Positions 1 to 64,000 of a stretch of 64,000 nucleotides of DNA are shown piece by piece. The stretch covers positions 3,904,001 to 3,968,000 of the forward strand of contig OZ245006.1 of assembly GCA_965223545.1 (NCBI GenBank). Direction: 5' to 3'. How positions within the stretch are numbered: the first letter of the stretch is position 1; the number at the start of each line of letters is the position of its first letter. The translations under genes were made by a program, and so were the position numbers. A model generated the notes under the pieces. It saw only the letters and a list, made by a program, of their open reading frames with translations, did not search any database and was not told the DNA's origin. Origin of the DNA: Planctomycetota bacterium. GTDB lineage: Bacteria; Planctomycetota; UBA1135; UBA2386.

Positions 1-1332
1 CTCGGCGACACGGCACCGCGCGCCCAGCTGCAAGCCCAGCTGACCGAGGCCGAGCGGGAAGCCGCCACGGCCGAGGCCGCCCACTCCCAGTTGGCGACTG
101 CCGACCAACGCTTGGCCGACGCCGAGCGCGCCGTGCAAACGGCCGAGCGCACCCTGAAGGACGCTGCCGCCGCCCACGCCGACGCCGAGCGCCGGCTCGC
201 GGAACAGCACGCCGTGGTGCGCCAAGCCGCCGCCGACATTCCCGCCGAGCTGCGCGACCCGGACGCCCTACGGCGCGAGCTGGAGCAGACCCGCCGGCAG
301 AGCGACGCCCTCGACCGCGCCCTGCACGAAGCGCGGGAGCAGCTGGCCAACGCACGGGCTCGCAGCGAGACCGCCGAGCGCGTGGCCGCCGCTCTGCACG
401 AGGCGCGGGGCGAGGCGATCGCCCGCGCCGACGCCGCAGCGGCGACCTTGCGCCAGCGCGCCACGGCGGCCGGCTTCGCCGCCGCCGAAGAGTGCCGCAG
501 CGCGCTGATCCAACCACACGAACTCGAGGACCGCCGCAACCGCGTGCAGGAGTTCGACGCCCAGCTGCGCGCCGCGGCGACGAGGATCGAACGCGCCGAG
601 CGCGACACGGCGGAAGTCGGCACCCTCGTCCTTGCCCCAGAGCCGCTCGAGGCCCGGTTGGCAACCACCCGTCGCCGGCTCGAGCAACTGGACGCGCGGC
701 GCGGCGCGCTGGGCGAACGCCTGGCGCAGCTGCGCGCTTGGCGCACCGAGCTCGACGCCGGCGCCGAGCAGCTCGTGCAGCTCGAGCGCGAGTTCGCCAT
801 CCACGGCCGTCTCGCCGAGGTCGCCAGCGGACAGAACGCCGAGGGCGTGACCTTCCAACGCTTCGTGCTGGCCGCCCTGCTGGAAGAAGTCCTGGCCGAG
901 GCGTCGACTCGTTTGCGCCGCATGAGTCAAGGGCGCTACACCCTGCACCGCGCCACGCGGCGCGCCGACCTTCGCGTCTCGGGCGGGCTCGACCTCGAGG
1001 TCAGTGATGCGCACACCGGCACTTCGCGCAGCGTCAGCACGCTGTCGGGCGGTGAGAGCTTTCTCGCCTCCCTCGCCCTGGCCCTGGGTCTGTCGGACGT
1101 CGTGCAGGCCTACGCCGGTGGGATCCAGCTGGAGACCGTGTTCGTCGACGAAGGCTTCGGCAGCCTGGACGCCGAAGCCCTCGACCAGGCGTTCAACGCC
1201 CTGATCGAGTTGCGCGGCAATCACCGACTGATCGGCATCATCTCGCACGTCACCGAGTTGAACGAGCGCATCCGCGCGCGCCTCGAGGTGCACCCGAGTC
1301 GCGCCGGCAGCCGCGCCGCCTTTGCGCCGTGA
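1..1332 (+). CDS. sbcC: SbcC/Rad50-family exonuclease ATPase subunit, C-terminal part (5' end outside window)
   Basis: Frame open from base 1; long coiled coil followed by signature LSGGESF, Walker B/D-loop VFVDEGFGSLD and H-loop IISHV. Confidence 0.92.
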   Translation, partial: LGDTAPRAQLQAQLTEAEREAATAEAAHSQLATADQRLADAERAVQTAERTLKDAAAAHADAERRLAEQHAVVRQAAADIPAELRDPDALRRELEQTRRQSDALDRALHEAREQLANARARSETAERVAAALHEARGEAIARADAAAATLRQRATAAGFAAAEECRSALIQPHELEDRRNRVQEFDAQLRAAATRIERAERDTAEVGTLVLAPEPLEARLATTRRRLEQLDARRGALGERLAQLRAWRTELDAGAEQLVQLEREFAIHGRLAEVASGQNAEGVTFQRFVLAALLEEVLAEASTRLRRMSQGRYTLHRATRRADLRVSGGLDLEVSDAHTGTSRSVSTLSGGESFLASLALALGLSDVVQAYAGGIQLETVFVDEGFGSLDAEALDQAFNALIELRGNHRLIGIISHVTELNERIRARLEVHPSRAGSRAAFAP

Positions 1333-1347
1333 GGGCCGCACGCGGCC

Positions 1348-2022
1348 TCAGCCGCCGGCCACCCCTCCGTCGAGCTCGGCCTTGAGGCGGTAGACCTCGT
1401 CCATCACCGCGCGCGCCTGTTGCGCGAGGGCGTCGTAGTTGGCCTCGTGCACTTCGATCGGAGGCAGCTGCATGGGCTCGCCGATTTGGATGCGCAGCTT
1501 GACTGGCCGGGGGAACCAGGCGCCGGGTGGCATGGCCCGCGCCGCCCCCGACACCGCGATGGGCACGACCGGCAGCCCCGCCACCTGAGCCAGGCGCACG
1601 AACCCGGTCCGCGGTCGGGCCGAGCCGTCGCCGGCGTGCTTGCGCGTGCCCTCTGGGGCGATGTAGACGCTGTCGCCGCGCCGCAGGATCGCCTCGGCGG
1701 TGTCGATCGCGCCGCGGTCGCCGTGACCCCGCGCCACCGGGATGCCACCCACGGCACGCAGCCACCGCCCCAGCACCGGAACCGCAAACAGCTCGGCCTT
1801 GCCGAGAAAGAACGCCGGCCGCTGCACCGCCCACGCCATGACCGGCAGGTCGAGGTTGGACGTGTGGTTGACGACCGCGATGAACGGTGCCGCGGGGTAG
1901 TTCTCGGCCCCGCGCACGCCGACGCGAAAGTAGGGCAAGGTGACGGCGCGCAGCAGCCAGAGCGAGGGCCAGAAGACCCAGCCCTTCACCCGAGGCCCGA
2001 CCGGCTCGTTGGCTGCGCGCAA
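1348..2022 (-). CDS. 1-acyl-sn-glycerol-3-phosphate acyltransferase (PlsC-like)
   Basis: NHTSNLD (HxxxxD) and APEGTR motifs; LPVVPIAV block. Confidence 0.9.
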   Translation of the reverse strand: MRAANEPVGPRVKGWVFWPSLWLLRAVTLPYFRVGVRGAENYPAAPFIAVVNHTSNLDLPVMAWAVQRPAFFLGKAELFAVPVLGRWLRAVGGIPVARGHGDRGAIDTAEAILRRGDSVYIAPEGTRKHAGDGSARPRTGFVRLAQVAGLPVVPIAVSGAARAMPPGAWFPRPVKLRIQIGEPMQLPPIEVHEANYDALAQQARAVMDEVYRLKAELDGGVAGG

Positions 2023-2088
2023 GCCGTCATCGTAGTCGGGCGCCCGCCGCGCACAACGAAACGCGTCGCGGCGGCGCCGCCGCGTGCG

Positions 2089-2655
2089 TCAGCGCGCCGC
2101 GCGCAGGCGCACGACGGCGCCGTTCTCGTCGATCACGTAGGCGACCTCGTCGCCGACGTTGATTCCACCGATCGCGGCCTCTGCCTCGTCGACGCTGATC
2201 TCGCTCTCCGCAGTCACCGAGAGGTCATGCGCCTCACCGTCCACGTCGACCGTAATCACGCCGCCGGCAGCGTCGATCGCCGAGACCTTTCCAGCCCCCG
2301 CGTACTGGCCTGGAGTCAGAGTCACCTTCAAGTCCTCGTACGCGGACTTCGCCTTCTCCGACATCGTGGCGAGTGCCGACTTGGTCTTCTCGGACAGCGT
2401 GCCCCAAGCTTCCTTGGTCTTCGACGCCACGGCGCCGGCAGCTTCCTTGACCTTGTCGGCACCGGCCGCGGCGGCTTCCTTGACCTTCTGGGCTCCCGAG
2501 GCGACCGCTTCCTTCGCCTTGCCCATGTCCTCTTGAATCTTCTCCTGGTTGACGTCGAAGCCGCTCTCCTTCGAGTAGGAGAACCAACCCTGCGAGGCAC
2601 CGAGAGCAAGAACGATGATTGCGGCGACGACCGCGAAACCGATGAAACGCTTCAT
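2089..2655 (-). CDS. Exported hypothetical protein with Ala/Lys-rich KVKEAA repeats and a C-terminal beta domain
   Basis: N-terminal MKRF + hydrophobic stretch; repeated KAKEAVA/KVKEAAA; C-terminus resembles an OB-type fold (inference). Confidence 0.7.
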   Translation of the reverse strand: MKRFIGFAVVAAIIVLALGASQGWFSYSKESGFDVNQEKIQEDMGKAKEAVASGAQKVKEAAAAGADKVKEAAGAVASKTKEAWGTLSEKTKSALATMSEKAKSAYEDLKVTLTPGQYAGAGKVSAIDAAGGVITVDVDGEAHDLSVTAESEISVDEAEAAIGGINVGDEVAYVIDENGAVVRLRAAR

Positions 2656-2863
2656 GTGAATCTCGTTGACAGTTCAGGCACGCACGGGGGATTCCCCGAA
2701 CAGAGCGTGCGCTCGAGCAACGCAGAAGCATACGCCGGCGCCGCAGCCGATTCGTTCCGAGAAACCCGGAACCGGGTCCTCGCAAACCCCTAAACGGGGG
2801 CGTCACTCCCGTCACGAGCGGGGAGCGCGCCCATCGGGGCCCCGTGGCAACGGGGCCACCCGA

Positions 2864-3622
2864 TCACGCCAGGGGCGCGACGCGATCCGCCAACAGCCTG
2901 GTGATGGCGTCGGCTTCGTGCACGATCTTGCCGTCGATCCAAAGGCCGGGAGCCTGGTCGTTGCCCGCCCGTCCGCGCAGCTCCGCTGCCGCCGCGGTGT
3001 CGTCGGAGACGTTGCAGACCTTCAAGCCCTGCACCCCGAGGTTGTCGGCAGCGACGCGCACCCGGCGCGATGGACCGCACTTGGACTTCACGTAGAGGCA
3101 CGCATCCGCGGGCAGCGCGCCGCCGGACGCGAGGCCCTGCGCGGCGCCCTGCGCGGCTTGCACCTCGGTGCAGACCGACAGCAAGTCGTCGACAGAGCGG
3201 TGGCCCGCGGGCGTCACCGACTCCGAGTAGCGGATGATCCCCTTCTTGTCGATCACGACAGTGGCCCGATCGGTGATCCCGGCGTCGGCCAGGTAGTGGC
3301 CGAAGCCCTGCGCCATGGCCCCCTTGGGCTCGAAGTCGGCGAGCAGCGGGAACGACACGCCACCGAGGTCACGCCCCCAGTTGGCGTGGCAGTGAACGCT
3401 GTCGATCGAGACACCGAGGACGTGGGTGTCGAGGGCGCGGAAGCGGTCCAGTGCAGACTGCACTGCGGGGACTTCCTGGCTTCAAGTCGGCGTCCAGTCG
3501 AGCGGGTAGAAGAGGAGCAGCACGTTCGCCTTGTCGCGAAACTGGGCGAGAGTGACCGTGCGGCCGAACTGATCCTGCAGGCTGAAGTCCGGCGCCTGCG
3601 AGCCGGTCTGAGTCATGGACAT
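2864..3622 (-). CDS. Selenocysteine-containing peroxiredoxin (U47) fused to a C-terminal glutaredoxin-like domain
   Basis: ATG at 3622 with GGAG RBS reads MSMTQTGSQAPDFSLQDQFGRTVTLAQFRDKANVLLLFYPLDWTPT-TGA(3484-3482)-SQEVPAVQ, in frame with track ORF 2864..3463. The TGA occupies the Cys of the Prx PxxxTxxC motif. GVSIDS, FPLLADF and DRATVVID follow, then a KSKCGPS...PGLWIDG Grx-like tail. Confidence 0.9.
3439..3476 (-). promoter_or_regulatory. Bacterial SECIS-like hairpin of the peroxiredoxin
   Basis: mRNA +17..+33 after UGA: CAGUGCA-GUC-UGCACUG (7-bp perfect stem, 3465-3449), with a possible lower stem GGAAG/CUUCC. Confidence 0.8.
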
Positions 3623-3664
3623 GGTTTCTCCAGAGTACGGTGTGGGGTTGGGAGGATCGCGCCT

Positions 3665-4105
3665 TCAAGCCGCGAGGTAGGCGTTGAGCATCCAGACGGT
3701 CTGCTCTTGTTCGTCGGCGAAGCCCTCGAGCAAGTTCGTGGTCGCCGCGTCTTCGGCCTCGCCGGCCGCGGCTGCCGCCGCCCGCAGGGCGGCGTTCAAC
3801 GTGGTGTAGTCGTCGCGCAACCGGACCACCATGTCGTTGGCAGCCGGGCTGCCACCATCCTCGCTCAGGCGAGTCACGGCGAGCACGTCCTTCATCGTGT
3901 AGAGCGGCCTGCCGCCGAGCGCCGCGATGCGCTCGGCCAGTCCGTCGATCTTGAGCGCGGCATCGTCGTAGAGCTCTTCGAACTTGGCGTGCAGCGCGAA
4001 GAAGTTGGGGCCGGCAACGGTCCAGTGGTAGCCCCGCAGCTTGTGGTAGAGCACCTGGTAGTCGGCGAGCAAGGCGTTGAGTTGGGCAGCGGTCGAGTCG
4101 GTCAT
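3665..4105 (-). CDS. dps: Dps DNA-protecting mini-ferritin
   Basis: ATG at 4105 with GAGGA RBS; YHWTVAGPNFFALHAKFEELYD and DGLAERI ferroxidase motifs; 146 aa. Confidence 0.93.
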   Translation of the reverse strand: MTDSTAAQLNALLADYQVLYHKLRGYHWTVAGPNFFALHAKFEELYDDAALKIDGLAERIAALGGRPLYTMKDVLAVTRLSEDGGSPAANDMVVRLRDDYTTLNAALRAAAAAAGEAEDAATTNLLEGFADEQEQTVWMLNAYLAA

Positions 4106-4164
4106 TTGGAGTCCTCGGGAATCAGGATCGAGAGCAGGATCGAACCAAAGCAGGCCGGATTCCA

Positions 4165-4201
4165 ATTGATTACCTTTACCCCTCTCATAACTTGTCCTTA
4201 T
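4165..4201. promoter_or_regulatory. OxyR-type operator between divergent dps and oxyR
   Basis: ATTG-N7-TTAC-N7-ATAA-N7-TTAT, matching the spacing and 11/16 positions of the OxyR consensus ATAG-N7-CTAT-N7-ATAG-N7-CTAT; overlaps the oxyR ATG. Confidence 0.8.
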
Positions 4202-5099
4202 GAATGAGGCACGCCCCAGTGTGCGCCAGCTGGAGTACCTGGTGGCGCTGGCCGAGACCCTCAACTTCGGCCGCGCCGCCGAGCGCTGCTTGGTCAGCCA
4301 ACCCGCGCTGAGCACGCAGATCCGGACTCTGGAGCAGCTCTTGGGAGCACCGCTGTTCGAGCGCGACCGACGCCGGGTGCTACCCACCGCCACGGGCCTG
4401 CGCGCCGCTGGGCAAGCCCGCGACGTGCTGCAGCGCATCGACGCGCTGGTGGAAGGGGCGCGCCACAGCCACCCCCTGTCGGGCGAGCTGCGTCTCGGGG
4501 TGATTCCGACCATCGCGCCGTACGTGCTGCCCAGGGTGGTGCCACGACTGACGCGACGGTTTCCCGATCTGCGCCTACAGCTGCGCGAGGACGAGACCGC
4601 GCGACTGGTCGAGCAACTCGAGCGCGGCACCCTCGACCTCTTGCTGGTCGCGCTGGAAGCTCCGCTGGGGGCCAACCAAACGCTCGAACTGTACCGGGAC
4701 TCGTTCGTGCTGATCGCGCCGCAGGACCACCGGCTCGCGGTGCAACGGACCGTCCGCGAAACCGATCTGGCGGGTCGCGATCTGCTGCTGCTCGAAGAAG
4801 GACATTGACTGCGACAGCAAGCGCTGGCGGTCTGCCAGCGGAGCGGCGCCGCTGAAACCACGGGGCTGCGGGCCACGAGCCTGCACACCCTGGTGCGCAT
4901 GGTCGGCGCCGGTGCGGGTGCGACGCTGTTGCCACAGATGGCGATCGCCACCGAAGTGCGCCGCGCCGACCGCATCACCCTGCGCCGCTTCAAACGCGAT
5001 GGCCCTCACCGGACCATCGGACTGTGCTGGCGGCCGAACTCCGCCCGCGCCGACGGATTTCGCGAGCTGGCGTCGGTGTTTCGCGACGCCAGCAGCTGA
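4200..5099 (+). CDS. oxyR: OxyR H2O2-sensing LysR regulator with selenocysteine (U203) at the sensing-cysteine position
   Basis: LysR HTH (RQLEYLVALAETLNFGRAAERCLVSQPALSTQI), GVIPTIAPY, then LEEGH-TGA(4806-4808)-LRQQALAVC and RATSLHTLVRMVGAGAGATLLP in frame to stop 5099 (299 aa). Aligns with E. coli OxyR LEDGHC199LRDQAMGFC208 and RATSLETLRNMVAAGSGITLLP. Confidence 0.9.
4822..4840 (+). promoter_or_regulatory. Bacterial SECIS-like hairpin of oxyR
   Basis: +14..+32 after UGA: CGCUGGC-GGUCU-GCCAGCG, 7-bp perfect stem; the GGUCU apex is also present in the E. coli fdhF SECIS (GCAGGUCUGC). Confidence 0.8.
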
Positions 5100-5113
5100 G
5101 GCCAACGCGACGC

Positions 5114-7330
5114 TCAGGACTCGCGGCCGGGTTTCGCGCTTCCCGAAGCCTTCGCAGCCGGCGAGGCCTTCGCGCCCGGCGTAGCCTTCGCGCCCGGCGG
5201 CGCTTGCGCGGCGGGGGCCGCCGGGGCCGGCGGCGGCGCGCTCGACCCGGCCGGTTTGGATGCCCCCTTCTTCTCCGGCTCGGATCGAGGAATCTGAAAG
5301 CTGTTCTCCACCGGCTGGGTGAGCATGAACAGATCCATCTGCGAGTAGTGCGCCGTGAGGCGCTCGATCGCCCCACGCGCGGCGACCGCCTGCTCGCGCA
5401 CGGCGTCGAACGGCTCGAGCAGCCGGCGGCCGTTGGCCAGTTCCGCCGCGACGACCGTGGCCTCACGCTCGATCTTGTCGCGCTGCTGGCGCAGCGCCTG
5501 CCGCACCGCCGTCGCCACCCGCTCGGTGTAGCCCCGCGCAAACCCCGCGACGATGCGATCGGTGGTCTCCTTGAAGAACGAGCGCTCGTACTCCGCCAGG
5601 CGCCGCGCCATCGCCTGCCGCGCAGGTTGGCCGAGGAACGCCTCCTTCTGCGCCGCCGAAAGGCGTTGGCCCGGGGCCTCGGCAGGGCCGAACAGGCGCT
5701 TGCGCAGACCGTTCTTGCTGCGCAGCAGGAGGCGGTCGTGCACGCGTGGCCGCAGCTCGACGTGATCCGTGCGCAACGGCGTGGGTGGCACCGCGACCAA
5801 CGCCGCGCGATCGGCGCCGCGATGGGCCGCGCGCCCGATCTCCTCCGCGTCGATCCCACATTCGGCCATCGCCGTGCGGATCTCCTCGGGAATCGCGAAG
5901 CCGACTCCGTCGTGCACCAAGCGCTCGCTCACTTCTTTGCTGATCGCGTTGATCAGCTCCTCTTGGTGCGTGGTCAAGCGCGGCACGAGCTCGCCCTTGA
6001 CCAACTGCTGGAAGCTCGCATCGCCGGCGAACCAGCTGCGCATGGCCTCGTGCAACGCGCGCGACGACCGCTCACCGACGTGCTGCGCAACGTCGCGGCT
6101 GGCCTCGTTGAGCTGATCACTGAGCGAGGCGAGTTGATCTTCCCAGCCAAAACCCTCGAGCCGCTCGATGGCCGCGAGACCGCGCTTGTGATGCTCACGG
6201 CGCTCGACCAGGCGGTCGATGCGCTTGCGCAATCGATTGATCTGCCCGTGGCCGGTGACGTCGACCGACTCCGTCAACAGCGTGCGCGCACGGCGCAGGC
6301 TGTCGCCCAAGAAGGCGACCATGTAGTCGGTGCTGTTGAGGTACTTGGTGAGGTCGTCGAAGAAGCGATCGAAGCCTCGCCGAGCGCCAGCGCCATCGTC
6401 GACGTTGCGGATCCTGGCGCTCGCCGCGCGTAGCAGATCGACCGGATAGATCCGCAGCCGACCGCTCTCGGCGGCCTGCTTGAGCGGCGCGGTCATCGCC
6501 AGATTCTCGAAGGCCTGCACGACACGCGTCGGATCGCGCTGCTCGAGGCTGGGCACCAACCGGCCGTCGGAGCTCAGATCTTGCTTGGTCGAATCGATGT
6601 TGACCAACAGGAAGATGCGGCTGAACAGCTCGAGCAGATCGGTGAACTCGGCGAACACCTGCTCCAAGAACAGATTGTCGCTGCGCACGACGAACACCGC
6701 GCAGGCGGCGGCGTTGCGGAAGTCGCGCGTCATCCGGCTGTAGCCGAATTTCATTCGGCTGTAGAGGCCGGGAGTATCGACCAGGATCGCCCGCGACTCG
6801 CCCAACCCACCGGCCGGCAGCTTGATGTCGATCCGATCGATGGCGCTGTGCAGGTGTTGGCGCGGATCGAACGTCTGGCCGGTGGCCTCGATCTCGCGGA
6901 TGCGCGCCGCCAGCTCCTCGTGTGCGGTGCCGACGAACTCCTCGAGCTTCTCCGCCGACTCGAACCTCTCGACGCGCCCGTCGTAGCGGCGCGCTTCGTA
7001 GCTGCGCCGACTGGCGTGCTGCACGAACACCATGCACGGATAGGCAGGCAGACTGCTGACTTCGCTCACGTAGCCGGCGGCGATGGCGTTCATCAGCGTC
7101 GACTTGCCGCTCTTCAGCGGGCCGAAGATCAAAACGTAGGCCTGCTGGTCGCGGACCTTGTTGCTCAACAGCTCGACCTGGCGCCGCAGATCGACGAGCG
7201 GTGTCTGGAGCGCTGCGGCCACGTCGCGCGGCGCCGAGGCAATGACCTCGGCGGCACGCCCCAGCGGCGCCTGCAACGGCCGAATGGTCCGGACGAACTC
7301 CTCGCAAAAACGGCTGAGAACAGTCTGCAT
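5114..7330 (-). CDS. Dynamin-like GTPase with helical C-terminus and low-complexity tail
   Basis: P-loop GPLKSGKST, ILVDTPG (G3), long helical region; tail with PGAKA-type repeats. Confidence 0.8.
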   Translation of the reverse strand: MQTVLSRFCEEFVRTIRPLQAPLGRAAEVIASAPRDVAAALQTPLVDLRRQVELLSNKVRDQQAYVLIFGPLKSGKSTLMNAIAAGYVSEVSSLPAYPCMVFVQHASRRSYEARRYDGRVERFESAEKLEEFVGTAHEELAARIREIEATGQTFDPRQHLHSAIDRIDIKLPAGGLGESRAILVDTPGLYSRMKFGYSRMTRDFRNAAACAVFVVRSDNLFLEQVFAEFTDLLELFSRIFLLVNIDSTKQDLSSDGRLVPSLEQRDPTRVVQAFENLAMTAPLKQAAESGRLRIYPVDLLRAASARIRNVDDGAGARRGFDRFFDDLTKYLNSTDYMVAFLGDSLRRARTLLTESVDVTGHGQINRLRKRIDRLVERREHHKRGLAAIERLEGFGWEDQLASLSDQLNEASRDVAQHVGERSSRALHEAMRSWFAGDASFQQLVKGELVPRLTTHQEELINAISKEVSERLVHDGVGFAIPEEIRTAMAECGIDAEEIGRAAHRGADRAALVAVPPTPLRTDHVELRPRVHDRLLLRSKNGLRKRLFGPAEAPGQRLSAAQKEAFLGQPARQAMARRLAEYERSFFKETTDRIVAGFARGYTERVATAVRQALRQQRDKIEREATVVAAELANGRRLLEPFDAVREQAVAARGAIERLTAHYSQMDLFMLTQPVENSFQIPRSEPEKKGASKPAGSSAPPPAPAAPAAQAPPGAKATPGAKASPAAKASGSAKPGRES

Positions 7331-7471
7331 CGAGTGCGGTGCGTCGGTGTGAAGACAGGGCGAACCGGCCAGCTTATCGAGGCACAGATGGGTTTAACCC
7401 CGTCCGATCAACGGGTGGTCGTGGGGGTTGGCTGCGCTGCGCGCGGTTGCCGCCGCGGCGCTCTGCAGACG

Positions 7472-7575
7472 CTTTCCACACTGTGGACAACGCCCCTGTG
7501 TCGGGCGTCGCGTTGCCCATTCTCCCCCGGCGACTTAGGCCCGCGTGGCGCGGGCTGCGACACGCTTTGTCCACA
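7472..7575. promoter_or_regulatory. Cluster of DnaA-box-like 9-mers upstream of the dynamin-like gene
   Basis: CTTTCCACA (7472-7480), TGTGGACAA (7482-7490, reverse TTGTCCACA), TTGTCCACA (7567-7575) versus consensus TTATCCACA. Confidence 0.45.
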
Positions 7576-7664
7576 GAGTTTCCAGCCAACTCTTTACCGT
7601 GCGGTCCGGCCTGGCGCGCCGGGCGGCACACGCGGAGCCGGCCGACTTTTTTTGGCTCCCACCT

Positions 7665-8786
7665 CTATGGCAACACGACGTGGACGCCGACGCGTTGCCC
7701 GGCGACCAGCGTCACCGCTCGCTCGACCAAGTCCCCGGTGCCGACCTGGAGCTGCAGCGTGTACGCACCGGGGGCGATGGCGTCGGCGAGCCACACCGCG
7801 CCGGCGACCGGCAACGCACCGGCGCGTTCCAGCAGGGCCCCGTCGGCGCCGCGTCCGACCCAACGCGTTCGGAGCGGCGCAGCACCGGCGGGAACCAACC
7901 GCGCCAGCACGTCCGCGCCGCGCGCGGTTCCGGCCCCATCGACCACGGTCAAATCGAGCTGGCCACCGGGCGCCAACTGCACTGCCCGGGTCACGCGGCC
8001 ACTGCCGGTGACCTCGACGGCGGCCTCGAACGGCTGGGCCAACACGGGCGCGCCGGCCTCGTCGAGGCCGCGCAGCCGCAGGGTATAGCGCCCCGGGCGA
8101 AGCTCGGGCAGCTCGTAGACGCCGCTGGTCTGGTGGGCCTGGCGCCGCCACAGCGGCGGGGGCACGGCGACGCCATCGCCGTCGACCGCGAATGCCTCGA
8201 CCTCGAGCCACTGCGCCGGCGCGCCGTCCGGGCCGGTGACCCAGAGCTCGACGCCGCTGCGCGCGTGCGCGCGTTCGAGGAAGACGCGCAGCGTGCGAGC
8301 GGGCTCCGCCGCGGTGAGCGTGGCGCGCTGTTCACCCGACGGCTCGAAGCCCTCGGCCTCGATGACGAAGCTCGCCTCGACGCCGAGCGGCAGGGGCCAT
8401 ACCACCTCGGCTCCGGACACCTGCCCGGTGCGCCGATCCGCCCCCGCCGCGAACGTGAAGCGAAAGGCGTCGACCGGGCTTCCGCCGCGGTCGACAACCA
8501 CGACCGTCAGCGCACCCGACGCATCGCCCTCGGCCGACGAAGCCTCGGACTCGGGATCACCGCCATCCTCGCCGATCGCCGGCGCGACAGTGCCGCCGGC
8601 GCGCGCGTCGCCGGAGCCGAGCTCGGTACGATCCGTGCGCAGCGTCGCGGCGGGACCGGACTCGACCCGCGCCGCACCACTGCCGGGGCCCACCGGTGGC
8701 ACATCGCTCCGTCCCCGCGAAACCGCGAACGCAGCCGCCAACGCGAGCCCGATCGCCACCACCACCAACCACCAACGCATGAGCAC
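7665..8786 (-). CDS. Membrane-anchored hypothetical protein with carboxypeptidase-regulatory-like (prealbumin/Ig) beta domains
   Basis: N-terminal TM segment; repeated LTVVVVDRGGSPV / LWVTGPDGAP / LRPGRYTLRL / APGAYTLQL patterns. Confidence 0.65.
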   Translation of the reverse strand: MLMRWWLVVVAIGLALAAAFAVSRGRSDVPPVGPGSGAARVESGPAATLRTDRTELGSGDARAGGTVAPAIGEDGGDPESEASSAEGDASGALTVVVVDRGGSPVDAFRFTFAAGADRRTGQVSGAEVVWPLPLGVEASFVIEAEGFEPSGEQRATLTAAEPARTLRVFLERAHARSGVELWVTGPDGAPAQWLEVEAFAVDGDGVAVPPPLWRRQAHQTSGVYELPELRPGRYTLRLRGLDEAGAPVLAQPFEAAVEVTGSGRVTRAVQLAPGGQLDLTVVDGAGTARGADVLARLVPAGAAPLRTRWVGRGADGALLERAGALPVAGAVWLADAIAPGAYTLQLQVGTGDLVERAVTLVAGQRVGVHVVLP

Positions 8787-8809
8787 GCCACTCTACCGGC
8801 ACTCTTGAA

Positions 8810-8822
8810 AGTACGGAGCCAG
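8810..8822 (+). repeat. Outer half of left REP-like repeat (inner half at 10468-10481)
   Basis: Joining the IS flanks gives AGTACGGAGCCAGGCTCCAATTCATCA containing palindrome GGAGCC-A-GGCTCC. Confidence 0.65.
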
Positions 8823-9072
8823 TCCTGCCCCGGCAGATTTGTCGGCCCTTCAGGGCAGGAAACTAGCCGCTGAGGAAGGGGGAGGGGAACGTGTGAGGGG
8901 CCCGGCAGCTACGCCCCCAATAGCCACTGGAGCACGTTTGCCCCAGAGCCAGTCTGGGTCCGAGTTGGCCATCCTTCACTGGTGAGGGGCACGTCGCCGT
9001 GCCCACTCCCGCAGGTCAGATTCGTTTGATCGCCGCCTCGGGCCGGGCCCACCACAACAATGAGGATGAAGT
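8823..9072 (+). ncRNA. Candidate IS110 bridge/seek RNA region (non-coding end)
   Basis: Multiple hairpins; contains GAGCCAGTC (8946-8954), identical to the left junction 8816-8824, and CAGGTCAG (9012-9019), identical to the IS right end 10460-10467. RNA boundaries unknown. Confidence 0.6.
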
Positions 9073-10455
9073 ATGGCTGGGAAGAGCAGAACGAGGAAGG
9101 GCAAGAAGCCCGCAGCGGAAGTATTGCCAGTCGTGAAGCCCAACGCCGCCGGAATCGACATCGGCAGCCGCGAGCACTGGGTGTGCGCAGCAGCACCCGA
9201 CGGCAGTCGTCCGATCAAGCGATTCGGAACGACGACGCCCCAGCTAGAGGCGCTCGCGGACTGGCTGGAGGAGCTCGGAGTGCGATCCGTCGCGATGGAG
9301 AGCACCTATGTCTACTGGATTCCCGTCTACGAGCTACTCGAGTCGAGAGGCTTCGAGGTCATCCTCGCGAATGCCCGCGAGGTGAAGAACGTGCCGGGCC
9401 GCTCCAAGTCCGATGCCAGCGATTGCAGTTGGCTGCAGAAGCTACACACCTATGGCCTCATTCGCGCTTCGTTCCGGCCTCCGAAGGACATCTGTGCGTT
9501 GCGGACCCTGCAACGCCATGCCGCGTCTTTGATCGCGCAGCGCACGCGCCACACGCAGTTGATGCAGCGGTCACTGGATCAGATGAACGTGGCGATCCAT
9601 CGCGCGGTAACGGACATCACCGGCAAGACCGGCCTCGCGATCATCCGCGCGATTCTCGCTGGTGAACGCGACCCTCGAGCGCTCGCCAGACTGCGTGATC
9701 CGCGCTGCAAGATCTCCGAGAAGGAGCTCGCGGATCACTTGCAAGGGACCTGGATCGAGGAGCACATCTTCACTCTCGCTTCGGGCTTGCGGATGCTCGA
9801 GCACACCGACCACGAGATCGAGTCGGTCGAGAAGCGATTGATGGCGATGATCGAGGACCTGCAACCGGAGGAAGCCAAGACGGCTGACGTCCCCGAGCAT
9901 CCAGACCCCCGCAAGGAGAGGAGCATCCGAACGAAGGGCGGCCGGGAGCTTCGCGATGCCCTCTGCCGGCTCGTCGGGTGTGATCTCACGCGAATCGACG
10001 GTATCAGCCCGAGCACGGCCATGATCGTGCTCACCGAGGTCGGCTACGACCTCGATGCTTTCCCGACCGAGAAGCACTTCGTCTCCTGGCTACGCCTGTG
10101 CCCACGTCAAGCCGTCTCGGGTGGAAAGCGCATCAAGAAGCACCGCAACAACATCGCGGTCAGCAGGATCGCCACGGTCCTCCGGATGGCCGCCCTGTCC
10201 CTCCAACGTACTCAGACAGCTCTCGGCGCACACTTCCGCAAGATCGCCCGCGCGAAGGACGGCAACGTCGCCATCTTTGCCATCGCCCGCAAACTGGCCC
10301 TGCTCATCTACCGCATGCTGAAGTTCGGCCAGGACTACGTAGACGAAGGCGCCAAGGCCTACGAGGAGCGCTTCACCCAGCGACGCATCGTCGGACTCCG
10401 ACAGAACGCTAAATCCCTCGGGTACAAGCTCATACCGATCGTCGAGGCTGGGTGA
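9073..10455 (+). CDS. IS110-family recombinase/transposase
   Basis: DEDD RuvC-like motifs GIDIG, AMEST, KSDASD; C-terminal Tnp domain with IDGIS and VSGGK serine loop. Confidence 0.95.
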   Translation: MAGKSRTRKGKKPAAEVLPVVKPNAAGIDIGSREHWVCAAAPDGSRPIKRFGTTTPQLEALADWLEELGVRSVAMESTYVYWIPVYELLESRGFEVILANAREVKNVPGRSKSDASDCSWLQKLHTYGLIRASFRPPKDICALRTLQRHAASLIAQRTRHTQLMQRSLDQMNVAIHRAVTDITGKTGLAIIRAILAGERDPRALARLRDPRCKISEKELADHLQGTWIEEHIFTLASGLRMLEHTDHEIESVEKRLMAMIEDLQPEEAKTADVPEHPDPRKERSIRTKGGRELRDALCRLVGCDLTRIDGISPSTAMIVLTEVGYDLDAFPTEKHFVSWLRLCPRQAVSGGKRIKKHRNNIAVSRIATVLRMAALSLQRTQTALGAHFRKIARAKDGNVAIFAIARKLALLIYRMLKFGQDYVDEGAKAYEERFTQRRIVGLRQNAKSLGYKLIPIVEAG

Positions 10456-10531
10456 GTTTCAGGTCAGGCTCCAATTCATCAATCCCAGACCGAACTGCGG
10501 CCCGCCAGCCCTCAACCGATGGAGGTGCAGA

Positions 10532-11533
10532 ATGCCCAGGACGACTCGGGTCGACTTCCCCGGAGCGTGGCATCACGTCGTGAACCGTGGCTTGGCGAAG
10601 AGGACCGTCTTCGAGAATCGCGCCGACATGCGTCGGTTCTTGGCCGGCCTCGCACGCGCCGTGCGTCGCGGAGAGATCGAGCTCCACAGCTACTGCCTGA
10701 TGACGACCCACTTTCACCTTCTTGTCTCGAGCCCGCGCGGTCTCCTTTCGACCGCGATGCGGCGAGTGGAGCAGAGCTACGTCCGTCGGTTCAACCGCCA
10801 GCGGCGCCGCGACGGGTCCTTGTTTCGCGGTCGGTTCTTTTCGAGGCCAGTCCACTCCGACGCGGACCGGAGAATCGTGGTGCGCTACATCGACCACAAT
10901 CCCGTGGCAGCGCGCGTCGTCGACGTGCCGACGGAGTATGAGTTCGGGAGCGCGTCTCGGTTCGCCTCCGACAGTGTTCCGCCGTGGCTCGCCATGGGGT
11001 GGATGCGTGACGTGCTTGCCGGTGCGGCGTTCGCGGGGCGATCCCGCGCCGAGACGTATCTGGATGCCTTCGGCGAGATCGGCGCCGATCACCGGCATTT
11101 GGTGCACCGGCGCATGGAGCACCGTCCTCGGGAAAGCGACCCTCTCGACGATCTCCTTGCCGCAGCTCCCGAGGCAGTGCGGCAATGGATGATGAGGAAG
11201 GCTCGCCTCGCCGACGGCAGCCGGCCGGGGTTGCCCCTCTTGGGCCCGAGATCCGCCATGTTGGCCTGTGCCGACGATCAGGCGCGACGTGGGCCCTGGT
11301 CCGTTGTGGTCCGCTCCCGTTCGCGCGACGCGTCGCGGCTGGCGCAGGTCTATCTGCTGCGCGATGGCTGCGGGTTCTCGTTTGCGGAGATCGCAAACCA
11401 ACAGGGGATTTCGCCGGCGACCGCAAGCCGGTGCTTCGACGCACACCTGGCAGCGATGAAGGAGGATCACGACTACGCGGCGCGGCTAGCGACCCTGGCG
11501 CAGGATGCCTTCAGGCGTTGTCATCAAAGGTGA
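10532..11533 (+). CDS. REP-associated tyrosine transposase (RAYT, Y1 HUH) with C-terminal HTH
   Basis: PGAWHHVVNRG, YCLMTTHFHLL (HUH), GSLFRGRF, VRYIDHNPV (catalytic Tyr); C-terminal SFAEIANQQGISPATAS HTH. Confidence 0.9.
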   Translation: MPRTTRVDFPGAWHHVVNRGLAKRTVFENRADMRRFLAGLARAVRRGEIELHSYCLMTTHFHLLVSSPRGLLSTAMRRVEQSYVRRFNRQRRRDGSLFRGRFFSRPVHSDADRRIVVRYIDHNPVAARVVDVPTEYEFGSASRFASDSVPPWLAMGWMRDVLAGAAFAGRSRAETYLDAFGEIGADHRHLVHRRMEHRPRESDPLDDLLAAAPEAVRQWMMRKARLADGSRPGLPLLGPRSAMLACADDQARRGPWSVVVRSRSRDASRLAQVYLLRDGCGFSFAEIANQQGISPATASRCFDAHLAAMKEDHDYAARLATLAQDAFRRCHQR

Positions 11534-11556
11534 TGAATCGGAGCCTGACCTGAAAC

Positions 11557-12939
11557 TCACCCAGCCTCGACGATCGGTATGAGCTTGTACCCGAGGGATT
11601 TAGCGTTCTGTCGGAGTCCGACGATGCGTCGCTGGGTGAAGCGCTCCTCGTAGGCCTTGGCGCCTTCGTCTACGTAGTCCTGGCCGAACTTCAGCATGCG
11701 GTAGATGAGCAGGGCCAGTTTGCGGGCGATGGCAAAGATGGCGACGTTGCCGTCCTTCGCGCGGGCGATCTTGCGGAAGTGTGCGCCGAGAGCTGTCTGA
11801 GTACGTTGGAGGGACAGGGCGGCCATCCGGAGGACCGTGGCGATCCTGCTGACCGCGATGTTGTTGCGGTGCTTCTTGATGCGCTTTCCACCCGAGACGG
11901 CTTGACGTGGGCACAGGCGTAGCCAGGAGACGAAGTGCTTCTCGGTCGGGAAAGCATCGAGGTCGTAGCCGACCTCGGTGAGCACGATCATGGCCGTGCT
12001 CGGGCTGATACCGTCGATTCGCGTGAGATCACACCCGACGAGCCGGCAGAGGGCATCGCGAAGCTCCCGGCCGCCCTTCGTTCGGATGCTCCTCTCCTTG
12101 CGGGGGTCTGGATGCTCGGGGACGTCGGCCGTCTTGGCTTCCTCCGGTTGCAGGTCCTCGATCATCGCCATCAATCGCTTCTCGACCGACTCGATCTCGT
12201 GGTCGGTGTGCTCGAGCATCCGCAAGCCCGAAGCGAGAGTGAAGATGTGCTCCTCGATCCAGGTCCCTTGCAAGTGATCCGCGAGCTCCTTCTCGGAGAT
12301 CTTGCAGCGCGGATCACGCAGTCTGGCGAGCGCTCGAGGGTCGCGTTCACCAGCGAGAATCGCGCGGATGATCGCGAGGCCGGTCTTGCCGGTGATGTCC
12401 GTTACCGCGCGATGGATCGCCACGTTCATCTGATCCAGTGACCGCTGCATCAACTGCGTGTGGCGCGTGCGCTGCGCGATCAAAGACGCGGCATGGCGTT
12501 GCAGGGTCCGCAACGCACAGATGTCCTTCGGAGGCCGGAACGAAGCGCGAATGAGGCCATAGGTGTGTAGCTTCTGCAGCCAACTGCAATCGCTGGCATC
12601 GGACTTGGAGCGGCCCGGCACGTTCTTCACCTCGCGGGCATTCGCGAGGATGACCTCGAAGCCTCTCGACTCGAGTAGCTCGTAGACGGGAATCCAGTAG
12701 ACATAGGTGCTCTCCATCGCGACGGATCGCACTCCGAGCTCCTCCAGCCAGTCCGCGAGCGCCTCTAGTTGGGGCGTCGTCGTTCCGAATCGCTTGATCG
12801 GACGACTGCCGTCGGGTGCTGCTGCGCACACCCAGTGCTCGCGGCTGCCGATGTCGATTCCGGCGGCGTTGGGCTTCACGACTGGTAATACTTCCGCTGC
12901 GGGCTTCTTGCCCTTCCTCGTTCTGCCCTTCCGAGCCAT
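11557..12939 (-). CDS. IS110-family recombinase/transposase
   Basis: 460 aa, differs from copy 1 only at the N-terminus (MARKGR vs MAGKSR). Confidence 0.95.
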   Translation of the reverse strand: MARKGRTRKGKKPAAEVLPVVKPNAAGIDIGSREHWVCAAAPDGSRPIKRFGTTTPQLEALADWLEELGVRSVAMESTYVYWIPVYELLESRGFEVILANAREVKNVPGRSKSDASDCSWLQKLHTYGLIRASFRPPKDICALRTLQRHAASLIAQRTRHTQLMQRSLDQMNVAIHRAVTDITGKTGLAIIRAILAGERDPRALARLRDPRCKISEKELADHLQGTWIEEHIFTLASGLRMLEHTDHEIESVEKRLMAMIEDLQPEEAKTADVPEHPDPRKERSIRTKGGRELRDALCRLVGCDLTRIDGISPSTAMIVLTEVGYDLDAFPTEKHFVSWLRLCPRQAVSGGKRIKKHRNNIAVSRIATVLRMAALSLQRTQTALGAHFRKIARAKDGNVAIFAIARKLALLIYRMLKFGQDYVDEGAKAYEERFTQRRIVGLRQNAKSLGYKLIPIVEAG

Positions 12940-13190
12940 ACTTCATCCTCCTTGTTGTGGTGGGCCCGGCCCGAGGCGGCGATCAAACGAATCTGACCTG
13001 CGGGAGTGGGCACGGCGACGTGCCCCTCACCAGTGAAGGATGGCCAACTCGGACCCAGACTGGCTCTGGGGCAAACGTGCTCCAGTGGCTATTGGGGGCG
13101 TAGCTGCCGGGCCCCTCACACGTTCCCCGCCCCCTTCCTCAGCGGCTAGTTTCCTGCCCTGAAGGGCCGACAAAATCTGTCGGGGCAGGA
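12940..13190 (-). ncRNA. Candidate IS110 bridge/seek RNA region, copy 2
   Basis: Same structured non-coding end as 8823-9072, with both guide-like matches conserved. Confidence 0.6.
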
Positions 13191-13203
13191 CTGGCTCCGT
13201 ACT
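13191..13203 (-). repeat. Outer half of right REP-like repeat (inner half at 11531-11544)
   Basis: Reconstructed minus-strand site AGTACGGAGCCAGGCTCCGATTCATCA, 26/27 identical to the left site. Confidence 0.65.
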
Positions 13204-13216
13204 ATCGCTAACCGTC

Positions 13217-14410
13217 ATGCGCGGCCGCCGACTCACTGCACTCCTCGTTGTATCTCTCTCCGGGGCCCTCCCGGCCCAAGAGCCGGCCAAGACCTCCGGG
13301 GTCACGGCTGCAGATCCGTTCCCGACCGCGTCGGCCGCCGAGGTCGGTCTCGACCCCACGCGACTCGACACCCTGGTCGACGCCGTGGTTGAGCACGTGG
13401 CGTCCGGGGATCCGGTCGGCGCCGAGCTGCTGGTGATCAAGAACCGGCGCACGGTGGTGCACGAGGCGTTCGGCTGGCGCGACCGAGAGCTCGAGAGGCC
13501 GTTCGAGAAGAACACGATCTGCCGCATTCGCTCGATGACGAAGCCGATCGTCGCGACCGGGATTTGGCAACTCGTCGGCGATGGCGAGCTTCGGCTGCAG
13601 GATCCTGTCGCGCGTCATATCGAGGCGTTCGACAACGAACTCTCGCGTTCCATCACCATCGACCATCTGCTGACCCACACCGGGGGCTTCGGCCACCCGG
13701 GGTATCCAGCGCAACTGACCAGCTATGGGTCGCTGCGTGCGGCGGTCGACGCGTCGGGTAGCGCCGGGCCGGACTCCGAGGTCGGCGCGGGCTATCGCTA
13801 CAGCGATGTCGACTCCGCCACGCTCGCGGCCGTCGTGGCCGAGATCGCGGGCCAGCCGGTCGAGTCCTACATCGCGCAGCACATCCTCGGGCCGCTGCGA
13901 ATGACGGACACGTTCTGCAACTTCGACCCGAACGATCCGCGCGCCGCTCGCGTCAGCTCGACCTACGTCCTGCGCGACGGACAGCTCGTGAAGTACTGGG
14001 ACCCGTCACGAGAGCAGCAATTGCCCTTCTTTCGCGGCAGTGGCGGCATCTACTCGACGCCGATGGACTACGCGCGCTTCCTGGCGGCGTGGATGGACCG
14101 CGGAAGCGGCCCGGACAGCCGGCTCGTGCCGGAAGGTCTGATCCCGACCGCCCTGGCTTCCACAGTCATGAGCGCAAGCGAGGCCACGCCGCGTCACTAC
14201 GCGCGCCACTGGGAAGTCCATGGCCCGGTGCGCGACGAGCATGACGTCGCCGAGCACGGCTTGCCGGTGTTCGGCCACACCGGCTCCGACGGCACCGCGG
14301 CCCTCTGCTCCCCCGAGCAAGACTTGATGGTGCTCTACTTCACGCAATCGCGCCGGGCGCAGAACTACGTCAGCGTCATCCGGCGCATCATCGAGTTGTT
14401 GAAGGGCTGA
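13217..14410 (+). CDS. Secreted serine hydrolase, beta-lactamase class C/esterase VIII-like
   Basis: Signal peptide; SMTK (SxxK), LLTHTGG, YRYSD, FGHTG motifs. Confidence 0.9.
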   Translation: MRGRRLTALLVVSLSGALPAQEPAKTSGVTAADPFPTASAAEVGLDPTRLDTLVDAVVEHVASGDPVGAELLVIKNRRTVVHEAFGWRDRELERPFEKNTICRIRSMTKPIVATGIWQLVGDGELRLQDPVARHIEAFDNELSRSITIDHLLTHTGGFGHPGYPAQLTSYGSLRAAVDASGSAGPDSEVGAGYRYSDVDSATLAAVVAEIAGQPVESYIAQHILGPLRMTDTFCNFDPNDPRAARVSSTYVLRDGQLVKYWDPSREQQLPFFRGSGGIYSTPMDYARFLAAWMDRGSGPDSRLVPEGLIPTALASTVMSASEATPRHYARHWEVHGPVRDEHDVAEHGLPVFGHTGSDGTAALCSPEQDLMVLYFTQSRRAQNYVSVIRRIIELLKG

Positions 14411-14447
14411 GAGGCGTGTGCGGCGGGGACCGCAGTGCCGACTCTCG

Positions 14448-15512
14448 TTAGAAGATGATCATGCGGGCGGCGGGGCTCATCGCCAGTTGGAGGGTGGGCG
14501 CCGCGGTGTCGATGGTCAATGCCTGCATGTGCAGCTCGACGCCGTTCGCGCCGGACGGGACGGCCAGGGTCGTCGCGGTGGTGCCCGGAGTCGCCGCGAA
14601 GGCCAGGGTTGGGCCGTTGACGTAGAGCGTGCACGCCGGGAGTCCCAGGGGCGCTAGGCTGAACGGTGGCAGCAGCTGGGTGCCGATGGTCAGGATCATG
14701 GCGTTCATACCGGCGGGGATGTTGCCGACGACGAAGGTCGAGCTGCTGCCGCAGGCGGGCGCACTGCCGAGGACGCCGAGGCTCAACGGGCCGGCAGGAC
14801 CACAGCCGGTTCCGTACATCGTGAACGAGCTGACGCCGGTATGCACCGTGATGGTGAGGTCGTCGATGCCGGCGTCGCCACCGGCAAGGATCGGCGCGGT
14901 GTGCGTGCTCGCCACGATGAAGCCGAACTCGATGGGCGGCGCTCCGCACGAGAAATCCGGGGCCCCGCCTGCCGAGCCGGCGCATGGCGAGTAGCGCACG
15001 AACTCGACCTCGGAGACTCCGCCCACGGCGCGCGCGGTCCACGCGGGCTCCGGAGTGCAGAAGAAGCTCCGGGCGACGAACACCTCGTTGTTCTGGAACA
15101 ACGCCGGAGCGATGCCGAGGTTGCACGACCCAGGCCCAGGGTTGGGCGAGAACCGTTTGGTGCTGAACGAGAAGTCGACGCCGTCGATCCCGCCGCTCGC
15201 CCGCGGGTCGTAGCGGAAGCTCGATCGTCGCAGGGTGGTCGCCAGTTGCGACTTGTTGGCCGTCGTCGCCGAATTGTGAATGTGGCTCACCCACATGTAC
15301 TGAGTGCCGACCGCAGGGTCGGTGCGTTGACCGGAAACCGCGGATCCACCCGGCCCGGCCTGGCAATGCGTTTGGTTCCAGTCGGGGTCGTTGAAGTCCG
15401 AGTCGGAGAAGCTGGTCTGCGCCGCCGGGGCACCAGCCAGAAATACGGTCATGAGAAACGGAACGTGACGCCCGCGACCGCGACGCGCCAACCGATGATG
15501 GCAAAGGCTCAT
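14448..15512 (-). CDS. Secreted protein with conserved ~120-aa C-terminal domain (start uncertain)
   Basis: Signal-like ...FLMTVFLAGAPAAQ; beta-rich N domain; C-terminus YGTGC...LGLPACTLYV...ELHMQALTID...MSPAARMIIF. Confidence 0.7.
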   Translation of the reverse strand: MSLCHHRLARRGRGRHVPFLMTVFLAGAPAAQTSFSDSDFNDPDWNQTHCQAGPGGSAVSGQRTDPAVGTQYMWVSHIHNSATTANKSQLATTLRRSSFRYDPRASGGIDGVDFSFSTKRFSPNPGPGSCNLGIAPALFQNNEVFVARSFFCTPEPAWTARAVGGVSEVEFVRYSPCAGSAGGAPDFSCGAPPIEFGFIVASTHTAPILAGGDAGIDDLTITVHTGVSSFTMYGTGCGPAGPLSLGVLGSAPACGSSSTFVVGNIPAGMNAMILTIGTQLLPPFSLAPLGLPACTLYVNGPTLAFAATPGTTATTLAVPSGANGVELHMQALTIDTAAPTLQLAMSPAARMIIF

Positions 15513-15602
15513 GCCTGGTTGGGAAGCAGCACCGCGCGCGGCGGCCGGGACTTCCCGCACTTTTTGGTGGCCGAGCCAAACTCTTGGGACCGTTAACCTG
15601 GG

Positions 15603-16265
15603 GTGTTCACCAGGCCAAGTGAGGCCTCGATGCAGATCCCCAAGACCGCAACCCCTCCCGTCTCCGAGGCTCCACACCTCGATTCGGGCAGCTGGACGCC
15701 GCTGATCGAGTCGCTCGGAGTCGCCGAGATCCTCGCCGCGCTCGGGTCCTGGATCGACACGCGCACGCGCCTGCACTGCGCGGCCGAAGACCTGTGGCAG
15801 GACACTCTCTGGCTGGCGTGGCGCGATCGCGCGCAGCACGAATGGCGGGGGCGCCGGGCGTTCAGGGCGTGGCTGCTCGGCATCGCCCGAAACCGCCTCG
15901 CCAACCTGCGCGACCGGAGTCGGGCGGCCAAGCGAGGCGGCTCCATGCATCGCATGGCCCTCGATGTCTTGCGTGAGAGCGGGTCGAGCTGCGGCGGCTG
16001 GGACATCGGGCCGGCCGAGTCGGCGACCCCGAGCCGGATCGCCTCGCATGCCGAGCGCGCCGCCCGCATTCGCGCGGCACTGCGCACGCTGCCGCCGAAG
16101 CTCGAGCCGGTCGTGCGGTTGCGGCTGCTCGAAGAGCTACCGACGCGCGAGGTCGCCCGCCAGCTCGGCATCGGCGTCTCCACCGTCAAGGACCGTCTCC
16201 TCGCGGGAGTGAAGTCGTATCGACGGGCGCTACGCCGCGAGCTCGACACCGAGACGGCGTCGTGA
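15603..16265 (+). CDS. ECF RNA polymerase sigma factor (start may be ATG 15630)
   Basis: AEDLWQDT...FRAWLLGIARNR (region 2), SATPSRIAS, LPTREVARQLGIGVSTVKDRL (region 4); overlaps the kinase start (GTGA). Confidence 0.88.
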   Translation: MFTRPSEASMQIPKTATPPVSEAPHLDSGSWTPLIESLGVAEILAALGSWIDTRTRLHCAAEDLWQDTLWLAWRDRAQHEWRGRRAFRAWLLGIARNRLANLRDRSRAAKRGGSMHRMALDVLRESGSSCGGWDIGPAESATPSRIASHAERAARIRAALRTLPPKLEPVVRLRLLEELPTREVARQLGIGVSTVKDRLLAGVKSYRRALRRELDTETAS

Positions 16266-19200
16266 GCGGGCCGGCGCTCGACACCGACGAGCGTTGGCTG
16301 GCCGAGCAGTTCGACGCTTTCGTCGAAGCCGTGCTCGAGGGCGAAACGCCCGTGCCGAGCGCGGCGGCGCAGCAGCGCCCTCATCTGGCGGATCGCTTGC
16401 GCGAGCTCGCCGATCTCGCGCGTGAAGTCAGCAATGGCAGCCGCAGCGATGATCCCACCGTCGCGCCGCCCACCGGCGCCGCCCGGCACTTCGGCGATTT
16501 CGAGCTGATCCGCAGACTGGGCCAGGGTGGCATGGGGTGCGTGTACGTCGCGCTGCAACGCAGTCTGCAACGGCTGGTGGCGCTCAAACTCGTGCACCGC
16601 GGCCACGCCAGCTCCAACGCCACGCGCGCACGGTTCGCGCGCGAGGCCAAGGCCATCGCCAAGCTCCGCCATCCCAACATCGTCGCGGTGCACGCCAGCG
16701 GCGAACGCGACGGCGTGCAGTTCATCGCGATGGAGCTCGTCGACGGCGCCGGCCTCGACGTACACATCGCCGACGCGGCCACGCCGGTGGCGCGCTACGT
16801 CGAGTGGGCCCGCGACGTGGCGCGCGCGCTCGACTACGCGCATGCGCACGGCATCGTCCACCGCGACGTCAAGCCGACCAACGTGCGCATCACCGCCGAC
16901 GGCTGCGCAATGCTGCTCGACTTCGGTCTCGCCCGCGACGAGGACGACGCCTCGCTGACGCGCACCGGCACGTTTCAGGGCTCACCCCACTACGCGCCAC
17001 CGGAGCACATCCACGGCCGCGCCGTCGGTCCACAAGGCGACGTCTACTCGCTGGGCGTCACCCTCTACGAGTGCCTCGCCGGCCGGCTGCCGTTCTCCGG
17101 CAAGACCACCCAGGCGCTGTTCTACAACGTGCTCACGCGGGTCCCGCGCACGCTCCGCAGCCTCAACCCGGCGGTATCGACCGACCTCGAGACGGTGGTG
17201 CACAAGGCGATCGAGAAGGAACCGGCGGCCCGGTATTCGTCGGCCGGCGCGCTGGCCGAAGATCTCGACGCCGTCCTCGAGCTGCGCACGATCCAGGCCC
17301 GACCCACGGGCCCGGTCACGCGCGCGATCCGCTGGGCGCGACGCAGGCCATCGGCCGCGGCGGCCATCGCCACGGCCTTGCTGGCATTGTTGGCGATCCC
17401 GGTCTCGGTCGCCGTCGAGCGCGCCGCGCATGCCCGCACACGGGTCGCCCAGGCCACTCGACTCCTGAGAGAAGTCGAAGACGGGGTGCAGACCTACGCA
17501 AGACTCTGGCGCGATCATCAGGTCATCCGCGACGCCTACAGGTCCACGGACGTCGCGATGCAACGCCGTTTCGTCCCTCGCGAGGAGACCGCGAAGATGC
17601 CCACCCTGCGCATCGACATCGCGCAGCGGCAGCAGGAGCGGCAGTCGCTGCAACACGAGCTGCTGGCAACGCTGCGGCGCGCCGAGCTTCTCGATCCGAC
17701 TCCCGCGGTGCACGCTGCGGCGGACCGCTTGCGGGCCGACCTGCTCATCGAGCTGTGGCGCGAGGAGCGCTCGATCGAGGGAGACGCCGAGGACGTGGAA
17801 GCGCTCACCGAGAGCCGTGCCCGCTCGTGGGCGCTGGCCGACCGCGTTCGCGCGCACGATACCGCGCGTCGCTACGTCGACGAGCTCGAGCAGCGTGTAT
17901 GCGATCTGCACATCATCAGCAAGGTCGACGGCGCTCGCGTGCAGCTCTTCCGGTTCACGCGCATCGGCGATGGCCGCCTGGTGCCGGCGCCGCTCGACGA
18001 GCCCGCGTCACCACCCGTCCCCTACGGCCAGCGCGTGCTGCGCGTCACCACCGCGACTCCACCTCTGCAAGCCGAGGACCTGATCACGCAGATCGCTGGC
18101 GAACCGGTGAGCGACACGATGTTCGCCTCCGATGCCACGGGGGCGTTGATGCGCGTCGTCTCGATCGACGGCCGTGCCGTCCGCGAGCTGCACGACGTCC
18201 GCAGCGCCGCCAGCGCCGCCAGCGCGGCCGGCGTCGTCGTGCGATTGCGGAACGAGGGTCGCGTGATCGAGCGACGCGCCGCATCGTGGTCGGAGCTGGG
18301 TCTGGAGTTCTACACCCCACGACAGCTCGCCGATCGCGGCGGGATCCACGCCCGCGTCTGGCACCGGGGCCGAATCACCGACCTCGAGCTGCCCCGCGGC
18401 CTGACGACCAGAACAACCGCGACCCCCTTGCTCATCGACCTCGAACAGCACGGCAAAAAGCTGCCTTGTTCGCTCACCGCGCTGACACCCGGCCACTACC
18501 TGGTGGTGGTCGAGCATGCCTGTGGCTCGCGCACTCGCCGCGTCGCCCGCCTCTACGGCCCGGGCTCGTACACGCTGGATGTGTTCCTACCCGGCACGTC
18601 GCAGAACCTGCCGCGCACCGGATTCGTCGACCTCGGTGACTTCGATGGCAGCGGCGCACACCGTTGGATCCGGGATCACGAGGTCACATGCGGTGAGTAT
18701 CTGGAGTACTTGAACGACAGCGCCACGCTGGCCGAGGTCGACGCCCACGCCCCGGTGCCGACGCGGTTCCCCCGACCCAACCCCGCCGACCGCCGCGGCG
18801 GCACCTGGCCACGGCGCGGCGGCGGCCTCTTCGCGCTGCCCGACGGCGTCACCGCCGACATGCCCGTGCTCGGCATCTCCTACTACGACGCCAAGGCCTT
18901 CGCCGCTTGGCTGACCAAGAGACACGCCGGCACCGGCATCGAGTTCGACCTACCGACCGCGACGGAGTGGTCCGCCGCCTCCCACAGTCCGGGGTTCTAC
19001 CCGTTCGGCAACCACTTCATGCCGCATTGGACCAGCTGCTGCTTCTCCCGCCCGAGCCCCGGGCTCGAACCGGTCTTGAGCTATCCGACCGACGAGACCG
19101 CGATGGGAGTCTTCGACATGAGTGGCAGCGTCTTCGAGTGGCTCGACCACGACAACCACGGCGGCGGCAAGTCGGTCGCGGGCGGCGCCTTCAACGAAGG

Positions 19201-19306
19201 CGACCGCGCGCTGTTCCGCGTCACGCACAAGACGCCGCGGCCGCCGGACTACATCGGCACCAACGTCGGCTTCCGGCTGGTTGCCCGGCGGCGCATGTCG
19301 CGTTAG
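16262..19306 (+). CDS. Hanks-type Ser/Thr protein kinase with TM segment and C-terminal FGE-sulfatase (SUMF1) domain
   Basis: LGQGGMGCVY, VALK, HRDVKPTN, DFGLA, YAPPE, DVYSLG; TM AIATALLALLAIPVSV; HEVTCGEY, LPTATEW, DMSGSVFEW, NVGFRLV. Confidence 0.93.
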   Translation: MSGPALDTDERWLAEQFDAFVEAVLEGETPVPSAAAQQRPHLADRLRELADLAREVSNGSRSDDPTVAPPTGAARHFGDFELIRRLGQGGMGCVYVALQRSLQRLVALKLVHRGHASSNATRARFAREAKAIAKLRHPNIVAVHASGERDGVQFIAMELVDGAGLDVHIADAATPVARYVEWARDVARALDYAHAHGIVHRDVKPTNVRITADGCAMLLDFGLARDEDDASLTRTGTFQGSPHYAPPEHIHGRAVGPQGDVYSLGVTLYECLAGRLPFSGKTTQALFYNVLTRVPRTLRSLNPAVSTDLETVVHKAIEKEPAARYSSAGALAEDLDAVLELRTIQARPTGPVTRAIRWARRRPSAAAAIATALLALLAIPVSVAVERAAHARTRVAQATRLLREVEDGVQTYARLWRDHQVIRDAYRSTDVAMQRRFVPREETAKMPTLRIDIAQRQQERQSLQHELLATLRRAELLDPTPAVHAAADRLRADLLIELWREERSIEGDAEDVEALTESRARSWALADRVRAHDTARRYVDELEQRVCDLHIISKVDGARVQLFRFTRIGDGRLVPAPLDEPASPPVPYGQRVLRVTTATPPLQAEDLITQIAGEPVSDTMFASDATGALMRVVSIDGRAVRELHDVRSAASAASAAGVVVRLRNEGRVIERRAASWSELGLEFYTPRQLADRGGIHARVWHRGRITDLELPRGLTTRTTATPLLIDLEQHGKKLPCSLTALTPGHYLVVVEHACGSRTRRVARLYGPGSYTLDVFLPGTSQNLPRTGFVDLGDFDGSGAHRWIRDHEVTCGEYLEYLNDSATLAEVDAHAPVPTRFPRPNPADRRGGTWPRRGGGLFALPDGVTADMPVLGISYYDAKAFAAWLTKRHAGTGIEFDLPTATEWSAASHSPGFYPFGNHFMPHWTSCCFSRPSPGLEPVLSYPTDETAMGVFDMSGSVFEWLDHDNHGGGKSVAGGAFNEGDRALFRVTHKTPRPPDYIGTNVGFRLVARRRMSR

Positions 19307-19524
19307 CCGGGCAACCACGCCGGAACGCGGCGGCGGGTACTGAATCCAGAAGCAGATCCGGAGTGAATCTGCGGGGCCATGGGCTTCGGGAGCCGGCGGG
19401 CCACACTGAGTTGGTTTGCCGTGCGCGCGCACGGTCGGTCGGTTCACTCAGGAGGTCCTCGGTGATGGCCGGATTTCGTTTGCCCGTTGAACCCGAAGCC
19501 AACCCTCGAGAGCGGAGGCACCCC

Positions 19525-20232
19525 ATGGCGAGCTTCCTTTCCATTCTCAGCGCCCCGTTGCGCGTTCCCCTGAAGCTGGTCGGAGCCGGTGTCCTGGTTG
19601 GGGCCGGGGCGGTGGCGTTCGGCGACTACGGCACGTCGATTCGCTCCACCGTCAGCCAATGGGTCGGGCTGTCCAGCTGGCTGGACGAAGACGCGTTCGA
19701 CCCTGGCTTGGTCGGCAACCCCGACAAGGAGCTCGACTTCCTTCGCCAAGTCCGCGATCAGCTCGAGCCCAAGGTCGGGCGCGCCAAGGCGCTCATTCGC
19801 AAGCACCAAGCCGAGATCAGCTACCTCCGAGAGCTGACCAAGTTCGTCGAGCGCCGCATCCCGCAGGCCGAGCTAGCCCTTTGGAACGCCGACGCAACCC
19901 CGGTCGCGAAGCTCACGGCAAGCGCGGACACCGAGAACCCGTCGCCAGAACTGCGCACGTGGCTCGGTTATCAGGAGCGCATCGGGGCTCTGCAAGACTC
20001 GCTCGCCAACCTCGCCGGCTTGATCGGGCGGGTCGACGCCCTCAACAACCGCCTCGACTCCCGCCGCGAGCAGACTCTAGGCCTGGTCTCGGACGACCAA
20101 CTACCCAGCGGTGAGAGGCGGCCTCGCGTGCAGGTTGCGCCGGAACTGGCAGAAGCCGAGCAGCTGCTGTCGGACGCGCACGAGACGCTGTTCAAGGCAC
20201 TGCACGCGCTGGACCCGGAGCTCGTGCGCTAA
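19525..20232 (+). CDS. Hypothetical protein with N-terminal hydrophobic segment and coiled coil, first gene of the eCIS operon
   Basis: GGAGG RBS before ATG 19525; LVGAGVLVGAGAVAF; heptad-rich body; 8-bp gap to the ATPase. Confidence 0.65.
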   Translation: MASFLSILSAPLRVPLKLVGAGVLVGAGAVAFGDYGTSIRSTVSQWVGLSSWLDEDAFDPGLVGNPDKELDFLRQVRDQLEPKVGRAKALIRKHQAEISYLRELTKFVERRIPQAELALWNADATPVAKLTASADTENPSPELRTWLGYQERIGALQDSLANLAGLIGRVDALNNRLDSRREQTLGLVSDDQLPSGERRPRVQVAPELAEAEQLLSDAHETLFKALHALDPELVR

Positions 20233-20240
20233 GGCACGCA

Positions 20241-22226
20241 ATGGCAGAGTCTGCGGTGGCTGCACTGCTGCCGGCGCTCTCCTGGTTGGAGGCGCGCATC
20301 GAGTGGAAGGCGGCGGCAGAAGGGGTGCGCGGCACAGTCGCGGCCACTCACCCCGACACCACACTTGACGGACTCGAGCCAGGCGACCGCTTGGCGTGGT
20401 TGTCGGCTGCGTTTGGGCTCGACTCTTTCGAGCGGGCCGTCGTGTTGCTGCTGAGCGCCATGGAACTCGACTCGCGCTACGCGGAAGTTCTGCGCGCAGC
20501 CCGGGCGGAGCGTGGCGCGGTACCGAGCGTCGGGTGTGCACTCTGGCTGCTGTGCGACGACGCACCGGAGAGGATTGTGCGGCGCGACTGCTTCTCCTTC
20601 GACGCGCCGCTGGTGCGCCACGGCCTCGTGCTGTTGACGCCCGCCGCCACGCGACTGCAATGCGGGTTGCGAATTGCCCCACAGATACTCGACTACGTCC
20701 TCGACACGGACCGCATCGACGAACGTCTCGCGGGCCGGGCGCGACGCTGGCCGGGATCGGAGCGAGACGACTGGGTGAACCACGTCGGACAGCGAGCCCA
20801 TGCGATCCAGGCAGCGGCCCGCGCCGCCCAGCAGCGCGACGGGAGACTGACGATCTACCTGCAGGCCCCGACCACTGCCGGCCGACACGCCGCCCGCTCG
20901 CTCGCCAAGGCACTCCGTGCCCGCGTGCTCGAGCTGGATCTGCGCGACGTCGCGGATGTACCTACAACGGTGCGGGTGGCGGCTCGTCAGGCCTGGCTCG
21001 ATGACGACGTGCTGTTGCTCGAAGGAATCGATCCCGGCTCGCGCCAGTGCGATCAAAGCCTCGACGCGTTGGCTGAATACCCCGGCGTGACGGTGCTCCG
21101 CGGCGCGCCGCCCTGGCGAACCGACGGCGAGCTGCCCGTCGTGCCGCTCTCGTTGGCCCAACCAGCGCAGCGCGAGCGCGCCGATCTCTGGCGACAGGCC
21201 GCGGCGGACGCCGGCTTGTCGATCAGCGACACCTGCATCCGGCTGTTGGCCACGCGATATCGCGTCGGCCTGTCCAGCATCGCGGCAGCGGCACAAGACG
21301 CGGCCCTGCAACGCACGATCCGTTCCCGGCCAACACCGCACGACGACGATCAGTTGCTGTCCTCGGCGCGCGGCTTGGTCGGGCGGCATCTCGAGCAGAT
21401 GGCACAACGCATCGAGCCGCGCCGCCGCTGGGACTCGCTCGTGCTACCCCCCGAGCCCGACCGACAGCTGCACGAGTTCGCCGCGCGCGTCACCCACGCG
21501 GAGACGGTCCTTCGCGACTGGGGGTTTGCCAGCCGGTTGGGCAATGGGACTGCGCCGGTCGCGCTGTTCAGCGGCCCATCGGGGTGCGGTAAGACTCTGG
21601 CGGCGGAGGTTGTGGCCGCCGAGGTCGGCGCCGATCTCTTCTGTGTCAATCTCGGCGGCGTGGTCAGCAAGTACATCGGTGAGACCGAGAGCAACCTCGA
21701 GCGGATCTTCACGGCGGCATCCGACGGCGCGGGATTGCTCTTCTTCGACGAAGCGGACGCTCTCTTTGGCAAGCGTTCCGAGGTGCGCGAGGCACACGAT
21801 CGCTACGCCAACCTCGAGGTGTCGTACCTGCTCCAGCGCATCGAACAATTCGACGGTCCAGGCGTTGTGCTCGCGAGCAACAACAAGACCAACCTCGACG
21901 AGGCGTTCCTGCGCCGGTTCAGCATGGTCGTACATTTTCCGATCCCTGACGTCGAAAGCTTGCAGCGGATCTGGCGCTGCATTTGGCCCGCCGGAACGCC
22001 CAAGGCGGCGGACCTCGACCTCGACCTTCTGGCGCGGCGGCATCGACTGACCGGCGGCAACGTTCGCAACATCGCGCTCGCCGCGGCGTTCTATGCCGCT
22101 GAGGAGCGCGCGGCCGTCGGAATGGCGCACGTCGAGCGCGCGTTGCTCTGCGAGATGCAGAAGCTCGGCAGCAATCCATTGCTGCTGAACCGTGTACCGC
22201 CCCGGGCCGCGGCGGGGCGTGGATGA
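20241..22226 (+). CDS. eCIS AAA+ ATPase (Afp15/Pvc15-like)
   Basis: Walker A GPSGCGKT, VVSKYIGETE, Walker B LFFDEADALFGKRSEV, DRYANLEVSYLLQRIE. Confidence 0.92.
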   Translation: MAESAVAALLPALSWLEARIEWKAAAEGVRGTVAATHPDTTLDGLEPGDRLAWLSAAFGLDSFERAVVLLLSAMELDSRYAEVLRAARAERGAVPSVGCALWLLCDDAPERIVRRDCFSFDAPLVRHGLVLLTPAATRLQCGLRIAPQILDYVLDTDRIDERLAGRARRWPGSERDDWVNHVGQRAHAIQAAARAAQQRDGRLTIYLQAPTTAGRHAARSLAKALRARVLELDLRDVADVPTTVRVAARQAWLDDDVLLLEGIDPGSRQCDQSLDALAEYPGVTVLRGAPPWRTDGELPVVPLSLAQPAQRERADLWRQAAADAGLSISDTCIRLLATRYRVGLSSIAAAAQDAALQRTIRSRPTPHDDDQLLSSARGLVGRHLEQMAQRIEPRRRWDSLVLPPEPDRQLHEFAARVTHAETVLRDWGFASRLGNGTAPVALFSGPSGCGKTLAAEVVAAEVGADLFCVNLGGVVSKYIGETESNLERIFTAASDGAGLLFFDEADALFGKRSEVREAHDRYANLEVSYLLQRIEQFDGPGVVLASNNKTNLDEAFLRRFSMVVHFPIPDVESLQRIWRCIWPAGTPKAADLDLDLLARRHRLTGGNVRNIALAAAFYAAEERAAVGMAHVERALLCEMQKLGSNPLLLNRVPPRAAAGRG

Positions 22227-25200
22227 CGGAAACCGGCAAGCGGCGGGCGAAGGCCTCGGTGCGAGCCGGGCCCGAGCAGACGCCGCGCACCCGTCGACCG
22301 CTGTCACAACTCGACATCGGACCCGGCCAACCGCTGGAGGAGTCGACGCGCACCGAGATGGAGGCTCGGTTCGGCGCCGAGTTCGGCGGCGTACGCATCC
22401 ACACCGGCGCAACGGCGGCAGCGGCGGCCGAGAGACTCAACGCCGACGCGTACACCGTCGGGCAGCACATCGTGTTCGGCTCGGGTCGCTACGCACCGCA
22501 GTCTTCCGGCGGCGTCCGGCTCTTGGCCCATGAGCTGGCGCACACCGTTCAACAACGAGGCGGCGGCACCGGCCCACCCGCAGTTCGGCCCGGCGGCGGT
22601 GCGGATCGCAGCGCCGATCGCGCCGCGGCGGCCGTGGCGCGAGGGCGCGATGTGACGACTCCGCTCGGCACAACGGGTGTCGGTGTCGCCCGGCAGTTCC
22701 GCTCCGTCAACTACTTGGCGCTCGACGACTACCGGCTCGAACAGGAGGTCCAGCTGGTGCGCAGTCGGCTCGACGAGCCGGTGAGCTATCCGGAAAGAGA
22801 TGCCGACCAGAAGTACTTGCGCGAGCTCGAAGCCGAAGTCGCGCGTCGGAACCATGTCTCCCGTCCCCCCCCCGCGCCCAAGAAGCGCAAGCCCCCGCTA
22901 CCCAAGGTTTCGGAGAGTGACAGCGCTCGCTTGATGCGGGCGATGCGCGCGGTCGCCAGCATCAAAGCATCGACGGTCGCGAGTAACTCGTACAGTGCAG
23001 TGATCGACGGAGAATCCGTCGAGCTGACGCAGGAGCAGGTCGACAGAGTCCGCGCAACAGCCCGGAATGCGCTCAAGAGCTCAATCATCCGGGTCAGGGG
23101 CACGGCCGCGGGAGCCGCCAAGTCCTACCGCGAACAGACGCAGAGGAACAAAGATCAGTGGATCGTGTCTTCGATCGTCAAGGCCGTGGCCGAGGTGCGG
23201 ACCCTGGGCGACTTCCACGATCCGGGGCCAATCCTCCTTGCCCTCGCCGGAGGCGCGCAAGCCGCGGCGAACAAGGCGCAGCAGGCGGCTGAATCCGGCG
23301 ACTTCATCACGGCCGCGAGGCTGCTTGCCGATGCCGAGTCAGCGGCGACCCGCGCGCAGAAGATGTTCCACGCCTACTGGCAGGGCCTCATCTCCGCCGG
23401 CGAGTTCACTGTCACAACACTGACCTATACCCGCAACGCCGCCGGGGCAACTCTAGCCGTACTCGCGATCGTCGCGACCGGCGGCGCGGCGGCGGCGCCG
23501 ACGACGACGCTGTTCGGCGCATCGGTGAGCACGACGTCGCTGGCCACCGGAATCGCCATCGGTGCGCCCATCGTCCAGGAGTTCGCAGTCGCGGGAGTGC
23601 GCTACAACTTGGGTGAAGACGTCGACTGGGGACGCACTGGTGTCAACGCACTCTTCAGCATCGTCACCGGCAAGTTGGGCGGCAAACTCGGCGGTTCCCT
23701 GTTCAAGTCGCTGGCGGGACGACTGCCGAAGGGCATGACTTCGCAGATGTTCGCGCGGGCCACCAGCGAGGTGGTTGTCGGCCGCGGGAGCGCCGCTCTG
23801 TCCACGGTGGTCAACGCCGTGTACGACAAGGCACGCGGCCGCGACGTGACTTGGAAGCAGCTGCTCGACGACGTCTGGGCCCAGCTCACCGACCCAAAGG
23901 GGCTGCTCGCCGACGCCGCTCTGGGCGCGGTGCAAGCCAGGTATGGCGCCAAACCCGCACCGACGCAGTCAGCGGGCCCGAAGACCCCGGCGACGCCAGC
24001 ACCGCGCCCTTCGGCGCCAACAGCAGCAACGCCGAAAAGTCCCGCGCCGAAGGCGCCGCCACCGCCCCCTGCGAAGCAGGCCACCCCTGCGCCGTCACGC
24101 CCCGCGACCGCGGTCACACGCACGCCGACCGCGGCCAAGAGGCCGACCGCGCCCCGATCGCCGGCGACGAAGTCGCCGGGAGCAACAACGCAACATCAGC
24201 CGAAGACGACACCCGGGTCTGGACCTCGGGCCAAGACCACGGCGCCGAAGGCCGTGGCCAAGGCCGGCGGCGCCAGGCCACCTCGACCGAGTGGCAGCGC
24301 CGCGAAGGCCCCGAGTGCGACCAAGCCCACGTCCCGGACCAAACCCGCCACCAGAGCAAAGGCCAAGCCCGCCGCGGCCAAGAAGAAGGCGGGGGATGCC
24401 GCGCCGACTCCTAAAACCCGGGCCGGCACAAAACCGAAGCGCTCCACCAAGCCGGCGAAAAAGAAGCCTCCCTCGAAACGACGTCGTGGCCGCAAGAAGC
24501 TCAGCAGCGCCGAGAGGAAGCGTCGCCGTCAGGCGCGCGCCGCGGCCAACGCCAAGTTGCCCGATATCAGCGAGCGCTTCACGCCGGGCGGCGGTCGGAC
24601 GAAGAACGGCCGCTATGTCGAGCTCAGTGGGGAGCTCGGCGTGCCGGGGGCTGTGCGCAAGCACCGCAGTCAATCGGCACAGCGCAAGGTGTCCAAGGGA
24701 AAGGGCGACGACGCCGGCCATCTCATCGGCGCCAGGTTTGGCGCTCCACCCGGCGGCAAGAATCTCGGCCTACAGAACTGGCGCGCCAACCGTTTCGGCA
24801 CCTACAAGAAGCTCGAGAACCGCTGGGCGCGCCAGCTCAAACGCGGCGTCCGCGTCAAAGTGACTGTCCGTGAGGTCACGCGCCACGGCGAGAGCCGGCC
24901 CTACATGCGCGAAGTGCGCTGGACCGAGATTCATCCGAACGGCCGCGTGGTGGCGCACGAGCCGGTCCGCTTCGCCAACACACACACACCCCAGAGCCGC
25001 GCGAAACAAAACGTCCCGCCCACGGTCAGCGAGCCGCAAACCAACAACGTCATTCGCGGCCCACAGCGTTGGTTCGACGCCGCTGCCGCCAAGGCCGCCG
25101 CTCAGGCCCCCAAGACCGGGACCTATCGCGACGCCCGCGGCCGGCTGCGCGACCGGGCCACCGGACGCTTCGTCCGCGACCCACAGAATGCGGCCGCCGC

Positions 25201-26038
25201 GCCGAAGCCCGCCGCTGCCAAGCCGACCCCGGCGGCGCGGGCCAAGGCCAGCAGCGCGGCAAACGCTGCGACGCAGAGCCGGGCGAAGCAAACCAGCGCG
25301 CCAGCGGGCCGCGCCGAGCGGCCGGCAGCCGCGAAGCCCAAGACCCCGCCCGCGACTCAACCGAAGGCGACCACCGACAAGCCAAAGCGCCGTCGCCGGA
25401 AGCCGCAATCCGAAACGCCAAGACCAGTCGTGCCCCAATCCACGAACCAGAGCCGTGACGGAGGGGGCGGCGGTGGCGGCGGCGGGGGAGGGAGGCGTCC
25501 ACCGCGCAAACCGGCGCCGACCAGGACGGCACACGCCAGCAGGGACGGCGTCCGCTGGAACGAGGTCCGCCCGCTGTCGCCCGACCGAGTCCACCGCCGC
25601 GGCGCGCCGCAACGCCCTTCCCCTCGAAAGCCCGCCAACACCAAGCGGACGGACGAGTCTCAGACTGCGGCGGACTTCCTCGAGCAGCAGCTCAAGGCCA
25701 AGGGAATCGACCCGGCCGAACTCGACGCCGTGCAGACGGCACCCGGTCGCGGCGGGGGCCTGGGTACCTCCCACGGGGCGAAGGGGATCTCCGCCGAAGA
25801 GCAGGGCCGGCGGTTCTTCTCGTTCAGCAACAAGCCGGGCGCACGTCTCAACGATCGCGGCAGCTCGCGCGCGGACCCCGGCCGGCACGAGGTGATCCTG
25901 GAGCCCGACGCACACGGACGCCTGCGGCCGGTGGGCGGTGGCGAGCTCACCAGCCGGCAACTGGAACAGGCGCAGCAGCAGTACGACGCGATGCGGGCTC
26001 GGCTCGAACGCCCCAAGCCCGACCGAGGCGAGGAGTAG
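22223..26038 (+). CDS. DUF4157 (eCIS core domain) effector with His-Me-finger non-specific endonuclease domain
   Basis: GQPL...MEARFGAEFGGVRIHTG...AYTVGQHIVF...LLAHELAHTVQQ; later DDAGHLIGARFG...NLGLQNWRAN...YKKLENRW; Pro/Lys/Ala-rich linkers. Confidence 0.88.
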   Translation: MTETGKRRAKASVRAGPEQTPRTRRPLSQLDIGPGQPLEESTRTEMEARFGAEFGGVRIHTGATAAAAAERLNADAYTVGQHIVFGSGRYAPQSSGGVRLLAHELAHTVQQRGGGTGPPAVRPGGGADRSADRAAAAVARGRDVTTPLGTTGVGVARQFRSVNYLALDDYRLEQEVQLVRSRLDEPVSYPERDADQKYLRELEAEVARRNHVSRPPPAPKKRKPPLPKVSESDSARLMRAMRAVASIKASTVASNSYSAVIDGESVELTQEQVDRVRATARNALKSSIIRVRGTAAGAAKSYREQTQRNKDQWIVSSIVKAVAEVRTLGDFHDPGPILLALAGGAQAAANKAQQAAESGDFITAARLLADAESAATRAQKMFHAYWQGLISAGEFTVTTLTYTRNAAGATLAVLAIVATGGAAAAPTTTLFGASVSTTSLATGIAIGAPIVQEFAVAGVRYNLGEDVDWGRTGVNALFSIVTGKLGGKLGGSLFKSLAGRLPKGMTSQMFARATSEVVVGRGSAALSTVVNAVYDKARGRDVTWKQLLDDVWAQLTDPKGLLADAALGAVQARYGAKPAPTQSAGPKTPATPAPRPSAPTAATPKSPAPKAPPPPPAKQATPAPSRPATAVTRTPTAAKRPTAPRSPATKSPGATTQHQPKTTPGSGPRAKTTAPKAVAKAGGARPPRPSGSAAKAPSATKPTSRTKPATRAKAKPAAAKKKAGDAAPTPKTRAGTKPKRSTKPAKKKPPSKRRRGRKKLSSAERKRRRQARAAANAKLPDISERFTPGGGRTKNGRYVELSGELGVPGAVRKHRSQSAQRKVSKGKGDDAGHLIGARFGAPPGGKNLGLQNWRANRFGTYKKLENRWARQLKRGVRVKVTVREVTRHGESRPYMREVRWTEIHPNGRVVAHEPVRFANTHTPQSRAKQNVPPTVSEPQTNNVIRGPQRWFDAAAAKAAAQAPKTGTYRDARGRLRDRATGRFVRDPQNAAAAPKPAAAKPTPAARAKASSAANAATQSRAKQTSAPAGRAERPAAAKPKTPPATQPKATTDKPKRRRRKPQSETPRPVVPQSTNQSRDGGGGGGGGGGGRRPPRKPAPTRTAHASRDGVRWNEVRPLSPDRVHRRGAPQRPSPRKPANTKRTDESQTAADFLEQQLKAKGIDPAELDAVQTAPGRGGGLGTSHGAKGISAEEQGRRFFSFSNKPGARLNDRGSSRADPGRHEVILEPDAHGRLRPVGGGELTSRQLEQAQQQYDAMRARLERPKPDRGEE

Positions 26039-26157
26039 CGCAGTCGGCGGGCGGGGATCCAGATCCCCGCGGGCAGCCGGATGGATCCCTTATGGCTCCC
26101 GTGGGCCATGTCGACGGGACGGCCGGCGCAGTCAGATGAGACTCGCTTCGACCGCCG

Positions 26158-27069
26158 ATGCTTGTGCTACTCGACCACCTCCTGCGCGATCTGTTTCTGG
26201 CCCGCGTGCCACAGATCACGGCGCAGGCACAGGTCCGGTTTCAACCGCCGGATCAGGCACTGCGCGCGTTCGTGACCGCGCTGAACGACGAGGTGATCAG
26301 CGTCTACCTCGCCGAAGTGCGTGAGAACCGGGAGCTTCGATCCAACGCAGCGGATCGCGCCGACCAGCTGGGCGAAGTCTGGGAGCAGCGCGCTCCCGAG
26401 CGACTCGATTGTCACTACTTGATCAGTGCCTTCAGCCCGGCTCAAGCGGCACCAATGGGCCCGGAGCCCACCGAGGTGGAGCACGAGCTGCTCTACGACG
26501 TCGCCGCCGCACTCTTACTCGAGCAACCGTTGAATCCGAGTCGGCTGTACGCATCCACGTCGCCCGAGTACGCGGCATGGGGCAACCAGGTGGGGGAAGA
26601 CCTGCCGACTCGCGTCGCGCCGGAGAGCGGGTTCGACAAGCTCGGTGAGTTCTGGTCCAGCATGGGGCAGGCAGAGCGCTGGCGGCCGCCAATCCACGCC
26701 GTGGTCACGGTCCCGGTGCTGATGGCACAGCGACAAGTCGGACCGATGGTGACCACTTCGATCACCGAGTTCCGCATCGACGGTGCAGCCTCCTCAACCG
26801 AGACCATGGTGCAGATCGGGGGGCACGTCCGCGACGGCACCGCTAGCAACCCGACACCGGTGGAAGGCGCCTGGGTGCGGCTCGAGACCAGCACCGGCGC
26901 CCTACTTCAGTACACCAGCACCGACGTCGACGGACGCTTCACGTTCTTGCGCCTGTCTCCGGCGCAGGGCCATTACCGGCTGCACGCCGGATCACAGGGC
27001 TTCGGCCCGCTCACTCGCGCGATCGACGTGCCCAGCGAAACCGGAGAGTACGACCTCGTGCTCACTTGA
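26158..27069 (+). CDS. eCIS cap/terminator protein (DUF4255/Pvc16-like) with C-terminal carboxypeptidase-regulatory-like domain
   Basis: VRFQPPD, ISVYLAEVRENRELRSN, LDCHYLISAF, EFWSSMG...RPPI; directly upstream of the sheath. Confidence 0.85.
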   Translation: MLVLLDHLLRDLFLARVPQITAQAQVRFQPPDQALRAFVTALNDEVISVYLAEVRENRELRSNAADRADQLGEVWEQRAPERLDCHYLISAFSPAQAAPMGPEPTEVEHELLYDVAAALLLEQPLNPSRLYASTSPEYAAWGNQVGEDLPTRVAPESGFDKLGEFWSSMGQAERWRPPIHAVVTVPVLMAQRQVGPMVTTSITEFRIDGAASSTETMVQIGGHVRDGTASNPTPVEGAWVRLETSTGALLQYTSTDVDGRFTFLRLSPAQGHYRLHAGSQGFGPLTRAIDVPSETGEYDLVLT

Positions 27070-27088
27070 GACCTACGGAGCAACCAGC

Positions 27089-29059
27089 ATGGCGGTTCAG
27101 ACTTCATATCCAGGCGTCTACATCGACGAATTCGCGCCCGGCGCACCAATCCAGGGTGTGGGCACGGGAACGGCCGCCTTCGTCGGCATCGCGTCCGGCG
27201 GCGACCTCGACGAACCCACCAAGCTGACAAGTTACCAGCAGTTCCTGGACACGTACGGCGAACAACCGGTTCCGGGGTTCTACCTCTGGTACGCCGTACG
27301 TGGGTTCTTCGCCAACGGCGGGCAAGTCTGCTACGTGGTTCGCGCCAGCAACGGCGCATACGCCACCCTGGACGCACTCGCACGCGACGGCAGCTCCAAC
27401 CTGCTCCACTTCCGTGCTCGCCAGCCGGGCGCGCCGGCAACCGCCGTGACGGTCGAGATCACTGCGGTCCACCTGTTGGGCAGCACAGCCACTCGCCTGT
27501 ATCAACCGGCGGGCTCGGTTATGACCGTGGGCACGCGGCAGATCGAATTGAACGCGGGCGAAGGAGTCCAGTTCCGCCCTGGGGATCACATCTCCATCAA
27601 CGCCAACCCCGAACGACCGCAGATCGCCAGCGTCTCCGGGGACACTCTACGCTTCACCGCGGATCTGACCGGCACCTACGCGGCGGGCAACTCGGTGCGC
27701 CTCGCGGACGCAACGGTTGGAACACGGACGTTGCGCATCGAGTTCGACGACGGCACTGGCTTTGGCGCCGCCATTCCCACCGGCAACCTCGAGGTGGGCA
27801 GCGTCCTCAACGTCGATCCCGGCGGAGCGGACGAAGCACACGTGGTGGAATCCGTGCAGCTCGAGTTCCTCGACCCAACAGTCCGCACATACCGCGTCAC
27901 GCTGCGCACAGGCCTCGCCGCGGCGTTCTCGCTGAGCGGCGCCGCGGTCCCGGTGCAGTCCGAGGAGTTCACGATCACGGTGGCTCAAGGTGGTGCCGGA
28001 ACGAGCTACACCAACCTCTCCATCGACGCCGCGCACCCGCGCTACTTCCGCGCTGCGATCAACGACGACACGAGTGGCTTGGTCACAGTGGAGCCAGTCG
28101 ACCCACCTCCCCCGCTCGGGCTACCACTGGCGCTCCCCGCCGATCTAGCGACCACCGGCTTGGCCGGTGGAGCGGCGGAGAACCTGGCCGCCATCGCCAA
28201 CGCCGACTTCACGCGGGCGATCGACACACTGGCACCGATCGATGACGTCAACTTGCTAGCGATTCCGGAGCGCGTCGAACTCGCGGTACAACAAGCTGCA
28301 ATCGCCCATTGTGAGCTCCTCGCCGACCGGTTCGCCGTCCTCGACCCGCGGGAGCCCGGCATCGAGCCGTTTGGCGGCACGGGGATCGAGACCGAGCGAC
28401 AGAGCCTGGCATCGACGCGCGGTTACGCCGCGCTGTACTACCCGTGGCTGCGCGTGCCGCCGTCGGGCAGCGGTGAGGCCGTGCTGGTTCCGCCATCAGG
28501 ACACATCTGCGGGGCGATCGCCAACACGGATGCCAAGCGCGGTGTATTCAAAGCGCCGGCCAACGTACTGCTCAATGACGTGTCCGGCGTAGAGCGGATG
28601 GTGAGCGATGTCGACCAAGGTCAGCTGAACTTGCAGGGCATCAACGTCGTCCGCGTGTTCGGTGCCGGTGGAAGACCGACGATCTGGGGAGCGCGGACGA
28701 CCGCGACGGACGCCAACTGGCAGTACGTGAACATCCGCCGTCTCTTTCTGTACCTAGAAGAGTCGATCGCGGAGGGGATCCACTGGGCGGTCTTCGAGCC
28801 GAACAACCTCTCACTCTGGAAGAAGCTCAAGCGCACCATCGGTGCGTTCCTGCGCACGGAATGGCGGAACGGAGCCCTTTTCGGCGAGACCGAGGAGGAC
28901 GCCTTCTACGTGCGCATCGACGAAGAGCTCAACCCGTTCTCCGAACAGGCGCTGGGCCGCCTACACATCGAGATCGGCGTGCGGCCGACGTACCCCGCCG
29001 AGTTTGTCATCGTACACATCGGAATCTGGGATGGCGGCTCGGAGGTGACCGAAGGCTGA
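27089..29059 (+). CDS. Contractile tail sheath protein
   Basis: ATG 27089: SYPGVYIDE, TAAFVG, AVRGFFANGG, AALYYPW, VFKAPAN, WGART, YVNIRRL, WAVFEPN, PAEFV. Confidence 0.95.
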   Translation: MAVQTSYPGVYIDEFAPGAPIQGVGTGTAAFVGIASGGDLDEPTKLTSYQQFLDTYGEQPVPGFYLWYAVRGFFANGGQVCYVVRASNGAYATLDALARDGSSNLLHFRARQPGAPATAVTVEITAVHLLGSTATRLYQPAGSVMTVGTRQIELNAGEGVQFRPGDHISINANPERPQIASVSGDTLRFTADLTGTYAAGNSVRLADATVGTRTLRIEFDDGTGFGAAIPTGNLEVGSVLNVDPGGADEAHVVESVQLEFLDPTVRTYRVTLRTGLAAAFSLSGAAVPVQSEEFTITVAQGGAGTSYTNLSIDAAHPRYFRAAINDDTSGLVTVEPVDPPPPLGLPLALPADLATTGLAGGAAENLAAIANADFTRAIDTLAPIDDVNLLAIPERVELAVQQAAIAHCELLADRFAVLDPREPGIEPFGGTGIETERQSLASTRGYAALYYPWLRVPPSGSGEAVLVPPSGHICGAIANTDAKRGVFKAPANVLLNDVSGVERMVSDVDQGQLNLQGINVVRVFGAGGRPTIWGARTTATDANWQYVNIRRLFLYLEESIAEGIHWAVFEPNNLSLWKKLKRTIGAFLRTEWRNGALFGETEEDAFYVRIDEELNPFSEQALGRLHIEIGVRPTYPAEFVIVHIGIWDGGSEVTEG

Positions 29060-29072
29060 AAGGAGAAACCCC

Positions 29073-29495
29073 ATGGCGGACCCATACCTCAACTACAACT
29101 TCGTCGTCGAGATCGACGGCATCCAACGTGCTGCGTTCCAAGAGGTCTCCGGACTCGATTCGACGATCGAGGTCACGGAGTACAGCGAAGGCGGTGACAC
29201 GACGCCGCGCAAGCTGCCCGGCCGGACCACCTATAGCAACATCGTCTTGAAATGGGGAATCAGCGACGACACCGACTTGTACGACTGGCACCGACGAGTG
29301 GCCGAGAGCGGCAGCGAGATCGAGCGCAAGGACGGCGCCATCGTCTTGCAGGACCGACGGGGTCAAGAGGTCCGTCGGTGGGATTTCTTCAATGCTTGGC
29401 CAACTGTGTGGAACGGCCCAGACCTCAATGCCGCGAGCAGCGAGGTTGCAATTGAGACGCTCGAACTAGCGCACGAACGCGTCGTGCAAGCGTGA
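29073..29495 (+). CDS. Tail tube protein (T4 gp19-like)
   Basis: DPYLNYNFVVEIDG...FQEVSGL, KLPGRTTYSNIVLKWG, NAWPTVWNGPDLNA, IETLELAHE. Confidence 0.95.
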   Translation: MADPYLNYNFVVEIDGIQRAAFQEVSGLDSTIEVTEYSEGGDTTPRKLPGRTTYSNIVLKWGISDDTDLYDWHRRVAESGSEIERKDGAIVLQDRRGQEVRRWDFFNAWPTVWNGPDLNAASSEVAIETLELAHERVVQA

Positions 29496-29503
29496 GGTGA
29501 GCC

Positions 29504-29929
29504 ATGCTACAGACGGAGCACGAGTTTCAGCTGCCGATGGGCTATCTGGACGCCGACGGCAATCTGCATCGAGAAGGCGTAATGCGGCTGGCGACTGCCG
29601 CGGACGAAATCCTGCCGTTGCGCGACCCGCGCGTGCGGCGCAACGAGGCGTATCTGACGGTCGTCCTGCTGTCGCGAGTGATCACGCGACTCGGAGCACT
29701 GGACGATGTCGACGTCAGGGTGATCGAGGGCCTGTATGCCGCTGACCTGGGATACCTGCAGGACCTCTACAACAAGATCAACAGCCTCGACGAACACGGC
29801 TCCGCGCTGACCTGCCCAGCGTGCAACAGCGAGATCCACGCCGACGATGCGGACACTTCACTTGTCGGCGGAGCGTCTTCGCCGGGGGGGTCGTGGGCTA
29901 CCCGATCGACCGCCTCCTCGAAGAGGTAG
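29504..29929 (+). CDS. Tail assembly chaperone (gpG-like)
   Basis: EFQLPMGYLDADGNLHREGVMRLATAADEI...DLGYLQDLYNKIN, CPAC; position after the tube gene. Confidence 0.85.
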   Translation: MLQTEHEFQLPMGYLDADGNLHREGVMRLATAADEILPLRDPRVRRNEAYLTVVLLSRVITRLGALDDVDVRVIEGLYAADLGYLQDLYNKINSLDEHGSALTCPACNSEIHADDADTSLVGGASSPGGSWATRSTASSKR

Positions 29930-30048
29930 CCTTCATTGCGTACCACCTGCACTGGCCTCGGGAGGAGATCCTGAACATGGAGCACGGCGAGCGACGGCAG
30001 TGGGTGAGCGAAGTCTCCAGCCTCAACCACCGGATGAACGAGGCATGA
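29884..30048 (+). CDS. DUF6760-like small ORF, probable -1 frameshift extension of the chaperone (or GTG start 29893)
   Basis: YPIDRLLEEVAFIAYHLHWPREEILNMEHGERRQWVSEV in the -1 frame, starting at the G7 run. Confidence 0.8.
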   Translation, partial: GGVVGYPIDRLLEEVAFIAYHLHWPREEILNMEHGERRQWVSEVSSLNHRMNEA

Positions 30049-30746
30049 GTCGCTTCGGCCGAACCATCCGTGCACGAGTGCACTGGCGACGCCCCGGGGG
30101 CTGTGCGTTGCACGTTCGCAGGCAAGCCCACAGGCGAAGCGCGCCGAGCGCGACTCCGGTTCCGCCGACGCCGATGGTCCTCCGCCGGATGCGCTGGGGG
30201 ACGACGATCTGCGTCCGAGTTGCCCTCGTAGCTCGAGTCCCGAAGTCGGCGCCGACTAGCGCGCGACTCCCGATGGACCTCGGCCGGTCAGCAATCGGCG
30301 AACAGCCCGCGGGAAGCACTGAGGTGCTTCGCGAGCGTCTGACACGGTACCACACGCTGCGCAGGGATCGGCTGACGGTGACCCGGCGGAGAGTCACTGC
30401 GCATACGCAGCCGGTCGCCACGGCGGGTACGACCGCGGTGTACCGAACCACAGCCGTTCGGACGATTCTCCTCCGCGCAGCACCGCGATCCCCGCGCAGC
30501 GAACGCAGGCCGCCACCGGTCGCGATCACCTTGTGTCGAGTCGGCAACCCTGCGACGACCGGTCGCCTCGAGCCCCAGCGAACGTCACGTCCCGCAATGG
30601 ACGCGCCCCCGACGAAAGCAAGCGCCATGACCGTCCAAGCGTCGGCCGGGCTGCCCGCAGCCGAGGTCGACCGGCTCGCCGAATGCGTCCTGCACCGGCT
30701 GGGCCGGCGCGTCCAAGCACACCGCGAGCGGATGGGAAGGCGCTGA
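30045..30746 (+). CDS. eCIS hypothetical protein (Arg/Pro/Thr-rich, helical C-terminus)
   Basis: ATGA overlap with the upstream ORF; ends EVDRLAECVLHRLGRRVQAHRERMGRR 1 bp before the next gene. Confidence 0.6.
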   Translation: MSRFGRTIRARVHWRRPGGCALHVRRQAHRRSAPSATPVPPTPMVLRRMRWGTTICVRVALVARVPKSAPTSARLPMDLGRSAIGEQPAGSTEVLRERLTRYHTLRRDRLTVTRRRVTAHTQPVATAGTTAVYRTTAVRTILLRAAPRSPRSERRPPPVAITLCRVGNPATTGRLEPQRTSRPAMDAPPTKASAMTVQASAGLPAAEVDRLAECVLHRLGRRVQAHRERMGRR

Positions 30747-30747
30747 C

Positions 30748-31407
30748 ATGGCAGCACTCGAGAGGGCCTCGCTGACCAACACCATCACGGGCGAACGCGT
30801 GGTGGTGCAATTCAATCCCGAGGAGTACACACTGCAAAAAGAGGTGCAGTACGCGCAGGCCACGGTGCCGGGCCTTAGTACGCCCCTGTTGCAGTTCGCA
30901 CACGGCGGCCTGCAAAGCTTGGACATGGAGCTCTTGCTCGACGCCCGCGAGGCCGGCGTGAACGACGTACGAGAGCTCGTCGACAGCGTCGTCGGCCTCA
31001 TGGCGATCGACCCGACGACACACGCGCCACCGGTCGCCCTCTTCACCTGGGGGTCGCTGACTTTCAAGTGCGTGTTGGCCAGCGCCAGCCAGCGTTTCGT
31101 CTTGTTCCGGAGTGACGGCGTACCGTCACGAGCGCGCTTGCAGGTGTCGTTCCAGGAGTACATGACGGCGGATGAAGAGGCGCGCGCCGTCAAGCGCGAG
31201 ACCGCCGACTACACGAAAGTGCACACCGTTCGCGACGGCGAGACTCTCAGCAGCATTGCCGCAGCGACGTACGGCGACGCTGCAACGTGGCGCCCAATCG
31301 CCATCCGCAACCGGTTGGCCGACCCGAGCGCCTTGGTCGGTGGCCAGTCCCTGGTCATTCCCCGACTGCCGTACACGGACCCAGACAGCGGTGAGATCAC
31401 CGGGTAG
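30748..31407 (+). CDS. Tube initiator/baseplate hub protein with LysM domain (Afp7-like)
   Basis: VQFNPEEYT, PPVALFTWG, LFRSDGVPSRA; LysM HTVRDGETLSSIA...WRPIAIRN. Confidence 0.88.
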   Translation: MAALERASLTNTITGERVVVQFNPEEYTLQKEVQYAQATVPGLSTPLLQFAHGGLQSLDMELLLDAREAGVNDVRELVDSVVGLMAIDPTTHAPPVALFTWGSLTFKCVLASASQRFVLFRSDGVPSRARLQVSFQEYMTADEEARAVKRETADYTKVHTVRDGETLSSIAAATYGDAATWRPIAIRNRLADPSALVGGQSLVIPRLPYTDPDSGEITG

Positions 31408-31410
31408 CCC

Positions 31411-32589
31411 ATGCCATCCGCGTCGACACCCGACTTCCGCCTCAAGATCAACGACACGGAGGTTCCGCAGGTACTGCGCAACTCAGTGACCAGCGTGCAG
31501 TACGCCGACGGCCTGGAGGCCGCCGACCGGGTCGAAGTGTCGCTGGCCAACCAAGACCTGCGCTGGATCCAGGACCACATCCGCGGCCTCGGATTCCAAC
31601 CGTTTCCAACCGGCATCACCGTAGGCCCGGCGCGCGTAGGCATCGGCAACGACGGGCTGTTCGACGTCGACAACAAGCTGACGTTGGCTCTCGGCTACGC
31701 GCCCGACCAACTCGAAGACGTGTTCTTGGGGGACATCACGGGTGTGCAGGCGGACTTTCCGGCCGGGCAAATGCCGAACCTCACTTTGGTCGCCCACGAC
31801 CGCCTACACCGCCTGACCAAGGGCAGCTACGCGCGCGGCTTCGGTCCGCTGCCAGACGCGTTGATCGCATCCATCATGGCAGCGGAGAACCTGCTCCTGC
31901 CGGCGATCGACCCGGTCGTCGCGGCAGGTTCGACAGCCCTGGCCGCCGTCAACTACATCTTCGGTGGCTCGGGCCGCAAGCAGAAGGGGCAGAGCGATCT
32001 GGAGCTGATGAAGGAGATCGCCGCGACGTATGACGCGGACTTCTGGGTCGAAGGCGATGTGTTCTACTTCGCCCGATTCGTTCCCAAGGAGTACACGGCA
32101 CGCCTGACGTTGAAGTGGGGTGAGTCGTTGATCGACTTCTCACCGCAGGTCAGCACCGTGGGCGAGGTCTCCGGCGCCGCGATGAAATTCGTGTTGCGCG
32201 AGATCCCGCTGAGCTTCTTGGTCAACGTGTTCTACGACTTCGACCGCGAGGCGGTCGGCATTCGCGTCGTGCCGGGTGAAGCAGCCGGCGCAACCAAGAT
32301 CCTGGTCGGCCCGATGAACACGGCGATCGACCAGCCGATCGGGAGTCCAGCAGACATCACCAACAGTGCGTTGGTGCTGGCGCGCGAGCTGCGCAACTCA
32401 CTCAACAACCGTCTGACCGGCACGGGGAGCGCCGTCGGTGACGTGCGCATTCGCGCCGGCGCCGTGATCGAGCTCGACGGCCTCGGTCCGAACTTCAGCG
32501 GCAACTACCGCGTCAAGAGCGCAACGCACACCGTCGACTCCAATGGCTACCGCACCCGATTCGAAGTGCAGAAGGAGATCATTCCGTGA
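31411..32589 (+). CDS. Phage late control D / gp27-like spike hub
   Basis: LALGY...VFLGDITG, QSDLELM, GSAVGDVRIRAG...GLGPNFSGNYRVKSATHT...GYRTRF. Confidence 0.88.
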   Translation: MPSASTPDFRLKINDTEVPQVLRNSVTSVQYADGLEAADRVEVSLANQDLRWIQDHIRGLGFQPFPTGITVGPARVGIGNDGLFDVDNKLTLALGYAPDQLEDVFLGDITGVQADFPAGQMPNLTLVAHDRLHRLTKGSYARGFGPLPDALIASIMAAENLLLPAIDPVVAAGSTALAAVNYIFGGSGRKQKGQSDLELMKEIAATYDADFWVEGDVFYFARFVPKEYTARLTLKWGESLIDFSPQVSTVGEVSGAAMKFVLREIPLSFLVNVFYDFDREAVGIRVVPGEAAGATKILVGPMNTAIDQPIGSPADITNSALVLARELRNSLNNRLTGTGSAVGDVRIRAGAVIELDGLGPNFSGNYRVKSATHTVDSNGYRTRFEVQKEIIP

Positions 32590-33248
32590 TTGAACAAGCC
32601 CTGGCCCGCGTCGAGAACTCGATCGAGGAAACCAAGAAGAAGCTGTACGGAGTGGTCACCGGACGAGTCATCAACGTCCTCGACCCGCTGGCGCTTGGCC
32701 GAGTCCAAGTGCAGCTGCCCAACATCGACGCGCTGGACCTGGCGCCTTGGGCGAGAGTGGCAGTGCCGTTTGCCGGACCGGCGCACGGCCACTACTTCCT
32801 GCCCAACATCAACGACCAAGTCCTGGTGGCGTTCGAGAACGGCGACACCAACGCACCCTACGTGATCGGCAGTCTGTGGACGACTATGGCGCCGCCGCCG
32901 TTGCCGTCGCCACTCGCGCAGACTCGGATGATTCGCACACTGGCCGGCAACACCATCATGATGACCGAGGCGCCGCCGAGCATCGTGATTACGACGCCGA
33001 CCGGGCAGACCGTCACTCTGTCGCCCGCCGGCGTGCAGATCGTCTCGGGTGCCAACGCGGTCAACCTAGGCCCGAGTACGGGTCCGGCAACCGTGCAAGT
33101 GTTGTCCGGCTCCAACGCGATCAGCTTGTCCCCCGACGGAGTCACGGTGACTTCGGCGTCCACCCTCAAGCTGAGCGCCGCCGGCGCACTGACCATCACC
33201 GCAGGCGGCACGTGCTCGATCACCGCACCAATGGTCAAGATCAACTGA
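32586..33248 (+). CDS. Baseplate assembly protein V / gp5-like spike
   Basis: YGVVTGRV...DPLALGRVQV, WARVA, FLPNINDQVLVAFENGD...PYVIGSLW, then beta-helix repeats. Confidence 0.92.
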   Translation: MIEQALARVENSIEETKKKLYGVVTGRVINVLDPLALGRVQVQLPNIDALDLAPWARVAVPFAGPAHGHYFLPNINDQVLVAFENGDTNAPYVIGSLWTTMAPPPLPSPLAQTRMIRTLAGNTIMMTEAPPSIVITTPTGQTVTLSPAGVQIVSGANAVNLGPSTGPATVQVLSGSNAISLSPDGVTVTSASTLKLSAAGALTITAGGTCSITAPMVKIN

Positions 33249-33255
33249 GGAACGG

Positions 33256-33537
33256 ATGCCGCCCGCAGCAAGACTCGGAGACCTGACCAACCATCCGGGC
33301 TCCGTCGCCGGCCCTGGCGCCGCCAACGTGCTGGTGCAGGGTGCTCCCGCCGCCGCCGTGGGAGATCTCCACAGCTGCGCGCTGCCACCGACGGCGGGAC
33401 CGCACCCGCCCTCCCCATTCGCCAAGGGAAGCGCGACCGTCTTGATCGGCGGCCGACCCGCGTTGCGGCTCGGCGACATGTCCGGTTGCGGCGCAGCGAT
33501 CGTCACCGGTGCACCCACCGTGTTGATCGGAGGTTGA
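33256..33537 (+). CDS. PAAR spike-tip protein
   Basis: PAARLGD, PAAAVGD, PALRLGD repeats with His/Cys ligands. Confidence 0.95.
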   Translation: MPPAARLGDLTNHPGSVAGPGAANVLVQGAPAAAVGDLHSCALPPTAGPHPPSPFAKGSATVLIGGRPALRLGDMSGCGAAIVTGAPTVLIGG

Positions 33538-33538
33538 T

Positions 33539-33958
33539 GTGAGCTCTGCTCAGCGCAACGACGCCGCCGACTTCCTGGGCCGCGGTTGGGCATGGCCGAT
33601 CGCTCTCGACGACGACGCTCAATTGGCGACCGTCGCCTACGAGGACGACGTGCGAGAAGCGATCCGCATCATCCTGTCCACTGCGCACGGCGAGCGCGTG
33701 ATGCGCCCCGACTTCGGCAGCAATCTCTCACGACTCGTGTTCGAACCTGTGACCACCGAGACGTTGGCGCTGGCCAAGCACTACGTCGAAGAAGCGCTCG
33801 AACGTTGGGAGGCGCGCATCGACCAAGTCCGCGTGTCCGTGGAATGGAAGCCGACGCGCGGTGAGCTCAGCATCGAAGTGCGCTACCGCATTCGGGCCAC
33901 CAACACGTTTCACAACTTCGTCTATCCGTACTATCTCGTCGAAGGAGAGGCCCCGTGA
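33539..33958 (+). CDS. GPW/gp25 baseplate wedge protein
   Basis: FLGRGWAWP, IILSTAHGERVMRPDFG, WEARI, NFVYPYY. Confidence 0.93.
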   Translation: MSSAQRNDAADFLGRGWAWPIALDDDAQLATVAYEDDVREAIRIILSTAHGERVMRPDFGSNLSRLVFEPVTTETLALAKHYVEEALERWEARIDQVRVSVEWKPTRGELSIEVRYRIRATNTFHNFVYPYYLVEGEAP

Positions 33959-36900
33959 CGCAGCAAACGCCACCGCTCGACGGCCGGGATGCTACGTCTG
34001 TATTGAACACGGCAGTCAGCCTGGCCAGCGGACACGTGCCGGGGTGGTCGCCAACTGACGGCTCACTTGGCTGGGCGCTGCTCAACGCGCAAGCTCGCTT
34101 GGCCCACGTCATCGGCGGCCGCCTTGACCAAGTCCCGGATCGCGTCAAAGCGGCGTTCTACGATCAACTCGGACTGGCCCTGCTCGCTCCGCAGGCCGCC
34201 CGCGCGCCGGTTGCCTTCGAGCCGATGACCGGCACCGCGGATTCCCAAGTGAGCGGCGGTACACGCGTCGGTGCCACCGATCCGGAGCTGGACACACCGG
34301 TCGTGTTTGAAAGCGAGGCCGGTGCCGCCTTGGCGACGGCGCGGCTGGTAGAGGTCGTGTCTGCTTGGCCAGGGCGCGACGCGGTCAGTTTCCACTCGGC
34401 CGAAGCGATGCGCGGCGACCCCTTCACTCCGTTCTCCGGTCTGCAGCAGGTGGAGCACGCCTTGTACGTGGCGCACGCCGAACACTTTGCGCTGACAGGG
34501 GCAAGCACGGTGGCGGTCGAAATCGCGGTGGCGCAGCCTAGCGCCAAGTCGCTTCAGCTGGCCTGGCACTACTTCGACGGCGAGCGCTGGCGTTCTCTGT
34601 CGACCACCCACGACGGCACGAGCGGGCTCACGAAGAGCGGCACGGTCGAGCTGTCCGCGGATTGCGCCGTCAATGTCGAGACCCGAGTACACCGAACCGA
34701 CGGCCTGTGGATTCGGGCTGTCCTTGACGAACAGGTCTCCAGCTCCGGGGGTTGCGGGTTGCCGGAGCTAGCCGACATACGCCTCCGCACGGTGATCGAC
34801 CGAACCATCGACAGCTGTGACGCTCTCGCCGACGACGATCCAATCCAACCTGACGCGAGCTACGGCGGCGGCCAGAAGCTCGACCTGAGCAACGCCATCG
34901 AGCCCTTCGGTCCACGGCCAGCCCCAGGAAGTGTCTGGTACTTGCAGTGTGATGAGGCGCTGTTCCGCACGAACGCCGAAGTGAGCCTGTGCTTCACCAA
35001 AGTGGTGACGCCCGAAGAAGAGCTCGACGACGAAGCCGCACAGTTCGAGGAGCAGTTCACCGACATGACGGCCGCCTTGTTCGAGGCCGGTCTCGACGTC
35101 GCCCGCGCAATCGCGGCTGCGGGTGAGGCGCGGGCGGAACTGGCGACCTCGACAACCGAGGCCGACGCGCTGCGCGACGCCGTGGACACTCTCGAAGCGA
35201 CGGTTAGTGACGTCGCCGGACGAGCCGGCGCCACCGTGGACTTGGTCTGGCTCGACGAACTCGTCGGACCAGCGGAGGATGTTGTGACCACTGCGAACGC
35301 CACCGCCGTCGGGATGGTCGACCCATTTTCTCTGGGAATAGAGTTGGCGATCTTGTCGGCGCTACTCAGTGGCAACCTCAGCAGCGTGTTCTCCCTCGTG
35401 GCGACGCTCGAGTCCCACAACGACACTCGCGTCCAGGCCGCTGGGAGCGACAACCTCACCGGCGTTGCGCGCAGCATCGAAGCGTTGCGAGCCTTGGAGG
35501 AGGTCACGCCGATCGGCGCCACCGTCGGCGCAGGCGCAAAGCTCCCGACGCTGTCCGATCCAGAAGTCTCATGGGAATACTGGAATGGGCGCGGCTGGGT
35601 CGAGCTCGCCATAGAAGGCGCTCCCGATGCATTGAGTTTGCGCGACAGCGGCCCCATTCACTTCACCGTGCCCCGGAATCTGGCAATGACCGAGGTCGAG
35701 GGCAGCGAGGGGTACTGGATTCGCGCTCGGCTACGGCACGGTGGATACGGCACGGTTCGGATCGTCAGCTGGCGCGATGAACACTCGCAGAAGCAGAACA
35801 TCATGCCGATCGTCGAGCACCGACCACCGGTGCTCGAGCTCGTGCGATTCGGCTATCGCTGGACTTCACCGGACGCCTCGCCTCAGCACGCGCTGACTCA
35901 CAACGACTTCCGGTTCGACGATGTCACGGATGCCACAAGCGGACGGGGCGGGCAGTTCGCACCATTCACGGCGCCGCCTGACCGAACACCGACCCTGTAC
36001 CTCGGCTTCGACCGTGCGTTGCCCACCGACGCGATCGGGTTGTTCTTCGATGTCCAGGAAGTCCTTGGATTGGAAGCCGGTCCGGAGCTGATCTGGGAGG
36101 CGTACGGTGACGGCGAATGGCATGAACTGAGTGTCTCGGATGAGACCGGACACTTGGTGCTGCCCGGTTTGCTCAGCGTTGCGTATCCCGGCTTCCCGGC
36201 ACCCGTCTCCGCCGACGTCGTCAGCGCGGCCGAGGCCACGGTGACCGTGCAGACACTGGAGGGCGCCGCGCGATTCGCGTCTGGGGACGAGGTGTTCATC
36301 GCCGTGGGCGGCGAAGGCGAACTCGCCGTCGTCGATGCCGTCGACCAGTACGAGGTAAGACTCCGCGAACCGCTCACCGAGGATCACTCATCGGCGACCA
36401 TGGAGATCGCTGGGCTCGCTCGGTTCGGGACACCGCGCACCTGGCTTCGCGCACGGATGCGTGAAGATGGCGATCCCGCCGCGAGCCAGGTTGCCTCGAT
36501 CCGAACCAACGTCGTCTGGTGTGAACAGCGCGAAAGCGTTTCCGACGAGATCATGGGCTCCGGCAACGGCGAGGCGGATCAGGTGCTCTGGTTTCGCAAC
36601 GTGCCGGTTCTCGACGGCCAACAAGTCGAAGTGCGGGAACTGGAAGGCGCTCGCGCGGCAGTCGAAGAACCCATGTTGCGTGCCGAGCTGCTCGCCGAAG
36701 GCGTGTCCGAAGACCGCATTCGACTGGGCACGGACATTCGCACCGGCGACATCAATGCGGTTTGGGTCCGCTGGGAGGCGGTGGACAACCTACTGTTCGC
36801 CGGCTCGCGAGACCGAGTCTATACGCTCGAACGGTCGACCGGACGAGTGCTGTTCGGCGACGGCGAACACGGCGCCATCCCGACCGCTGGCAGTGACAAC

Positions 36901-37665
36901 ATCATGGCGCGCAGCTACCGGCATGGTGGCGGGGAGACCGGCAACTTCGACGTCGGCGAGGTCAACGAACTCTTGGCAGGTGTGCTGGCGCAGGGAGTAG
37001 ACAACGTGCGCGCCGCGGACGGCGGCTCCGGCGGTGGCACGTTCGCCGACATTGTCGAGCGCGGCGGACATACGATCCGCCATCGGCGACAGGCGCTGAC
37101 GGCGCAGGACTACGAGGACCTTGCGCGGGAAGCATCACCCGCCGTAGCTGTCGCACGGGCTCTGCCGACGCGCCGTGCCGACGGAACGATGGCAGCCGGC
37201 GCTGTGACGGTACAGATCGTCCCGTTCAGCAAGGACTCGCAACCGCAAGCGTCCTTCGCCCTGCGGCAAATGGTGCAAGAGTACGTCCGTCGGCGAGCAC
37301 CCGCGGCAGTTGCCCACGGTGTTGCCGTTGTGCCTGCGACCTACTTGCCGGTGGGAGTCCGCGTCTCGGTGCAACCCAGGAGCTTGTCTCGCGCCGGCGA
37401 GGTCGTCACCTTGGTGAGCGAAGAAGTCCATCGGTTCCTGCACCCACTACTCGGTGGTGCGGACGGGCTTGGTTGGCGCTTCGGCGAGGATGTCTGCCTC
37501 TCCGACCTCGCGGCACTCCTCGAGAACATCGACGGTGTCGACTTCATCGACTCGCTGCAGGTGTCACGCAACGGCGCCGCGGCCGGCGAAGTGCTCGCCG
37601 TACCCGAGGACCGACTCGTGGTAGCCGGCACGGTCAACGTCTCGCTGAGCGGAGGAGGTTCGTAG
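33955..37665 (+). CDS. Baseplate J-like assembly protein 1 (large, with insertions)
   Basis: PPLDGRD, RLDQVPD, GRVLFGDGEHGAIP, YRHGGG, QALTAQDYEDLA, FLHPLLGG...GWRFG. Confidence 0.9.
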   Translation: MTQQTPPLDGRDATSVLNTAVSLASGHVPGWSPTDGSLGWALLNAQARLAHVIGGRLDQVPDRVKAAFYDQLGLALLAPQAARAPVAFEPMTGTADSQVSGGTRVGATDPELDTPVVFESEAGAALATARLVEVVSAWPGRDAVSFHSAEAMRGDPFTPFSGLQQVEHALYVAHAEHFALTGASTVAVEIAVAQPSAKSLQLAWHYFDGERWRSLSTTHDGTSGLTKSGTVELSADCAVNVETRVHRTDGLWIRAVLDEQVSSSGGCGLPELADIRLRTVIDRTIDSCDALADDDPIQPDASYGGGQKLDLSNAIEPFGPRPAPGSVWYLQCDEALFRTNAEVSLCFTKVVTPEEELDDEAAQFEEQFTDMTAALFEAGLDVARAIAAAGEARAELATSTTEADALRDAVDTLEATVSDVAGRAGATVDLVWLDELVGPAEDVVTTANATAVGMVDPFSLGIELAILSALLSGNLSSVFSLVATLESHNDTRVQAAGSDNLTGVARSIEALRALEEVTPIGATVGAGAKLPTLSDPEVSWEYWNGRGWVELAIEGAPDALSLRDSGPIHFTVPRNLAMTEVEGSEGYWIRARLRHGGYGTVRIVSWRDEHSQKQNIMPIVEHRPPVLELVRFGYRWTSPDASPQHALTHNDFRFDDVTDATSGRGGQFAPFTAPPDRTPTLYLGFDRALPTDAIGLFFDVQEVLGLEAGPELIWEAYGDGEWHELSVSDETGHLVLPGLLSVAYPGFPAPVSADVVSAAEATVTVQTLEGAARFASGDEVFIAVGGEGELAVVDAVDQYEVRLREPLTEDHSSATMEIAGLARFGTPRTWLRARMREDGDPAASQVASIRTNVVWCEQRESVSDEIMGSGNGEADQVLWFRNVPVLDGQQVEVRELEGARAAVEEPMLRAELLAEGVSEDRIRLGTDIRTGDINAVWVRWEAVDNLLFAGSRDRVYTLERSTGRVLFGDGEHGAIPTAGSDNIMARSYRHGGGETGNFDVGEVNELLAGVLAQGVDNVRAADGGSGGGTFADIVERGGHTIRHRRQALTAQDYEDLAREASPAVAVARALPTRRADGTMAAGAVTVQIVPFSKDSQPQASFALRQMVQEYVRRRAPAAVAHGVAVVPATYLPVGVRVSVQPRSLSRAGEVVTLVSEEVHRFLHPLLGGADGLGWRFGEDVCLSDLAALLENIDGVDFIDSLQVSRNGAAAGEVLAVPEDRLVVAGTVNVSLSGGGS

Positions 37666-40052
37666 TGCCGATCCCGCTCCCAAACCTGGACGACCGCAGG
37701 TGGGATGACCTCGTCGCCGAGGGACGGTCCGTTCTGACGCGGCATGCTCCCGGTTGGACCGACCACAACGCGCACGATCCTGGAATCACCTTTCTGGAGC
37801 TCGCGGCCTATCACTACGAGCGGCTTTCCTATCGTTGCAATCGCATCAGCGATCGGTTGCGCCGCAAGTTCCTGGCGTTGACCGGTCACGATCCGCGCGG
37901 TGCCCTGCCGGCGCGTGCGGTCATGTCCGTCGAGTTGCGCGCCGGAGCCGGGCCACTCGAGCTACCTGCCGGCGTCGAGTTCACTGCGGCCAGCTCTACA
38001 GCTCGTTCGTTCAACTTCAGCACGAGGCACACGAGAGTCCTTCACGACAACGCATTGCTCGCGTTGATCGGCTGGGACGGTTCGGCTGCCGTCGACCACC
38101 TACAATCGGCGCGGGATGGCCTGGCCTTTGCACCGTTCGGCAGCGACCCCGACGCATCCGCGACGACAGGCGCGGGGCCAGCACTGCTGCTCGGCTTCGC
38201 CGGCCCGCTTTCGGACGAGAAGGAGACCACGCTACATCTGGAGATCGTCGACGGCACCGTAGCCGAGCGCGAGCGGCTTCTTGCCGAAGCCACACGCCGG
38301 GTCTGTCCCGCGCCACCGGATTGCTCGGCGGGCCGCGCGAGCGTCGAACAGGCACTACCGGTGAGCGTGCACTCCCCGGCCGCGTTGCTAGCCGGGTGGA
38401 GGCATCACTCTGCGACGATCCTGTGGGAGTACTACGGCAACGAGGGCTGGCAAGAGCTGTCGCCCGAGAACGGGCAGGTACGCGACGAAACCAGGGCCCT
38501 CACTCTCAGTGGGCGCGTCGTGGTGCAACTGCCGGTCCCCACCGCACCAGCAACCTCGGTGATGCAGCCCGTCGCACTGCACGGCACCGAACCGGTCTAC
38601 TGGCTGCGCGCCCGCCTGGTGGAGGGGCAATACGATGCGCCGCCTCGGCTGCGGCGCGTGCTGTTCAACGCCGTCGACCTCGAACAGGCCGCGGTCGCGT
38701 GGCAGGACCTCGTGATCGCCAAAGGCGTTTCGCCGGCAGCGGACCCGGTGGTCGGCCAACTGCAAACACTCTGGCTGCAATTCGACTCCACCGGTTCGGT
38801 GGTCGGCATCGAGGTCGGTGGCACCCGCGGCGCCGAGCTGTTGGTTCTCGATTACACGCCGCCGACCCCGACAGAGCAGGGCTCGATTCGTCTTCCCTTG
38901 CTGGCATTGGGAGCGGGCGAGGCGCTCCCTGACCAGACCTTCCAGCTGTTGTCGTCCAGCGAGGCCACGGCAGGAGCCCTTGTCGTGCCGTCGAGCACGC
39001 GGGCGTGGGTGACGGACGCGACATCGTGGCGCGCCGTGCGGCCGGTCGTGGACCTCGACGCATCAGGGCCACTCGACCTCGAGGCCGTCGTCGATGCCGA
39101 GGTCGGCGAGCTTCACTTCGGCGATGGGGAGCACGGGGTCACCCCGGCCGCGGAGGATTTCGTGCTGGCCGCTTTCCAGTCGACGTTCGGCGCTGCCGGC
39201 AACGTCAGGGGCAGCGCCACTTGGTCACTCTCGACATCATCCGCCGTCAATGCGGCCCTGCTCGGCGACCCTGAGTCGTTCGCCCAGGATCTTGCCGGTG
39301 TCGCTGCGCCGATCGGTGCAGCCGGCGGCGCGCCGCCCGAGTCCGTCGGCGACGCCGCCCGGCGCGCAGCACGGACACTCTGGGCTCACGAGCGCATCGC
39401 TGAGCTCTGCTCGGGAGAGGTGGCGTCGCTCGACGGCCTCGACCGCGCAACGGTGATCGCGCGTGAGGAGCCGGTACGAGCGGTCACCCTTTGCGACTAC
39501 GAACGCATTGCTCTCACGGTGCCGGGGACGCGGATCGAACGAGCCCGTGCTTGGGCAGGCCTCGACCCGGCCCTACCGTGCCTCACGGCCAGCGGCACGG
39601 TGACGGTTGTTGTCGTGCCGCGACTGCCTCGCCGGCGGCCGATGCCGAGTCGGGCGTTGCTCGAGGAAGTGCGCCGCTACCTCGACCAGCGTCGAACCAT
39701 CGGCACTCGTTTGATCGTGGCTCCACCGACCTACGTCGAGGTCGCCGTCCGCGCGACCCTGGTCGCGGTGCGGGGCAGCGACCCCGAGCGTGTGCGCGCG
39801 TCTGCCGAACGAGCTCTCGCGTCGTTCTTCGACCCACTTCGAGGCGGGCCGTTCGGTCGTGGGTGGCCGTTCGGTCGCAACATCTATTTCGCCGAGGTCA
39901 TGGCCGAGCTGGATCGTGCAACCGGCGTCGCGCACGTGCGCTCGCTGCAGCTGGTGCAGGCCGACGGCACTGCACTGTGCGGCAACTTGTGCGTCGCCGC
40001 CAACGCGCTCGTCGCCCTCAGCGCAACCGAGCTCGAGGTAGCGGAAACATGA
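37665..40052 (+). CDS. Baseplate J-like assembly protein 2
   Basis: GTG start overlapping the upstream stop; PLPNLDDRRW, WTDHNAHDPGITFLEL, FGDGEHG, RAVTLCDYE, GWPFGRN. Confidence 0.9.
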   Translation: MPIPLPNLDDRRWDDLVAEGRSVLTRHAPGWTDHNAHDPGITFLELAAYHYERLSYRCNRISDRLRRKFLALTGHDPRGALPARAVMSVELRAGAGPLELPAGVEFTAASSTARSFNFSTRHTRVLHDNALLALIGWDGSAAVDHLQSARDGLAFAPFGSDPDASATTGAGPALLLGFAGPLSDEKETTLHLEIVDGTVAERERLLAEATRRVCPAPPDCSAGRASVEQALPVSVHSPAALLAGWRHHSATILWEYYGNEGWQELSPENGQVRDETRALTLSGRVVVQLPVPTAPATSVMQPVALHGTEPVYWLRARLVEGQYDAPPRLRRVLFNAVDLEQAAVAWQDLVIAKGVSPAADPVVGQLQTLWLQFDSTGSVVGIEVGGTRGAELLVLDYTPPTPTEQGSIRLPLLALGAGEALPDQTFQLLSSSEATAGALVVPSSTRAWVTDATSWRAVRPVVDLDASGPLDLEAVVDAEVGELHFGDGEHGVTPAAEDFVLAAFQSTFGAAGNVRGSATWSLSTSSAVNAALLGDPESFAQDLAGVAAPIGAAGGAPPESVGDAARRAARTLWAHERIAELCSGEVASLDGLDRATVIAREEPVRAVTLCDYERIALTVPGTRIERARAWAGLDPALPCLTASGTVTVVVVPRLPRRRPMPSRALLEEVRRYLDQRRTIGTRLIVAPPTYVEVAVRATLVAVRGSDPERVRASAERALASFFDPLRGGPFGRGWPFGRNIYFAEVMAELDRATGVAHVRSLQLVQADGTALCGNLCVAANALVALSATELEVAET

Positions 40053-40966
40053 CGTACTCACCGGGCCTGGCGCAGCGAACCGAGTTCCGGGGAGGCACCA
40101 GGCTACTCCGTACCGACCTGGCCCGAGCTGATTCCCGAGAACGCGCCGTCATCGGCAGACACATCGTGCACGGCCACGGCACTTGGGGCGTAGCGCTGGG
40201 GTTGCGGATGCTGCTCAGCGACGACCGCAGCGCGGTTCTCGTCACCCCTGGGTTGGCGTTCTCGTGCGACGGAACCGCGCTGGTCGAACCAGTGACTCGG
40301 GTCCTGCAGCTGCCCGCGACACCGGGGCGGTTCTTCCTGCAGATCGGAGTCGGCCGGAGAGTCGCTCCGATCGCTTGCCCGCCGGCCGCCTCGCCCGACT
40401 CTGCGCCGCCCGCCGTATCCTATTGCTGGGTAGAGTTACAGCGGGTTAGCGTGCGACCGCGCCAAGTCGTGCTCGGCGCGGCACGCGTCACCAACGGGCT
40501 CGGTACCCTCGAGCCGGGGCTCCGCGATCACACCCGTCGTCTCGAGCCGCCGCGGCTGGCAACGGCCGAGGAGTCCGTCGGTTGGAGCTTGTCGGGTTCG
40601 GCGTACCTCGCAACCGTCGATCTGAGCAACCACCGGTTCGGCGCAGCACCCCTGTGCTTCGCTCAGCTCGGCGCGGACGCTGCTCTGCCCGGTGACCTGG
40701 TCGGCCCTTTCCTGTCGATCGGCGACCGATCGGCAACAGAGTTCGACGTCGAAGCTCGCTTCGCGTCACCGACCGACGCGTTTGCACCGTTCAGCGGCGA
40801 CGTCGAGGAGTGGCTCGCATCGGCGACGCTGCACTGGACCGCCGTCGAGGTCACGGCCGGCGACCTCGAGCCACCGATCGACCGAGATCGCATCTACGCC
40901 CTGTCTGGCGCTCGGGTCACCGATCTCCAGCGCTGGACAAAAGCACTGCGAGCGATGGAACCATGA
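40049..40966 (+). CDS. eCIS fibre/baseplate-associated protein, paralog 1 (divergent)
   Basis: RTEFRGGTRLLRTDL...HGTWGVALGL...VTPGLAFSCDG. Confidence 0.7.
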   Translation: MTYSPGLAQRTEFRGGTRLLRTDLARADSRERAVIGRHIVHGHGTWGVALGLRMLLSDDRSAVLVTPGLAFSCDGTALVEPVTRVLQLPATPGRFFLQIGVGRRVAPIACPPAASPDSAPPAVSYCWVELQRVSVRPRQVVLGAARVTNGLGTLEPGLRDHTRRLEPPRLATAEESVGWSLSGSAYLATVDLSNHRFGAAPLCFAQLGADAALPGDLVGPFLSIGDRSATEFDVEARFASPTDAFAPFSGDVEEWLASATLHWTAVEVTAGDLEPPIDRDRIYALSGARVTDLQRWTKALRAMEP

Positions 40967-41916
40967 GCCAATTCGAGATTCCGGAGCTGGAGCGAGCGCA
41001 GTTCTTCGACGGTCAGCTGCTCACAGCAGCAGATCTTGAGGCCGGGTTGCAGCGCCTACGCGACTTGCGTTGGCTGCACAACCGCGCCACGCACGGCTGG
41101 GGCATCGCGGTCGGCTTCGCCGCCGAGGGCACTGCCGGCGGCAACGTAGTGACTGTCGGCGCCGGCTACGCGATCGACATTTCCGGCCGCGAGATCGTGG
41201 CGCTGCAGGAAACGGTCCTAGAAGTGCCACCGATCGCGGGCACTGCCACCGGTGAACCGCGGGAGCTGTACCTCACGGCTTCCTACCTCGAGGATGACGA
41301 GCTGGAGACTGTCACCAAACGGCTCGGAGTCTGCGGAGCAAGCGGGGCAGTGCGGAGGCTCGAGCAGCCCCTGCTGCGCTTCCAAGACCCCACCGACAAG
41401 ACCTCGGCAGAGCGCTACCGCGAAGGGCAAGACATCGTCCTGGCAACGGTCGAAGTGCTCGAATGCGTTCTCTTCGATGCCCCAGCAACCGTGTTGCGGC
41501 GCCAACTTCACCGGCGCAGCACCGCCTATGCCGCGGCTGGCACGACCCGCGCAGGGGCCACCGAGTGGACCTGGTGGCCGACCACCGGCGACCCCGCCGC
41601 CGTGCAGACCGTCGTCGACACCTCCGCTGCCGGATTCGGTCGGATACCGGTGTACTCAGCCAACGTCGTCGGCGATCGGATCGTGGCGAGATCCAGCTTC
41701 GGAATCTTCGAGATCCAGCACCTCCTGGATGGCCAGGTCGTGATCGCCGACCCGACAGCGCAGCAGTTCGTCCTGCGAATGCTGCTTCCGCGCAACCTGC
41801 AGCTCGGCGTGCTGCGCGACCTGAACGCCGATGCGCGGTTCTCGACGGCGACACTCTCGGCGCTGCGCGCCGATGCACGCTGGTACGTGAGCTGGATGGG
41901 AGTGGAGGCGCCGTGA
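40963..41916 (+). CDS. eCIS fibre/baseplate-associated protein, paralog 2
   Basis: RAQFFDGQLLTAADL...HNRATHGWGIAVG...GYAIDISGREI. Confidence 0.75.
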   Translation: MSQFEIPELERAQFFDGQLLTAADLEAGLQRLRDLRWLHNRATHGWGIAVGFAAEGTAGGNVVTVGAGYAIDISGREIVALQETVLEVPPIAGTATGEPRELYLTASYLEDDELETVTKRLGVCGASGAVRRLEQPLLRFQDPTDKTSAERYREGQDIVLATVEVLECVLFDAPATVLRRQLHRRSTAYAAAGTTRAGATEWTWWPTTGDPAAVQTVVDTSAAGFGRIPVYSANVVGDRIVARSSFGIFEIQHLLDGQVVIADPTAQQFVLRMLLPRNLQLGVLRDLNADARFSTATLSALRADARWYVSWMGVEAP

Positions 41917-44198
41917 CCACAGAAGCGACCTTCCGCTATCTCAACCTGGAGCGCCGCTGGCCGCGCTTCGAGCGCACGGGACTGCGCATCGACGCCAAGG
42001 GCGGATTGAGGCTGGCGCCAGCGATCACTTTCGAGAGCGTCGTGGCCGGCACCGCCACCCCCACACTCCCGGCGGCGACCGGACCGGCCGGCATCGGCGT
42101 CGATTCCGCGGGAAACGTCTGGTACGCAGACCCGACCGAACACAGGCTCCTCAAGCTCGACGCCTGCTCCGACTCAGTCCAGCAACAGACCTGCATGGAC
42201 GGGCCCGGACAGCTACCCGGTCAGTTACTCGAGCCGCACGGCGTGGCAGTCGCCAAGCGCGGAGAACGCGAGGTACTGATCGTCGCAGACTCGGGAAACC
42301 GACGCGTCCAGATCTTCGACCTCTTCACGTTCCAGCTGCTCGACGTCTGGTCGGGGCCACCGCCGGTGGCTGGCGTCCTCGCGCCCGGTGGTTTCGACAC
42401 ACCGTGGGACCTGGCTGTCGATCGGCGCGGTTGGGTGTTTGTCGCGGATCCTGGCCGCTACACAGGCAACGGACTGCGAACTGGGGGACGGGTCCAGCGG
42501 TTCTCGCTTGTTGGTGGCTTCGATCCGGAGTTCACCGCGACCATGACGGCGCAGCGCGCCCGACCGGCAGCGCCAGTCGGCGTCGCGATCGTGACGATGC
42601 CAAACGGTGACGAGCGACTGTTGGTGCTGGACGGGCATCCCGCGCGGGTACTGGTCTACACCGTCGACGGCAAGCTCGACGGGCTTGCGACCGAGACTTG
42701 GGCGGGAGCGCTGGCAGCGGAAGACGTGCCATTGACAGCGACGGTCAACGGCGACGTCCTGTACGTCGCCACTGCGGACGGCCGCCTCTTGAGCTTCGAC
42801 GACAGCGGCAGCCTGCTGGGATCCGTCACCGACGACACCGCTGTCGCCGGGATCGCGATCGACTGCGACGGCCGCCTGATGGCGACGGGCGCGGATGGAG
42901 GGCTACGGCGCGAAGCTGCAGGTGGCCGTTTCGGAACGTGCGGCACGTTCCTCGCGGGTCCGTTCGAGGTACAGGGCCGTCAGACCGAGTGGCAGATGCT
43001 GAGCGCAAGACTGGCCGCGTTGCCTGACGGCACTCATTTGCGGCTGTTTGCACGTACCAGTGATGTGGAGGACGGTGCCGCTACTCAGACCCCACCGGCG
43101 CCGGTGGCCTGTGACGGAAGCTTGATCGCCGAGGTGCGCACGGCCGAGCAAACTGCGGCTCTCGACGAGTGGTACGCCGGCCCCTGGGACCAACCCGAGA
43201 TCGGCCTGCGCAACGCTGCGGGCCGCTACCTGTGGATTGCCGGGATTCTGCAGGGCGACGGCACATCCACGCCGGTACTCGAGCAGCTGCGCGTCGACTT
43301 CGATCGGCCTGGGTGGATCCGAGACCTGCCAGCCCTGTATCGACGACAGGCCGGCGGACGCCGCCTCCGCAGCGACCCCTCTCAGGTGCGGTTCACGCTG
43401 CCGTCAGCGGACCGCGAGCGCCCCCAGCTCACCGTGCTGGAGACAGTCACGGCGGTCTTGGAGCGCACATGGGAATCGAGCAGCATGGCTCTGGAACGCC
43501 TGCCCACCTACCTAGACCCGAACGCTGCGCCGGACGAAGACAGCAACGGCTGGTTGGCGTGGCTGGCGACGTGGGTCGACCGAGGCCTCGACGAGCGCTG
43601 GAACGCGGCCCAGCGTCGCGCAGCCGTGTCGAATGCATTTGCCGAGCACGCACGCCGCGGGACGGTTGCGGGACTGCTGCATGCGCTATCGCAGGAGGCG
43701 GGTGTTCAAGCGATCCTGGACGAAGGTGCGCGACTACCCGGTCCATGGGTGCTTGGGAGCGGCAGTCGTATCGGATTGGATTCTGCACTGGTGGCGGCCG
43801 ACCCACACGGCGCAGTCCTGGGCACTACTGCGCATGCCGATCGCTCGCATCTCCGCGACGGCGCGCCGCCGGGACAAGTCCTGTTCGACGAGTTCGTGCA
43901 CCATTTCGTGGTGCAGGTCTACGCCGCCGATCTGCAAGGCAACGAACACCGCGGCCGCATCGAACACATCATCGAGCGCGAAAAGCCGGCACATACGAGT
44001 TTCGAGCTCTGCGTGCTCGAGCCGACGCTGCGCGTGGGGCTGCAAGCCACGCTCGGCGTCGACGCCATCGTGTCGCATAGCGACGCTGTCCGCCGGCCAC
44101 GCCTCGGCGGATCGCTTTCAACGCCGTTGGCCACCCCACCGGGACCAAGGGAGCCAGATGCCGGACGGCGCGTCGGTGTGGACGCACACCTGCAGTAA
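41913..44198 (+). CDS. Phage tail protein (P2 gpI-like C-terminus) with N-terminal NHL beta-propeller
   Basis: NHL repeats (PAGIGVD, PHGVAV...VADSGNRRVQIF, PWDLAVD); LPALY, YLDP...WLAWLATWV, RRGTVAGL, IEREKPAHT. Confidence 0.85.
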   Translation: MTTEATFRYLNLERRWPRFERTGLRIDAKGGLRLAPAITFESVVAGTATPTLPAATGPAGIGVDSAGNVWYADPTEHRLLKLDACSDSVQQQTCMDGPGQLPGQLLEPHGVAVAKRGEREVLIVADSGNRRVQIFDLFTFQLLDVWSGPPPVAGVLAPGGFDTPWDLAVDRRGWVFVADPGRYTGNGLRTGGRVQRFSLVGGFDPEFTATMTAQRARPAAPVGVAIVTMPNGDERLLVLDGHPARVLVYTVDGKLDGLATETWAGALAAEDVPLTATVNGDVLYVATADGRLLSFDDSGSLLGSVTDDTAVAGIAIDCDGRLMATGADGGLRREAAGGRFGTCGTFLAGPFEVQGRQTEWQMLSARLAALPDGTHLRLFARTSDVEDGAATQTPPAPVACDGSLIAEVRTAEQTAALDEWYAGPWDQPEIGLRNAAGRYLWIAGILQGDGTSTPVLEQLRVDFDRPGWIRDLPALYRRQAGGRRLRSDPSQVRFTLPSADRERPQLTVLETVTAVLERTWESSSMALERLPTYLDPNAAPDEDSNGWLAWLATWVDRGLDERWNAAQRRAAVSNAFAEHARRGTVAGLLHALSQEAGVQAILDEGARLPGPWVLGSGSRIGLDSALVAADPHGAVLGTTAHADRSHLRDGAPPGQVLFDEFVHHFVVQVYAADLQGNEHRGRIEHIIEREKPAHTSFELCVLEPTLRVGLQATLGVDAIVSHSDAVRRPRLGGSLSTPLATPPGPREPDAGRRVGVDAHLQ

Positions 44199-44210
44199 CG
44201 GAGGACCGAG

Positions 44211-45908
44211 ATGTCGACATCAGAATGCTATTCCGCGAAAGAGCCCGCGCTCGCCGAACTGAGTGCGCCGGTCCGCAACCGCTATTTCTTCGGCAAGCTG
44301 CTCGACGCCCACCACCTCGAGCTCGAGCAAGATTACCTGAACCGCAAGCGATGGATGCTGAGCCGGCTCGGACTCGGCGCCGGCGTGCTCTGTGGGTTGC
44401 AGGTGCGCGCGATCCAGCGCGGGACGCGCCTGGAAATCGCACCGGGTGTGGCGATCGACGGGTTCGGCCGAGAGATCGTGGTGCCCGAGCCGAGCTCACC
44501 GATCGATCCCAGCCAGCCACTCGATGAGTGTGGCCGCCCTTCGGGCGCACCGTTGCGCACTGGCGGCACTGTCACCATCTGGCTTTGCTACCACGAGTGC
44601 GACGCCGAGCCGTCACGCGTAATGGTCGACGAGTGCGGCCCTGCCGAGAAATGCGAGAACGGCGTCACGATGGAGCGCTATCACGTGATGGTGACAGCTG
44701 GCGAGCCTGGCCTGCCGGGCAGGCTGTCGCCCAGAGAGTGTGCGGCGATCTTCGGCGAACCGCCCAAGCGTGGCACTCGCCGTGAGCTGATCTGCCGGTT
44801 GCTGTCCGGGCCCTGCCCCGACGTTGAGCAACCGTGTGTGCCGCTGGCGGTCGCCCGAATCGACGACAGTGGACGATTGTTGTCCGTCGACAACTGCGGG
44901 TTTCGAGCAAGCCTCTACAGCAATGCCATGCTGTTCGACCTGATCCTGTGCCTGGCCGAGCGCGTAGACATCTGCTGCGGAGGCAAGGCGCTCAAGGCGC
45001 TCGAGATCGTTTCGGGAAACTCGCAGAGCGGTACTCCTCAGCAGCCGCTTGCCGAACCGCTCGTCGTGCGCGTCACAGAAGGAGGCACTCCAGTCGCCAA
45101 CGAGACAGTCGACTTCCTGGCGATCGAGGGACGCGTCGGCGAATCGGGGACCTTGGGTGCGAGCTTCCAAACGCAAACCGACGGTAGCGGGCTTGCGACC
45201 TGCCCGGTCTGGGAGCTGGGCCCGGCAGAGGGTGTACACCGCACGCGGGCAACGATCAGTAGTGGCATGCCGGCCATGGTCGAGTTCCAAGCCGCAGCGA
45301 AACAACCGCAGCTCAGCTTCCCCACGATCGAATCGGTCTGGCCGCCGAACGCGACTTCCCTACGCCGCACGAGCGGCGGGATCGAGTCGGAGTGGTTCCA
45401 GCTCTGGTTGCGACAGCCATTCATCGAACTCACTTTCGATCGCAAGATCTGGCTGGAACAGCTGCAGAACCCGACCAACTGGTTGCGCGTGTTCATGGTC
45501 TTGTCGCATGGCGATAACGAGATCGAGGTGGTGCCACTCCCGGTCTTGTTCGACGGTGTGGGTACGACGCCGATCACCGGCGTTGCGGGCGTACCGGCGC
45601 GCTACACGCTGCCACAGGCGCCGCGCACTACGGGCAGGCTCGTGCGTTTCCTCGTGCTGGTGCGGCCCGAGCCCGACCTCGTCTTGGATGCCGACACTCG
45701 AAGCCTACTGCTCGACGGCGAGTTCGCCGGCAGCGTGCACGAGCAGGTGCAGCTGGACGAGATCTGGAGCTTGAAGGTCCCACACGTCTTCAACGACGAC
45801 GTCTGGAACGCGTTCGCGGCACCGACTCCGGCACCGGTGCTGCCACGCTCGGGTGATGGTGCCGAGGGCGGCCAGTTCCACAGCTGGTTCGAGCTGAGCC
45901 CGGAATGA
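44211..45908 (+). CDS. eCIS fibre/baseplate-associated protein, paralog 3, with Ig-like (Big_1-type) domain
   Basis: RNRYFFGKLLDAHHLELEQDY...GAGVLCGLQV...PGVAIDGFGREI; IVSGNSQSG...LAEPLVVRVT...TDGSGLA...WELG. Confidence 0.78.
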   Translation: MSTSECYSAKEPALAELSAPVRNRYFFGKLLDAHHLELEQDYLNRKRWMLSRLGLGAGVLCGLQVRAIQRGTRLEIAPGVAIDGFGREIVVPEPSSPIDPSQPLDECGRPSGAPLRTGGTVTIWLCYHECDAEPSRVMVDECGPAEKCENGVTMERYHVMVTAGEPGLPGRLSPRECAAIFGEPPKRGTRRELICRLLSGPCPDVEQPCVPLAVARIDDSGRLLSVDNCGFRASLYSNAMLFDLILCLAERVDICCGGKALKALEIVSGNSQSGTPQQPLAEPLVVRVTEGGTPVANETVDFLAIEGRVGESGTLGASFQTQTDGSGLATCPVWELGPAEGVHRTRATISSGMPAMVEFQAAAKQPQLSFPTIESVWPPNATSLRRTSGGIESEWFQLWLRQPFIELTFDRKIWLEQLQNPTNWLRVFMVLSHGDNEIEVVPLPVLFDGVGTTPITGVAGVPARYTLPQAPRTTGRLVRFLVLVRPEPDLVLDADTRSLLLDGEFAGSVHEQVQLDEIWSLKVPHVFNDDVWNAFAAPTPAPVLPRSGDGAEGGQFHSWFELSPE

Positions 45909-46234
45909 GCGTACGGGACCGAGAATCTTCGCGCGGCGACAACATTTCCGAGAGCCGGTTGTCGTCAGGACTTCGATACCGCAACTCCCGGACGCTGAGA
46001 AGCAACACGGGCGTCTGCGCTCAGCGTGGCCGTCCGGCACCGCTGGATTCGCGGGCTCCGCTACTGTCGCGGTGCGCTCGGATCTTGGTTGCGACCCCGG
46101 CCGCGCTGAGCGTACGGGACCGAGACCCGTCGCGCGGCAACAACATTGTCGTGGCGACGCCGCTGCCGCTCCGACGAGTGCGGCAGCCGAGTTTGGTTGC
46201 GGCCGAGGCCGCGCTGAGAACCAACGGAGAATGA
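45905..46234 (+). other. Repeat-built spacer or possible 109-aa ORF coupled to both neighbours
   Basis: 41-bp direct repeat (45906-45946 / 46107-46147, 37/41) and 26-bp direct repeat (46085-46110 / 46193-46218, 23/26); ATGA overlaps at both ends. Confidence 0.5.
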
Positions 46235-47664
46235 ACATGACGACAACTTCGTGCAGCTGTTCACCGGCGACGAGCACGAGTGGCGGCGCCGCGCTCGAGC
46301 GCACCCGCTACTTCGCCGGCCAACTGGTCACACCAGAGGACCTGACCCAGGACCAGACTTGGGTGCGGGAGCGCGCGCGCCGCCGCAATCGTCTGCTCTG
46401 GGGTTGGGGCGTCGTATGCGGCGCCGCAGTCCGGCCCGGCAACGACCGCTGCCAGGTCATCGTCGAGCCGGGCTTCATCATCGGGCCGTACGGCGATGAG
46501 ATCATGATCGACGAAGAGGCCGCGTTCGACGTCTGCGGGGTGGTTCAGGCCGACTCGTGTGACACGCTGCGGGCGGACCCGTGGTGTGATGACGTCCGTA
46601 CAGCGTGCTCCCCCGGAACCCGCTACCTCGCGGTCCGGTACGTCGAGACGAACAGCCGCGCGGTGCGCGCACCATCGGGCTCTTGCGGCTCCTGTGAGCC
46701 CGACTCCTGCGAGTACAGCAGGATCCGCGAGGGGTTCGAGCTATGCCTGCTGGACGAGCTACCCGAGACCTACGATGCGACACCGCAGAGCACTGGTCTC
46801 GGGATCCTCAACCCATGCCGTGGTCCATGCGGACGCCCCTGTCCTCAGTGCCCCACCAGTCCTTGGGTGGTCCTGGCAGACATCGTGATCGACGAACAGT
46901 GCCAGTGGCAGACGATCGACTGCCTGCGACATCGCCGTTTCACCATCTCCTGGGCCGAGTTCGCGCACTACTGTGGGCGGCTCAGCACGGGACCGATCGC
47001 CGGGGCCCGCGCGACGCTTGGATTGGTGACCGGCTATACCGAGCTGATCGACCCGGAGATGGAAGTGCGCGCCGCCCCACCGGTAATGACTCTGCGCTTG
47101 CTGCGCGCCGATGGCAGCAGTGTCGGACTGCCGGCGTACTTCAACGTCGAGGCCGGTGAGACGCTCGGCGCGTTCCTCGAGCGAGAGGGCGCGAGACAGC
47201 TCTACGATCCGGTCGCTGATCAAAACTACACCTTGCGCGAGCTGTTTCGGCTGAGCGGAGCGGATGCCTCCACGACGCTCGCAAGCCGTGCGGCCGCGCT
47301 CGGCTTGCTCGAGGATCGCAAGTTGGAGGTGGTCGCAGACCGGGTGAGTCGGACCGCGTTGGAAGTCGTGCTTACTGACGACGGGATCGAGCGACTGGAG
47401 CGGGAGTTCCTCGGTGCGCCGGAGCGAGCGATCGCCATGCGTCTCACCGAATTGGTTGGCGGCACGGAGTTGGCGGAACAAGTCAACGCGCTACGGCAGC
47501 TGACCGTCGCCGAGATCGCCGGCGTGCCGCAAAGCGAGTTCGCCGGCGAAGTCAGCCGGGCTGTGCCCGAAGAGAAGCAAGAAGCCGCACGGGCGCAGGC
47601 GATGCAGCTGTGGCGCAACGCGCAGCGGACCGTGGCGATCGCGCGGCGCCGCGAAGACTCTTGA
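46231..47664 (+). CDS. eCIS fibre/baseplate-associated protein, paralog 4 (Cys-rich)
   Basis: GGAG RBS before ATG 46231; ERTRYFAGQLVTPEDLTQDQ...RNRLLWGWGVVCG...CEYSRIREGF. Confidence 0.78.
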   Translation: MNMTTTSCSCSPATSTSGGAALERTRYFAGQLVTPEDLTQDQTWVRERARRRNRLLWGWGVVCGAAVRPGNDRCQVIVEPGFIIGPYGDEIMIDEEAAFDVCGVVQADSCDTLRADPWCDDVRTACSPGTRYLAVRYVETNSRAVRAPSGSCGSCEPDSCEYSRIREGFELCLLDELPETYDATPQSTGLGILNPCRGPCGRPCPQCPTSPWVVLADIVIDEQCQWQTIDCLRHRRFTISWAEFAHYCGRLSTGPIAGARATLGLVTGYTELIDPEMEVRAAPPVMTLRLLRADGSSVGLPAYFNVEAGETLGAFLEREGARQLYDPVADQNYTLRELFRLSGADASTTLASRAAALGLLEDRKLEVVADRVSRTALEVVLTDDGIERLEREFLGAPERAIAMRLTELVGGTELAEQVNALRQLTVAEIAGVPQSEFAGEVSRAVPEEKQEAARAQAMQLWRNAQRTVAIARRREDS

Positions 47665-47724
47665 CGCATCGCGTGCCGCGAGAATCTGTCGCGGCACGCA
47701 ACGTGTGCTGGCGCTTCTGCACTC

Positions 47725-48441
47725 GTGTTCGAGTTGAACCTGTACAGCACATCCCTACTCTTGGTGTCGGGCGGCCAACCAGGGAGGCACTTGCACTCGA
47801 GGGCCCCGATGCGCGAAAGCAAGAGCACTTTGGTGGTGGGTGTTCCGCTGGTTGCTGAGGCGATGGCGGAGGCGCTAAGCAACTCCGACGCCAACTATGT
47901 CGTCCGCTGGGTGCACCATGACGAGGATGTCAGCTCCACGGTGTGTGCGCTGCAGCCCGACCTACTGCTGGTGGCCTGGAACTCGGGACGCGGCCGCGCG
48001 TGGGTCGAGGGTGCAGCGCGTTCGCCGGTGCAGGTGCGCGTCGTTGCGCTGGGCGTGCCAAACGAACGCGCGCAGGTTGTCGCCTGCCTGGAGGCTGGCG
48101 CGTGCGACTGGCTACCGTCCGATGCCGGGTTCGACAGCCTTTGCAACAAGGTCGACGCGGTCCTCGCCGGCCGAAACCAACTACCGGCCGACATCGTCTA
48201 CGCGATGACCCATCGGTTGTCGGCGCTGGCGCGCGAACGGCGTCGCGGCACGATTCCGCTGACCGAACGCGAGCTCGAGATCCTTCGCCTGATCGATCTC
48301 GGTATGAGCAACAAGGAGATCGCGACATCCTTGAAGCGATCGCTGCACACGATCAAGAACCACGTGCACCATATCCTCGAGAAGCTCGAGGTCCCCACTC
48401 GACAAAAGGCCGCGCACTGGTACCGCAGTCGGATCGGCTGA
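47725..48441 (+). CDS. LuxR/NarL-family regulator with degenerate receiver domain (start uncertain)
   Basis: LTERELEILRLIDLGMSNKEIA...TIKNHVHHILEKL. Confidence 0.88.
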   Translation: MFELNLYSTSLLLVSGGQPGRHLHSRAPMRESKSTLVVGVPLVAEAMAEALSNSDANYVVRWVHHDEDVSSTVCALQPDLLLVAWNSGRGRAWVEGAARSPVQVRVVALGVPNERAQVVACLEAGACDWLPSDAGFDSLCNKVDAVLAGRNQLPADIVYAMTHRLSALARERRRGTIPLTERELEILRLIDLGMSNKEIATSLKRSLHTIKNHVHHILEKLEVPTRQKAAHWYRSRIG

Positions 48442-48453
48442 ACCTGTTTCGAG

Positions 48454-49113
48454 CTACAGCCGGTTGGAGTCGGTCGCTGGTCCAGCCAACAGTGGCATCA
48501 GCGCGAACACCTCTTGCCGGGACGCGGCACCGAGCTTGCGCAGGATTCGGTGCAGATGGTTCTTCGTGGTGGATATGGTGATACCGAGTGACCGCGCGAT
48601 GTCCTTGTTGGAGTACTGAGCGGCAACGAGTTCCGCGATCTCCATCTCACGAACGCTGAGGGTATTGGTGACCGGGACTCCGGCGCCGCCGTTCGAGACT
48701 TCGTGCAACCGTCGCAGCAGATCACGCACCACGCTCGGCGGCAGCAGCGTGCGGCCGTTGCAAAGTTGTTCAACGGCGACGGCGAGGTCTCGCACTCCCC
48801 GTCCCGCGTCCAGCAGCGAGTTCGCGCCGGCAAGCAAGAGATCACTCCACTGGTAGTGTGGGGTCGCGACGTCGAACACCAGGACCGGGCCTCTGTAGCC
48901 GCTGTCGCGGAGCTCCGTCAGTGTGGCGCGATCCCAGTCCAGATCGCTGGACCGAATGAGGAACACACCATGACTCGGCAGATCGCTGCGGCGCGCGGGC
49001 ATCGTGCAGCCGCCGGCACGCGGCGCTTGCAGGATCTGCTGAAGAGCACGGGCCAAGCTCTGAGCCTCCCAAGCCTGCCGGGCGCCGACCTGGATTTGAG
49101 CACAGGTGTTCAC
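48454..49113 (-). CDS. LuxR/NarL-family regulator with degenerate receiver domain
   Basis: LSVREMEIAELVAAQYSNKDIA...TTKNHLHRILRKL. Confidence 0.88.
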   Translation of the reverse strand: MNTCAQIQVGARQAWEAQSLARALQQILQAPRAGGCTMPARRSDLPSHGVFLIRSSDLDWDRATLTELRDSGYRGPVLVFDVATPHYQWSDLLLAGANSLLDAGRGVRDLAVAVEQLCNGRTLLPPSVVRDLLRRLHEVSNGGAGVPVTNTLSVREMEIAELVAAQYSNKDIARSLGITISTTKNHLHRILRKLGAASRQEVFALMPLLAGPATDSNRL

Positions 49114-49466
49114 TGCTCGCTCTCCTCATGATCAGCCCCGACCTCTTGCACCAGCGCGGCAAGTCCGGGCCAACCCTCGAGCGCCCGCTCGGTGATCGGA
49201 CGACGAAAGGCGCAAATCTGCCGACCCGGACCGAGTCCGACGACGACCAAGTCGGGTACCACGGAGAGTAAATGAGTCGTGATCCCAGTGATCGACGCAC
49301 CGCCGGAGTGGTCGAGGATCACCAGCGCCGGCTGCATCCGCCGCGTCGCGTTGAGCAGCTCCAGTGGCCGAAACGGCATGCGCAGGTCGTGGACCTCGGC
49401 AAACGGAACGACGTCGAACACGGCCTCGAGCTGAGGCGTCCGCTCTGCTCCTAGTAGCACCCGCAC
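49110..49466 (-). CDS. Small receiver-like hypothetical protein
   Basis: MRVLLG..., QPALVILD, PDLVVVGL pattern; 4-bp overlap with the LuxR gene. Confidence 0.55.
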   Translation of the reverse strand: MRVLLGAERTPQLEAVFDVVPFAEVHDLRMPFRPLELLNATRRMQPALVILDHSGGASITGITTHLLSVVPDLVVVGLGPGRQICAFRRPITERALEGWPGLAALVQEVGADHEESEQ

Positions 49467-49621
49467 ACCGACATGTCAGCGTGCCGGCGCCGCAGCGCCA
49501 ATGGAGCAACAGAGCCATTCGGGTCTCCGCTTGGATCCGGATCCCGGCACCCGCAGGTTCACGTTGCCCTAGCTCTCTCGATCCGGCTCGCGGGCGTGGG
49601 CAAACCGGCGCGGGCCTTGGG

Positions 49622-49679
49622 TTGACAACCCATCGGCCGAGCCATATTATCGACCCTGGTCGATTTCGACCGTAGTCGA
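49622..49679 (+). promoter_or_regulatory. Sigma70 promoter and tandem TetR operators
   Basis: TTGACA(49622)-17 bp-TATTAT(49645); palindromes ATCGACC-CT-GGTCGAT (49649-49664) and TCGAC-CGTA-GTCGA (49666-49679). Confidence 0.85.
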
Positions 49680-49681
49680 TT

Positions 49682-50299
49682 TTGATGCTCACCGCCCAGA
49701 CCGCCACGCCACCTGGCACGCGTCAAGACCGCCGTCGTCGCCGGACGCGTGGCGCCCTGTACCAGGCCGCCCTTCAGCTGTTCGAGGAGAACGGCTTCGA
49801 GGCGACGACGGTCGCGGACATCGCGGAGCGCGCCGACGCCGGCAAGGGCACCTTCTTCCACCACTTCCCGACCAAGGACCACGTCCTCGTCGCCTATTGG
49901 AACGAGTTCAACGCGCGGCTCTTGAGCGAGCTGGAACGCATCCGCAAGCGAACGGCGCGGGCGCGGTTACTCGCGGCGATGGAGATCGCCGGCAGGGCGG
50001 CCAAGTCGGAGCCCGAGGTCGGTCGCGTGCTCTTGGGGCGGTTCTTCGTCAGCGCCGCACTCCTGGACTCCGACCGCGACAACGAGAGGCGGCTGTCCGG
50101 CTGGCTGTCCGACACTCTGCAGGTCGGCATCGATCGGGGCGAGCTGCGCGCCGATGCGGATGTCGAGAGTCTCTTGTTCCTGATCATCGCCAGCATGAGC
50201 GCGACGTTCCGCGACTACGTCTTGTCCGGAACCGGCGACCCGGTCGCGCTGATGAAGCGGCGCATGTCTTTGCTCTTGGCCAGCGTGGAGGTTTCGTGA
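49682..50299 (+). CDS. TetR/AcrR-family regulator
   Basis: AALQLFEENGFEATTVADIAERADAGKGTFFHHFPTKD HTH. Confidence 0.93.
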   Translation: MMLTAQTATPPGTRQDRRRRRTRGALYQAALQLFEENGFEATTVADIAERADAGKGTFFHHFPTKDHVLVAYWNEFNARLLSELERIRKRTARARLLAAMEIAGRAAKSEPEVGRVLLGRFFVSAALLDSDRDNERRLSGWLSDTLQVGIDRGELRADADVESLLFLIIASMSATFRDYVLSGTGDPVALMKRRMSLLLASVEVS

Positions 50300-51426
50300 C
50301 CCGCACCGTTCGTTCGCCGCTCGCAGCGCGGATCGCTCACTCCCTCTGCGTCCCGCTGACCGTGCTCGGCGCAGCGATGGCAGGGCCGCTCACCGCCCAG
50401 GCCCTCGTCGACACCGAACTGACCCGCGGCCGCCTGCTGTTGGACCGCGTGAAAGGCTCCGGGCTCACCGCCACGAAGACCGGTGAAGCTGCGGAACGCA
50501 CCGTTGCGATCTACCTGCCGCCCTCCTACCAGAGCCGCTCGAACGCGCGTTTCCCGGTGCTGACACTCCTGCACGGAATCGGCGGAACCCATCAAGACTG
50601 GACCGGGCCACGGCCCGGCGCCGGGCCGTGGCAGACGATGCAGGACGTGATGGATCGGGGGATCGCCGCCGGCCGCATCGCCGAGATGATCATCGTCGCT
50701 CCCGACCAGCGCACGCGCGGTGGTGGGAGCTTCTACGTCAACTCGACGGCCACCGGGTCCTGGGAGGACTTCACCGCCACAGACCTCGTGGCCCACGTCG
50801 ACGCGAACTACCGCACGCTGACCGAACCCGAGTCTCGGGGGATTGCCGGCCACTCGATGGGGGGCTACGGCGCAATCCAGCTCGGCATGCGCCACCCCGA
50901 CGTGTTCCGGGTCGTGTACGGAATGAACTCCGCCTTGTTGGGCTGGGCCGGCGACGTCTCGGAGACCAACCTCGCGTTCGCCCGCGCGGCAAACGCGACG
51001 CCACAATCGCTCAATCCGCGTCGAGACCTCTACGTCGCATCCTTCTTGTGCGTCGCGCAGGCGTTCTCCCCCAACCCAGAGAAACCACCGTTCTTCGCGG
51101 ACCTTCCCTTCGAGAGCGCCGACGGGGGCCTGGTCAAGACCGCCGCGCACGCCTCGTGGACGCAACGCATGCCTCTCTACACGGTGGAGCACCACGTCGC
51201 GGCGCTGCGGTCGCTGCGCGGGCTGCGCTTCGACTCGGGCCGGTACGACGCCTACACGCACATCCCGCCGACGAACCGTGCGCTCTCCGAGCGGTTGACG
51301 CAGTTGCAGATCCCGCACGTGTTCGAGGAATACAACGGCGGGCACAACGATCGCGTCTGGGGCGAAGAAGGGCGGCTCGCGGCGGACGTGCTGCCCTGGT
51401 TCTCGCGCCTGCTGGCGCGCCAGTGA
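50296..51426 (+). CDS. Secreted esterase (alpha/beta hydrolase)
   Basis: GTGA overlap with tetR; signal-like N-terminus; IYLPPSY, FPVLTLLHG, GHSMGG nucleophile elbow, EYNGGH. Confidence 0.9.
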   Translation: MTRTVRSPLAARIAHSLCVPLTVLGAAMAGPLTAQALVDTELTRGRLLLDRVKGSGLTATKTGEAAERTVAIYLPPSYQSRSNARFPVLTLLHGIGGTHQDWTGPRPGAGPWQTMQDVMDRGIAAGRIAEMIIVAPDQRTRGGGSFYVNSTATGSWEDFTATDLVAHVDANYRTLTEPESRGIAGHSMGGYGAIQLGMRHPDVFRVVYGMNSALLGWAGDVSETNLAFARAANATPQSLNPRRDLYVASFLCVAQAFSPNPEKPPFFADLPFESADGGLVKTAAHASWTQRMPLYTVEHHVAALRSLRGLRFDSGRYDAYTHIPPTNRALSERLTQLQIPHVFEEYNGGHNDRVWGEEGRLAADVLPWFSRLLARQ

Positions 51427-51702
51427 CGGGCCAAGCAGGCGGACGGTCCGGTCAGAAGATCGGCTCTTGGCCCCGACGATCGTGACGTCGCGCGGCATGT
51501 CCGCGCGATGGAACGACGGGACAGACTGACCCGGTGGTATCGCGCAGAAGATGATGTTTGGTCCCAGCAAAGGGTTTCCGGTCTGCTGGATCACCGGCCC
51601 CACCGGGAAGCTCCACCGCTCGAGCGGTGAAACGATCGTGTAGCCGCCGCCCGGGTTCGTCGTCGCACCGTCCGACCCTCGCCCCTCGATGGACGGCGCA
51701 AG

Positions 51703-52041
51703 TTACGGGCCAGTGATCGTGGCCCGGTTGCTAGTTCCGTTGCTATGCACGATCTCGACGTGGGTGGCAGACTTCGGGATCGTGTAGGTCCAGCTAGTCA
51801 CCGTCTTGGTGCTCCACTCGGAGCTCATTTGCTCCGACTTCACGACCTTGCCCTTCTTGTCGAGAAACCGGATCTGGGTCAGGGTGACCGTCGACCCTTG
51901 CGGATCGATCTTCGCTTTGACGTCGCAGGAGCCACTGTCTCCGGTCCGCGTCGCGGATTGGATGGTCACGGTCTGCGCGAGGGCGAGGGCGGAGGTGAGG
52001 AACAAGATCAGAACGAAACGACCGATGTGCGTGGTGGTCAT
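51703..52041 (-). CDS. Small secreted beta-rich hypothetical protein
   Basis: ATG 52041; signal peptide RFVLILFLTSALALAQ. Confidence 0.65.
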   Translation of the reverse strand: MTTTHIGRFVLILFLTSALALAQTVTIQSATRTGDSGSCDVKAKIDPQGSTVTLTQIRFLDKKGKVVKSEQMSSEWSTKTVTSWTYTIPKSATHVEIVHSNGTSNRATITGP

Positions 52042-52264
52042 GACGGCCTCGAGAGTTGGCTGTGCCTTGGGTTGATTGAAGAAGCGCGACCGGCTCGTGC
52101 CAGCCGCCCTCGTTCGTGTTGTGTGGGCGCCGTTGGTTCCGACTTCTTTTGGTTGGACCGTTGGACCGACTCCGCCCCAAAAAGGAGTGAGACGGATCAG
52201 CATGGTCCCCGGAACTCAACATGCACTTGGACCTGCCAAGCCCTTCACCGGGCAGGAGCATCGC

Positions 52265-53761
52265 ATGTTTCTCTTCACTTCCTCTCGCCGCGGCCGGTTC
52301 GCGGCCGTTTCGGCTTTCCTGTTCGCTCTAACCAGCCATTCGCCCAACGCAGCCGCGCAAACATCTTGGAAGGTCGTCGGAGGCCTCCCTCTGCAGCTGA
52401 GCCAAGACGTCACGACTGCCACTGACATCCGTGTCCTCCATCCCATCGACGGAGAACAAACGGTCGCGTTGATCTCGGGCGTCTGGGGCTCGGTACGGGC
52501 CTGGGTCTTCGATCAATCCTCGGGATGGGCCCCGCTCAACACGGCCACGGCTCCGCCCACCGTCCAGAGCTTCAGCGCATGCGCCACGCGCAACTCTGTC
52601 TATCTCTTCGGTGGATGGGACCCGGCCGTCGGACCGCGCTCGGAGATATGGAAACTGTCCCAAACCGCGGGCACTTGGGATTGGACGAGCTTGATGACCA
52701 TGCCCGACCCCGTTTTCGGCGGCAAGCCGCGCTCCAGGTACTGCCACGCCATGGCCTACGACGTGAACGTCGACCGCATCGTCGTCTACGGTGGCATCGC
52801 GGCGGGGTTCGGTGGAGTCTTCGGCGGCGGCTCGCCCGGCTACACCGGTTCGACCGGTGGCACGTACCTGCAGGACACTTGGTCGTTTACGCCGTCGAAC
52901 AACACCTGGCATGTCGATACCGGCGGTGCTCCTGCCGCGCGCGCCAATCCCCTTTGTGGTTGGTCCGAGGGGCCCGTGGCGAACGGGGTTTTCATGGCCG
53001 GCGGGACGGACCTCGCTGGAAACCTACTGAACGACGGCATGTACTACTGGGACGCAGTCACCGGATGGCAACAACTTGTCACGAGCCCCCCTCCGTCGGT
53101 CACGCAGAGATTCCGCGGAACGCTGGAGTACGATGCCGACCGAGATGTCACAGTCGTCGCAGGTGGCATCGGTCCGCTGGGAACGCTCACTGACACCTGG
53201 GAGTCCTCCGACCAGACAAGCTGGACGCAGAGAACGGCTTCCATTCCGAGTTCCGCGGTCGGAGCATTCGTTGGGCTCATGGGCGCCTACCGCCAGTGCG
53301 ATTTCGGGATCACCGCGCTCACGGTGCATCACCTCAGCTACGAATCCGACCACCTACCGGCATTCGCCGTGTCGGGCTCGACATGCCCCGGTGCGGCCAC
53401 GCCTTTGATCTCAGGCAGTCCTTGTGGACTCCGGGCGTTCGTGGGTGGACTGCTGCTTGTCGAAGGCGAGCAGTTGCTTCCGGGTTCGCCAACGTTGTTG
53501 CTGCTGGATGGTGCCGCCACGGCGATACCGTACGGACCGCTCGGGTCGCCTTGCAGGTTGTATGTAGACCCAGCTACTGCGATTCCACTCGCGATGTCGT
53601 CTCCCAATCCGCAAGGCTACAGCGCCATCTTCATTCCCATCCCCAACCAACCCTCCCTCGCGGGTAAGAACCTCTATACCCAGATCATCCATACGGACCC
53701 GCAGGGACCGAGCAGCCTGAGCCTCTCGGCGCTCGGCACCGCTACGATCGGGAGCCTCTGA
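52265..53761 (+). CDS. Secreted Kelch-repeat beta-propeller protein with conserved C-terminal domain
   Basis: AGGAG RBS; signal ending AAAQ; YLFGG, HAMAYD...VVYGG, LQDTWSF, LTDTWE; C-terminus CRLYVDP...IPNQPSLAGKNLYTQ...LSLS. Confidence 0.85.
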   Translation: MFLFTSSRRGRFAAVSAFLFALTSHSPNAAAQTSWKVVGGLPLQLSQDVTTATDIRVLHPIDGEQTVALISGVWGSVRAWVFDQSSGWAPLNTATAPPTVQSFSACATRNSVYLFGGWDPAVGPRSEIWKLSQTAGTWDWTSLMTMPDPVFGGKPRSRYCHAMAYDVNVDRIVVYGGIAAGFGGVFGGGSPGYTGSTGGTYLQDTWSFTPSNNTWHVDTGGAPAARANPLCGWSEGPVANGVFMAGGTDLAGNLLNDGMYYWDAVTGWQQLVTSPPPSVTQRFRGTLEYDADRDVTVVAGGIGPLGTLTDTWESSDQTSWTQRTASIPSSAVGAFVGLMGAYRQCDFGITALTVHHLSYESDHLPAFAVSGSTCPGAATPLISGSPCGLRAFVGGLLLVEGEQLLPGSPTLLLLDGAATAIPYGPLGSPCRLYVDPATAIPLAMSSPNPQGYSAIFIPIPNQPSLAGKNLYTQIIHTDPQGPSSLSLSALGTATIGSL

Positions 53762-53895
53762 CAACCGCAGCACCCCGACGCACAACCCCGACGCCAAGGG
53801 GCTCTTGCGCACCGGCCACGCCGGTACTCCAGAACCGGCGTAGACTCCTTAGAATCGGTCGGTTCCAGGCTGGCCCGGCCTGATCGCTCTCTCGC

Positions 53896-55866
53896 ATGTT
53901 CGCACCCACGATCCGCACCGCCACGGCCGCGGGTTTCGCCATCGTGGCACCCGCCGCCCTGGACGCGACCGGCTGCCGACTCTTGGCGCAGTCACCGCCA
54001 CTGCGGGCCGAGGCGAACCTCACCAACGGTGCAGATCACGAGCGCGGGACCCTGATCCAGTTCGCTCCGCGCCGCCGCGGCATCGCCCACGCGCCCCCTC
54101 CGGTGACCTCGACGCGCGGCACCGCACGCGTTCCGAGCAGCAAGCTCGTCTATCAGGCTTGGGCGATGGAGTCATCGCTCGGCAGCGGTGATCTCGACGT
54201 GTTCTTCGCCCGGTCGACCGATGGTGGCGTGACCGTCTCGACGCCGACGCGGCTGGAAGCGCAGACCGGCATGGCGCGCGAGGTCAGCGTCTGCGCCAGC
54301 GAGGACCGGGTGTTCGTGTCGTGGATCTCCAACGAGATCGGCACCAAGGACCAGGTCTACGTCGCGATCTCGGTCGACCAGGGCGAGACGTTTGCGCCGC
54401 CGTTGATGCTCAACGACCCCGCGCTGGCACAGGCCGGCGACGCCGACGAGCACTGGACGGTGGCGGCGGGTTACCTGTTCTACGCGGTGTGGGAGTTCGA
54501 CGATCGCGGCCGCGTGGCCGGCGTTCCCGACGAGGACGTGCACTTCTGCCGGCTGATCGTCGACGAGAGCGGTCTGCAGAGCCGGAGCGCCAACGTCCGG
54601 CTCAACACGCCGGTCGGACTGTCGGACGTCAACTCGCCGATCGTCACGGCGAGCCCCGATGGCGGCAAGCTGGCAGTGCTCTGGTTCGACGACCGCGGTG
54701 CGCCGGACAAGGCGATCTACGGCGTCTGGTCGACGGCGCTCGGCTTCGATCTCCCCAAGGCCCAAGACCAACTGCTGGTCGGCGCGCCGGCGGCGACCGC
54801 GGCCAAGCAGAACGTGCTCGCCGCGCTGCGCGGCAACTCGCTGCACTTGGTTTGGGAAGACCGTCGCAACGCCGCCAGCGGTGGTGGCGCCGACGAACCC
54901 TTCTACGAGCGCTTCGACCTTGACAGCGGTTCGCCGCTCTACGGCAACGGTCGTTCGTTGGTCGATTGGAGCATGCCCGGCTTCGGCGATGCCGACCAAC
55001 CGTGGATCGCGATCGACTCCGACGACGAGCGCAACGTGCTGGTCGCGTGGCACGACAACCGCGATCGCGGCGGCGCCGGCAACGACACCGTCAACGACCT
55101 GTTCTGCACGGTGAGTCGCGACGGTGGAGCGACTTGGTCGGCAAACCAGCGCGTCGCCAAGAACAGCGGCACCGGCACCGGCCAGCGCAACGAGGCCTGG
55201 GGAGCAGTCTGGCACGGAGACCACGCCGTGCTGTGTGCGCTGCGCTCCGAGCTCAACGGCATCGGCGGCCCCGGCGCCGGCACCGAGGACGTCGTCCTGT
55301 TCGTCTCGCGCGACGGGGCGCGACAATGGGAAGAGCAGCTGATCACCGCAGTCGGTTCGTCGGTCGGGCTGGCCAACGACATCGACAACCCCTACATGGC
55401 GGTGACGCCGACCCGTCTCGACGTCGCGGTTTCCTACTACGACGACCGCTATCCCAACTGGCAGGGGCACGGCGACCTCATCGCGCGAGGCCTCCGCCTG
55501 CCGTGGATTCGCGCCTCCGCTGACCCGGTCGGTGGTGCCACCGTACGGCTGCTCGTGGAGCAGATCGGTGAGAGCAACAACGGCGGCGGTGCACTGTTGG
55601 TCTACAACGGCATCACCAGCGGCACGGCACCAGGGGTGTTTCCGTTCGGCAGTGGTCTGGACATCGATCTGATCCCCGACGCCCTGACCATGGCCTTCGC
55701 TGGCATCACGCCGCTGGCCGTGCTGTCCACGCAGCCGGACGGAACGGCGACGACCATCCCGTTCACCCTGCCCGCCGGCTACCTCGGTCCGCGCTTCCAG
55801 GTGCAAGCGTTGGTGTTCGACAGCGCGCTGCGCGTCACCGAAGGAACCGACGTCCTGGCGTTCTGA
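53896..55866 (+). CDS. Secreted BNR/Asp-box (sialidase-like) beta-propeller protein with conserved C-terminal domain
   Basis: Asp-boxes STDGGVTV, SVDQGETF, SRDGGATW, SRDGARQW; C-terminus DGTATT...GPRFQVQALVFD. Confidence 0.82.
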   Translation: MFAPTIRTATAAGFAIVAPAALDATGCRLLAQSPPLRAEANLTNGADHERGTLIQFAPRRRGIAHAPPPVTSTRGTARVPSSKLVYQAWAMESSLGSGDLDVFFARSTDGGVTVSTPTRLEAQTGMAREVSVCASEDRVFVSWISNEIGTKDQVYVAISVDQGETFAPPLMLNDPALAQAGDADEHWTVAAGYLFYAVWEFDDRGRVAGVPDEDVHFCRLIVDESGLQSRSANVRLNTPVGLSDVNSPIVTASPDGGKLAVLWFDDRGAPDKAIYGVWSTALGFDLPKAQDQLLVGAPAATAAKQNVLAALRGNSLHLVWEDRRNAASGGGADEPFYERFDLDSGSPLYGNGRSLVDWSMPGFGDADQPWIAIDSDDERNVLVAWHDNRDRGGAGNDTVNDLFCTVSRDGGATWSANQRVAKNSGTGTGQRNEAWGAVWHGDHAVLCALRSELNGIGGPGAGTEDVVLFVSRDGARQWEEQLITAVGSSVGLANDIDNPYMAVTPTRLDVAVSYYDDRYPNWQGHGDLIARGLRLPWIRASADPVGGATVRLLVEQIGESNNGGGALLVYNGITSGTAPGVFPFGSGLDIDLIPDALTMAFAGITPLAVLSTQPDGTATTIPFTLPAGYLGPRFQVQALVFDSALRVTEGTDVLAF

Positions 55867-55879
55867 ACCGAGGCTCCGC

Positions 55880-58231
55880 TCAGTAGCGCGAGGCCTCGAC
55901 CGCCCACGTCGACGGCGCCCGCCACACCTCTTCGCCCTGCGCGTCGAACTCGCGCACGTGGGCGTTCTCGGCGACGAGCGTGTGACCGTTGGCGAGGCGG
56001 TCCGCGTCGCTGGGCGCGTTGAGGTCCTGGAGCTTGGCGACGACGACGCCGTCGGGGTCGATCTCCCACACCGCGTTGAGGGTGCGCAGGGTGACGAGCG
56101 TGTTGCCGTTGACCAAGCGGTCCACATCGTGCACTGACGGAAGGTCACGCACTTCCCAAACCAACTCGCCGTCCGGCGCGACTTCCAGCACTCGATCACC
56201 GAGCGTATCGCCGATCAGCGTGTTGCCGTTGGCGAGCCGCTCCACGTCGAACGGGCGGATCTCGGTGTCGTAGCGCCAGACGATCTTGCCGTCGGGGCTC
56301 ACCTCGATGACCTCCCCGGCAAACGTGTTGGCGATCAGCGTGTTGCCGTTCGGCAGGCGATCCGCGTCGTACGGGTTGCGGAGGTTCTCGTAGCTCCAGT
56401 GAAGGTTGCCGGCGAGGTCGATTTCGGACACGCGGCTGACCGAGAACTCGGTCACCAGCCAACGGTCCGTGCCGATCGGCTCGACATCCCAGGCGCCGTA
56501 GATCTCACGCTGGTCGTGGGTCACGCGGCCGTTCGCGTCCAGCTGCAGCAGCCGGTTGTCGGAGTAGTCCGCTACCAAAGTGCACGTCGGCGCCGCCGGC
56601 GGCGGGGCCAGCGGGGCTCCCAACGCGCCGTTGCGCACCAGCGGCTTCTGGGCCAAGTCCATCGTGAGCACGACCGCTTCGCCCACCGACCACGGCGGCT
56701 CACCGCTGACCGACACGAACAAGTACTCGTCGTCGGCGAGCACGATCCTGCCAGTGCGCCGCACCTTTCCCATCGACACCGCGACTGGCTCATCGGCCGC
56801 GATCTGCCGCGGCAACGCCACCGCCCCGAGCAACTCGAGGGTCGTGACCCGACGTGCCACGTGGCGAACGCGCGCGGCAACCCGAGGCCACTCGATCGCT
56901 TCCCTGCGACAGACCTCCGCGCCGACCGCCACCGCCACGCCAGCGGCGCTGCGACCGAACACCACGCGATCCTCCACGTGGGCGACCGTCAGCGGAGTCT
57001 TTTGGTCACAGAGCCACAGCTGGGTCTCGCCGTCGGGGAGGCGGACGCCTGGTGCCAGCTCGATGGTGACCACGTCACCCGACACGTGCACCACTCGCCC
57101 GACGATGACCCACTCGGTGCCGATTCCGTCGCCCGCGGCCAGCGGCGTCGCCGGCTCTTGCCGGGACGTCGGCCCGGGTTCTTGGGCCGTCCCGCTCCAG
57201 ACCGGCAACGAAACCAAGACCAAGGCCATCGCCACCGCGCGGCCGCCGCGAGCCGACGGCCGGGTGCCACCCGGCCGCATCACCGCGGTCATTCGCCGGC
57301 GAAACGCCGCCAAGCCCGGACTGCGGGCGGCCGCTGCCAGAACCGGCTGCGGGCCGTGTGCACTCAATGTCATCAGAGCCTCCACGTACTGGCGCGGCGC
57401 CACCGGGCGCACCCGCAGCGCGCGAGCATCACAGGCCTGCTCGGCGCACTCGCGCAGCCGCAACCGCATCCACCAAAACAACGGATTCCACCAGTGCAGC
57501 ACGGCGCCGATCGCTTCGAGCCGCGCCACCCAGTGGTCGCGCCGCTGCAGGTGCGCGAGCTCGTGCGCCAGCACCGCCGCGCGCAGCCGCGGCTCGAGCG
57601 CGACACCACCCGCAGGCCAATACAGCCTGGTGCGCAGCAGACCACCGACGCACGGCACGCGCAGCGCGCGCGGGCAGCACACGCGCGGCGGCCGCATGCG
57701 CAGCTGGCCGGCGATCTCTTCGACCTCGCGCACCAGCGACTGCTCCGGAGCACTCTGCGCACGGCACACGCGAGCGGCGCGGAGCGCGCGGCGTGCCGAC
57801 CACAGGACGAGACCGAAGGCGCCGGCGAGCCAGCCGGCGAACCACCAACGGGAGATCGCGACCGCGGGCGCGACCACCTGCCGCTCGGCCGTGGGCCGCG
57901 GCTTCGACACTGGGGTCGCGATGCCATTACCCTCGGCGCCGCGCGCGGCCCGCGGCATCGCGGCGGCGGCGGAGGCGGAGGCGCGCTCGACGGCAAGCGC
58001 CGGCCGGGCCGCATCCGCGGCGTGCAGCGCCCCGGACTGCGCGTCGAGGCGAAGCTCGATTCCTGCGATCGCATCCCAACGGACCAACGGCGGCGCGCAC
58101 AGCTTGACCAGCACCACCAACCACAGCACGTGCAGCACCGCGGGCCGGCTGCGCAGCAAAGGTCCCACCGCGACCACGGCCGCCGACAGCAGGGCGGCGA
58201 TCACGGTGTTCTCGATCAACCAGTTCATCAT
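55880..58231 (-). CDS. BlaR1/M56-family membrane metallopeptidase with C-terminal beta-propeller sensor
   Basis: HVLWLVVLVKL, LAHELAHLQRRDHW, WWNPLFW, EQACD; repeats DADRLPNGNTLI / DVERLANGNTLI / DVDRLVNGNTLV. Confidence 0.9.
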   Translation of the reverse strand: MMNWLIENTVIAALLSAAVVAVGPLLRSRPAVLHVLWLVVLVKLCAPPLVRWDAIAGIELRLDAQSGALHAADAARPALAVERASASAAAAMPRAARGAEGNGIATPVSKPRPTAERQVVAPAVAISRWWFAGWLAGAFGLVLWSARRALRAARVCRAQSAPEQSLVREVEEIAGQLRMRPPRVCCPRALRVPCVGGLLRTRLYWPAGGVALEPRLRAAVLAHELAHLQRRDHWVARLEAIGAVLHWWNPLFWWMRLRLRECAEQACDARALRVRPVAPRQYVEALMTLSAHGPQPVLAAAARSPGLAAFRRRMTAVMRPGGTRPSARGGRAVAMALVLVSLPVWSGTAQEPGPTSRQEPATPLAAGDGIGTEWVIVGRVVHVSGDVVTIELAPGVRLPDGETQLWLCDQKTPLTVAHVEDRVVFGRSAAGVAVAVGAEVCRREAIEWPRVAARVRHVARRVTTLELLGAVALPRQIAADEPVAVSMGKVRRTGRIVLADDEYLFVSVSGEPPWSVGEAVVLTMDLAQKPLVRNGALGAPLAPPPAAPTCTLVADYSDNRLLQLDANGRVTHDQREIYGAWDVEPIGTDRWLVTEFSVSRVSEIDLAGNLHWSYENLRNPYDADRLPNGNTLIANTFAGEVIEVSPDGKIVWRYDTEIRPFDVERLANGNTLIGDTLGDRVLEVAPDGELVWEVRDLPSVHDVDRLVNGNTLVTLRTLNAVWEIDPDGVVVAKLQDLNAPSDADRLANGHTLVAENAHVREFDAQGEEVWRAPSTWAVEASRY

Positions 58232-58242
58232 CGTTGCACCTC

Positions 58243-58650
58243 TCAGCTCTTCCTGCGCCGCCGCTGGTCTTGCCCGGCCCGCGCCTCCAGCTCGTCGAGC
58301 AGGTCGCGAAGCTCGGCGAGCTCGCGCGCCTTCCACCGGCGCCCGGTGACGAACCCGTGCATCGCCGAGACGACCGAGCCACCCGCCAAGTCGCGGGCCA
58401 GGTCGTCGAGGCGGCGCGCCAGCAATGCGCTCTTGCTGACCGCGGCGTGGTAGGTCGCGCCCCCCGCGGTGCGCTCGCGCTCGACGAACCCCTTCTGCTC
58501 CAAACGATGCAGCAGTGTCTGCACGGTGGTGAACGCCCACTGCCCGGCGGGCAACAACGCGAGCAGCTCGCGCACGCGGCAGCCGCCGTGATCCCACAGC
58601 TGCCGCAGGACCTCGAGCTCGGCTTCACTGACCTGGGGAAGTTTCGTCAC
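58243..58650 (-). CDS. BlaI/MecI/CopY-family repressor
   Basis: SEAELEVLRQLW, TTVQTLLHRLEQKGFV. Confidence 0.93.
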   Translation of the reverse strand: MTKLPQVSEAELEVLRQLWDHGGCRVRELLALLPAGQWAFTTVQTLLHRLEQKGFVERERTAGGATYHAAVSKSALLARRLDDLARDLAGGSVVSAMHGFVTGRRWKARELAELRDLLDELEARAGQDQRRRRKS

Positions 58651-58660
58651 GCAGTCGCTC

Positions 58661-58706
58661 CACTACAGCGTGTCGTGCTATACACGACAGTTTGTAGTGT
58701 TGTCAA
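58661..58706 (-). promoter_or_regulatory. BlaI-type tandem operators and promoter
   Basis: CACTACA-GCG-TGTCGTG (58661-58677) and CACGACA-GTT-TGTAGTG (58683-58699), TACA/TGTA-type boxes; minus-strand TTGACA at 58706-58701 and TATAGC 18 bp downstream. Confidence 0.82.
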
Positions 58707-59089
58707 CGGGGGCGCCCGGCACCGATCACCAACGTCACCGGGCTGCCCAGGGCCGCCAGAGGCAGGTGGACACCCGTCGCGGCAGGCGAACTCGTGCCGG
58801 TCCAAGTTCCAGGGGTACCCCGGAAGCGCGCCGATGGCCGGCCGCAGCCGGCGTCAGGCCGCTCGAGTACGCAGTCAACCGCGCCGCTGGGTCGCGGACG
58901 TCGACCGCGACACGCGCGCCCTCGACCGGCACCAACGATTCGTTGAGCACGCGCGACCGCGGCGGCGTTGAGTGGTAGACGACGCCACCGAGACCGACCA
59001 CTCTGGTCCGCGATCGAGACCTCCAGCGACAAGAGGGTGCGCAACGCGAGAGAGATCCGCGGCCGGCTCGCGCAGGCGCGACCGTCGGG

Positions 59090-60796
59090 CTACCCGGCTT
59101 CTTGCGCCGTCCGCGCCCGGCGCTCGATCTCGCGGGCGCGGAGCTCGCGGCGCAGGATCTTCAGCACCGCACTCTTCGGCAGCTCGTCGAGAAACTCGAT
59201 CTCACGGGGCACCTTGTAGCGGGCCAGCTTCTCGCCGCAGTAGGCGCGCAGCTCGTCGACGGTGGCGTTCGCATTGGCGCGCAGGACGATGAACGACTTG
59301 ACGGTCTCGCCGCGGACGTCGTCCGGCACGCCGATCGTCGCGGTCTCCAGCACAGCCGGGTGCGCCATCAACACCTGGTCGACCTCGTCGGGGTACACCT
59401 TGAACCCCGAGCAGTTGATCATGTCCTTGGTGCGGCCGACGATGCGGAAGTAGCCATCCTCGTCCATCACCGCCAGATCGCCGGTGTGCAGCCAGCCGTC
59501 GCGCAGCGCTTTGGCGCTCTCCTCCGGCTGCTTCCAATAGCCGCGCATGACCTGCGGGCCGCGGATCACCAGCTCGCCCTCGGTGCCGACCGGCAGCTCG
59601 GTGCAGCCGTCCTCGGGATCGACGATGCGCACGTCGGTGTCCGGCACCGGAACGCCGACCGAGCCGATCTTGCGCGCCCCCTTCATCGGCGTGACGTGCG
59701 TCACCGGCGACGTCTCGGACATGCCGAACCCCTCGAGGATCCGCCCGCCCGTCAGCTGCTCGAACCGGTCGAGCACGTCCTTGGGCAACGGCGCGGAGCC
59801 GGAAAAGCACGCCTTGACGCTGGAAACATCGACCTTGTCGATGCCGGGGAAGTTGTTGATCGCGTTGAACATCGCCGGCACCGCCGGCAACAGGGTCACC
59901 TTGTGGCGCGCGATGTTGCGCACCATCACGTCGATGGCGCGCGGATCGGTCTGCAACACCATCGCCGCACCGCTCCAGATCGGCCAGTTCATGGCGTTGG
60001 TCATGCCGAACACGTGGAACAGCGGCAGCGCGGCGAGGATCACCTCCTTGCCGAGCTCACAGTCTTGAAACCAGGCGGCGACCTGCTGGGTGTTGTAGGC
60101 GAGGTTGCCGTGGGTCAGCATCGCGCCCTTGGACAAGCCGGTCGTGCCGCCGGTGTACTGCAGCACCGCCAGGTCCTCCATGCCGACTTCGACTTCGGGC
60201 ACGGCCGGCTCCGTGGCGCGCACCAGATCGCGAAACAGGTGCACCTCCTCCGACGGCTGCACCGACGCGATCGCCGGAGGGTTGCGCCGCTTCAGCGTGA
60301 ACGGCGCCAGCTGCCGCATCGGAAACCGCAGGTACTCGGGGATCGAGGCCAGCACGTAGTGCTGCACCGGCAGCCGTTGGCGGATGTCCGCGAGCTTCTG
60401 CTCGTAGATGAAGTCCATCACCAGAGCCACGTCCACCCCGGCGTCGGTCCACTGGTGCTCGATCTCGTACGCGGTGTAGATCGGGTTGGTCATCACCACG
60501 ACCCCACCGAGGCGCAGCACGGCGTGGTAGCCGATCACCAGCTGCGGCAGGTTCGGCATTTGGATCGCCACCCGCGTCCCCTTGGTCACGCCGAGCGCGG
60601 CCAGTGCGGTCGCCATCCGCGCCACCTCGTCCTCGAGCTGGCGGTAGGTCAGCTTCGCATTGAGACAGAGGATCGCGGTGCTGTCGGGAAACGCCTCAGC
60701 CGTGCGCCCAACCCACCGTGACAGCGGCACTGGATCGAACTCGAGGCTGCGCGGGACCCCCTCGTCGTACGAGCGGTGCCACACGCGTTCTTCCAT
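59090..60796 (-). CDS. fadD: Long-chain-fatty-acid--CoA ligase (FadD-like)
   Basis: LQYTGGTTGLSKG, LPLFHVFG, EGFGMSET, GPQVMRGYW, WLHTGD. Confidence 0.9.
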   Translation of the reverse strand: MEERVWHRSYDEGVPRSLEFDPVPLSRWVGRTAEAFPDSTAILCLNAKLTYRQLEDEVARMATALAALGVTKGTRVAIQMPNLPQLVIGYHAVLRLGGVVVMTNPIYTAYEIEHQWTDAGVDVALVMDFIYEQKLADIRQRLPVQHYVLASIPEYLRFPMRQLAPFTLKRRNPPAIASVQPSEEVHLFRDLVRATEPAVPEVEVGMEDLAVLQYTGGTTGLSKGAMLTHGNLAYNTQQVAAWFQDCELGKEVILAALPLFHVFGMTNAMNWPIWSGAAMVLQTDPRAIDVMVRNIARHKVTLLPAVPAMFNAINNFPGIDKVDVSSVKACFSGSAPLPKDVLDRFEQLTGGRILEGFGMSETSPVTHVTPMKGARKIGSVGVPVPDTDVRIVDPEDGCTELPVGTEGELVIRGPQVMRGYWKQPEESAKALRDGWLHTGDLAVMDEDGYFRIVGRTKDMINCSGFKVYPDEVDQVLMAHPAVLETATIGVPDDVRGETVKSFIVLRANANATVDELRAYCGEKLARYKVPREIEFLDELPKSAVLKILRRELRAREIERRARTAQEAG

Positions 60797-60935
60797 GGTG
60801 TCTCTGTCGGACGCGGACCCGACCCGACCCAAGCGCGAATTCCCAGCTTCGGCCAGCGCCGGTCGGGCTGGTCACAAGGGGGCTTCTTGTCACTAGTTCC
60901 GGGCGGCGACGAGGTTGCGAATCCGCGCCGAGAGA

Positions 60936-62984
60936 TCAGAAACCGCCCTCGCGCAGCTCTTCCAACACGCGGCTGGCGTCGTAGATGACCGCAAGTGCCT
61001 GCTCGATCGCCTCGGTGTGTACGCAAACCGAACGCTGCACCCGGTCGCGGAACAAGAACTCGTTGCCGAGTGACTCGATGTTGCCGTCGAAGAGCAGGCC
61101 GACGAGCTGTCGGTCGGCGTTGATCACGGGACTTCCCGAATTGCCGCCGGTCGTGTCGTTGGTGCAAACGAAGTTGACGGACTTGGCCAGGTCCACGCGA
61201 TCCCGACGCTGCAACCACACCGGCGGAAGATCGAACGGGTGAGTGTCGTCGAACTCGGCGTTGCGGGCATAAAGGCCGTAGAAGACCGTGCGGTGGGGTG
61301 CCACCGTGCCGTTGTAGTCGTAGCCGGCGACAACGCCGTCCGAGAAGCGCAGGGTGAACGTGGCGTCGGGGCTGACCGCCGTTCCGTAGGCCGCGAACAG
61401 CGCCTGCCCGAGGCGGGCGCCGAGCGCCTTCTCCCGCGCCGAGAGCTCGGCTTCGCGCGCGGCACCCGCGTCGGCCAACGGCAACAGCGCGCCGGCGACC
61501 ACCAGCGCCGGGTCGGCGCTGTTGAACACCACGCGCGATCCCGACTCCGCCATCTTCTCCACCCACTCGAGCTCGCCGAGTCGGCTGGCGGTGGCGAGGT
61601 GCGCCGCCGCCTCCTCCGGCTGGTTTCCGCCGAGCACCGAGCGCAAGAACGGGTCGCTCGCCGGCAACCAGCGCGCGGCGCGACGCAGGTGGTCGGCGAA
61701 GGCCGCGGTCGCCACCGGGCTCATCTCGACCGGCATCCGCGCCGCCGTGCGCAGCGCGGCCTGATCGTCGGAATGGGCGGCACGGAGCAGCGCCAGCCCC
61801 TTGGCCAGATGCCGCGAGCCGCCCGGAGTGTGAAAGCGGATCGCCGCCTCGGCCGCGGCGCGCTCTCGCGCGACCTGCTCGAGACTGGACCACAGATCAC
61901 CGTAGCGCGCCCGCAGCGCGGGATCGGCCTCGATGCGCCGCCGGAACTCGCGTTCGGCACCCGCCTTGGCCGCCACGAACTCCGCATCGAGCAGGGTCTC
62001 GTGCATACCGCGGTAGGCCTTTTGCGAGTTCTCGAAGCGCAGGATCTGCGTGCGCAACTGCGCTTGCGCGTCGCTACCGGCCGCCGCGTGGGTGCGCAGC
62101 ACCTGCAGCTGGCCGTCGATCAGCTCGCGCACGATCGGATAACGCACGTCCGCCAAGAACCGCATCTGCGCCGCGGTCAGCTGCCGCTGCGTCGTCCCCG
62201 GATTGCCGGTGACGAACACCACCTCGCCGCGCTGCGCACCGACCTCGCTCCAGCGGAAGTGGGCGCCGGTGGTATCGGCCGGCGCACCGTCCTCGTACGC
62301 GCGGCACAGAGCGAAGTCGATGCTGAACCGGGGATAGGTGAAGTTGTCCGGGTCGCCGCCGAAGTGAGCCGTCTGCAGGTGCGGCGCACACACCAGACGA
62401 ACGTCGGTGTAGACCTTGTAGGAGTAGAGGTGGAACCGTGCGCCCTGGAAGAGCGTGACGACCTCGTGACTCCACTCCGGCCGCGCGGCCGCGGCTGCCG
62501 CCAACACCGCGGCTCGATTCTCGGCGCGCTGCCGCTCGGCCTCTTCGGCAGACGCGTCGCCGGCGACCCCCTCTGCCATCGCTTCGGTCACATCCTCGGT
62601 CGCCATCAGCTGCTGCACGGTCAGACCATCCAGCCGCACCTCGTCTTCCAACCCGCTGGCGACGAAGCCGTCCGCAACCCAATCGCGATCCCCTTGGTTG
62701 CGGGCGATGTCGCCGCGCACGCAGTGATGATTGGTGAGGATCAAGCCCTTGGCCGAGACGAACGAAGCCGAGCAGCCGGCACCGAAGCGCAGCGATGCCA
62801 GCCGCACGAGATCGAACCAATCCGCGCCCGGGGCGAAATCATGCGTCTCCTTCAGGTATTCGAGCGGCGGGTCCTCGAACAGCCACATCTTGCCCAGGCC
62901 GAGGTTGGCCTGCGCGCCGATCGGACCGGCGAGGGCGACGAGCGCCGACAGGATGAGCGGGACCCGGTGCAGTTGCCGCAGCAT
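60936..62984 (-). CDS. S46-family dipeptidyl peptidase (DPP7/DAP BII-like); start uncertain
   Basis: Signal peptide, KMWL, GCSASFVS..GLILTNHHC, FGGDPDNF.YPR, DTTGGNSGSPV, LLFDGN. Confidence 0.93.
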   Translation of the reverse strand: MLRQLHRVPLILSALVALAGPIGAQANLGLGKMWLFEDPPLEYLKETHDFAPGADWFDLVRLASLRFGAGCSASFVSAKGLILTNHHCVRGDIARNQGDRDWVADGFVASGLEDEVRLDGLTVQQLMATEDVTEAMAEGVAGDASAEEAERQRAENRAAVLAAAAAARPEWSHEVVTLFQGARFHLYSYKVYTDVRLVCAPHLQTAHFGGDPDNFTYPRFSIDFALCRAYEDGAPADTTGAHFRWSEVGAQRGEVVFVTGNPGTTQRQLTAAQMRFLADVRYPIVRELIDGQLQVLRTHAAAGSDAQAQLRTQILRFENSQKAYRGMHETLLDAEFVAAKAGAEREFRRRIEADPALRARYGDLWSSLEQVARERAAAEAAIRFHTPGGSRHLAKGLALLRAAHSDDQAALRTAARMPVEMSPVATAAFADHLRRAARWLPASDPFLRSVLGGNQPEEAAAHLATASRLGELEWVEKMAESGSRVVFNSADPALVVAGALLPLADAGAAREAELSAREKALGARLGQALFAAYGTAVSPDATFTLRFSDGVVAGYDYNGTVAPHRTVFYGLYARNAEFDDTHPFDLPPVWLQRRDRVDLAKSVNFVCTNDTTGGNSGSPVINADRQLVGLLFDGNIESLGNEFLFRDRVQRSVCVHTEAIEQALAVIYDASRVLEELREGGF

Positions 62985-63078
62985 GCACCGCATCATGCGG
63001 CTCGCCGCGCCGAGCGACAACGCCGACAGTCGACACCTCGGTCGCGATCGTCGGTGCGGTCGGCGGTAGGATGCCGGC

Positions 63079-64000
63079 GTGTCCGGCCCAGGCCCCGCCC
63101 TTGTCCTCGCCTACCGCCGCACTGGCAAGTTCGCCTTCCACGCCCTGATCGGCGCCTTGGAACGCGACCCGGAGCTGGCGGCGACGCCGGTGATCTTTGC
63201 CACTTCGGACGCCGAGATGGCCGCGGCCATCGTCGGACAATCCGCCGCCGGGCACACCACCATCGGCTGCTGGTCGTTCTACTCGCCCGACTTCACGCGC
63301 GCGGCCGGCGGCTTGCAGGCAGTGCGCGCCCGCACCGAGGGCCACGCAGCCCTGCACCTCGCCGGCGGCGTGCACGCCACCGCCGAAGCCGAGCAAACCC
63401 TGCGCGCCGGCTTCGACTTGGTAGCACTCGGCGAGGGCGAAGTCGTCCTGCTCGAGCTGCTGCGCACGGTTCGTGCCGGCGCGGACCCGCGCGAGAGCGC
63501 CGGCATCGCCAGCTTGCGCGGCGGACAGCTGCGCCGCAATCCGCGCCCCCCGCCGATCGAGCTCGACGACTATCCACCGTTCGCCTTGGGTCACCGCCGC
63601 TTCGGCCCGATCGAGATCACCCGCGGCTGTGCGTACGCCTGCAAGTTCTGCCAGACGCCGTTCTTCTCCAAGGCGCGCTTTCGCAACCGCAGCGTGGAGA
63701 ACGTCTGCCATTGGGTCGCGGAGCTGCGCGACCGCGGCTTTCGCGACTACCGCTTTTTGACGCCGACCTCGCTGAGCTACGGCACCGCCACCGAGGAGCC
63801 CGACCTCGCAGCCGTCGACGCACTGCTGCAGGGCGTGCGCCAAACCGCGGGTCCACACGCCAAGATCTTCTACGGCACGTTCCCGTCCGAGGTGCGGCCG
63901 GAGCACGTCAGCGCCGAGGCGCTGGCGATCCTGCGCCGGTGGATCGACAACGACACCCTGATCCTGGGCGGACAATCGGGCTCCGATCGCGTCCTCGAGC
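63079..64000 (+). CDS. B12-binding-domain radical SAM protein (TIGR04013-like), runs off the window; absent from the ORF track
   Basis: GTG 63079 reads SGPGPALVLAYRRTGKFAFHALIGAL...LAGGVHAT...GEGE...PIEITRGCAYACKFCQTP (CxxxCxxC)...FPSEVRPE. Confidence 0.88.
   Translation, partial: MSGPGPALVLAYRRTGKFAFHALIGALERDPELAATPVIFATSDAEMAAAIVGQSAAGHTTIGCWSFYSPDFTRAAGGLQAVRARTEGHAALHLAGGVHATAEAEQTLRAGFDLVALGEGEVVLLELLRTVRAGADPRESAGIASLRGGQLRRNPRPPPIELDDYPPFALGHRRFGPIEITRGCAYACKFCQTPFFSKARFRNRSVENVCHWVAELRDRGFRDYRFLTPTSLSYGTATEEPDLAAVDALLQGVRQTAGPHAKIFYGTFPSEVRPEHVSAEALAILRRWIDNDTLILGGQSGSDRVLE

Follow-up and report, generated by a model that had tools for sequence, protein, structure and literature searches.

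The oxyR gene of the window, the 64,000-nucleotide stretch of DNA analysed here from an 8.1-Mb planctomycete genome of 70% GC, very probably encodes a selenocysteine (Sec) form of the transcription factor OxyR, a form found in at least 23 genomes. The overall reading, in which the UGA of oxyR is decoded through a standard bacterial SECIS element and the neighbouring prx gene encodes a known type of Sec-peroxiredoxin, is assigned a probability of roughly 0.88 from sequence comparison. In bacteria, SelB carrying Sec-tRNA reads an in-frame hairpin and inserts selenocysteine at the UGA codon; in OxyR, the sensing cysteine is oxidised by H2O2 and then bonded to a resolving cysteine, forming the Cys199–Cys208 disulfide. 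OxyR is the textbook thiol switch, and the UGA form would add selenium at the sensing site itself.

The locus comprises two genes on the minus strand, prx-grx (3622-2864) and dps (4105-3665), and the divergent oxyR on the plus strand (4200-5099). The prx product (252 aa in translation with TGA as U) is, according to Pfam, a peroxiredoxin (AhpC/TSA) with a C-terminal glutaredoxin-like domain; its in-frame UGA, the putative Sec47 codon, lies at 3482-3484 on the minus strand and aligns with Cys in two paralogues of the same genome, and folding places its SECIS at 3439-3476 on the same strand. The dps gene, 5′ of prx on that strand, would encode 146 aa; it matches the NCBIfam Dps/DpsA families at E 1.6e-18, below the cut-off, and its ends were taken from the sequence. 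The predicted OxyR of 299 aa, assigned by the NCBIfam OxyR model, alignment, and fold, contains Sec203 (UGA at 4806-4808, plus strand, aligned to the sensing Cys of Corynebacterium glutamicum OxyR) and the resolving Cys212, and its SECIS (4822-4840, plus strand; a 7-bp stem with the loop GGUCU at 4829-4833) is supported by folds and by a stem specific to the Sec forms. In each of prx and oxyR there is a single in-frame TGA, at the catalytic Cys position. An OxyR-box-like site, ATTG-N7-TTAC-N7-ATAA-N7-TTAT, overlaps the oxyR start codon (4165-4201) with 11 of 16 matches to the OxyR-box consensus, a weak indication alone given 78 sites of at least 11/16 on contig C1, and the box scan was rejected as a discriminator for that number; most of the other Sec-oxyR genes carry a similar box a short distance upstream of their start. 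Contigs from two sequencing runs of one sample, probably the source of the assembly, are identical to the window over 2800-5200, with zero differences, which rules out a simple consensus error but is not independent support. A search of the window against Rfam yielded nothing that reached a gathering score.

The identity of the gene product as an OxyR is indicated by several lines of comparison. OxyR is the best NCBIfam family (E 9e-81, 271.4 bits), the next family being 28 orders of magnitude worse in E-value; the score is under the cut-off of the equivalog PRK11151 (329 bits), which weakens an assignment as an E. coli-type equivalog and not one as an OxyR-like sensor. By their names, all 11 solved structures matched at E<=1e-30 belong to OxyR; U203 aligns with the Cys that Ser replaces in the C206S structures from C. 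glutamicum, and the top 10 fold matches of the predicted structure (pLDDT 88, with U folded as C) are likewise all OxyR. The residue lies in the context LEEGH-U-LRQQALAVC, and T104, T133, H202, U203, C212, and R271 match the pocket described in the portion of PMC7231847 available (Thr100, Thr129, His198, Cys199, and Arg270), with Sec in place of Cys199; the 11 Sec-OxyR forms compared all conserve T104, H202, C212, and R271, and nearly all conserve T133. The protein has in common with the OxyRs of E. coli (1i69/1i6a), Pseudomonas aeruginosa (4x6g), and C. glutamicum (6g1b) the LysR helix-turn-helix and substrate domains, both present in the window sequence, the G-H-x-L motif, the resolving Cys nine residues on, the Thr/Thr/His/Arg pocket, and the divergence from peroxide-defence genes; it differs from them in that its sensing residue is encoded by UGA with a SECIS. 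The LysR_Se/HrsM family (NF040786) also combines a LysR fold with a link to selenium; its members are, however, described as regulators of selenium genes, do not figure in the selenoprotein table, and the window protein scores 123 bits on that model versus 271 on OxyR. No other match to OxyR at E<=1e-30 was found in the genome.

Among 60 relatives, none of the 20 with an OxyR match has a stop codon in it, which made it necessary to exclude a nonsense mutation confined to this genome. Homologue searches with patterns spelling Cys returned only Cys forms of oxyR, and 89 Cys-type homologues (92 loci, less three that the reading pattern missed) carry TGC or TGT at the sensing position. A first DNA pattern that spelled the codon as TGA (L-[DE]-[DE]-G-H-TGA-L-R-x-Q) matched 20 genome loci, 18 of which are OxyRs of 40-60% identity with a single TGA at the sensing Cys and 93-108 open residues past it, and 19 metagenome contigs, all with OxyR (19/19); the two other genome matches (L107 and L115) were discarded as not OxyR by blastp. 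A second pattern gave 99 matches, 20 of them OxyR and four of these new, and the remaining 79 were rejected in the same way. The UGA thus occurs at the sensing position in 22 other genomes, from the Planctomycetota, Myxococcota, Binatota, Tectimicrobiota, and Actinomycetota, and in 19 metagenome contigs; every named carrier is a metagenome-assembled genome. Of the 22, the unpublished genome G074 (locus L119) is included in the counts 18/20, 22, 17/18, and 28/38, although no conclusion depends on it. The selA gene is found in 17 of the first 18 carriers and in all four new ones (21/22), the one carrier lacking it having selB, versus 4 of 24 genomes with a Cys-type OxyR, a contrast that overstates the link because these controls, drawn from 71 Cys loci, are mostly Pseudomonadota and not phylum-matched. 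Among the relatives selA is present in 19 of 20, yet their OxyR frames are open and stop-free. Around 14 carrier loci (33 neighbouring frames), dps-like ferritins (3), katG-type haem peroxidases (3), Prx-Grx fusions (3), and ahpC/ahpD genes (2) were recognised, at 10 loci in all. In a tree from a quick search (120 rows, L119 and six short rows left out), the Sec and Cys labels change nine times versus 30 when shuffled; its well-supported branches appear compatible with one origin of the Sec form, and no claim is made for a single over a repeated origin.

The hairpin of oxyR follows the UGA. When a fixed stem is scored by its four inner pairs around a loop at +21..+25, all four are intact in 28 of 38 Sec-oxyR sequences and in only 3 of 89 Cys-type ones. 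Two subsets serve as controls for protein sequence: among distinct sequences with Val-Cys (L119 dropped), the four pairs are intact in 22/23 Sec forms versus 3/31 Cys forms, and among those with Ala-Val-Cys in 18/18 versus 3/11. The last four genomes found played no part in defining the stem, and in each of them the four pairs are present and the loop is N-G-U. Both arms of the stem change together: the Leu codon depends on which residue comes next after the Cys, being CTG where this is Gln (CAG) and CTC where it is Glu or Gly, three stem pairs show double-sided changes, and among 32 distinct Sec rows one pair is C-G in 19, G-C in 8, and U-A in 1, and another is G-C in 19, A-U in 4, and G-U in 3; the outermost pair is formed in 8 of the 32. 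Covariation along the stem (0.254) exceeds that of shuffled alignments (0.164; 0/500) and of slid ones (<=0.126), although two of five covariation measures do not beat the shuffles and kinship inflates the rest. The Sec forms without the fixed stem are a minority (the Ser-Leu-Cys type and a few others), several of which, Ser-Leu-Cys included, form a different hairpin with an N-G-U loop, a few bases downstream; under a rule that allows no bulge, a G-loop hairpin is present in 30/37 Sec forms, and also in 19/89 Cys forms.

The genome has the machinery that such decoding needs, with selB, selD (carrying its own TGA), and selA above the curated cut-offs, together with a tRNA-Sec. For a view of its Sec codons blind to the motif, a hexamer coding model trained on the genome was used to score coding potential on either side of TGA, giving candidate lists of 270 and 207 entries; 40 regions were hand-picked from these by amino-acid context (fdhA after blastp) and scanned for families, and 28 of the 40 were accepted on a family match spanning the UGA, which with selD, prx, and oxyR gives 31 Sec codons. 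For 14 of the 31, a paralogue has Cys opposite the UGA, and the remaining accepted codons are based on a family match and known motifs, one of them (in a carboxypeptidase-regulatory-like domain) being weak. Seven read-through candidates were rejected, four as gene junctions (L132, L137, L138, and L160), one as a broken IS481 transposase (L139), and two for want of support (L140 and L165); five more (L133, L135, L147, L161, and L164) are possible cases.

Two other explanations of the oxyR UGA would not involve selenium. The gene could be a pseudogene, or encode by design a regulator of 202 aa, with the UGA a true stop and the hairpin a by-product of GC-rich Ala-Val-Cys codons; a single change separates TGC from TGA, the OxyRs of the relatives lack any stop, three Cys-type genes contain the same 9-mer of the loop region (considered below), and the public collections hold products of 200-202 aa for such genes (4/4 looked up). 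Either version is, however, hard to reconcile with the same codon being affected in 23 genomes, each of which carries Sec genes, with some 95 open and conserved residues past the UGA, with a stem that tracks it, and with the UGA gene being the only match at E<=1e-40 in 15 of the 17 carriers searched; moreover, a pattern with TGA at the resolving Cys, which requires the same one-base change and serves as a nonsense control, gave one match, not an OxyR, and hence no OxyR of that kind. This explanation is the best placed of the rivals and is still very unlikely; the public entries, as 200-aa truncations, are probably wrongly annotated. The UGA could also be read through as Cys or Trp, by a near-cognate tRNA or an alternative code, giving a full-length OxyR without selenium, and a stable hairpin after a stop codon can indeed help read-through. 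Against this, TGA ends 4,456 of the 6,017 called genes of the genome and is thus not reassigned, the only tRNA with a TCA anticodon that was found is the tRNA-Sec, and the loop fits the SelB consensus, which makes read-through as a standard amino acid the least credible of the explanations weighed here.

For the selenocysteine reading, both hairpins, as folded, are very probably ordinary in-frame bacterial SECIS elements, as the first-pass annotation of the window had proposed. The bacterial model, as given in the portion of PMC13188914 available, has a loop of 3-9 nt whose first or second base is G, with G or U often coming next, a stem of 4-16 bp, the loop 16-37 nt past the UGA, and an energy <= -7.5 kcal/mol; the two hairpins fit published criteria of this bSECISearch type, that of oxyR with its loop at +21 and -12.5 kcal/mol, and that of prx with its loop at +23/+24 and -7.7/-8.1 kcal/mol. 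The prx hairpin, CAGTGC[AGTCT]GCACTG, spans +17..+33 after the UGA (3465-3449, minus strand), with the apical loop AGUCU (or GUC) and a lower stem in which 3476-3471 pair with 3444-3439; the oxyR hairpin, CGCTGGC[GGTCT]GCCAGCG, spans +14..+32 (4822-4840, plus strand). As that annotation had noticed, the two have in common the 9-mer GC[A/G]GUCUGC, at +21..+29 (3461-3453) in prx and at +19..+27 (4827-4835) in oxyR, in different reading phases, and the resolving-Cys codon TGC (4833-4835) is part of the oxyR hairpin, its T being the final base of the loop and its GC the start of the 3′ arm. This overlap of loop and 3′ arm with the Val and resolving-Cys codons sets oxyR apart from the bacterial SECIS consensus. 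The statement that the apex is one G shorter than that of the prototype, E. coli fdhF, also holds (NC_000913.3, GCAGGTCTGC), the loop of prx and oxyR being the five-base RGUCU.

The further proposal, that this 9-mer is the sequence recognised by the SelB of the lineage and marks its selenoproteome, fared less well. Genome-wide there are 480 copies of the 9-mer, and it stands at +15..+26 after 53 of 135,842 TGA triplets; only three of these 53, in oxyR, prx, and the CHY-U context of an AhpD-like gene, are flanked on either side by coding potential. As a probe it is thus specific, being found after none of 4,036 gene-ending TGAs and having picked out a third selenoprotein gene, and at the same time very insensitive, since it follows only 3 of the 31 Sec codons; two of these three defined the motif, which leaves an independent rate of 1 in the 29 others. 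Neither the UGA of selD (loop CGGGC) nor that of fdhA (CC-GGUCU-GG) is followed by it, the latter having the GGUCU loop of oxyR with a different stem pair, and this is a result that the annotation itself had named as refuting the proposal; the 9-mer is absent from all 10 prx orthologues of the relatives, and it is present in 4/38 Sec-oxyR versus 3/89 Cys-type oxyR (Fisher p 0.2). GGUC is nonetheless the commonest loop start (10 of the 27 loops listed), a point in favour of some lineage preference. Taken as the recognition sequence of the lineage the 9-mer is hardly more credible than read-through, and in its strict form the proposal is already refuted. The associated argument that protein constraint could not explain the 9-mer was half right: in oxyR it is GCG GTC TGC, coding for Ala-Val-Cys, and occurs as such in 3/89 Cys-type genes. 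Selection on the oxyR RNA is visible in the stem and not in the 9-mer, which is of little import as one instance of a known consensus. The predicted core common to the Sec hairpins of the genome is rather the N-G-U apical loop of the published bacterial SECIS consensus: with unbulged stems, N-G-U starts the loop after 23/31 Sec codons versus 365/4,036 stops, R-G-U-C after 12/31 versus 64/4,036, and the wider G-[G/U] rule applies to 26/31 versus 1,212/4,036, contrasts that are descriptive because the rules were set after the loops had been inspected.

Under the selenocysteine reading, SelB with its Sec-tRNA would bind the small apical loop, one free base followed by G-U, about 20 nt past the UGA, and selenocysteine would be inserted. 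Sec203, replacing the sensing Cys199, would be oxidised by H2O2 to a selenenic acid, which would then bond to Cys212 as a selenenyl-sulfide, the counterpart of the Cys199–Cys208 disulfide; this would switch the regulator at the box that separates oxyR from dps-prx, and dps-prx and other defence genes would be under its control. The OxyR helix already encodes x-Val-Cys, so that the N-G-U-N-U loop would come free and only the stem would have to be gained, by the choice of codons and residues; the Sec-oxyR genes may in this way illustrate the origin of a SECIS within the coding sequence of a conserved helix. When selenium is short, full-length OxyR would not be made, and the 202-aa product would be without its resolving Cys212 and without the final third of the regulatory domain. 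As the UGA gene is the only OxyR of the genome, the peroxide regulon might then, more speculatively, depend on selenium. According to the density functional calculations of PMC7231847, both thermodynamics and kinetics favour Sec in the OxyR pocket, a preference that makes faster or more sensitive sensing by Sec-OxyR than by the Cys form plausible. A wider proposal, rated here at somewhat under even odds, is that Sec-OxyR is a natural selenoprotein transcription factor of at least five phyla, which would sense H2O2 by a selenol and, as the only OxyR, would also report the selenium supply: without Sec, translation would stop at codon 203, so that the peroxide regulon, including the Sec-dependent peroxiredoxin two genes away, would be switched by the capacity to make selenoenzymes.

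A selenoprotein form of OxyR was not found described, and it is absent from the selenoprotein catalogues of 2022-2026 that were searched. Sec variants of OxyR were stated to be undiscovered in 2020 (PMC7231847, in the portion available); the whole of Table 1 of PMC9312934 lists no OxyR or LysR selenoprotein; and the terms OxyR and LysR are absent from the main text of PMC13188914 and the accessible part of its table section, from the main text of PMC13326102 and its supplement, possibly incomplete as obtained, and from the main text and four supplements of PMC12013277. Phrase searches, and the titles and abstract openings returned by broader searches, whose coverage leaves out most subscription journals and bioRxiv supplements, gave no report of a Sec-OxyR, and the best 25 of 52 NCBIfam families include no seleno-OxyR model. 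The prokaryotic catalogue tables, in the parts available, contain almost exclusively enzymes or redox/metal proteins, and no LysR regulator. Natural Sec/Cys pairs of OxyR, at 50-60% identity, would allow a direct test of what selenium contributes to the sensor (rate, threshold, reversibility, and over-oxidation), as well as a test of selenium supply as the gate on a stress regulon.

The window prx encodes, by its sequence, a probable Sec-peroxiredoxin of a known kind. Sec47 lies in PLDWTPT-U and fits the motif PxxxTxxU, in common with the Sec-peroxiredoxins typified by PrxU of Eubacterium acidaminophilum (NF040737), the best NCBIfam match of the protein at 80.6 bits with a cut-off of 270. The TGA is kept in 10/10 orthologues of the relatives, whose hairpins are different from and longer than that of the window, with loops mostly lacking N-G-U; the N-G-U rule is therefore not general in the lineage, and the apex of the window prx is itself not conserved. 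Pfam places the AhpC-TSA domain at residues 7-132 and the Glutaredoxin domain at 176-234, and the protein differs from PrxU in its fusion to this glutaredoxin-like domain, which retains one Cys of the usual CxxC (SKCGPS).

The genome from which the window derives encodes a large selenoproteome, with about 30 genes and 31 sites on contig OZ245006.1, including thioredoxin-fold proteins, two each of deiodinase-like, Bcp, AhpD-like and SelW-like proteins, MsrA, an ArsC-like protein, HMA, DUF3179, a two-Sec VPGU protein, FdhA and SelD. The selD gene lies directly downstream of selA (1263900-1266329, minus strand), and both selB (7.66 Mb) and the tRNA-Sec gene (7.95 Mb) are located apart from this pair.

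In the Sec-peroxiredoxin, the UGA is conserved in all ten kin orthologues, and a long hairpin with energies from -18 to -26 kcal/mol is common to them; the consensus loop G-U is mostly missing from these hairpins, which possibly constitute a non-canonical SECIS class. The glutaredoxin-like domain fused to this protein (window 2864-3110, minus strand) carries a single Cys, in SKCGPS, whereas the usual glutaredoxin has CxxC at that place, and seven of the ten kin matches also span the fusion. In another genome, G073 (contigs C83 and C39), a Sec-OxyR coexists with a second OxyR that is free of stops and scores similarly, a combination that may represent a selenium-free backup pair.

Further candidates on contig OZ245006.1 were found outside the 31 accepted Sec codons. 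The 222-aa frame at 1761657-1762322 (minus strand) contains two in-frame UGAs (DGGG-U-GATA and PKPL-U-AASA); a stem capped by a CGUGC loop lies downstream of each UGA, and comparison of the frame with Pfam and NCBIfam gave no match. It could be an uncatalogued double selenoprotein. Strong N-G-U hairpins accompany the in-frame UGAs at 492917 (plus strand; FNNW-U-C, in an FG-GAP protein), 6151628 (plus; PLGCT-U-N) and 6247186 (minus; IDGFL-U-S), no family match extends across any of the three, and these loci may encode new selenoproteins. At 7678676 (plus), an in-frame TGA interrupts an IS481 transposase, no SECIS-like hairpin was found at this TGA, and the gene is probably broken.

Within the window, a transposase-like frame (10532-11533) lies between two others that are nearly identical to each other and oppositely oriented (approximately 8900-10230, plus, and 11780-13100, minus); these two are presumably IS110-like by motif.

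Follow-up and report, generated by a model that had tools for sequence, protein, structure and literature searches.

The locus analyzed here, in a 64,000-nucleotide stretch of Planctomycetota DNA (assembly GCA_965223545.1, contig OZ245006.1, positions 3,904,001 to 3,968,000; below, the window), raises the question of whether a peroxide sensor of the OxyR type can carry selenocysteine at its reactive position, and whether the regulon that it would govern depends on selenium for both sensing and scavenging, as an earlier note on this DNA had proposed. The oxyR gene is located on the + strand at 4200-5099 and encodes a LysR-type regulator of 299 amino acids if an in-frame TGA is read through; this TGA (4806-4808, + strand) is codon 203, corresponds to the Cys199 position of the peroxidatic cysteine, and likely specifies selenocysteine, in the context EEGH-TGA-LRQQALAVC. 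Translation with table 11 stops after 202 amino acids; a termination product of this kind follows for any gene with a UGA.

Apart from this codon, the predicted protein resembles a complete OxyR. A structure model with Cys at residue 203 (mean pLDDT 95) has the LysR-type helix-turn-helix and regulatory domain fold, and its best Foldseek matches are OxyR chains (E 2.4e-30); the NCBIfam OxyR model NF008361 reaches 271.5 bits with C at 203, which is below its cut-off of 329 and still the best of 52 families. The nearest named homologues are mostly from Planctomycetota, and the window's copy is the only oxyR detected in the genome. In the alignment, U203 coincides with a cysteine that is invariant in all 44 full-length homologues, and T104, T133, H202, C212, and R271 are invariant across the 45 alignment rows; T104, T133, H202, U203, C212, and R271 correspond to the pocket residues T100, T129, H198, C199, C208, and R270 of Pseudomonas aeruginosa OxyR (PMC7231847, section 3.1), with C208 as the resolving cysteine (PMC3378865). 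The peroxide pocket and the resolving cysteine of OxyR are present, and the peroxidatic Cys199 is missing, its codon being TGA; with TGA in place of Cys199, the protein is a variant OxyR and not a canonical one. One Logan contig, from a run (X1) that may represent the source sample, agrees with the locus at 2701 of 2701 bases. A second study (X5, depth 2.2) contributes a 127-base piece that spans the oxyR TGA and the downstream hairpin with full identity; since contigs of two studies carry the oxyR TGA, an assembly error is unlikely.

Recurrence of this arrangement in other genomes was examined with a degenerate DNA pattern that describes the TGA-containing motif and itself fixes part of the context. 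In metagenomes, 19 of the 20 matches were OxyR homologues (39-57% identity, frames open behind the TGA); among phylum genomes the pattern matched 8 of 400, four of these eight being oxyR, and among other genomes of the order it matched 5 of 338, one of the five being oxyR. Matches outside OxyR were discarded: L052 (1 of 20), L073-L076 (4 of 8), and L121, L123, L125, and L126 (4 of 5). Collapsing identical 45-base contexts left 21 TGA-oxyR sequences besides that of the window; the stop is always on the same oxyR codon and always TGA, and the frame stays open for about 92-107 codons beyond it. The four phylum genomes with TGA-oxyR all have tRNA-Sec(TCA), and three of four each have selA and selB, the selA and selB gaps falling in different fragmented assemblies. 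A homologue search with the 202-aa fragment, the database form of the window's oxyR, leads in the same direction: among the best 120 matches, 24 are short proteins, of which 22 (the query among them) have '...GH' as their last residues and stop one residue short of the site, while the full-length matches have Cys at the site in 93 of 96 cases (3 not parsed). Clustering of the short '...GH' proteins at 80% identity gives 20 groups, and some of these proteins coincide with the TGA-oxyR loci; with 22 among the best 120 matches, databases hold TGA-oxyR genes as 200-aa fragments, which are therefore mis-annotated. Two traits of bacterial selenoproteins are found here, a UGA aligned to a conserved Cys and conservation of this UGA in other organisms.

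The phylogenetic distribution of the TGA is scattered. Within the window's own family, TGA occurs in one of the 19 genomes with an oxyR match, although selA is found in 84 of 91. On a 44-row tree (calculated without L053 and L063, both under 200 aa, and without four non-OxyR matches), TGA and Cys forms are interspersed, with 7 changes, at least 4 of them forced by well-supported branches; a single origin of Sec-OxyR appears in 0 of 200 bootstrap trees, which are unrooted so that gain and loss are not separable. Sister pairs that share the TGA are L069/L070, L071/L072, L050/L054, and L049/L064.

Downstream of the TGA, a SECIS-like hairpin at 4822-4840 (+ strand) has a 7-bp stem and a 5-nt loop starting with GG, at a distance of 20 nt from TGA to loop; the codon of the resolving Cys212 forms part of it. 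The hairpin of the neighboring peroxiredoxin gene (3449-3465, - strand) has a 7-bp stem and a 3-nt loop starting with G, 23 nt from its TGA. Both conform to the bSECIS model, with a loop of 3-9 nt, G in the first two places, a stem of 4-16 bp, and a distance of 16-37 nt from the UGA (PMC13188914). In the register of the window's hairpin, 11 of 21 TGA-oxyR sequences have at least 5 contiguous stem pairs, vs. 1 of 48 Cys-oxyR sequences, an enrichment that its p-value of 2e-6 overstates because kin are not independent; a bSECIS hairpin is present at the window's oxyR and, in this register, at roughly every second TGA copy. Where the key codon specifies Ala, runs are mostly 4-8 in TGA sequences (n=16) and 2 in Cys sequences (8 of 10). 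One stem pair is C-G in 9, G-C in 6, and U-A in 1 of the 21 TGA sequences, and 68.7% of the cells are paired, vs. 35-50% for slid partners; for the paired cells, the double changes, and the covariation score, the observed value is equalled or exceeded in 5 to 8 of 500 shuffles, and two measures based on pair counts do not rise above the shuffled level. These alignments suggest modest covariation in the oxyR stem, of a size that relatedness alone can produce; in L122, Ala is replaced by Thr and, together with it, TGC by TGT, and the stem is retained.

As a caveat, hairpin and TGA do not coincide throughout. Fewer than 4 contiguous pairs in the window's register are found in 8 of 21 TGA sequences; six of these fold in other registers, and L063 and L068, which have the TGA but no hairpin, may represent errors or pseudogenes. 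Conversely, the Cys-coded oxyR of L104 bears a full 8-bp hairpin. The stem follows in part from the codons for A-L-A-x-C; since the L-A-x-C codons pre-form it, exchange between Cys and Sec would be easy. A common SECIS loop motif was looked for across the genome's selenoprotein genes, and none was seen.

The means to decode the codon are present in the genome (8.1 Mb, 91% complete): selA, selB, selD (with a TGA of its own), and tRNA-Sec (anticodon TCA) all score above their cut-offs, and in-frame TGA codons occur in 8 of its 22 AhpC/TSA-domain open reading frames. From the combined sequence evidence, it is most likely that TGA203 of oxyR is decoded as selenocysteine.

The gene neighborhood agrees in every coordinate with the earlier description: oxyR on the + strand stands head to head with dps and prx on the - strand, a spacer of 94 bp (4106-4199) separates oxyR from dps, and a 42-bp gap (3623-3664) separates dps from prx. 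In the spacer, a predicted four-box OxyR-type operator of the form ATTG-N7-TTAC-N7-ATAA-N7-TTAT extends over 4165-4201 on neither strand in particular, its last box overlapping the oxyR ATG. Against a bare consensus of four ATAG repeats, the motif of OxyR operators (PMC3378865), this operator scores 11/16, and since 78 sites of contig C1 equal or exceed that score, the consensus match by itself is no better than chance. When 12 operators from other TGA-oxyR loci, and not the window's own, are used to build a matrix, the window's site ranks first in the genome, with 36.2 bits vs. 13.8 bits for the next site; with a box-only symmetrised matrix, it reaches 25.3 on C1 vs. 20.1 for the next. The operator matrices leave out near-duplicates as well as L057 and L068, in which no site was found, and loci short of upstream DNA were unscored. 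Boxes of a similar kind precede most other TGA-oxyR genes in the same position, and the four regularly spaced ATAG-like boxes that an OxyR has at its own promoter are present here; the phylogenetic footprint and the first rank in the genome support the operator and its overlap with the oxyR start as they had been proposed.

The foreign matrices revealed no second convincing operator in the genome, and upstream of katG, ahpC, prx6, and a bcp-like gene that carries a TGA, the best site reaches an unremarkable 10.4 bits. The regulon is predicted to consist of one operon, dps-prx, plus oxyR itself, with weak sites possible. In the absence of a second strong operator, the earlier term "self-contained" fits the OxyR regulon; it does not extend to the peroxide defence of the cell, which retains selenium-free scavengers. 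The reported lack of a Shine-Dalgarno sequence likewise applies to oxyR, not to dps (GAGGA 6 nt before the ATG) or prx (GGAG). Inside the operator, a TAnnnT hexamer at 4188-4193 (+ strand), 6 nt before the oxyR ATG, could be the -10 box; of 15 loci, 12 have the hexamer in this position, and 6, the window's among them, have it exactly 6 nt before the ATG. Such a spacing of the -10 box is typical of leaderless messages, and the position of the hexamer suggests a leaderless oxyR message with a -10 box that is covered by OxyR. A strict scan of the locus for sigma-70 promoters and terminators yielded 0 sites.

In the divergent operon, the first gene, dps (4105-3665, - strand), encodes a ferritin-like protein of 146 amino acids and has no in-frame TGA; Dps models match its product below their cut-offs, it is the sole dps detected in the genome, and Dps is not a selenoprotein. 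The second, prx (3622-2864, - strand), encodes a peroxiredoxin-glutaredoxin fusion of 252 amino acids with read-through of a TGA at the peroxidatic position (3484-3482, - strand; codon 47), likely selenocysteine, within PxxxTxxU at residues 40-47. The C-terminal glutaredoxin domain (Pfam PF00462, residues 176-234, CGPS motif) had been absent from the earlier note. All 7 family homologues of this Prx-Grx protein share the position of the TGA; their hairpins differ and lie in other registers. With PxxxTxxU in an AhpC/TSA domain, the protein has the signature of a TxxU peroxiredoxin, a catalogued selenoprotein (PMC13188914, Table 1); PxxxTxxU and a downstream hairpin are shared with PrxU of Eubacterium acidaminophilum. 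The window's peroxiredoxin differs from PrxU by its C-terminal Grx domain, and since its score on the PrxU model (NCBIfam NF040737), 80.6 bits, lies below the cut-off of 270, it is not PrxU itself.

The combination of a TGA in the sensor gene and a TGA in the scavenger gene was seen, among the loci examined, at this one alone. Synteny of oxyR(TGA), dps, and prx(TGA) was found at none of the 21 other TGA-oxyR loci, several of them on short contigs, and neither oxyR nor dps was detected within the 1.5-kb flanks of the 7 TGA-Prx homologues. Other TGA-oxyR sequences do lie beside prx, dps, or katG in 13 of 21 cases; a peroxiredoxin adjoins in 10 cases (AhpC, Prx5, Prx5-Grx, and Prx6 types), all 10 with Cys at the active site, KatG is the neighbor in 2, dps alone in 1, and dps in 4 altogether, and the remaining 8 of 21, several on short contigs, have no such neighbor. 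The divergent layout with a shared operator is known from oxyR-ahpC(D), oxyR-dps, and oxyR-katG loci, and it is found with TGA-oxyR at L049, L056, L060, L064-L066, and L127-L131; the order of the window, dps followed by Sec-Prx-Grx, is found at no other locus examined. The proposal that sensor and scavenger both depend on selenium fits this locus, where both TGAs are Sec-like, and is not supported as a general design, given that no peroxiredoxin beside another TGA-oxyR (0 of 10) has a TGA. The Sec-OxyR/Sec-Prx pairing, seen at this locus alone, is best understood as a local arrangement within a genome rich in selenoproteins and not as a conserved part. Selenium-free scavengers of the genome include a Cys-AhpC, a Cys-Prx6, and KatG, whose intact gene immediately follows one of the Fur family; an apparent internal stop in katG proved to be the normal end of the gene, and a monofunctional catalase had no match in the 91% complete genome. 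As predicted from these genes, it is the sensor and the peroxidase of the regulon that are selenium-dependent, and not the peroxide defence of the cell.

With the OxyR proteins of Escherichia coli, P. aeruginosa, and Corynebacterium glutamicum (PDB 1i69/1i6a, 4x6g, and 6g1b/6g1d/6g4r) the window's OxyR shares the fold and the pocket residues, the 9-residue spacing to the resolving Cys, the four-box operator at its own start, and dps and peroxiredoxin neighbors, both known OxyR targets (PMC3378865); it differs from them by TGA/Sec in place of Cys199 and by its likely leaderless message. In contrast to P. aeruginosa OxyR with more than 100 targets, the window's OxyR has one predicted target operon. 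Loop, stem, and distance of the hairpin resemble the in-frame SECIS elements of bacterial genes that are read by SelB (E. coli fdhF type), while the host gene here is a DNA-binding regulator.

The locus is very probably that of a Sec-OxyR with a real predicted operator and a one-operon regulon, as judged from sequence. Under this reading, SelB would recognize the oxyR hairpin and insert Sec203; H2O2 would oxidize Sec203 to a selenenic acid, which with Cys212 would form a selenylsulfide and drive the usual OxyR switch. OxyR would bind its single operator in the 94-bp spacer and activate the divergent dps/peroxiredoxin-glutaredoxin operon, and the operator, by covering the -10 box from which a leaderless oxyR message would start, would permit autorepression. 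Dps would sequester iron and the Sec-Prx would remove peroxide, with the fused Grx domain as its likely recycling partner. The likely gain from selenocysteine would be a faster or more sensitive, and more easily reversed, sensor; the Sec-Prx partner would be a local acquisition. The simplest outcome of selenium shortage would be a loss of full-length OxyR and Prx, with KatG and the Cys peroxiredoxins as back-up.

A more elaborate possibility, already raised in outline in the earlier note, is that the Sec-OxyR doubles as a selenium gauge: under selenium shortage, a stable, operator-binding OxyR of 202 amino acids would act as a non-inducible repressor or dominant negative, shutting the one-operon regulon with its selenium-dependent peroxidase, so that selenium supply sets regulon output. 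The expected truncation has the proposed length, lacks the redox center, and retains the helix-turn-helix (model elements 8-62) and the linker helix (64-88); oxyR and prx both carry a TGA at this locus, and with the genome's only oxyR and only strong operator the circuit would be closed. However, half of the regulatory domain would be lost as well (helices 203-215, 228-236, 246-252, and 284-298; strands 241-245, 259-264, and 270-277), and this domain is needed in LysR-type regulators for folding and tetramer formation. Moreover, the scavengers at other TGA-oxyR loci are selenium-free, as the Cys peroxiredoxins and the two KatG neighbors indicate, and their shut-off would be harmful; selenium-free targets in most loci make a repressive truncation hard to rationalize. 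A limited literature search found no precedent for a truncated LysR-type regulator of this kind. A gauge function is unlikely.

Still less likely is a constitutive or fallback reading of the TGA as another residue, Cys or Trp, which would yield an ordinary or crippled OxyR and no selenoprotein. Low-level insertion of Cys or Trp at UGA occurs in other systems, and a clear hairpin is missing in some TGA copies; yet oxyR, dps, and prx all end in TGA, so that TGA is not reassigned in this genome, the tRNA with TCA anticodon is the tRNA-Sec, and the hairpin conforms to the bSECIS model and is enriched with the TGA. That oxyR is a pseudogene and its TGA a nonsense mutation (TGC to TGA) or a sequencing error is largely refuted and barely conceivable: a single base change would be enough, the interspersed TGA and Cys forms would be compatible with it, and the hairpin-less L063 and L068 may be such cases, but the stop is always TGA on the same codon with a long open frame behind it, sister pairs and contigs of two studies share it, and operator conservation is higher at TGA loci.

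Selenocysteine decoding of oxyR thus being the preferred reading, the protein can be placed among known selenoproteins. Sec variants of OxyR were described as undiscovered as of 2020 (PMC7231847), and a search of the literature, mostly outside subscription papers, found no report of a natural Sec-OxyR. Table 1 of a 2026 catalogue of 119 families has no OxyR or LysR row, the nearest regulatory-sounding rows being "putative regulatory protein, FmdB family" and CopZ-like (PMC13188914). OxyR was likewise not found in the main texts of BSepDB (PMC13326102), deep-Sep (PMC12013277), and SelCysML (PMC13745706), as far as these were accessible, or in one supplementary file, possibly incomplete, of BSepDB and four of deep-Sep. 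Catalogued bacterial selenoproteins are mostly redox enzymes, transport proteins, or metal-binding proteins, and a LysR-family DNA-binding regulator was not found among them. New for this locus are also the single-site regulon, the leaderless promoter that the hexamer suggests, and the negative result on synteny.

For Sec vs. Cys in OxyR, the literature covered offers only a DFT prediction, in which the proton-transfer barrier is lower for Sec (25.55 vs. 30.95 kcal/mol), a kinetic and thermodynamic advantage (PMC7231847). A natural Sec-OxyR would allow a direct test of what selenium contributes to a signalling switch, in threshold, speed, and reversibility relative to the Cys form; with a single sensor, operator, and operon that together make up a complete reporter, the locus provides a compact test system, and, more speculatively, Sec-OxyR might serve more sensitive HyPer-type probes. 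For the OxyR family itself, the interspersed Cys and Sec forms, together with a resolving-Cys codon that lies within the hairpin, make these genes a tractable case of repeated exchange between cysteine and selenocysteine.

An additional fifth box, mostly TGAT, lies 11 bases upstream of box 1 in 11 of the 15 OxyR-type operators compared (those of the related loci L049, L050, L051, L056, L060, L064, L065, L069-L071 and L122). The five-box oxyR/oxyS site is used by both reduced and oxidised OxyR; the fifth box of these operators resembles this arrangement, whereas in the same comparison it was absent from the window's own operator (4165-4201). Some oxyR copies are at odds with the pairing of in-frame TGA and downstream hairpin. 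The oxyR of L104 (G468:C229) is Cys-coded, yet a complete 8-bp SECIS-like stem is present, which could be a relic of selenocysteine loss, a pre-adapted state, or a product of chance. Conversely, the TGA-bearing oxyR genes of L063 and L068, both of lower GC, lack the hairpin, and in the tree a gammaproteobacterial gene with a Cys codon at this site is the sister of L068; these two copies are possibly errors or pseudogenes.

Within the window, oxyR converges with a gene for a dynamin-like protein of 738 aa (5114-7330, minus strand; Pfam Dynamin_N), which lies 14 bases from the oxyR stop. Further along, two near-identical ORFs of 460 aa, presumably transposase-like (9073-10455, plus strand; 11557-12939, minus strand), face one another and flank an ORF of 333 aa (10532-11533).

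The selenocysteine-type peroxiredoxin-glutaredoxin fusion represents a small conserved family, found in seven of 90 family genomes (L114-L120) with the TGA in all seven; its glutaredoxin motif is C-x-x-S-like, with CPVC in one member. In the source genome (G000:C1), 8 of 22 AhpC/TSA-domain ORFs contain an in-frame TGA, with BCP-like (TPGU) and thioredoxin-like (WUGPC) types among them, as well as others; judged on these predicted ORFs, the genome is rich in putative selenoproteins. Since a Fur-family gene immediately precedes an intact katG (G000:C1:3461943-3464735), this pair suggests a second, selenium-free peroxide circuit of the FurA/PerR-like type.

Follow-up and report, generated by a model that had tools for sequence, protein, structure and literature searches.

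The oxyR locus and its divergent partner

The window, the whole 64,000-nucleotide stretch of DNA that was analysed, carries on its forward strand an oxyR gene at 4200..5099, with an ATG at 4200 and 299 codons followed by the terminator TGA at 5097-5099. OxyR is the classic example of a peroxide sensor that works through thiols. In translation the frame is open over the 299 codons with a sole interruption, an in-frame TGA at 4806-4808 that occupies codon 203 in the context LLLLEEGH*LRQQALAVC. TGA is not reassigned, since the gene terminates on an ordinary TGA. Plain ORF calling yields two pieces, 4200..4808 with 202 aa and a remnant of 68 aa. The initial annotation had described an otherwise intact 299-codon oxyR that standard annotation would miscall; translation confirms the single break, and the ORF caller does split the gene at 4808.

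The read-through product has the domain order of a LysR-type regulator, with a helix-turn-helix (HTH) at residues 9-66 (PF00126, 74.3 bits) and a substrate-binding (regulatory) domain at residues 92-297 (PF03466, 159.1 bits). Scored with U replaced by C, its top NCBIfam match is OxyR NF008361 with 271.5 bits, which lies under the curated cut-off of 329. The Cys-form OxyR homologues of the phylum are comparably far from E. coli OxyR. All 11 PDB sequence matches at E<=1e-30 are OxyR or OxyR2. The AF2 model of the product has a mean pLDDT of 94.4; its best Foldseek matches are OxyR of C. glutamicum and of P. aeruginosa, and E. coli 1i69 superposes on it with a TMt of 0.88-0.89 and an rmsd of 2.3-2.4 A (Foldseek). 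The gene is thus of OxyR type, nearer to OxyR than to other LysR regulators. It is the only OxyR of its genome, and each of the other genomes with the TGA form likewise has a single one.

Upstream, on the reverse strand, lies a gene for a 146-aa Dps-type ferritin-like protein (3665..4105; PF00210, 103.3 bits over residues 7-145), transcribed divergently from oxyR. The 94-bp intergenic region at 4106..4199 presumably holds the promoters of both genes together with an OxyR operator. We assign it this putative regulatory role because seven of eight Sec-oxyR loci are arranged head-to-head with genes for peroxide defence, namely dps, katG-like (haem-peroxidase) or ahpC plus ahpD-like genes. The divergent partner is Dps at locus L047, a haem peroxidase at L064, L067 and L164, and AhpC with CMD at L046 and L072; locus L049 has only a Pirin gene. 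From this arrangement dps is likely a direct target of the window's OxyR.

The peroxide-sensing position

The switch of E. coli OxyR is a disulfide between Cys199 and Cys208. In the window's protein the candidate selenocysteine (Sec) codon UGA at 4806..4808 (forward strand) aligns with the peroxidatic Cys of the OxyR G-H-C-L motif, which in C. glutamicum OxyR (6g1b) stands in DDGHCLH. The G-H-x-L motif and its position are kept, and the codon found there is UGA. The place of the TGA is far from random: across 210 OxyR-homologue loci the codon at the sensing position is TGC in 157, TGT in 41, TGA in nine and TTG in one, and it was not located in two. A redox-active chalcogen would be present at residue 203 only if Sec is inserted.

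The resolving cysteine, Cys212, is encoded by TGC at 4833..4835 (forward strand), nine residues after position 203 as first described; this codon overlaps the junction between the loop and the 3' arm of the hairpin discussed below. The 96 codons downstream of the TGA align over their full length with OxyR, and the alignments continue past the TGA as far as residue ~296, which bears out the earlier remark that the downstream half is conserved. In alignment A3, which comprises eight Sec and 35 Cys forms (43 sequences), the invariant residues of this part are C212, S227, L228, T230, T242, P245, R271 and R278, and on the amino-terminal side of codon 203 T104, T133 and H202 are invariant as well. 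PMC7231847 names Thr100, Thr129, His198 and Cys199 as residues of the OxyR pocket; the offset of +4 between this published numbering and that of the window's OxyR was read from the alignment.

A SECIS-like hairpin downstream of the TGA

A SECIS-like hairpin, CGCUGGC-GGUCU-GCCAGCG, lies at 4822..4840 on the forward strand and starts at the 14th nucleotide past the TGA. Its 7-bp stem pairs 4822-4828 with 4834-4840, and its apical loop GGUCU (4829-4833) begins 20 nt after the UGA, so that the structure proposed in the initial annotation is found as described. Folded alone it reaches -12.5 kcal/mol (z -3.48), a value equalled in 0 of 200 shuffles. Longer stretches of sequence make it stand out less: the minimum free energy (MFE) fold of 66 nt includes it with z -1.68, 39 nt give z -0.91, and a 60-nt fold prefers another structure (z -0.12).

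The bSECIS model, as given in PMC13188914, has an apical loop of 3-9 nt, an upper stem of 4-16 bp, a G in the first two loop positions, a distance of 16-37 nt from the UGA and an MFE <= -7.5 kcal/mol. The window's hairpin satisfies it with its 7-bp stem, GGUCU loop, 20-nt spacing and -12.5 kcal/mol, a result to be read with the poor specificity of the filter, since 88% of GC-matched Cys homologues pass a similar one at <= -12 kcal/mol. Hairpin energy was discarded as evidence for Sec: the median is -18.8 kcal/mol both in eight Sec loci and in 97 GC-matched Cys loci (p = 0.57). Because GC-matched Cys loci fold equally well under the loose bSECIS rules, energy alone says nothing for Sec, and the hairpin taken by itself is weak evidence.

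The informative part of the structure is the GGUC-loop type, which it has in common with half of the genome's other candidate Sec genes (see below). Among OxyR genes, an N-G-U-N(N) loop on a stem of >=5 bp, 15-35 nt past the UGA, is found at 9/9 Sec-oxyR loci and 15/204 Cys loci; this tighter motif is post hoc because it was defined after viewing the Sec sequences. The hairpins of the Sec clades stand at differing distances from the UGA (+20, +24, +28 and +33) and are not mutually homologous. Compensatory changes, which the initial annotation had proposed to look for, do occur, though not to a significant degree: in the four sequences with a +20 hairpin 89% of cells are paired and two pairs show a compensatory change, a score that 49 of 500 shuffles reach, and covariation was dropped as support. 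Among the sampled sequences no relative is more than 64% identical to the window's gene, which defines the range over which its own hairpin can be compared.

Sec machinery and other selenoprotein genes of the genome

The initial annotation had named selABCD as the genes to look for, and the genome has all of them: tRNA-Sec (74.2 bits; anticodon tca in ARAGORN), selA (464.3 bits), selB (318.2 bits) and selD (345.8 bits), each above its curated cut-off. The selD gene itself carries a TGA. selA and/or selB were found in 6/6 other genomes tested, and selA is present in 288 of 401 genomes of the phylum; because selA is so frequent, the presence of Sec machinery alongside oxyR is weak evidence.

At least 14 other selenoprotein genes are recognised in the genome, each by a Pfam domain that runs across an in-frame TGA where a redox motif lies. 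Seven of 14 candidates picked by redox motif have a hairpin with a GGUC(N) loop and a stem of >=5 bp located 15-35 nt past the UGA, as in OxyR. The background rate of such hairpins is 532 in 135,037 TGA triplets (0.39%), which gives a binomial p = 5e-14 for 7/14. Three candidates were left out of the confirmed count, the FG-GAP gene L239, whose Pfam matches do not span the TGA, and the paralogue pair L240/L246, which has no Pfam family.

Distribution of the TGA form among OxyR genes

Relatives that keep the TGA, the check suggested by the initial annotation, do exist. Eight further DNA-verified OxyR loci share the TGA at this position, and beyond it their frame is conserved, in each case with 95-107 codons that are open and OxyR-like. 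Four belong to one family (f34: G344, G237, G285, G508), two to a second (f30: G250, G266) and one to a third (f63: G347), and one is on a metagenome contig (L164); with the window the form is thus known from nine distinct DNA-verified loci in four GTDB families and one metagenome contig. Another 19 gene calls from databases, 200-204 aa long and known from their protein ends alone, stop right after ...DGH; for nine truncated proteins a database look-up gave no name. Identity to the window's gene is 44-64% across the eight loci and these 19 gene calls.

In the phylum sample OxyR has a patchy distribution (57 of 401 genomes). Seven of its 58 OxyR matches have exactly one in-frame stop, always TGA and always at this codon, and none of the 58 has an in-frame stop at any other codon. 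Of the 90 other genomes of the window's own family 15 have an OxyR, and none of these is the TGA form. Among the best 80 of >590 matches a scan of genome contigs gave one TGA locus, which duplicates G285, and the best 80 of >590 matches in metagenome contigs included one new TGA locus.

On an unrooted tree of 208 amino-terminal halves the 27 Sec rows fall in several diverged clades, and the Sec form P0036 is the partner of the window's gene. The Sec label requires eight changes on this tree compared with a mean of 25.7 for shuffled labels, and 0 of 500 shuffles is as low. Past the TGA dN/dS is 0.33-0.36 at dS ~0.5 in the close trio L064/L067/L164, the only informative comparison because the distant Sec pairs are saturated (dS 0.6-1.6).

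Interpretation of the in-frame TGA

We privilege the hypothesis that the gene encodes a full-length functional OxyR with selenocysteine as its peroxide-sensing residue, to which we give a probability of about 0.88. In these terms oxyR is very probably not broken and its internal stop would encode Sec. The candidate Sec-OxyR of the initial annotation gains strong support from the recurrence of the TGA, the Sec machinery and a hairpin typical of the genome. A nonsense mutation from TGC to TGA would instead have left a pseudogene that gives a non-functional 202-aa fragment or no product. One base change is enough for this, standard gene callers truncate the gene, the other OxyR genes found in its own family all lack the TGA, and the patchy presence of OxyR in the phylum implies that its loss is tolerated. 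Such decay is nevertheless very unlikely in view of the same TGA at the same codon in eight other loci and 19 gene calls that are only 44-64% identical, of a frame past the TGA that is intact, conserved and has stops nowhere else, with the dN/dS of the close trio, of a hairpin typical of the selenoprotein genes of the genome, and of the head-to-head peroxide-defence partner that has been kept. An error of sequencing or assembly hiding a true TGC or TGT was a worry of the initial annotation. The TGA was verified on contigs of runs X1 and X5 rather than on raw reads (the contigs of X3 and X6 lie outside it), and X1, whose 10-kb contig has the identical sequence including the TGA with 0 differences, may be the source of the assembly. 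A contig piece from X5, a run of a different study, spans 4778-4904 and has the same TGA, again with 0 differences; with TGA at this codon in eight other assemblies from other species, an error is so improbable as to be negligible.

Two further readings accept that the codon is real. The UGA could be read through with a residue other than Sec, either near-cognate Cys or Trp or a Cys loaded by the Sec machinery, to give a sulfur-based or non-redox OxyR. The Cys product would be a normal OxyR, and what is known of the inserted residue comes from the codon alone. Against this stand the complete Sec pathway and the many Cys/Sec-type selenoprotein genes with the same type of hairpin, and it is hard to explain why a leaky stop should be kept over many species in place of TGC, which leaves this possibility very improbable. 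The 202-residue product could also be the functional form, a constitutive or dominant regulator, with the downstream part conserved for other reasons or translated separately. Termination always competes with Sec insertion at a UGA, and the HTH and linker helix would remain in the fragment according to the secondary structure of the AF2 model. The cut falls, however, in the middle of the fold of the LysR regulatory domain (residues 92-297), the 96 codons beyond it are OxyR-like over their full length with invariant residues, and no start codon context marks a separate downstream gene; we hold a functional fragment to be highly improbable.

Proposed mechanism and its implications

In the Sec-OxyR that we favour, SelB carrying Sec-tRNA(Sec) would bind the GGUCU-loop hairpin 20 nt 3' of UGA203, and Sec would replace termination at this codon, as judged from the sequence. 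The selenolate of Sec203 would sit in the conserved OxyR pocket formed by T104, T133, H202 and, as a candidate, R271 of the RTIG motif. Its reaction with H2O2 would give a selenenic acid, which Cys212 would attack to form an intramolecular selenenyl-sulfide, the counterpart of the E. coli Cys199-Cys208 disulfide. This bond is predicted to change the state of the regulatory domain, whereupon the tetramer would activate the divergent dps; in the relatives the targets would be the katG-like or ahpC-ahpD genes. Cellular thiol reductases would then reset the sensor. That Sec is inserted, that an Se-S bond forms, which genes are targeted and whatever kinetic advantage Sec-OxyR may have are inferences from sequence data.

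A more speculative idea, which we consider rather doubtful, is that Sec-OxyR links the oxidative-stress regulon to selenium supply, a single gene integrating peroxide and selenium status. When selenium is present UGA203 would be decoded, and the resulting full-length sensor would be hypersensitive, quick to reset and resistant to over-oxidation. When it is scarce the 202-residue fragment would result, with the DNA-binding domain kept and half of the regulatory domain lost, and might sit on the operator in a non-inducible (dominant) state.

To our knowledge, known selenoproteins are nearly all enzymes. A natural Sec-OxyR, if true, would be the first selenium-containing transcription factor and a selenoprotein family outside the catalogues searched. 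A single sensor family with several Cys/Sec pairs, natural and independent of one another, would make it possible to ask why selenium is chosen, possible reasons being sensitivity, over-oxidation resistance and speed of reset. On the OxyR tree Cys/Sec switches occur repeatedly (at least three; eight by parsimony) and would amount to a replicated natural experiment on selenol versus thiol in signalling as opposed to enzymes. Current annotation treats Sec-oxyR genes as truncated fragments or pseudogenes, so that descriptions of the peroxide regulon are probably wrong for many Planctomycetota-type genomes. PMC7231847 (2020) states that Sec variants of OxyR were undiscovered and reports DFT calculations in the pocket of P. 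aeruginosa OxyR according to which Sec is thermodynamically and kinetically favourable. The window's gene would supply the variant for which this paper predicts favourable chemistry, and the prediction is now testable.

Comparison with known systems

The initial annotation knew of no characterised Sec-OxyR, in agreement with the statement in PMC7231847 and with the catalogues named here. OxyR or LysR is absent from the selenoprotein families in the main texts of PMC9312934 (2022) and PMC13188914 (2026), the latter with >110 families, as well as from the BSepDB main text and supplement and from the deep-Sep main text and its four supplements. The sole name with 'regulatory' in the accessible catalogue text of PMC13188914 is the FmdB-family selenoprotein (TIGR02605, UxxU). 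This is a small zinc-ribbon protein that is not known to bind DNA and whose fold and function are unrelated to those of LysR/OxyR. LysR_Se/HrsM (PMC9312934; NCBIfam NF040786) shares with the window's protein that it is a LysR-family regulator tied to selenium biology, but it regulates selenium-related genes and is itself no selenoprotein (PMC9312934). The window's protein was rejected as a LysR_Se, scoring 123.5 bits with NF040786 against a cut-off of 250, and is OxyR-like instead.

Closer in chemistry are the Sec thiol peroxidases and related families (Prx, AhpD-like/CMD-like and deiodinase-like; PMC13188914), of which the genome itself has members with the same hairpin type. Common features are a Cys/Sec pair at the peroxide-reactive or redox-active site, a bacterial SECIS immediately after the UGA and Sec and Cys forms scattered on the tree. 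These proteins are enzymes, whereas the window's protein is a predicted DNA-binding transcription factor that would use Sec for signalling and not for turnover.

The nearest known system is OxyR itself, as represented by the proteins of E. coli (1I69/1I6A), P. aeruginosa (4X6G) and C. glutamicum (6G1B/6G1D/6G4R). With these the window's protein has in common the order of HTH and LysR regulatory domain, the G-H-x-L frame of the sensing motif with a partner Cys nine residues on, the invariant Thr/Thr/His pocket and a divergently transcribed peroxide-defence gene. It differs in that its sensing codon is UGA, followed by a SECIS-like hairpin within the coding sequence, and in that its switch would be a selenenyl-sulfide in place of a disulfide.

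Gene Organization and Protein Identity

The oxyR frame occupies positions 4200-5099 (forward strand) of the window, running from an ATG at 4200 through 299 codons to the terminator TGA at 5097-5099. Its sole interruption is an in-frame TGA at 4806-4808 (codon 203), in the context LLLLEEGH*LRQQALAVC, followed nine codons later by a TGC for Cys (4833-4835). The hairpin CGCUGGC-GGUCU-GCCAGCG spans positions 4822-4840 of the same strand. Re-reading of the sequence confirmed this layout, on which the initial annotation had based its proposal of a selenocysteine (Sec) codon. Ordinary ORF calling breaks the region up, leaving a 202-aa fragment and a remnant of 68 aa.

The read-through protein has a LysR helix-turn-helix domain (residues 9-66) and a LysR regulatory domain (residues 92-297). 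Its top NCBIfam match is OxyR, with 271.5 bits, below the cut-off of 329, and all 11 solved structures matching it at E<=1e-30 are OxyR or OxyR2. The AlphaFold2 model (43-sequence alignment, mean pLDDT 94.4) finds its best fold matches in OxyR of C. glutamicum, P. aeruginosa and E. coli, with a TMt of 0.88-0.89 to 1i69. Residues T104, T133, H202, C212, S227, L228, T230, T242, P245, R271 and R278, together with position 203, are invariant across 8 Sec and 35 Cys forms. There is no second OxyR in the genome, the next LysR protein being only 30% identical, and the other Sec-form genomes yield one OxyR match apiece. A distant OxyR-like homologue of 37% identity (locus L043, genome G009) has H-H-L-F in place of G-H-C-L and lacks the sensing Cys.

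Occurrence of the TGA Codon in Other OxyR Genes

The initial annotation called for a search for homologues keeping both the TGA and the downstream frame, and such genes were found. Six-frame searching across the phylum (401 genomes) identified OxyR in 57 genomes (58 matches). Seven matches have exactly one in-frame stop, TGA every time, and no other in-frame stop occurs among the 58. These seven loci belong to the window's genome (family f1), G344, G237 and G285 (f34), G250 and G266 (f30), and G347 (f63). In all of them the TGA directly follows L-L-E-D-G-H (L-L-E-E-G-H in the window) and precedes 95-107 open OxyR-like codons that include the second Cys. Metagenome locus L164 and genome G508 (f34) each add a further TGA-bearing oxyR, bringing the DNA-verified distinct loci to nine, the window's included. 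Locus L074 shares TGA context, downstream sequence and read-through translation with the G285 locus. The codon aligned over 210 loci is TGC in 157, TGT in 41, TGA in 9 (8 distinct) and TTG in 1, and was not located in 2.

Family f34 has the TGA in 4 of the 9 OxyR genes found in its 29 genomes. In the window's own family it occurs in none of the 15 OxyR-bearing genomes (90 other genomes searched). Likewise, 60 relatives of the same family and order gave 21 OxyR matches in 20 other genomes (best identity 58%), none with an in-frame stop and 20 with Cys at the aligned column.

Among the best 120 protein matches listed for the N-terminal 202 residues, 21 are gene calls of 200-204 aa, all ending in DGH, some of them on contigs of 69-318 kb. 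Two (P0008 and P0012) are identical to N-terminal parts of DNA-verified loci; the other 19 lie outside the nine loci and are candidate Sec forms by their protein ends. Read as Sec forms, these oxyR genes are mis-annotated as truncated.

Selenocysteine Machinery and Candidate Selenoproteins

The 8.1-Mb genome (91% complete) encodes tRNA-Sec (74.2 bits; ARAGORN SeC, anticodon tca), selB (318 bits), selA (464 bits) and selD (346 bits), the latter with an in-frame TGA of its own. All four components, whose presence the initial annotation had made a check of its proposal, score above their cut-offs. The six other Sec-oxyR genomes tested all have selA and/or selB. The evidence from this is weak, since 288 of the phylum's 401 genomes have selA.

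A scan for TGA codons with strong GC3 coding signal on both sides gave 143 candidates, of which 17 (loci L237-L253) were fetched after context inspection. In 14 of these the TGA falls within a Pfam domain, at a redox motif of typical form. They comprise two deiodinase-like proteins (FGSYT-U-PPF), three thiol-disulfide oxidoreductases (W-U-GPC), one peroxiredoxin, two AhpD/CMD-like proteins (CHY-U), four thioredoxin-fold proteins, one HMA-domain protein (MT-U-GGC) and one DUF3179 protein. Example sites, outside the window, are C1:1874881, 6713570, 4702574, 6226245, 5051259, 4365069, 7238170 and 4468924 (C1, contig of this genome). These motifs indicate that the organism uses Sec heavily in thiol-redox proteins.

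Two paralogues without Pfam family, L240 (C1:2993531-2994640, +) and L246 (C1:6246386-6247582, -), have an in-frame TGA at the matching position in LG.(L/I).G(Y/F)(T/L)-U-SA(A/G)QSLR, followed by a hairpin with a GGUC loop in one and a CGUGU loop in the other; they may form an uncatalogued selenoprotein family. The HMA-domain protein (L238, C1:6727465-6728022, +), whose predicted Sec lies in the metal-binding motif, also has a GGUC-loop hairpin. HMA or heavy-metal proteins are not mentioned in the main text of PMC13188914.

The Hairpin Downstream of the TGA

The window hairpin combines a 7-bp stem with a 5-nt loop that begins with GG, at a spacing of 20 nt and an energy of -12.5 kcal/mol. The initial annotation set it beside the need of bacterial Sec insertion for a SECIS directly 3' of the UGA, and it agrees with the bacterial SECIS model as presented in the Fig. 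2 legend of PMC13188914. That model is permissive in GC-rich DNA. Hairpin energy alone was rejected as evidence for Sec because GC-matched Cys homologues fold equally well (median of the best hairpin -18.8 kcal/mol in both groups, p = 0.57).

Loop type is more discriminating. Fourteen candidate Sec codons of the genome were picked by protein context before structure was examined, and 7 of them are followed, as in OxyR, by a stem of at least 5 bp with a GGUC(N) loop starting 18-31 nt past the UGA (binomial p = 5e-14 against the contig background of 532/135,037 TGA triplets, 0.39%; TGC triplets, 1,458/353,131). A second test asked for an N-G-U-N(N) loop 15-35 nt downstream, closed by a stem of at least 5 bp; it was positive in 9/9 Sec-oxyR loci versus 15/204 Cys loci and in 2.8% of genome TGA triplets. 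Fisher tests on the first eight Sec loci (8/8 versus 14/196 Cys; p = 4.9e-9) and by clade (5/5 versus 11/97 GC-matched Cys loci; p = 5e-5) overstate significance, as the Sec sequences had already been inspected when the motif was set and the loci are related to one another.

The hairpin lies at +20 in the window, G237 and G347, at +24 in G508, at +28 in G344 and G285, and at +33 in G250, G266 and L164, an arrangement that fits several independent origins. The initial annotation proposed looking for compensatory changes. Among the +20 hairpins, a silent CUG-to-CUC change at a Leu codon is paired with a CAG-to-GAG change that replaces Gln with Glu; with four sequences, this covariation is not significant.

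Three Cys-type OxyR genes have a SECIS-like hairpin at the place of the Sec forms: L096 and L231 (GGUCU loop, 8-bp stem, +20) and L259 (CGUG loop, 8-bp stem, +22). One of the three comes from a Kofleriaceae MAG and one from G253, of the Sec-bearing family f34. These hairpins may be left over from Sec-to-Cys reversion, or may be pre-adaptations.

Genetic Context and Proposed Function

In the window a Dps-type ferritin gene lies upstream of oxyR in divergent orientation. The head-to-head neighbour in G237 is again Dps. Loci G250, G266 and L164 have a PF00141-family haem peroxidase there, and in G344 and G347 the position is taken by AhpC, with a CMD/AhpD-like gene after it; G285 has only a Pirin gene nearby. 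A classical peroxide-defence partner is thus kept at 7 of 8 Sec-oxyR loci, which argues for a working regulator. The dps-oxyR intergenic region has a direct repeat GGATCGA-N5-GGATCGA and a CAATTG palindrome (4125-4150). On the other side, 15 bp past the oxyR stop, a convergent gene (5114-7330, -) encodes a 738-aa dynamin-family GTPase (PF00350, MMR_HSR1).

Several readings of the TGA can be weighed. At contig level, a 10-kb contig of run X1, possibly the assembly's own source, spans the whole of this stretch with 0 differences, and a contig piece from a run of a different study (X5) covers 4778-4904 with 0 differences. Neither a sequencing error, which the comparative evidence makes very unlikely, nor a pseudogene can account for an identical lone TGA that recurs across many diverged species while the sequence after it is conserved. 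Reassignment of TGA in this organism is excluded because oxyR itself ends on an ordinary TGA, and read-through of UGA203 with insertion of another residue has little likelihood.

We privilege the hypothesis, with a probability of about 0.88, that this is a real selenoprotein gene and that the OxyR variant it encodes, with Sec at the sensing position, occurs in several lineages of Planctomycetota. SelB in complex with Sec-tRNA(Sec) would bind the hairpin and insert Sec at UGA203. Sec203 would react with H2O2 to a selenenic acid, resolved by Cys212 into a selenenyl-sulfide, and the regulatory domain would switch, allowing the tetramer to turn on dps and further targets; thiol reductases would reset the protein. 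DFT calculations on the P. aeruginosa OxyR pocket (Thr100, Thr129, His198, Cys199) found Sec thermodynamically and kinetically favoured (PMC7231847).

The initial annotation knew of no characterised Sec-containing OxyR or LysR regulator, and full-text literature searches likewise yielded no description of one. No OxyR, LysR or transcription-factor selenoprotein entry was found in the main texts of PMC9312934, PMC13188914, PMC12013277 and PMC13326102, in preprint 10.1101/2022.07.06.499078, in four deep-Sep supplements, or in one BSepDB supplement (4.0 million characters).

Evolution of the Probable Sec Form

An unrooted maximum-likelihood tree was built from 208 distinct N-terminal halves, 27 of them Sec and 181 Cys. 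On it the Sec label requires 8 changes, at least 3 of them forced by well-supported branches; shuffled labels require 25.7 on average, and 0 of 500 shuffles were as low. Sec forms fall into several clades that have diverged internally, their end branches measuring 0.04-0.44 changes per column, and the partner of the window gene is the Sec form P0036 (SH-aLRT 93). In the three peroxidase-adjoining loci L064, L067 and L164 (dS about 0.5), the only close set, remaining pairs being saturated, dN/dS is 0.33-0.36 after the TGA versus 0.22-0.25 before it.

With modest support, the window gene groups with the metagenomic P0036 and not with the Cys-type OxyR of its own family (L024-L027), a placement that may point to horizontal acquisition or to an old paralogue.

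The diverged Sec clades and the tree pairing indicate that the TGA was retained through much sequence divergence and that, on this unrooted tree, Cys and Sec were exchanged more than once in OxyR, as in other selenoprotein families.

Follow-up and report, generated by a model that had tools for sequence, protein, structure and literature searches.

Two IS110 copies in the inverted repeats of a RAYT-type gene, with a predicted bridge RNA that likely reads the same repeat family

Near the start of the window—the whole 64,000-nucleotide stretch of DNA analysed here—a RAYT/TIRYT-type gene lies between two inverted copies of one IS110 element, and the similarity between the two sides does not stop at the insertion sequences; the arms span 8807-10481 and 11531-13206 and thus reach beyond the IS ends on both sides, as a preliminary description of this DNA had observed. 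The locus prompts one to ask whether the sequence shared beyond the IS belongs to the element or to its host, and how the same IS came to stand in mirror image on either side of one gene. Comparison with all genomic copies set the ends of the two elements at 8823..10467 (copy A, forward strand, 1645 bp including one AG core) and 11545..13190 (copy B, reverse strand, 1646 bp). The two arms show 11 aligned differences, nine within the IS and two in the flanks. Each copy encodes a 460-aa recombinase (9073..10455 on the forward strand in A; 11557..12939 on the reverse strand in B), with 250 nt of non-coding sequence upstream of the gene and 12 nt downstream; the protein matches PF01548 (93.6 bits), PF02371 (52.5 bits), and NF033542 (248 bits, against a cut-off of 140), with the motif AVSGG at residue 347.

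Excision of both elements in silico restores AGTAC-GGAGCCAGGCTCC-(A/G)ATTCATCA on each side of the gene, in inverted orientation. The left repeat is reassembled from an outer half at 8810..8822, which terminates in the AG core, and an inner half at 10468..10481 (both forward strand), and the right repeat from an inner half at 11531..11544 and an outer half at 13191..13203 (both reverse strand). The 27-bp inverted repeats said to bracket the RAYT are regained in this way, including the overlap of one with the stop codon (TGA, 11531-11533, within the right repeat). The 13-bp palindrome described within them is also present, and is more precisely two 6-bp arms around a single base, folding as a 5-bp stem with a CAG loop. 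The reading that we favour, with a probability of about 0.88, is that the gene lies between two inverted copies of a 108-copy repeat, each split at its central AG by IS110, likely in two separate RNA-guided insertions.

Searches of the genome (8.1 Mb in two contigs) place the shared flanks with the host. The palindrome GGAGCC(A/T)GGCTCC occurs intact 85 times, as compared with a median of 1 and a next highest count of 22 among 60 palindromes of the same composition. After removal of IS copies by script, this family (REP1) comprises 108 sites, 22 of them occupied (20.4%). A second repeat family, GGAGTCAGGCTCG, which mismatches the predicted guide of the IS and is similar to the arms around a RAYT paralog (C1:1729868; 45% identity), has 32 sites and no occupied ones (Fisher p=0.004 for 22/108 against 0/32); eight sites with GGATCC variants are likewise all unoccupied. 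The genome holds 23 full IS copies, 99.45-100% identical to one another, which were used to define the ends and whose flanks diverge outside the repeat. Exact empty sites are abundant (the 85 intact palindromes), and the sequence outside the core varies from one of the 23 copies to another; the flanks are therefore host repeat, and the possibility that they form part of the IS is ruled out.

The same copies identify the target of the IS, which the preliminary description had expected this locus to reveal: all 23 stand directly after GAGCCAG, and GCTCC follows 22 of them, the remaining one being a tandem-duplication junction. The junction repeat had been given as (C)AG; the duplicated core is AG, and the preceding C is coincidental here, with TAG, AAG, GAG, or CAG found in homologs. 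A CAG core was dropped on the further evidence of the tandem junction at C1:4827875, which shares AG alone with its partner site. Elsewhere in the genome, a second pair of repeats has been hit twice (C1:1714943/1716634), and in that doublet the loop of one repeat is flipped relative to GTAC; the orientation of the IS follows the loop, so that GAGCCAG sets orientation. The symmetric composite is a by-product and calls for no special cause: the IS enters its repeat in a single orientation, and the arms of the RAYT are inverted with respect to each other.

The gene itself (10532..11533, forward strand) has an intact frame and encodes a Y1 HUH protein of 333 aa that matches PF01797 (37.8 bits; cut-off 23), with HFH at residue 60 and YIDHNP at residue 119. 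A match to NF047646 (63.5 bits) is under the cut-off of 80, and the C-terminal helix-turn-helix match, to Sigma70_r4_2 at residues 269-298, is weak (21.2 bits; cut-off 25.7). The RAYT is single copy, apart from the 45%-identical paralog, which has a distinct repeat family. An uninterrupted inverted repeat (score at least 18) surrounds the gene at 13 of 16 near-full-length homolog loci drawn from 60 relatives, providing the undisturbed arrangement that the preliminary description had proposed to look for in relatives; the 60 were all outside the genus, and an empty allele of the present locus was not among them. Position, the separate family of the paralog, and these homolog loci together support the proposal that the 27-bp family is the cognate repeat of this RAYT. 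The repeat has a GTAC foot and a CAG hairpin loop; the canonical GT(A/G)G tetranucleotide is absent from the foot, placing this repeat type outside the classical GTAG REPs and the locus outside the canonical GTAG-REP REPtrons.

The left end of the IS is predicted to encode a two-loop bridge RNA, and among homologs the guides change together with the target and donor sequences. A homolog search returned 155 loci, 110 of them complete enough for use and 39 of these at least 50% identical; 38 sequences, including the window's, were aligned, and a consensus fold was built from 31 non-redundant sequences. In the predicted core (8897..9051, forward strand), an outer stem (8897-8906/9042-9051) encloses two loops, one for the target (8913-8959) and one for the donor (8960-9041); the outer and inner donor stems contain compensatory pairs, and Rfam returned no real match. 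On the 3' side of the target loop, the putative guide GAGCCAG (8946..8952) has the sense of the target left flank plus core, and across 18 distinct guides this strand agrees with the left flank at 4.5 of 5 nt, against 1.88 in shuffles. The corresponding donor guide, CAGGTCAG (9012..9019), has the sense of the IS right end, with agreement of 4.8 of 5 against 2.42 across 10 guides. Column by column, guide agreement peaks where expected (21 sequences). The homologs are related and not independent, and p-values from guide shuffles therefore overstate the signal.

The 5' strand of the target loop carries a candidate guide for the other side of the core, AGC-(CA)-CT (8922..8928), complementary to top-strand AG-GCT and thus to the bases that immediately follow the core on its right, across a 2-nt CA bulge, in a register chosen post hoc. 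Over 30 pairs this guide matches the right flank at 1.43 of 3 positions, against 0.78 in shuffles, with no signal at offsets of 1 or 2; all three positions match in the present element. This signal is weaker than those of the 3' guides, as the register was picked after inspection and 16 of the 30 pairs match at just 0-1 of 3. The column-by-column search of 21 sequences gave no clear column for a target-right guide, and the signal appeared after anchoring on CA-CT. The guide 7-mer occurs 1936 times in the genome and the combined 10-mer 126 times, 110 of these in repeats, including all 22 occupied sites. In genomes with multi-copy homologs, the 1-3 matches obtained per genome were insufficient for target logos.

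These data suggest that IS110 is found in both RAYT arms because its predicted guide RNA reads this repeat family, an explanation we consider likely. The RAYT would probably have spread the repeat, providing approximately 108 intergenic landing sites for the IS, two of which are its own arms. By analogy with IS621 and ISPpu10, the IS would be excised as a circle; the GAGCCAG of the left-end bridge RNA would pair with the bottom strand of GAGCCAG-GCT and the AGC..CT with its top strand; and the recombinase would swap strands at AG. The closest relative of the element (locus L061, 78% amino acid identity) has a changed guide, GTGCCAG, and sits in a GTGCCAG-GCACAGAAG repeat, which is also the repeat next to a RAYT homolog elsewhere in its genome (G064); GGTGCCWGGCAC has 41+33 matches in that genome, as compared with 1+2 for a control. 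The two elements form a natural reprogramming pair, and the system studied here is defined and recently active, with 23 near-identical copies, known ends, a known target, and predicted guides.

The donor loop departs from this scheme on its 5' strand. The bases to the right of the donor core vary freely and show no complementarity to the segment in question (X, 8971-8978, forward strand), and a column search of 21 sequences found no guide complementary to donor-right positions +1 to +7. Instead, X mirrors in the same sense a segment (X', 8845-8852) that lies just 3' of a conserved hairpin (8830-8845) and 23-30 nt inside the left end. Among 21 unique pairs from 34 loci, 24 of the 32 departures from consensus are mirrored between X and X', where shuffles give a mean of 4.6 and a maximum of 15; the window's own pair, misregistered by the parser, agrees at 6 of 8 positions by eye. 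No consistent complement of X occurs inside the element in the 21 sequences, and neither X nor the analogous target-loop 8-mer matches the target flanks within 45 nt above shuffled levels at 19 loci. Our preferred reading of this covariation is that X would pair distally with the bottom strand across the hairpin; alternatively, X and X' may both pair with an antisense RNA, or may share a protein-binding motif. A broader proposal, which we advance tentatively and regard as possible at best, is that this clade of ~460-aa IS110 recombinases uses a bridge RNA flipped relative to the gene and recognises the donor right half in an undescribed way, the donor-loop 5' strand reaching over a looped-out conserved hairpin to read an 8-nt site that lies 23-30 nt inside the left end, while the first four post-core bases are free, and that one sub-lineage retuned its target guides to keep pace with changing repeats of RAYT-type genes.

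Whether the two arms were hit separately bears directly on the main reading. Copy A is identical to one other copy (C1:5042863, 1.1 Mb away) and copy B to five; their nine differences within the IS, together with these identical twins elsewhere, indicate that two separate insertions are likely, in keeping with the independent site-specific insertions first proposed. It is very unlikely that local gene conversion or inversion carried a single insertion over to the second arm, or that the symmetry is a misassembly. Long inverted repeats of high identity can recombine, and the arms flanking the RAYT are 1.67-kb inverted repeats at 99.4% identity; three 3' alleles of copy A are also those of copy B's class, and may be ancestral or converted. 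However, copy B shows no reciprocal mosaic, and the differences and twins just described argue against a local duplicate. As for misassembly, unitigs from one sample, possibly the source (X1-X3), begin inside one IS end, traverse the RAYT, and finish in the opposite IS (10443-11558/11560), and they also cross the left flank-IS junction, while a unitig from X4 joins the IS to the right flank; the IS:RAYT depth in X1-X3 is 23.4, 23.8, and 19.6, and three further short-read runs (X5-X7) yielded scattered pieces only. We give equally little weight to the suggestion that IS-RAYT-IS acts as a composite transposon or as a phase-variable inversion switch, which its symmetry invites and which accords with the ability of IS110 recombinases to invert DNA between programmed sites, as given in the available portion of PMC11208160. 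A composite transposon is ruled out by the single RAYT copy, the complete target surrounding each IS, and the different allele classes of the two copies; in addition, inverted IS copies should be unable to excise the intervening segment as a circle. No positive evidence emerged for the inversion of the RAYT segment that the preliminary description considered possible; no strand-changing joint is listed in the unitigs, though short unitigs cannot phase across 1.65-kb repeats. Joints indicating excision, a circle, or inversion are likewise not listed among the short-read unitigs, a result that does not show them to be absent, and no IS end-to-end junction was found in the genome or the listed unitigs, contigs being prone to drop rare forms.

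A somewhat less remote alternative, though still an improbable one, holds that the IS favours RAYT arms as targets, with RAYT binding or the repeat hairpin aiding recombination, for example, so that the double hit was selected or facilitated. At 20.4% occupancy, a given repeat pair would be hit twice by chance with p=0.041, leaving room for a mild preference; integration of ISPpu10 is raised by a target stem-loop, according to the accessible text of 10.64898/2026.03.19.712850; and fully symmetric sites are occupied in 7 of 20 cases as compared with 15 of 88 others, yet this difference has p=0.12. Against such a preference, ~24 repeat pairs counted by hand, the RAYT pair included, contain two double hits where 1.0 is expected (P=0.26), and, given the 10-nt guide match alone, 110 of 126 sites already lie in repeats, so that 22 of 22 has P=0.05. 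At 19 homolog RAYT loci, ~1.5 kb of flank contained no IS110 match, although this IS is absent from most of those genomes. The double hit as such fits chance.

Guided insertion into the repeat family, as favoured here, is a known kind of targeting. In the parts of PMC11208160, 10.64898/2026.03.19.712850, and PMC13626964 available, the entry of IS110 members into REPs under bridge RNA guidance is established, and the portions of PMC2817692 consulted describe both RAYT genes between inverted repeats and ISs that target REPs; the preliminary description's background on RAYTs with inverted REPs and on IS621 agrees with PMC2817692 and PMC11208160 to that extent. Like the present element, IS621 of E. 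coli, as described in the same portion of PMC11208160, has a PF01548+PF02371 recombinase, a long left non-coding end, a two-loop RNA, a 2-bp core, and insertions in REP repeats. The proteins are distant (460 aa here, 328 aa in IS621), with the best-scoring match spanning residues 306-421 alone, and, compared with that account, the gene strand here has AG as its core, the 3' side of each loop carries the long bottom-strand guide, and a distal covarying segment is found in place of an adjacent right-donor guide. ISPpu10, in the text available of 10.64898/2026.03.19.712850, and ISPpu9, both of Pseudomonas putida, are also multicopy IS110 elements in part of the REP sites, many of them paired, with a CT core and a stem-loop 5' of the target; the cut here lies inside the loop of the repeat hairpin instead, and the 10-nt guide match accounts for most of the specificity.

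Guide order aligns this RNA with another group. The available part of PMC11187229 places the top-strand complement first in IS1111 and second in IS110; as in IS1111-family seekRNAs, the top-strand complement comes first here and the bottom-strand match second, so that the IS110-group order is not observed, although the 3' bottom-strand guide is strong and the 5' top-strand guide weaker. Unlike in IS1111, the non-coding region lies upstream of the gene, as in the IS110 group, and not downstream; nor are the subterminal inverted repeats of 7-17 bp that mark IS1111 found, the sole inverted motif being the 6-bp GAAAC(T)/(A)GTTTC, which is asymmetrically placed, its distances to the right and left ends being 7 nt and ~37 nt. 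This layout may be equivalent to reading an IS621-like loop on the CT strand. The accessible portion of 10.64898/2026.10.21.760802 reports many bridge RNA structures that are deviant, and the present layout may already be catalogued; an IS1111-like guide order in an upstream RNA and the distal donor-loop covariation are possibly new. Our literature search, limited as evidence, found no account of a double-hit RAYT or a distal donor guide, and nothing linking a REPtron with IS621 or an IS110 bridge RNA with an AG core.

On the RAYT side, the gene resembles the TIRYTs of TIRtrons and TnpA-Y1 subclass 2.1 (PMC3733652; 10.1101/279083) and RAYT group 1 (PMC5581495), as characterised in the portions of those accounts available: a Y1 HUH protein that is long and carries Y---NP, with a C-terminal region that is putatively HTH-like here, inverted repeats near the gene with one overlapping its end, and repeats scattered as singles and doublets. 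Unlike in those groups, the repeat begins GTAC with the core GGAGCCAG, rather than GTAG or GGGGWSAS. The IS and the RAYT system are each well explained and of known kinds; the present locus joins, in one place, a RAYT-type gene, its repeat family, and an IS110 for which those repeats serve as landing sites.

In the 27-bp repeat family flanking the RAYT gene (REP1), a symmetric subtype, in which GTAC occurs at both sides and the palindrome is consequently longer, accounts for 20 of the 108 sites in the source genome (G000), and at 7 of the 108 the CAG loop is reversed relative to GTAC. At the RAYT homolog locus of a relative (L225; G064:C1:19063-23028), the upstream arm carries an 11-nt insertion within the hairpin core of the repeat; this insertion adjoins the point that the related IS110 uses as its integration site in repeats of this type.

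The source genome also encodes a second RAYT paralog (C1:1729868-1730845), 45% identical and with its own inverted repeats, directly downstream of a gene end that, judged by eye, resembles a tyrosine recombinase. Its repeat family is represented by 29 exact 26-mers in this genome, and none of the family's 32 census sites there is occupied by the IS110 element. Neighbors of the window RAYT gene include a dynamin-like GTPase (5114-7330, minus strand) and, on the plus strand, a beta-lactamase-family serine hydrolase (13217-14410) and, adjacent to each other, an ECF sigma factor and a Ser/Thr kinase that carries an FGE-sulfatase domain (15603-19306).

Across the homolog loci L061-L167, donor-loop segment X of the predicted bridge RNA (8971-8978) shows same-sense covariation with a left-end site (8845-8852) that lies past a conserved hairpin, inside the element.

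At C1:4826058-4829693 of the source genome, one IS copy and 173 bp of upstream flank are duplicated in tandem. Because the junction is exactly the right-end AG of the IS joined with an upstream AG, these data suggest off-target action of the recombinase. Short repeat halves (~14-16 bp) are directly duplicated adjoining other IS copies, on one side at C1:1015082 and on both at C1:4330732/4332376. A 114-bp fragment of the element occurs at C1:988107, and a distant IS110-like gene (26% identity) is present in three copies (C1:2860778, 4224717, and 5136103). Among the IS homologs, the target guides of L143, L165, and L145 match IS110 right ends from relatives; from these matches, such homologs evidently insert next to the ends of other IS110 elements.
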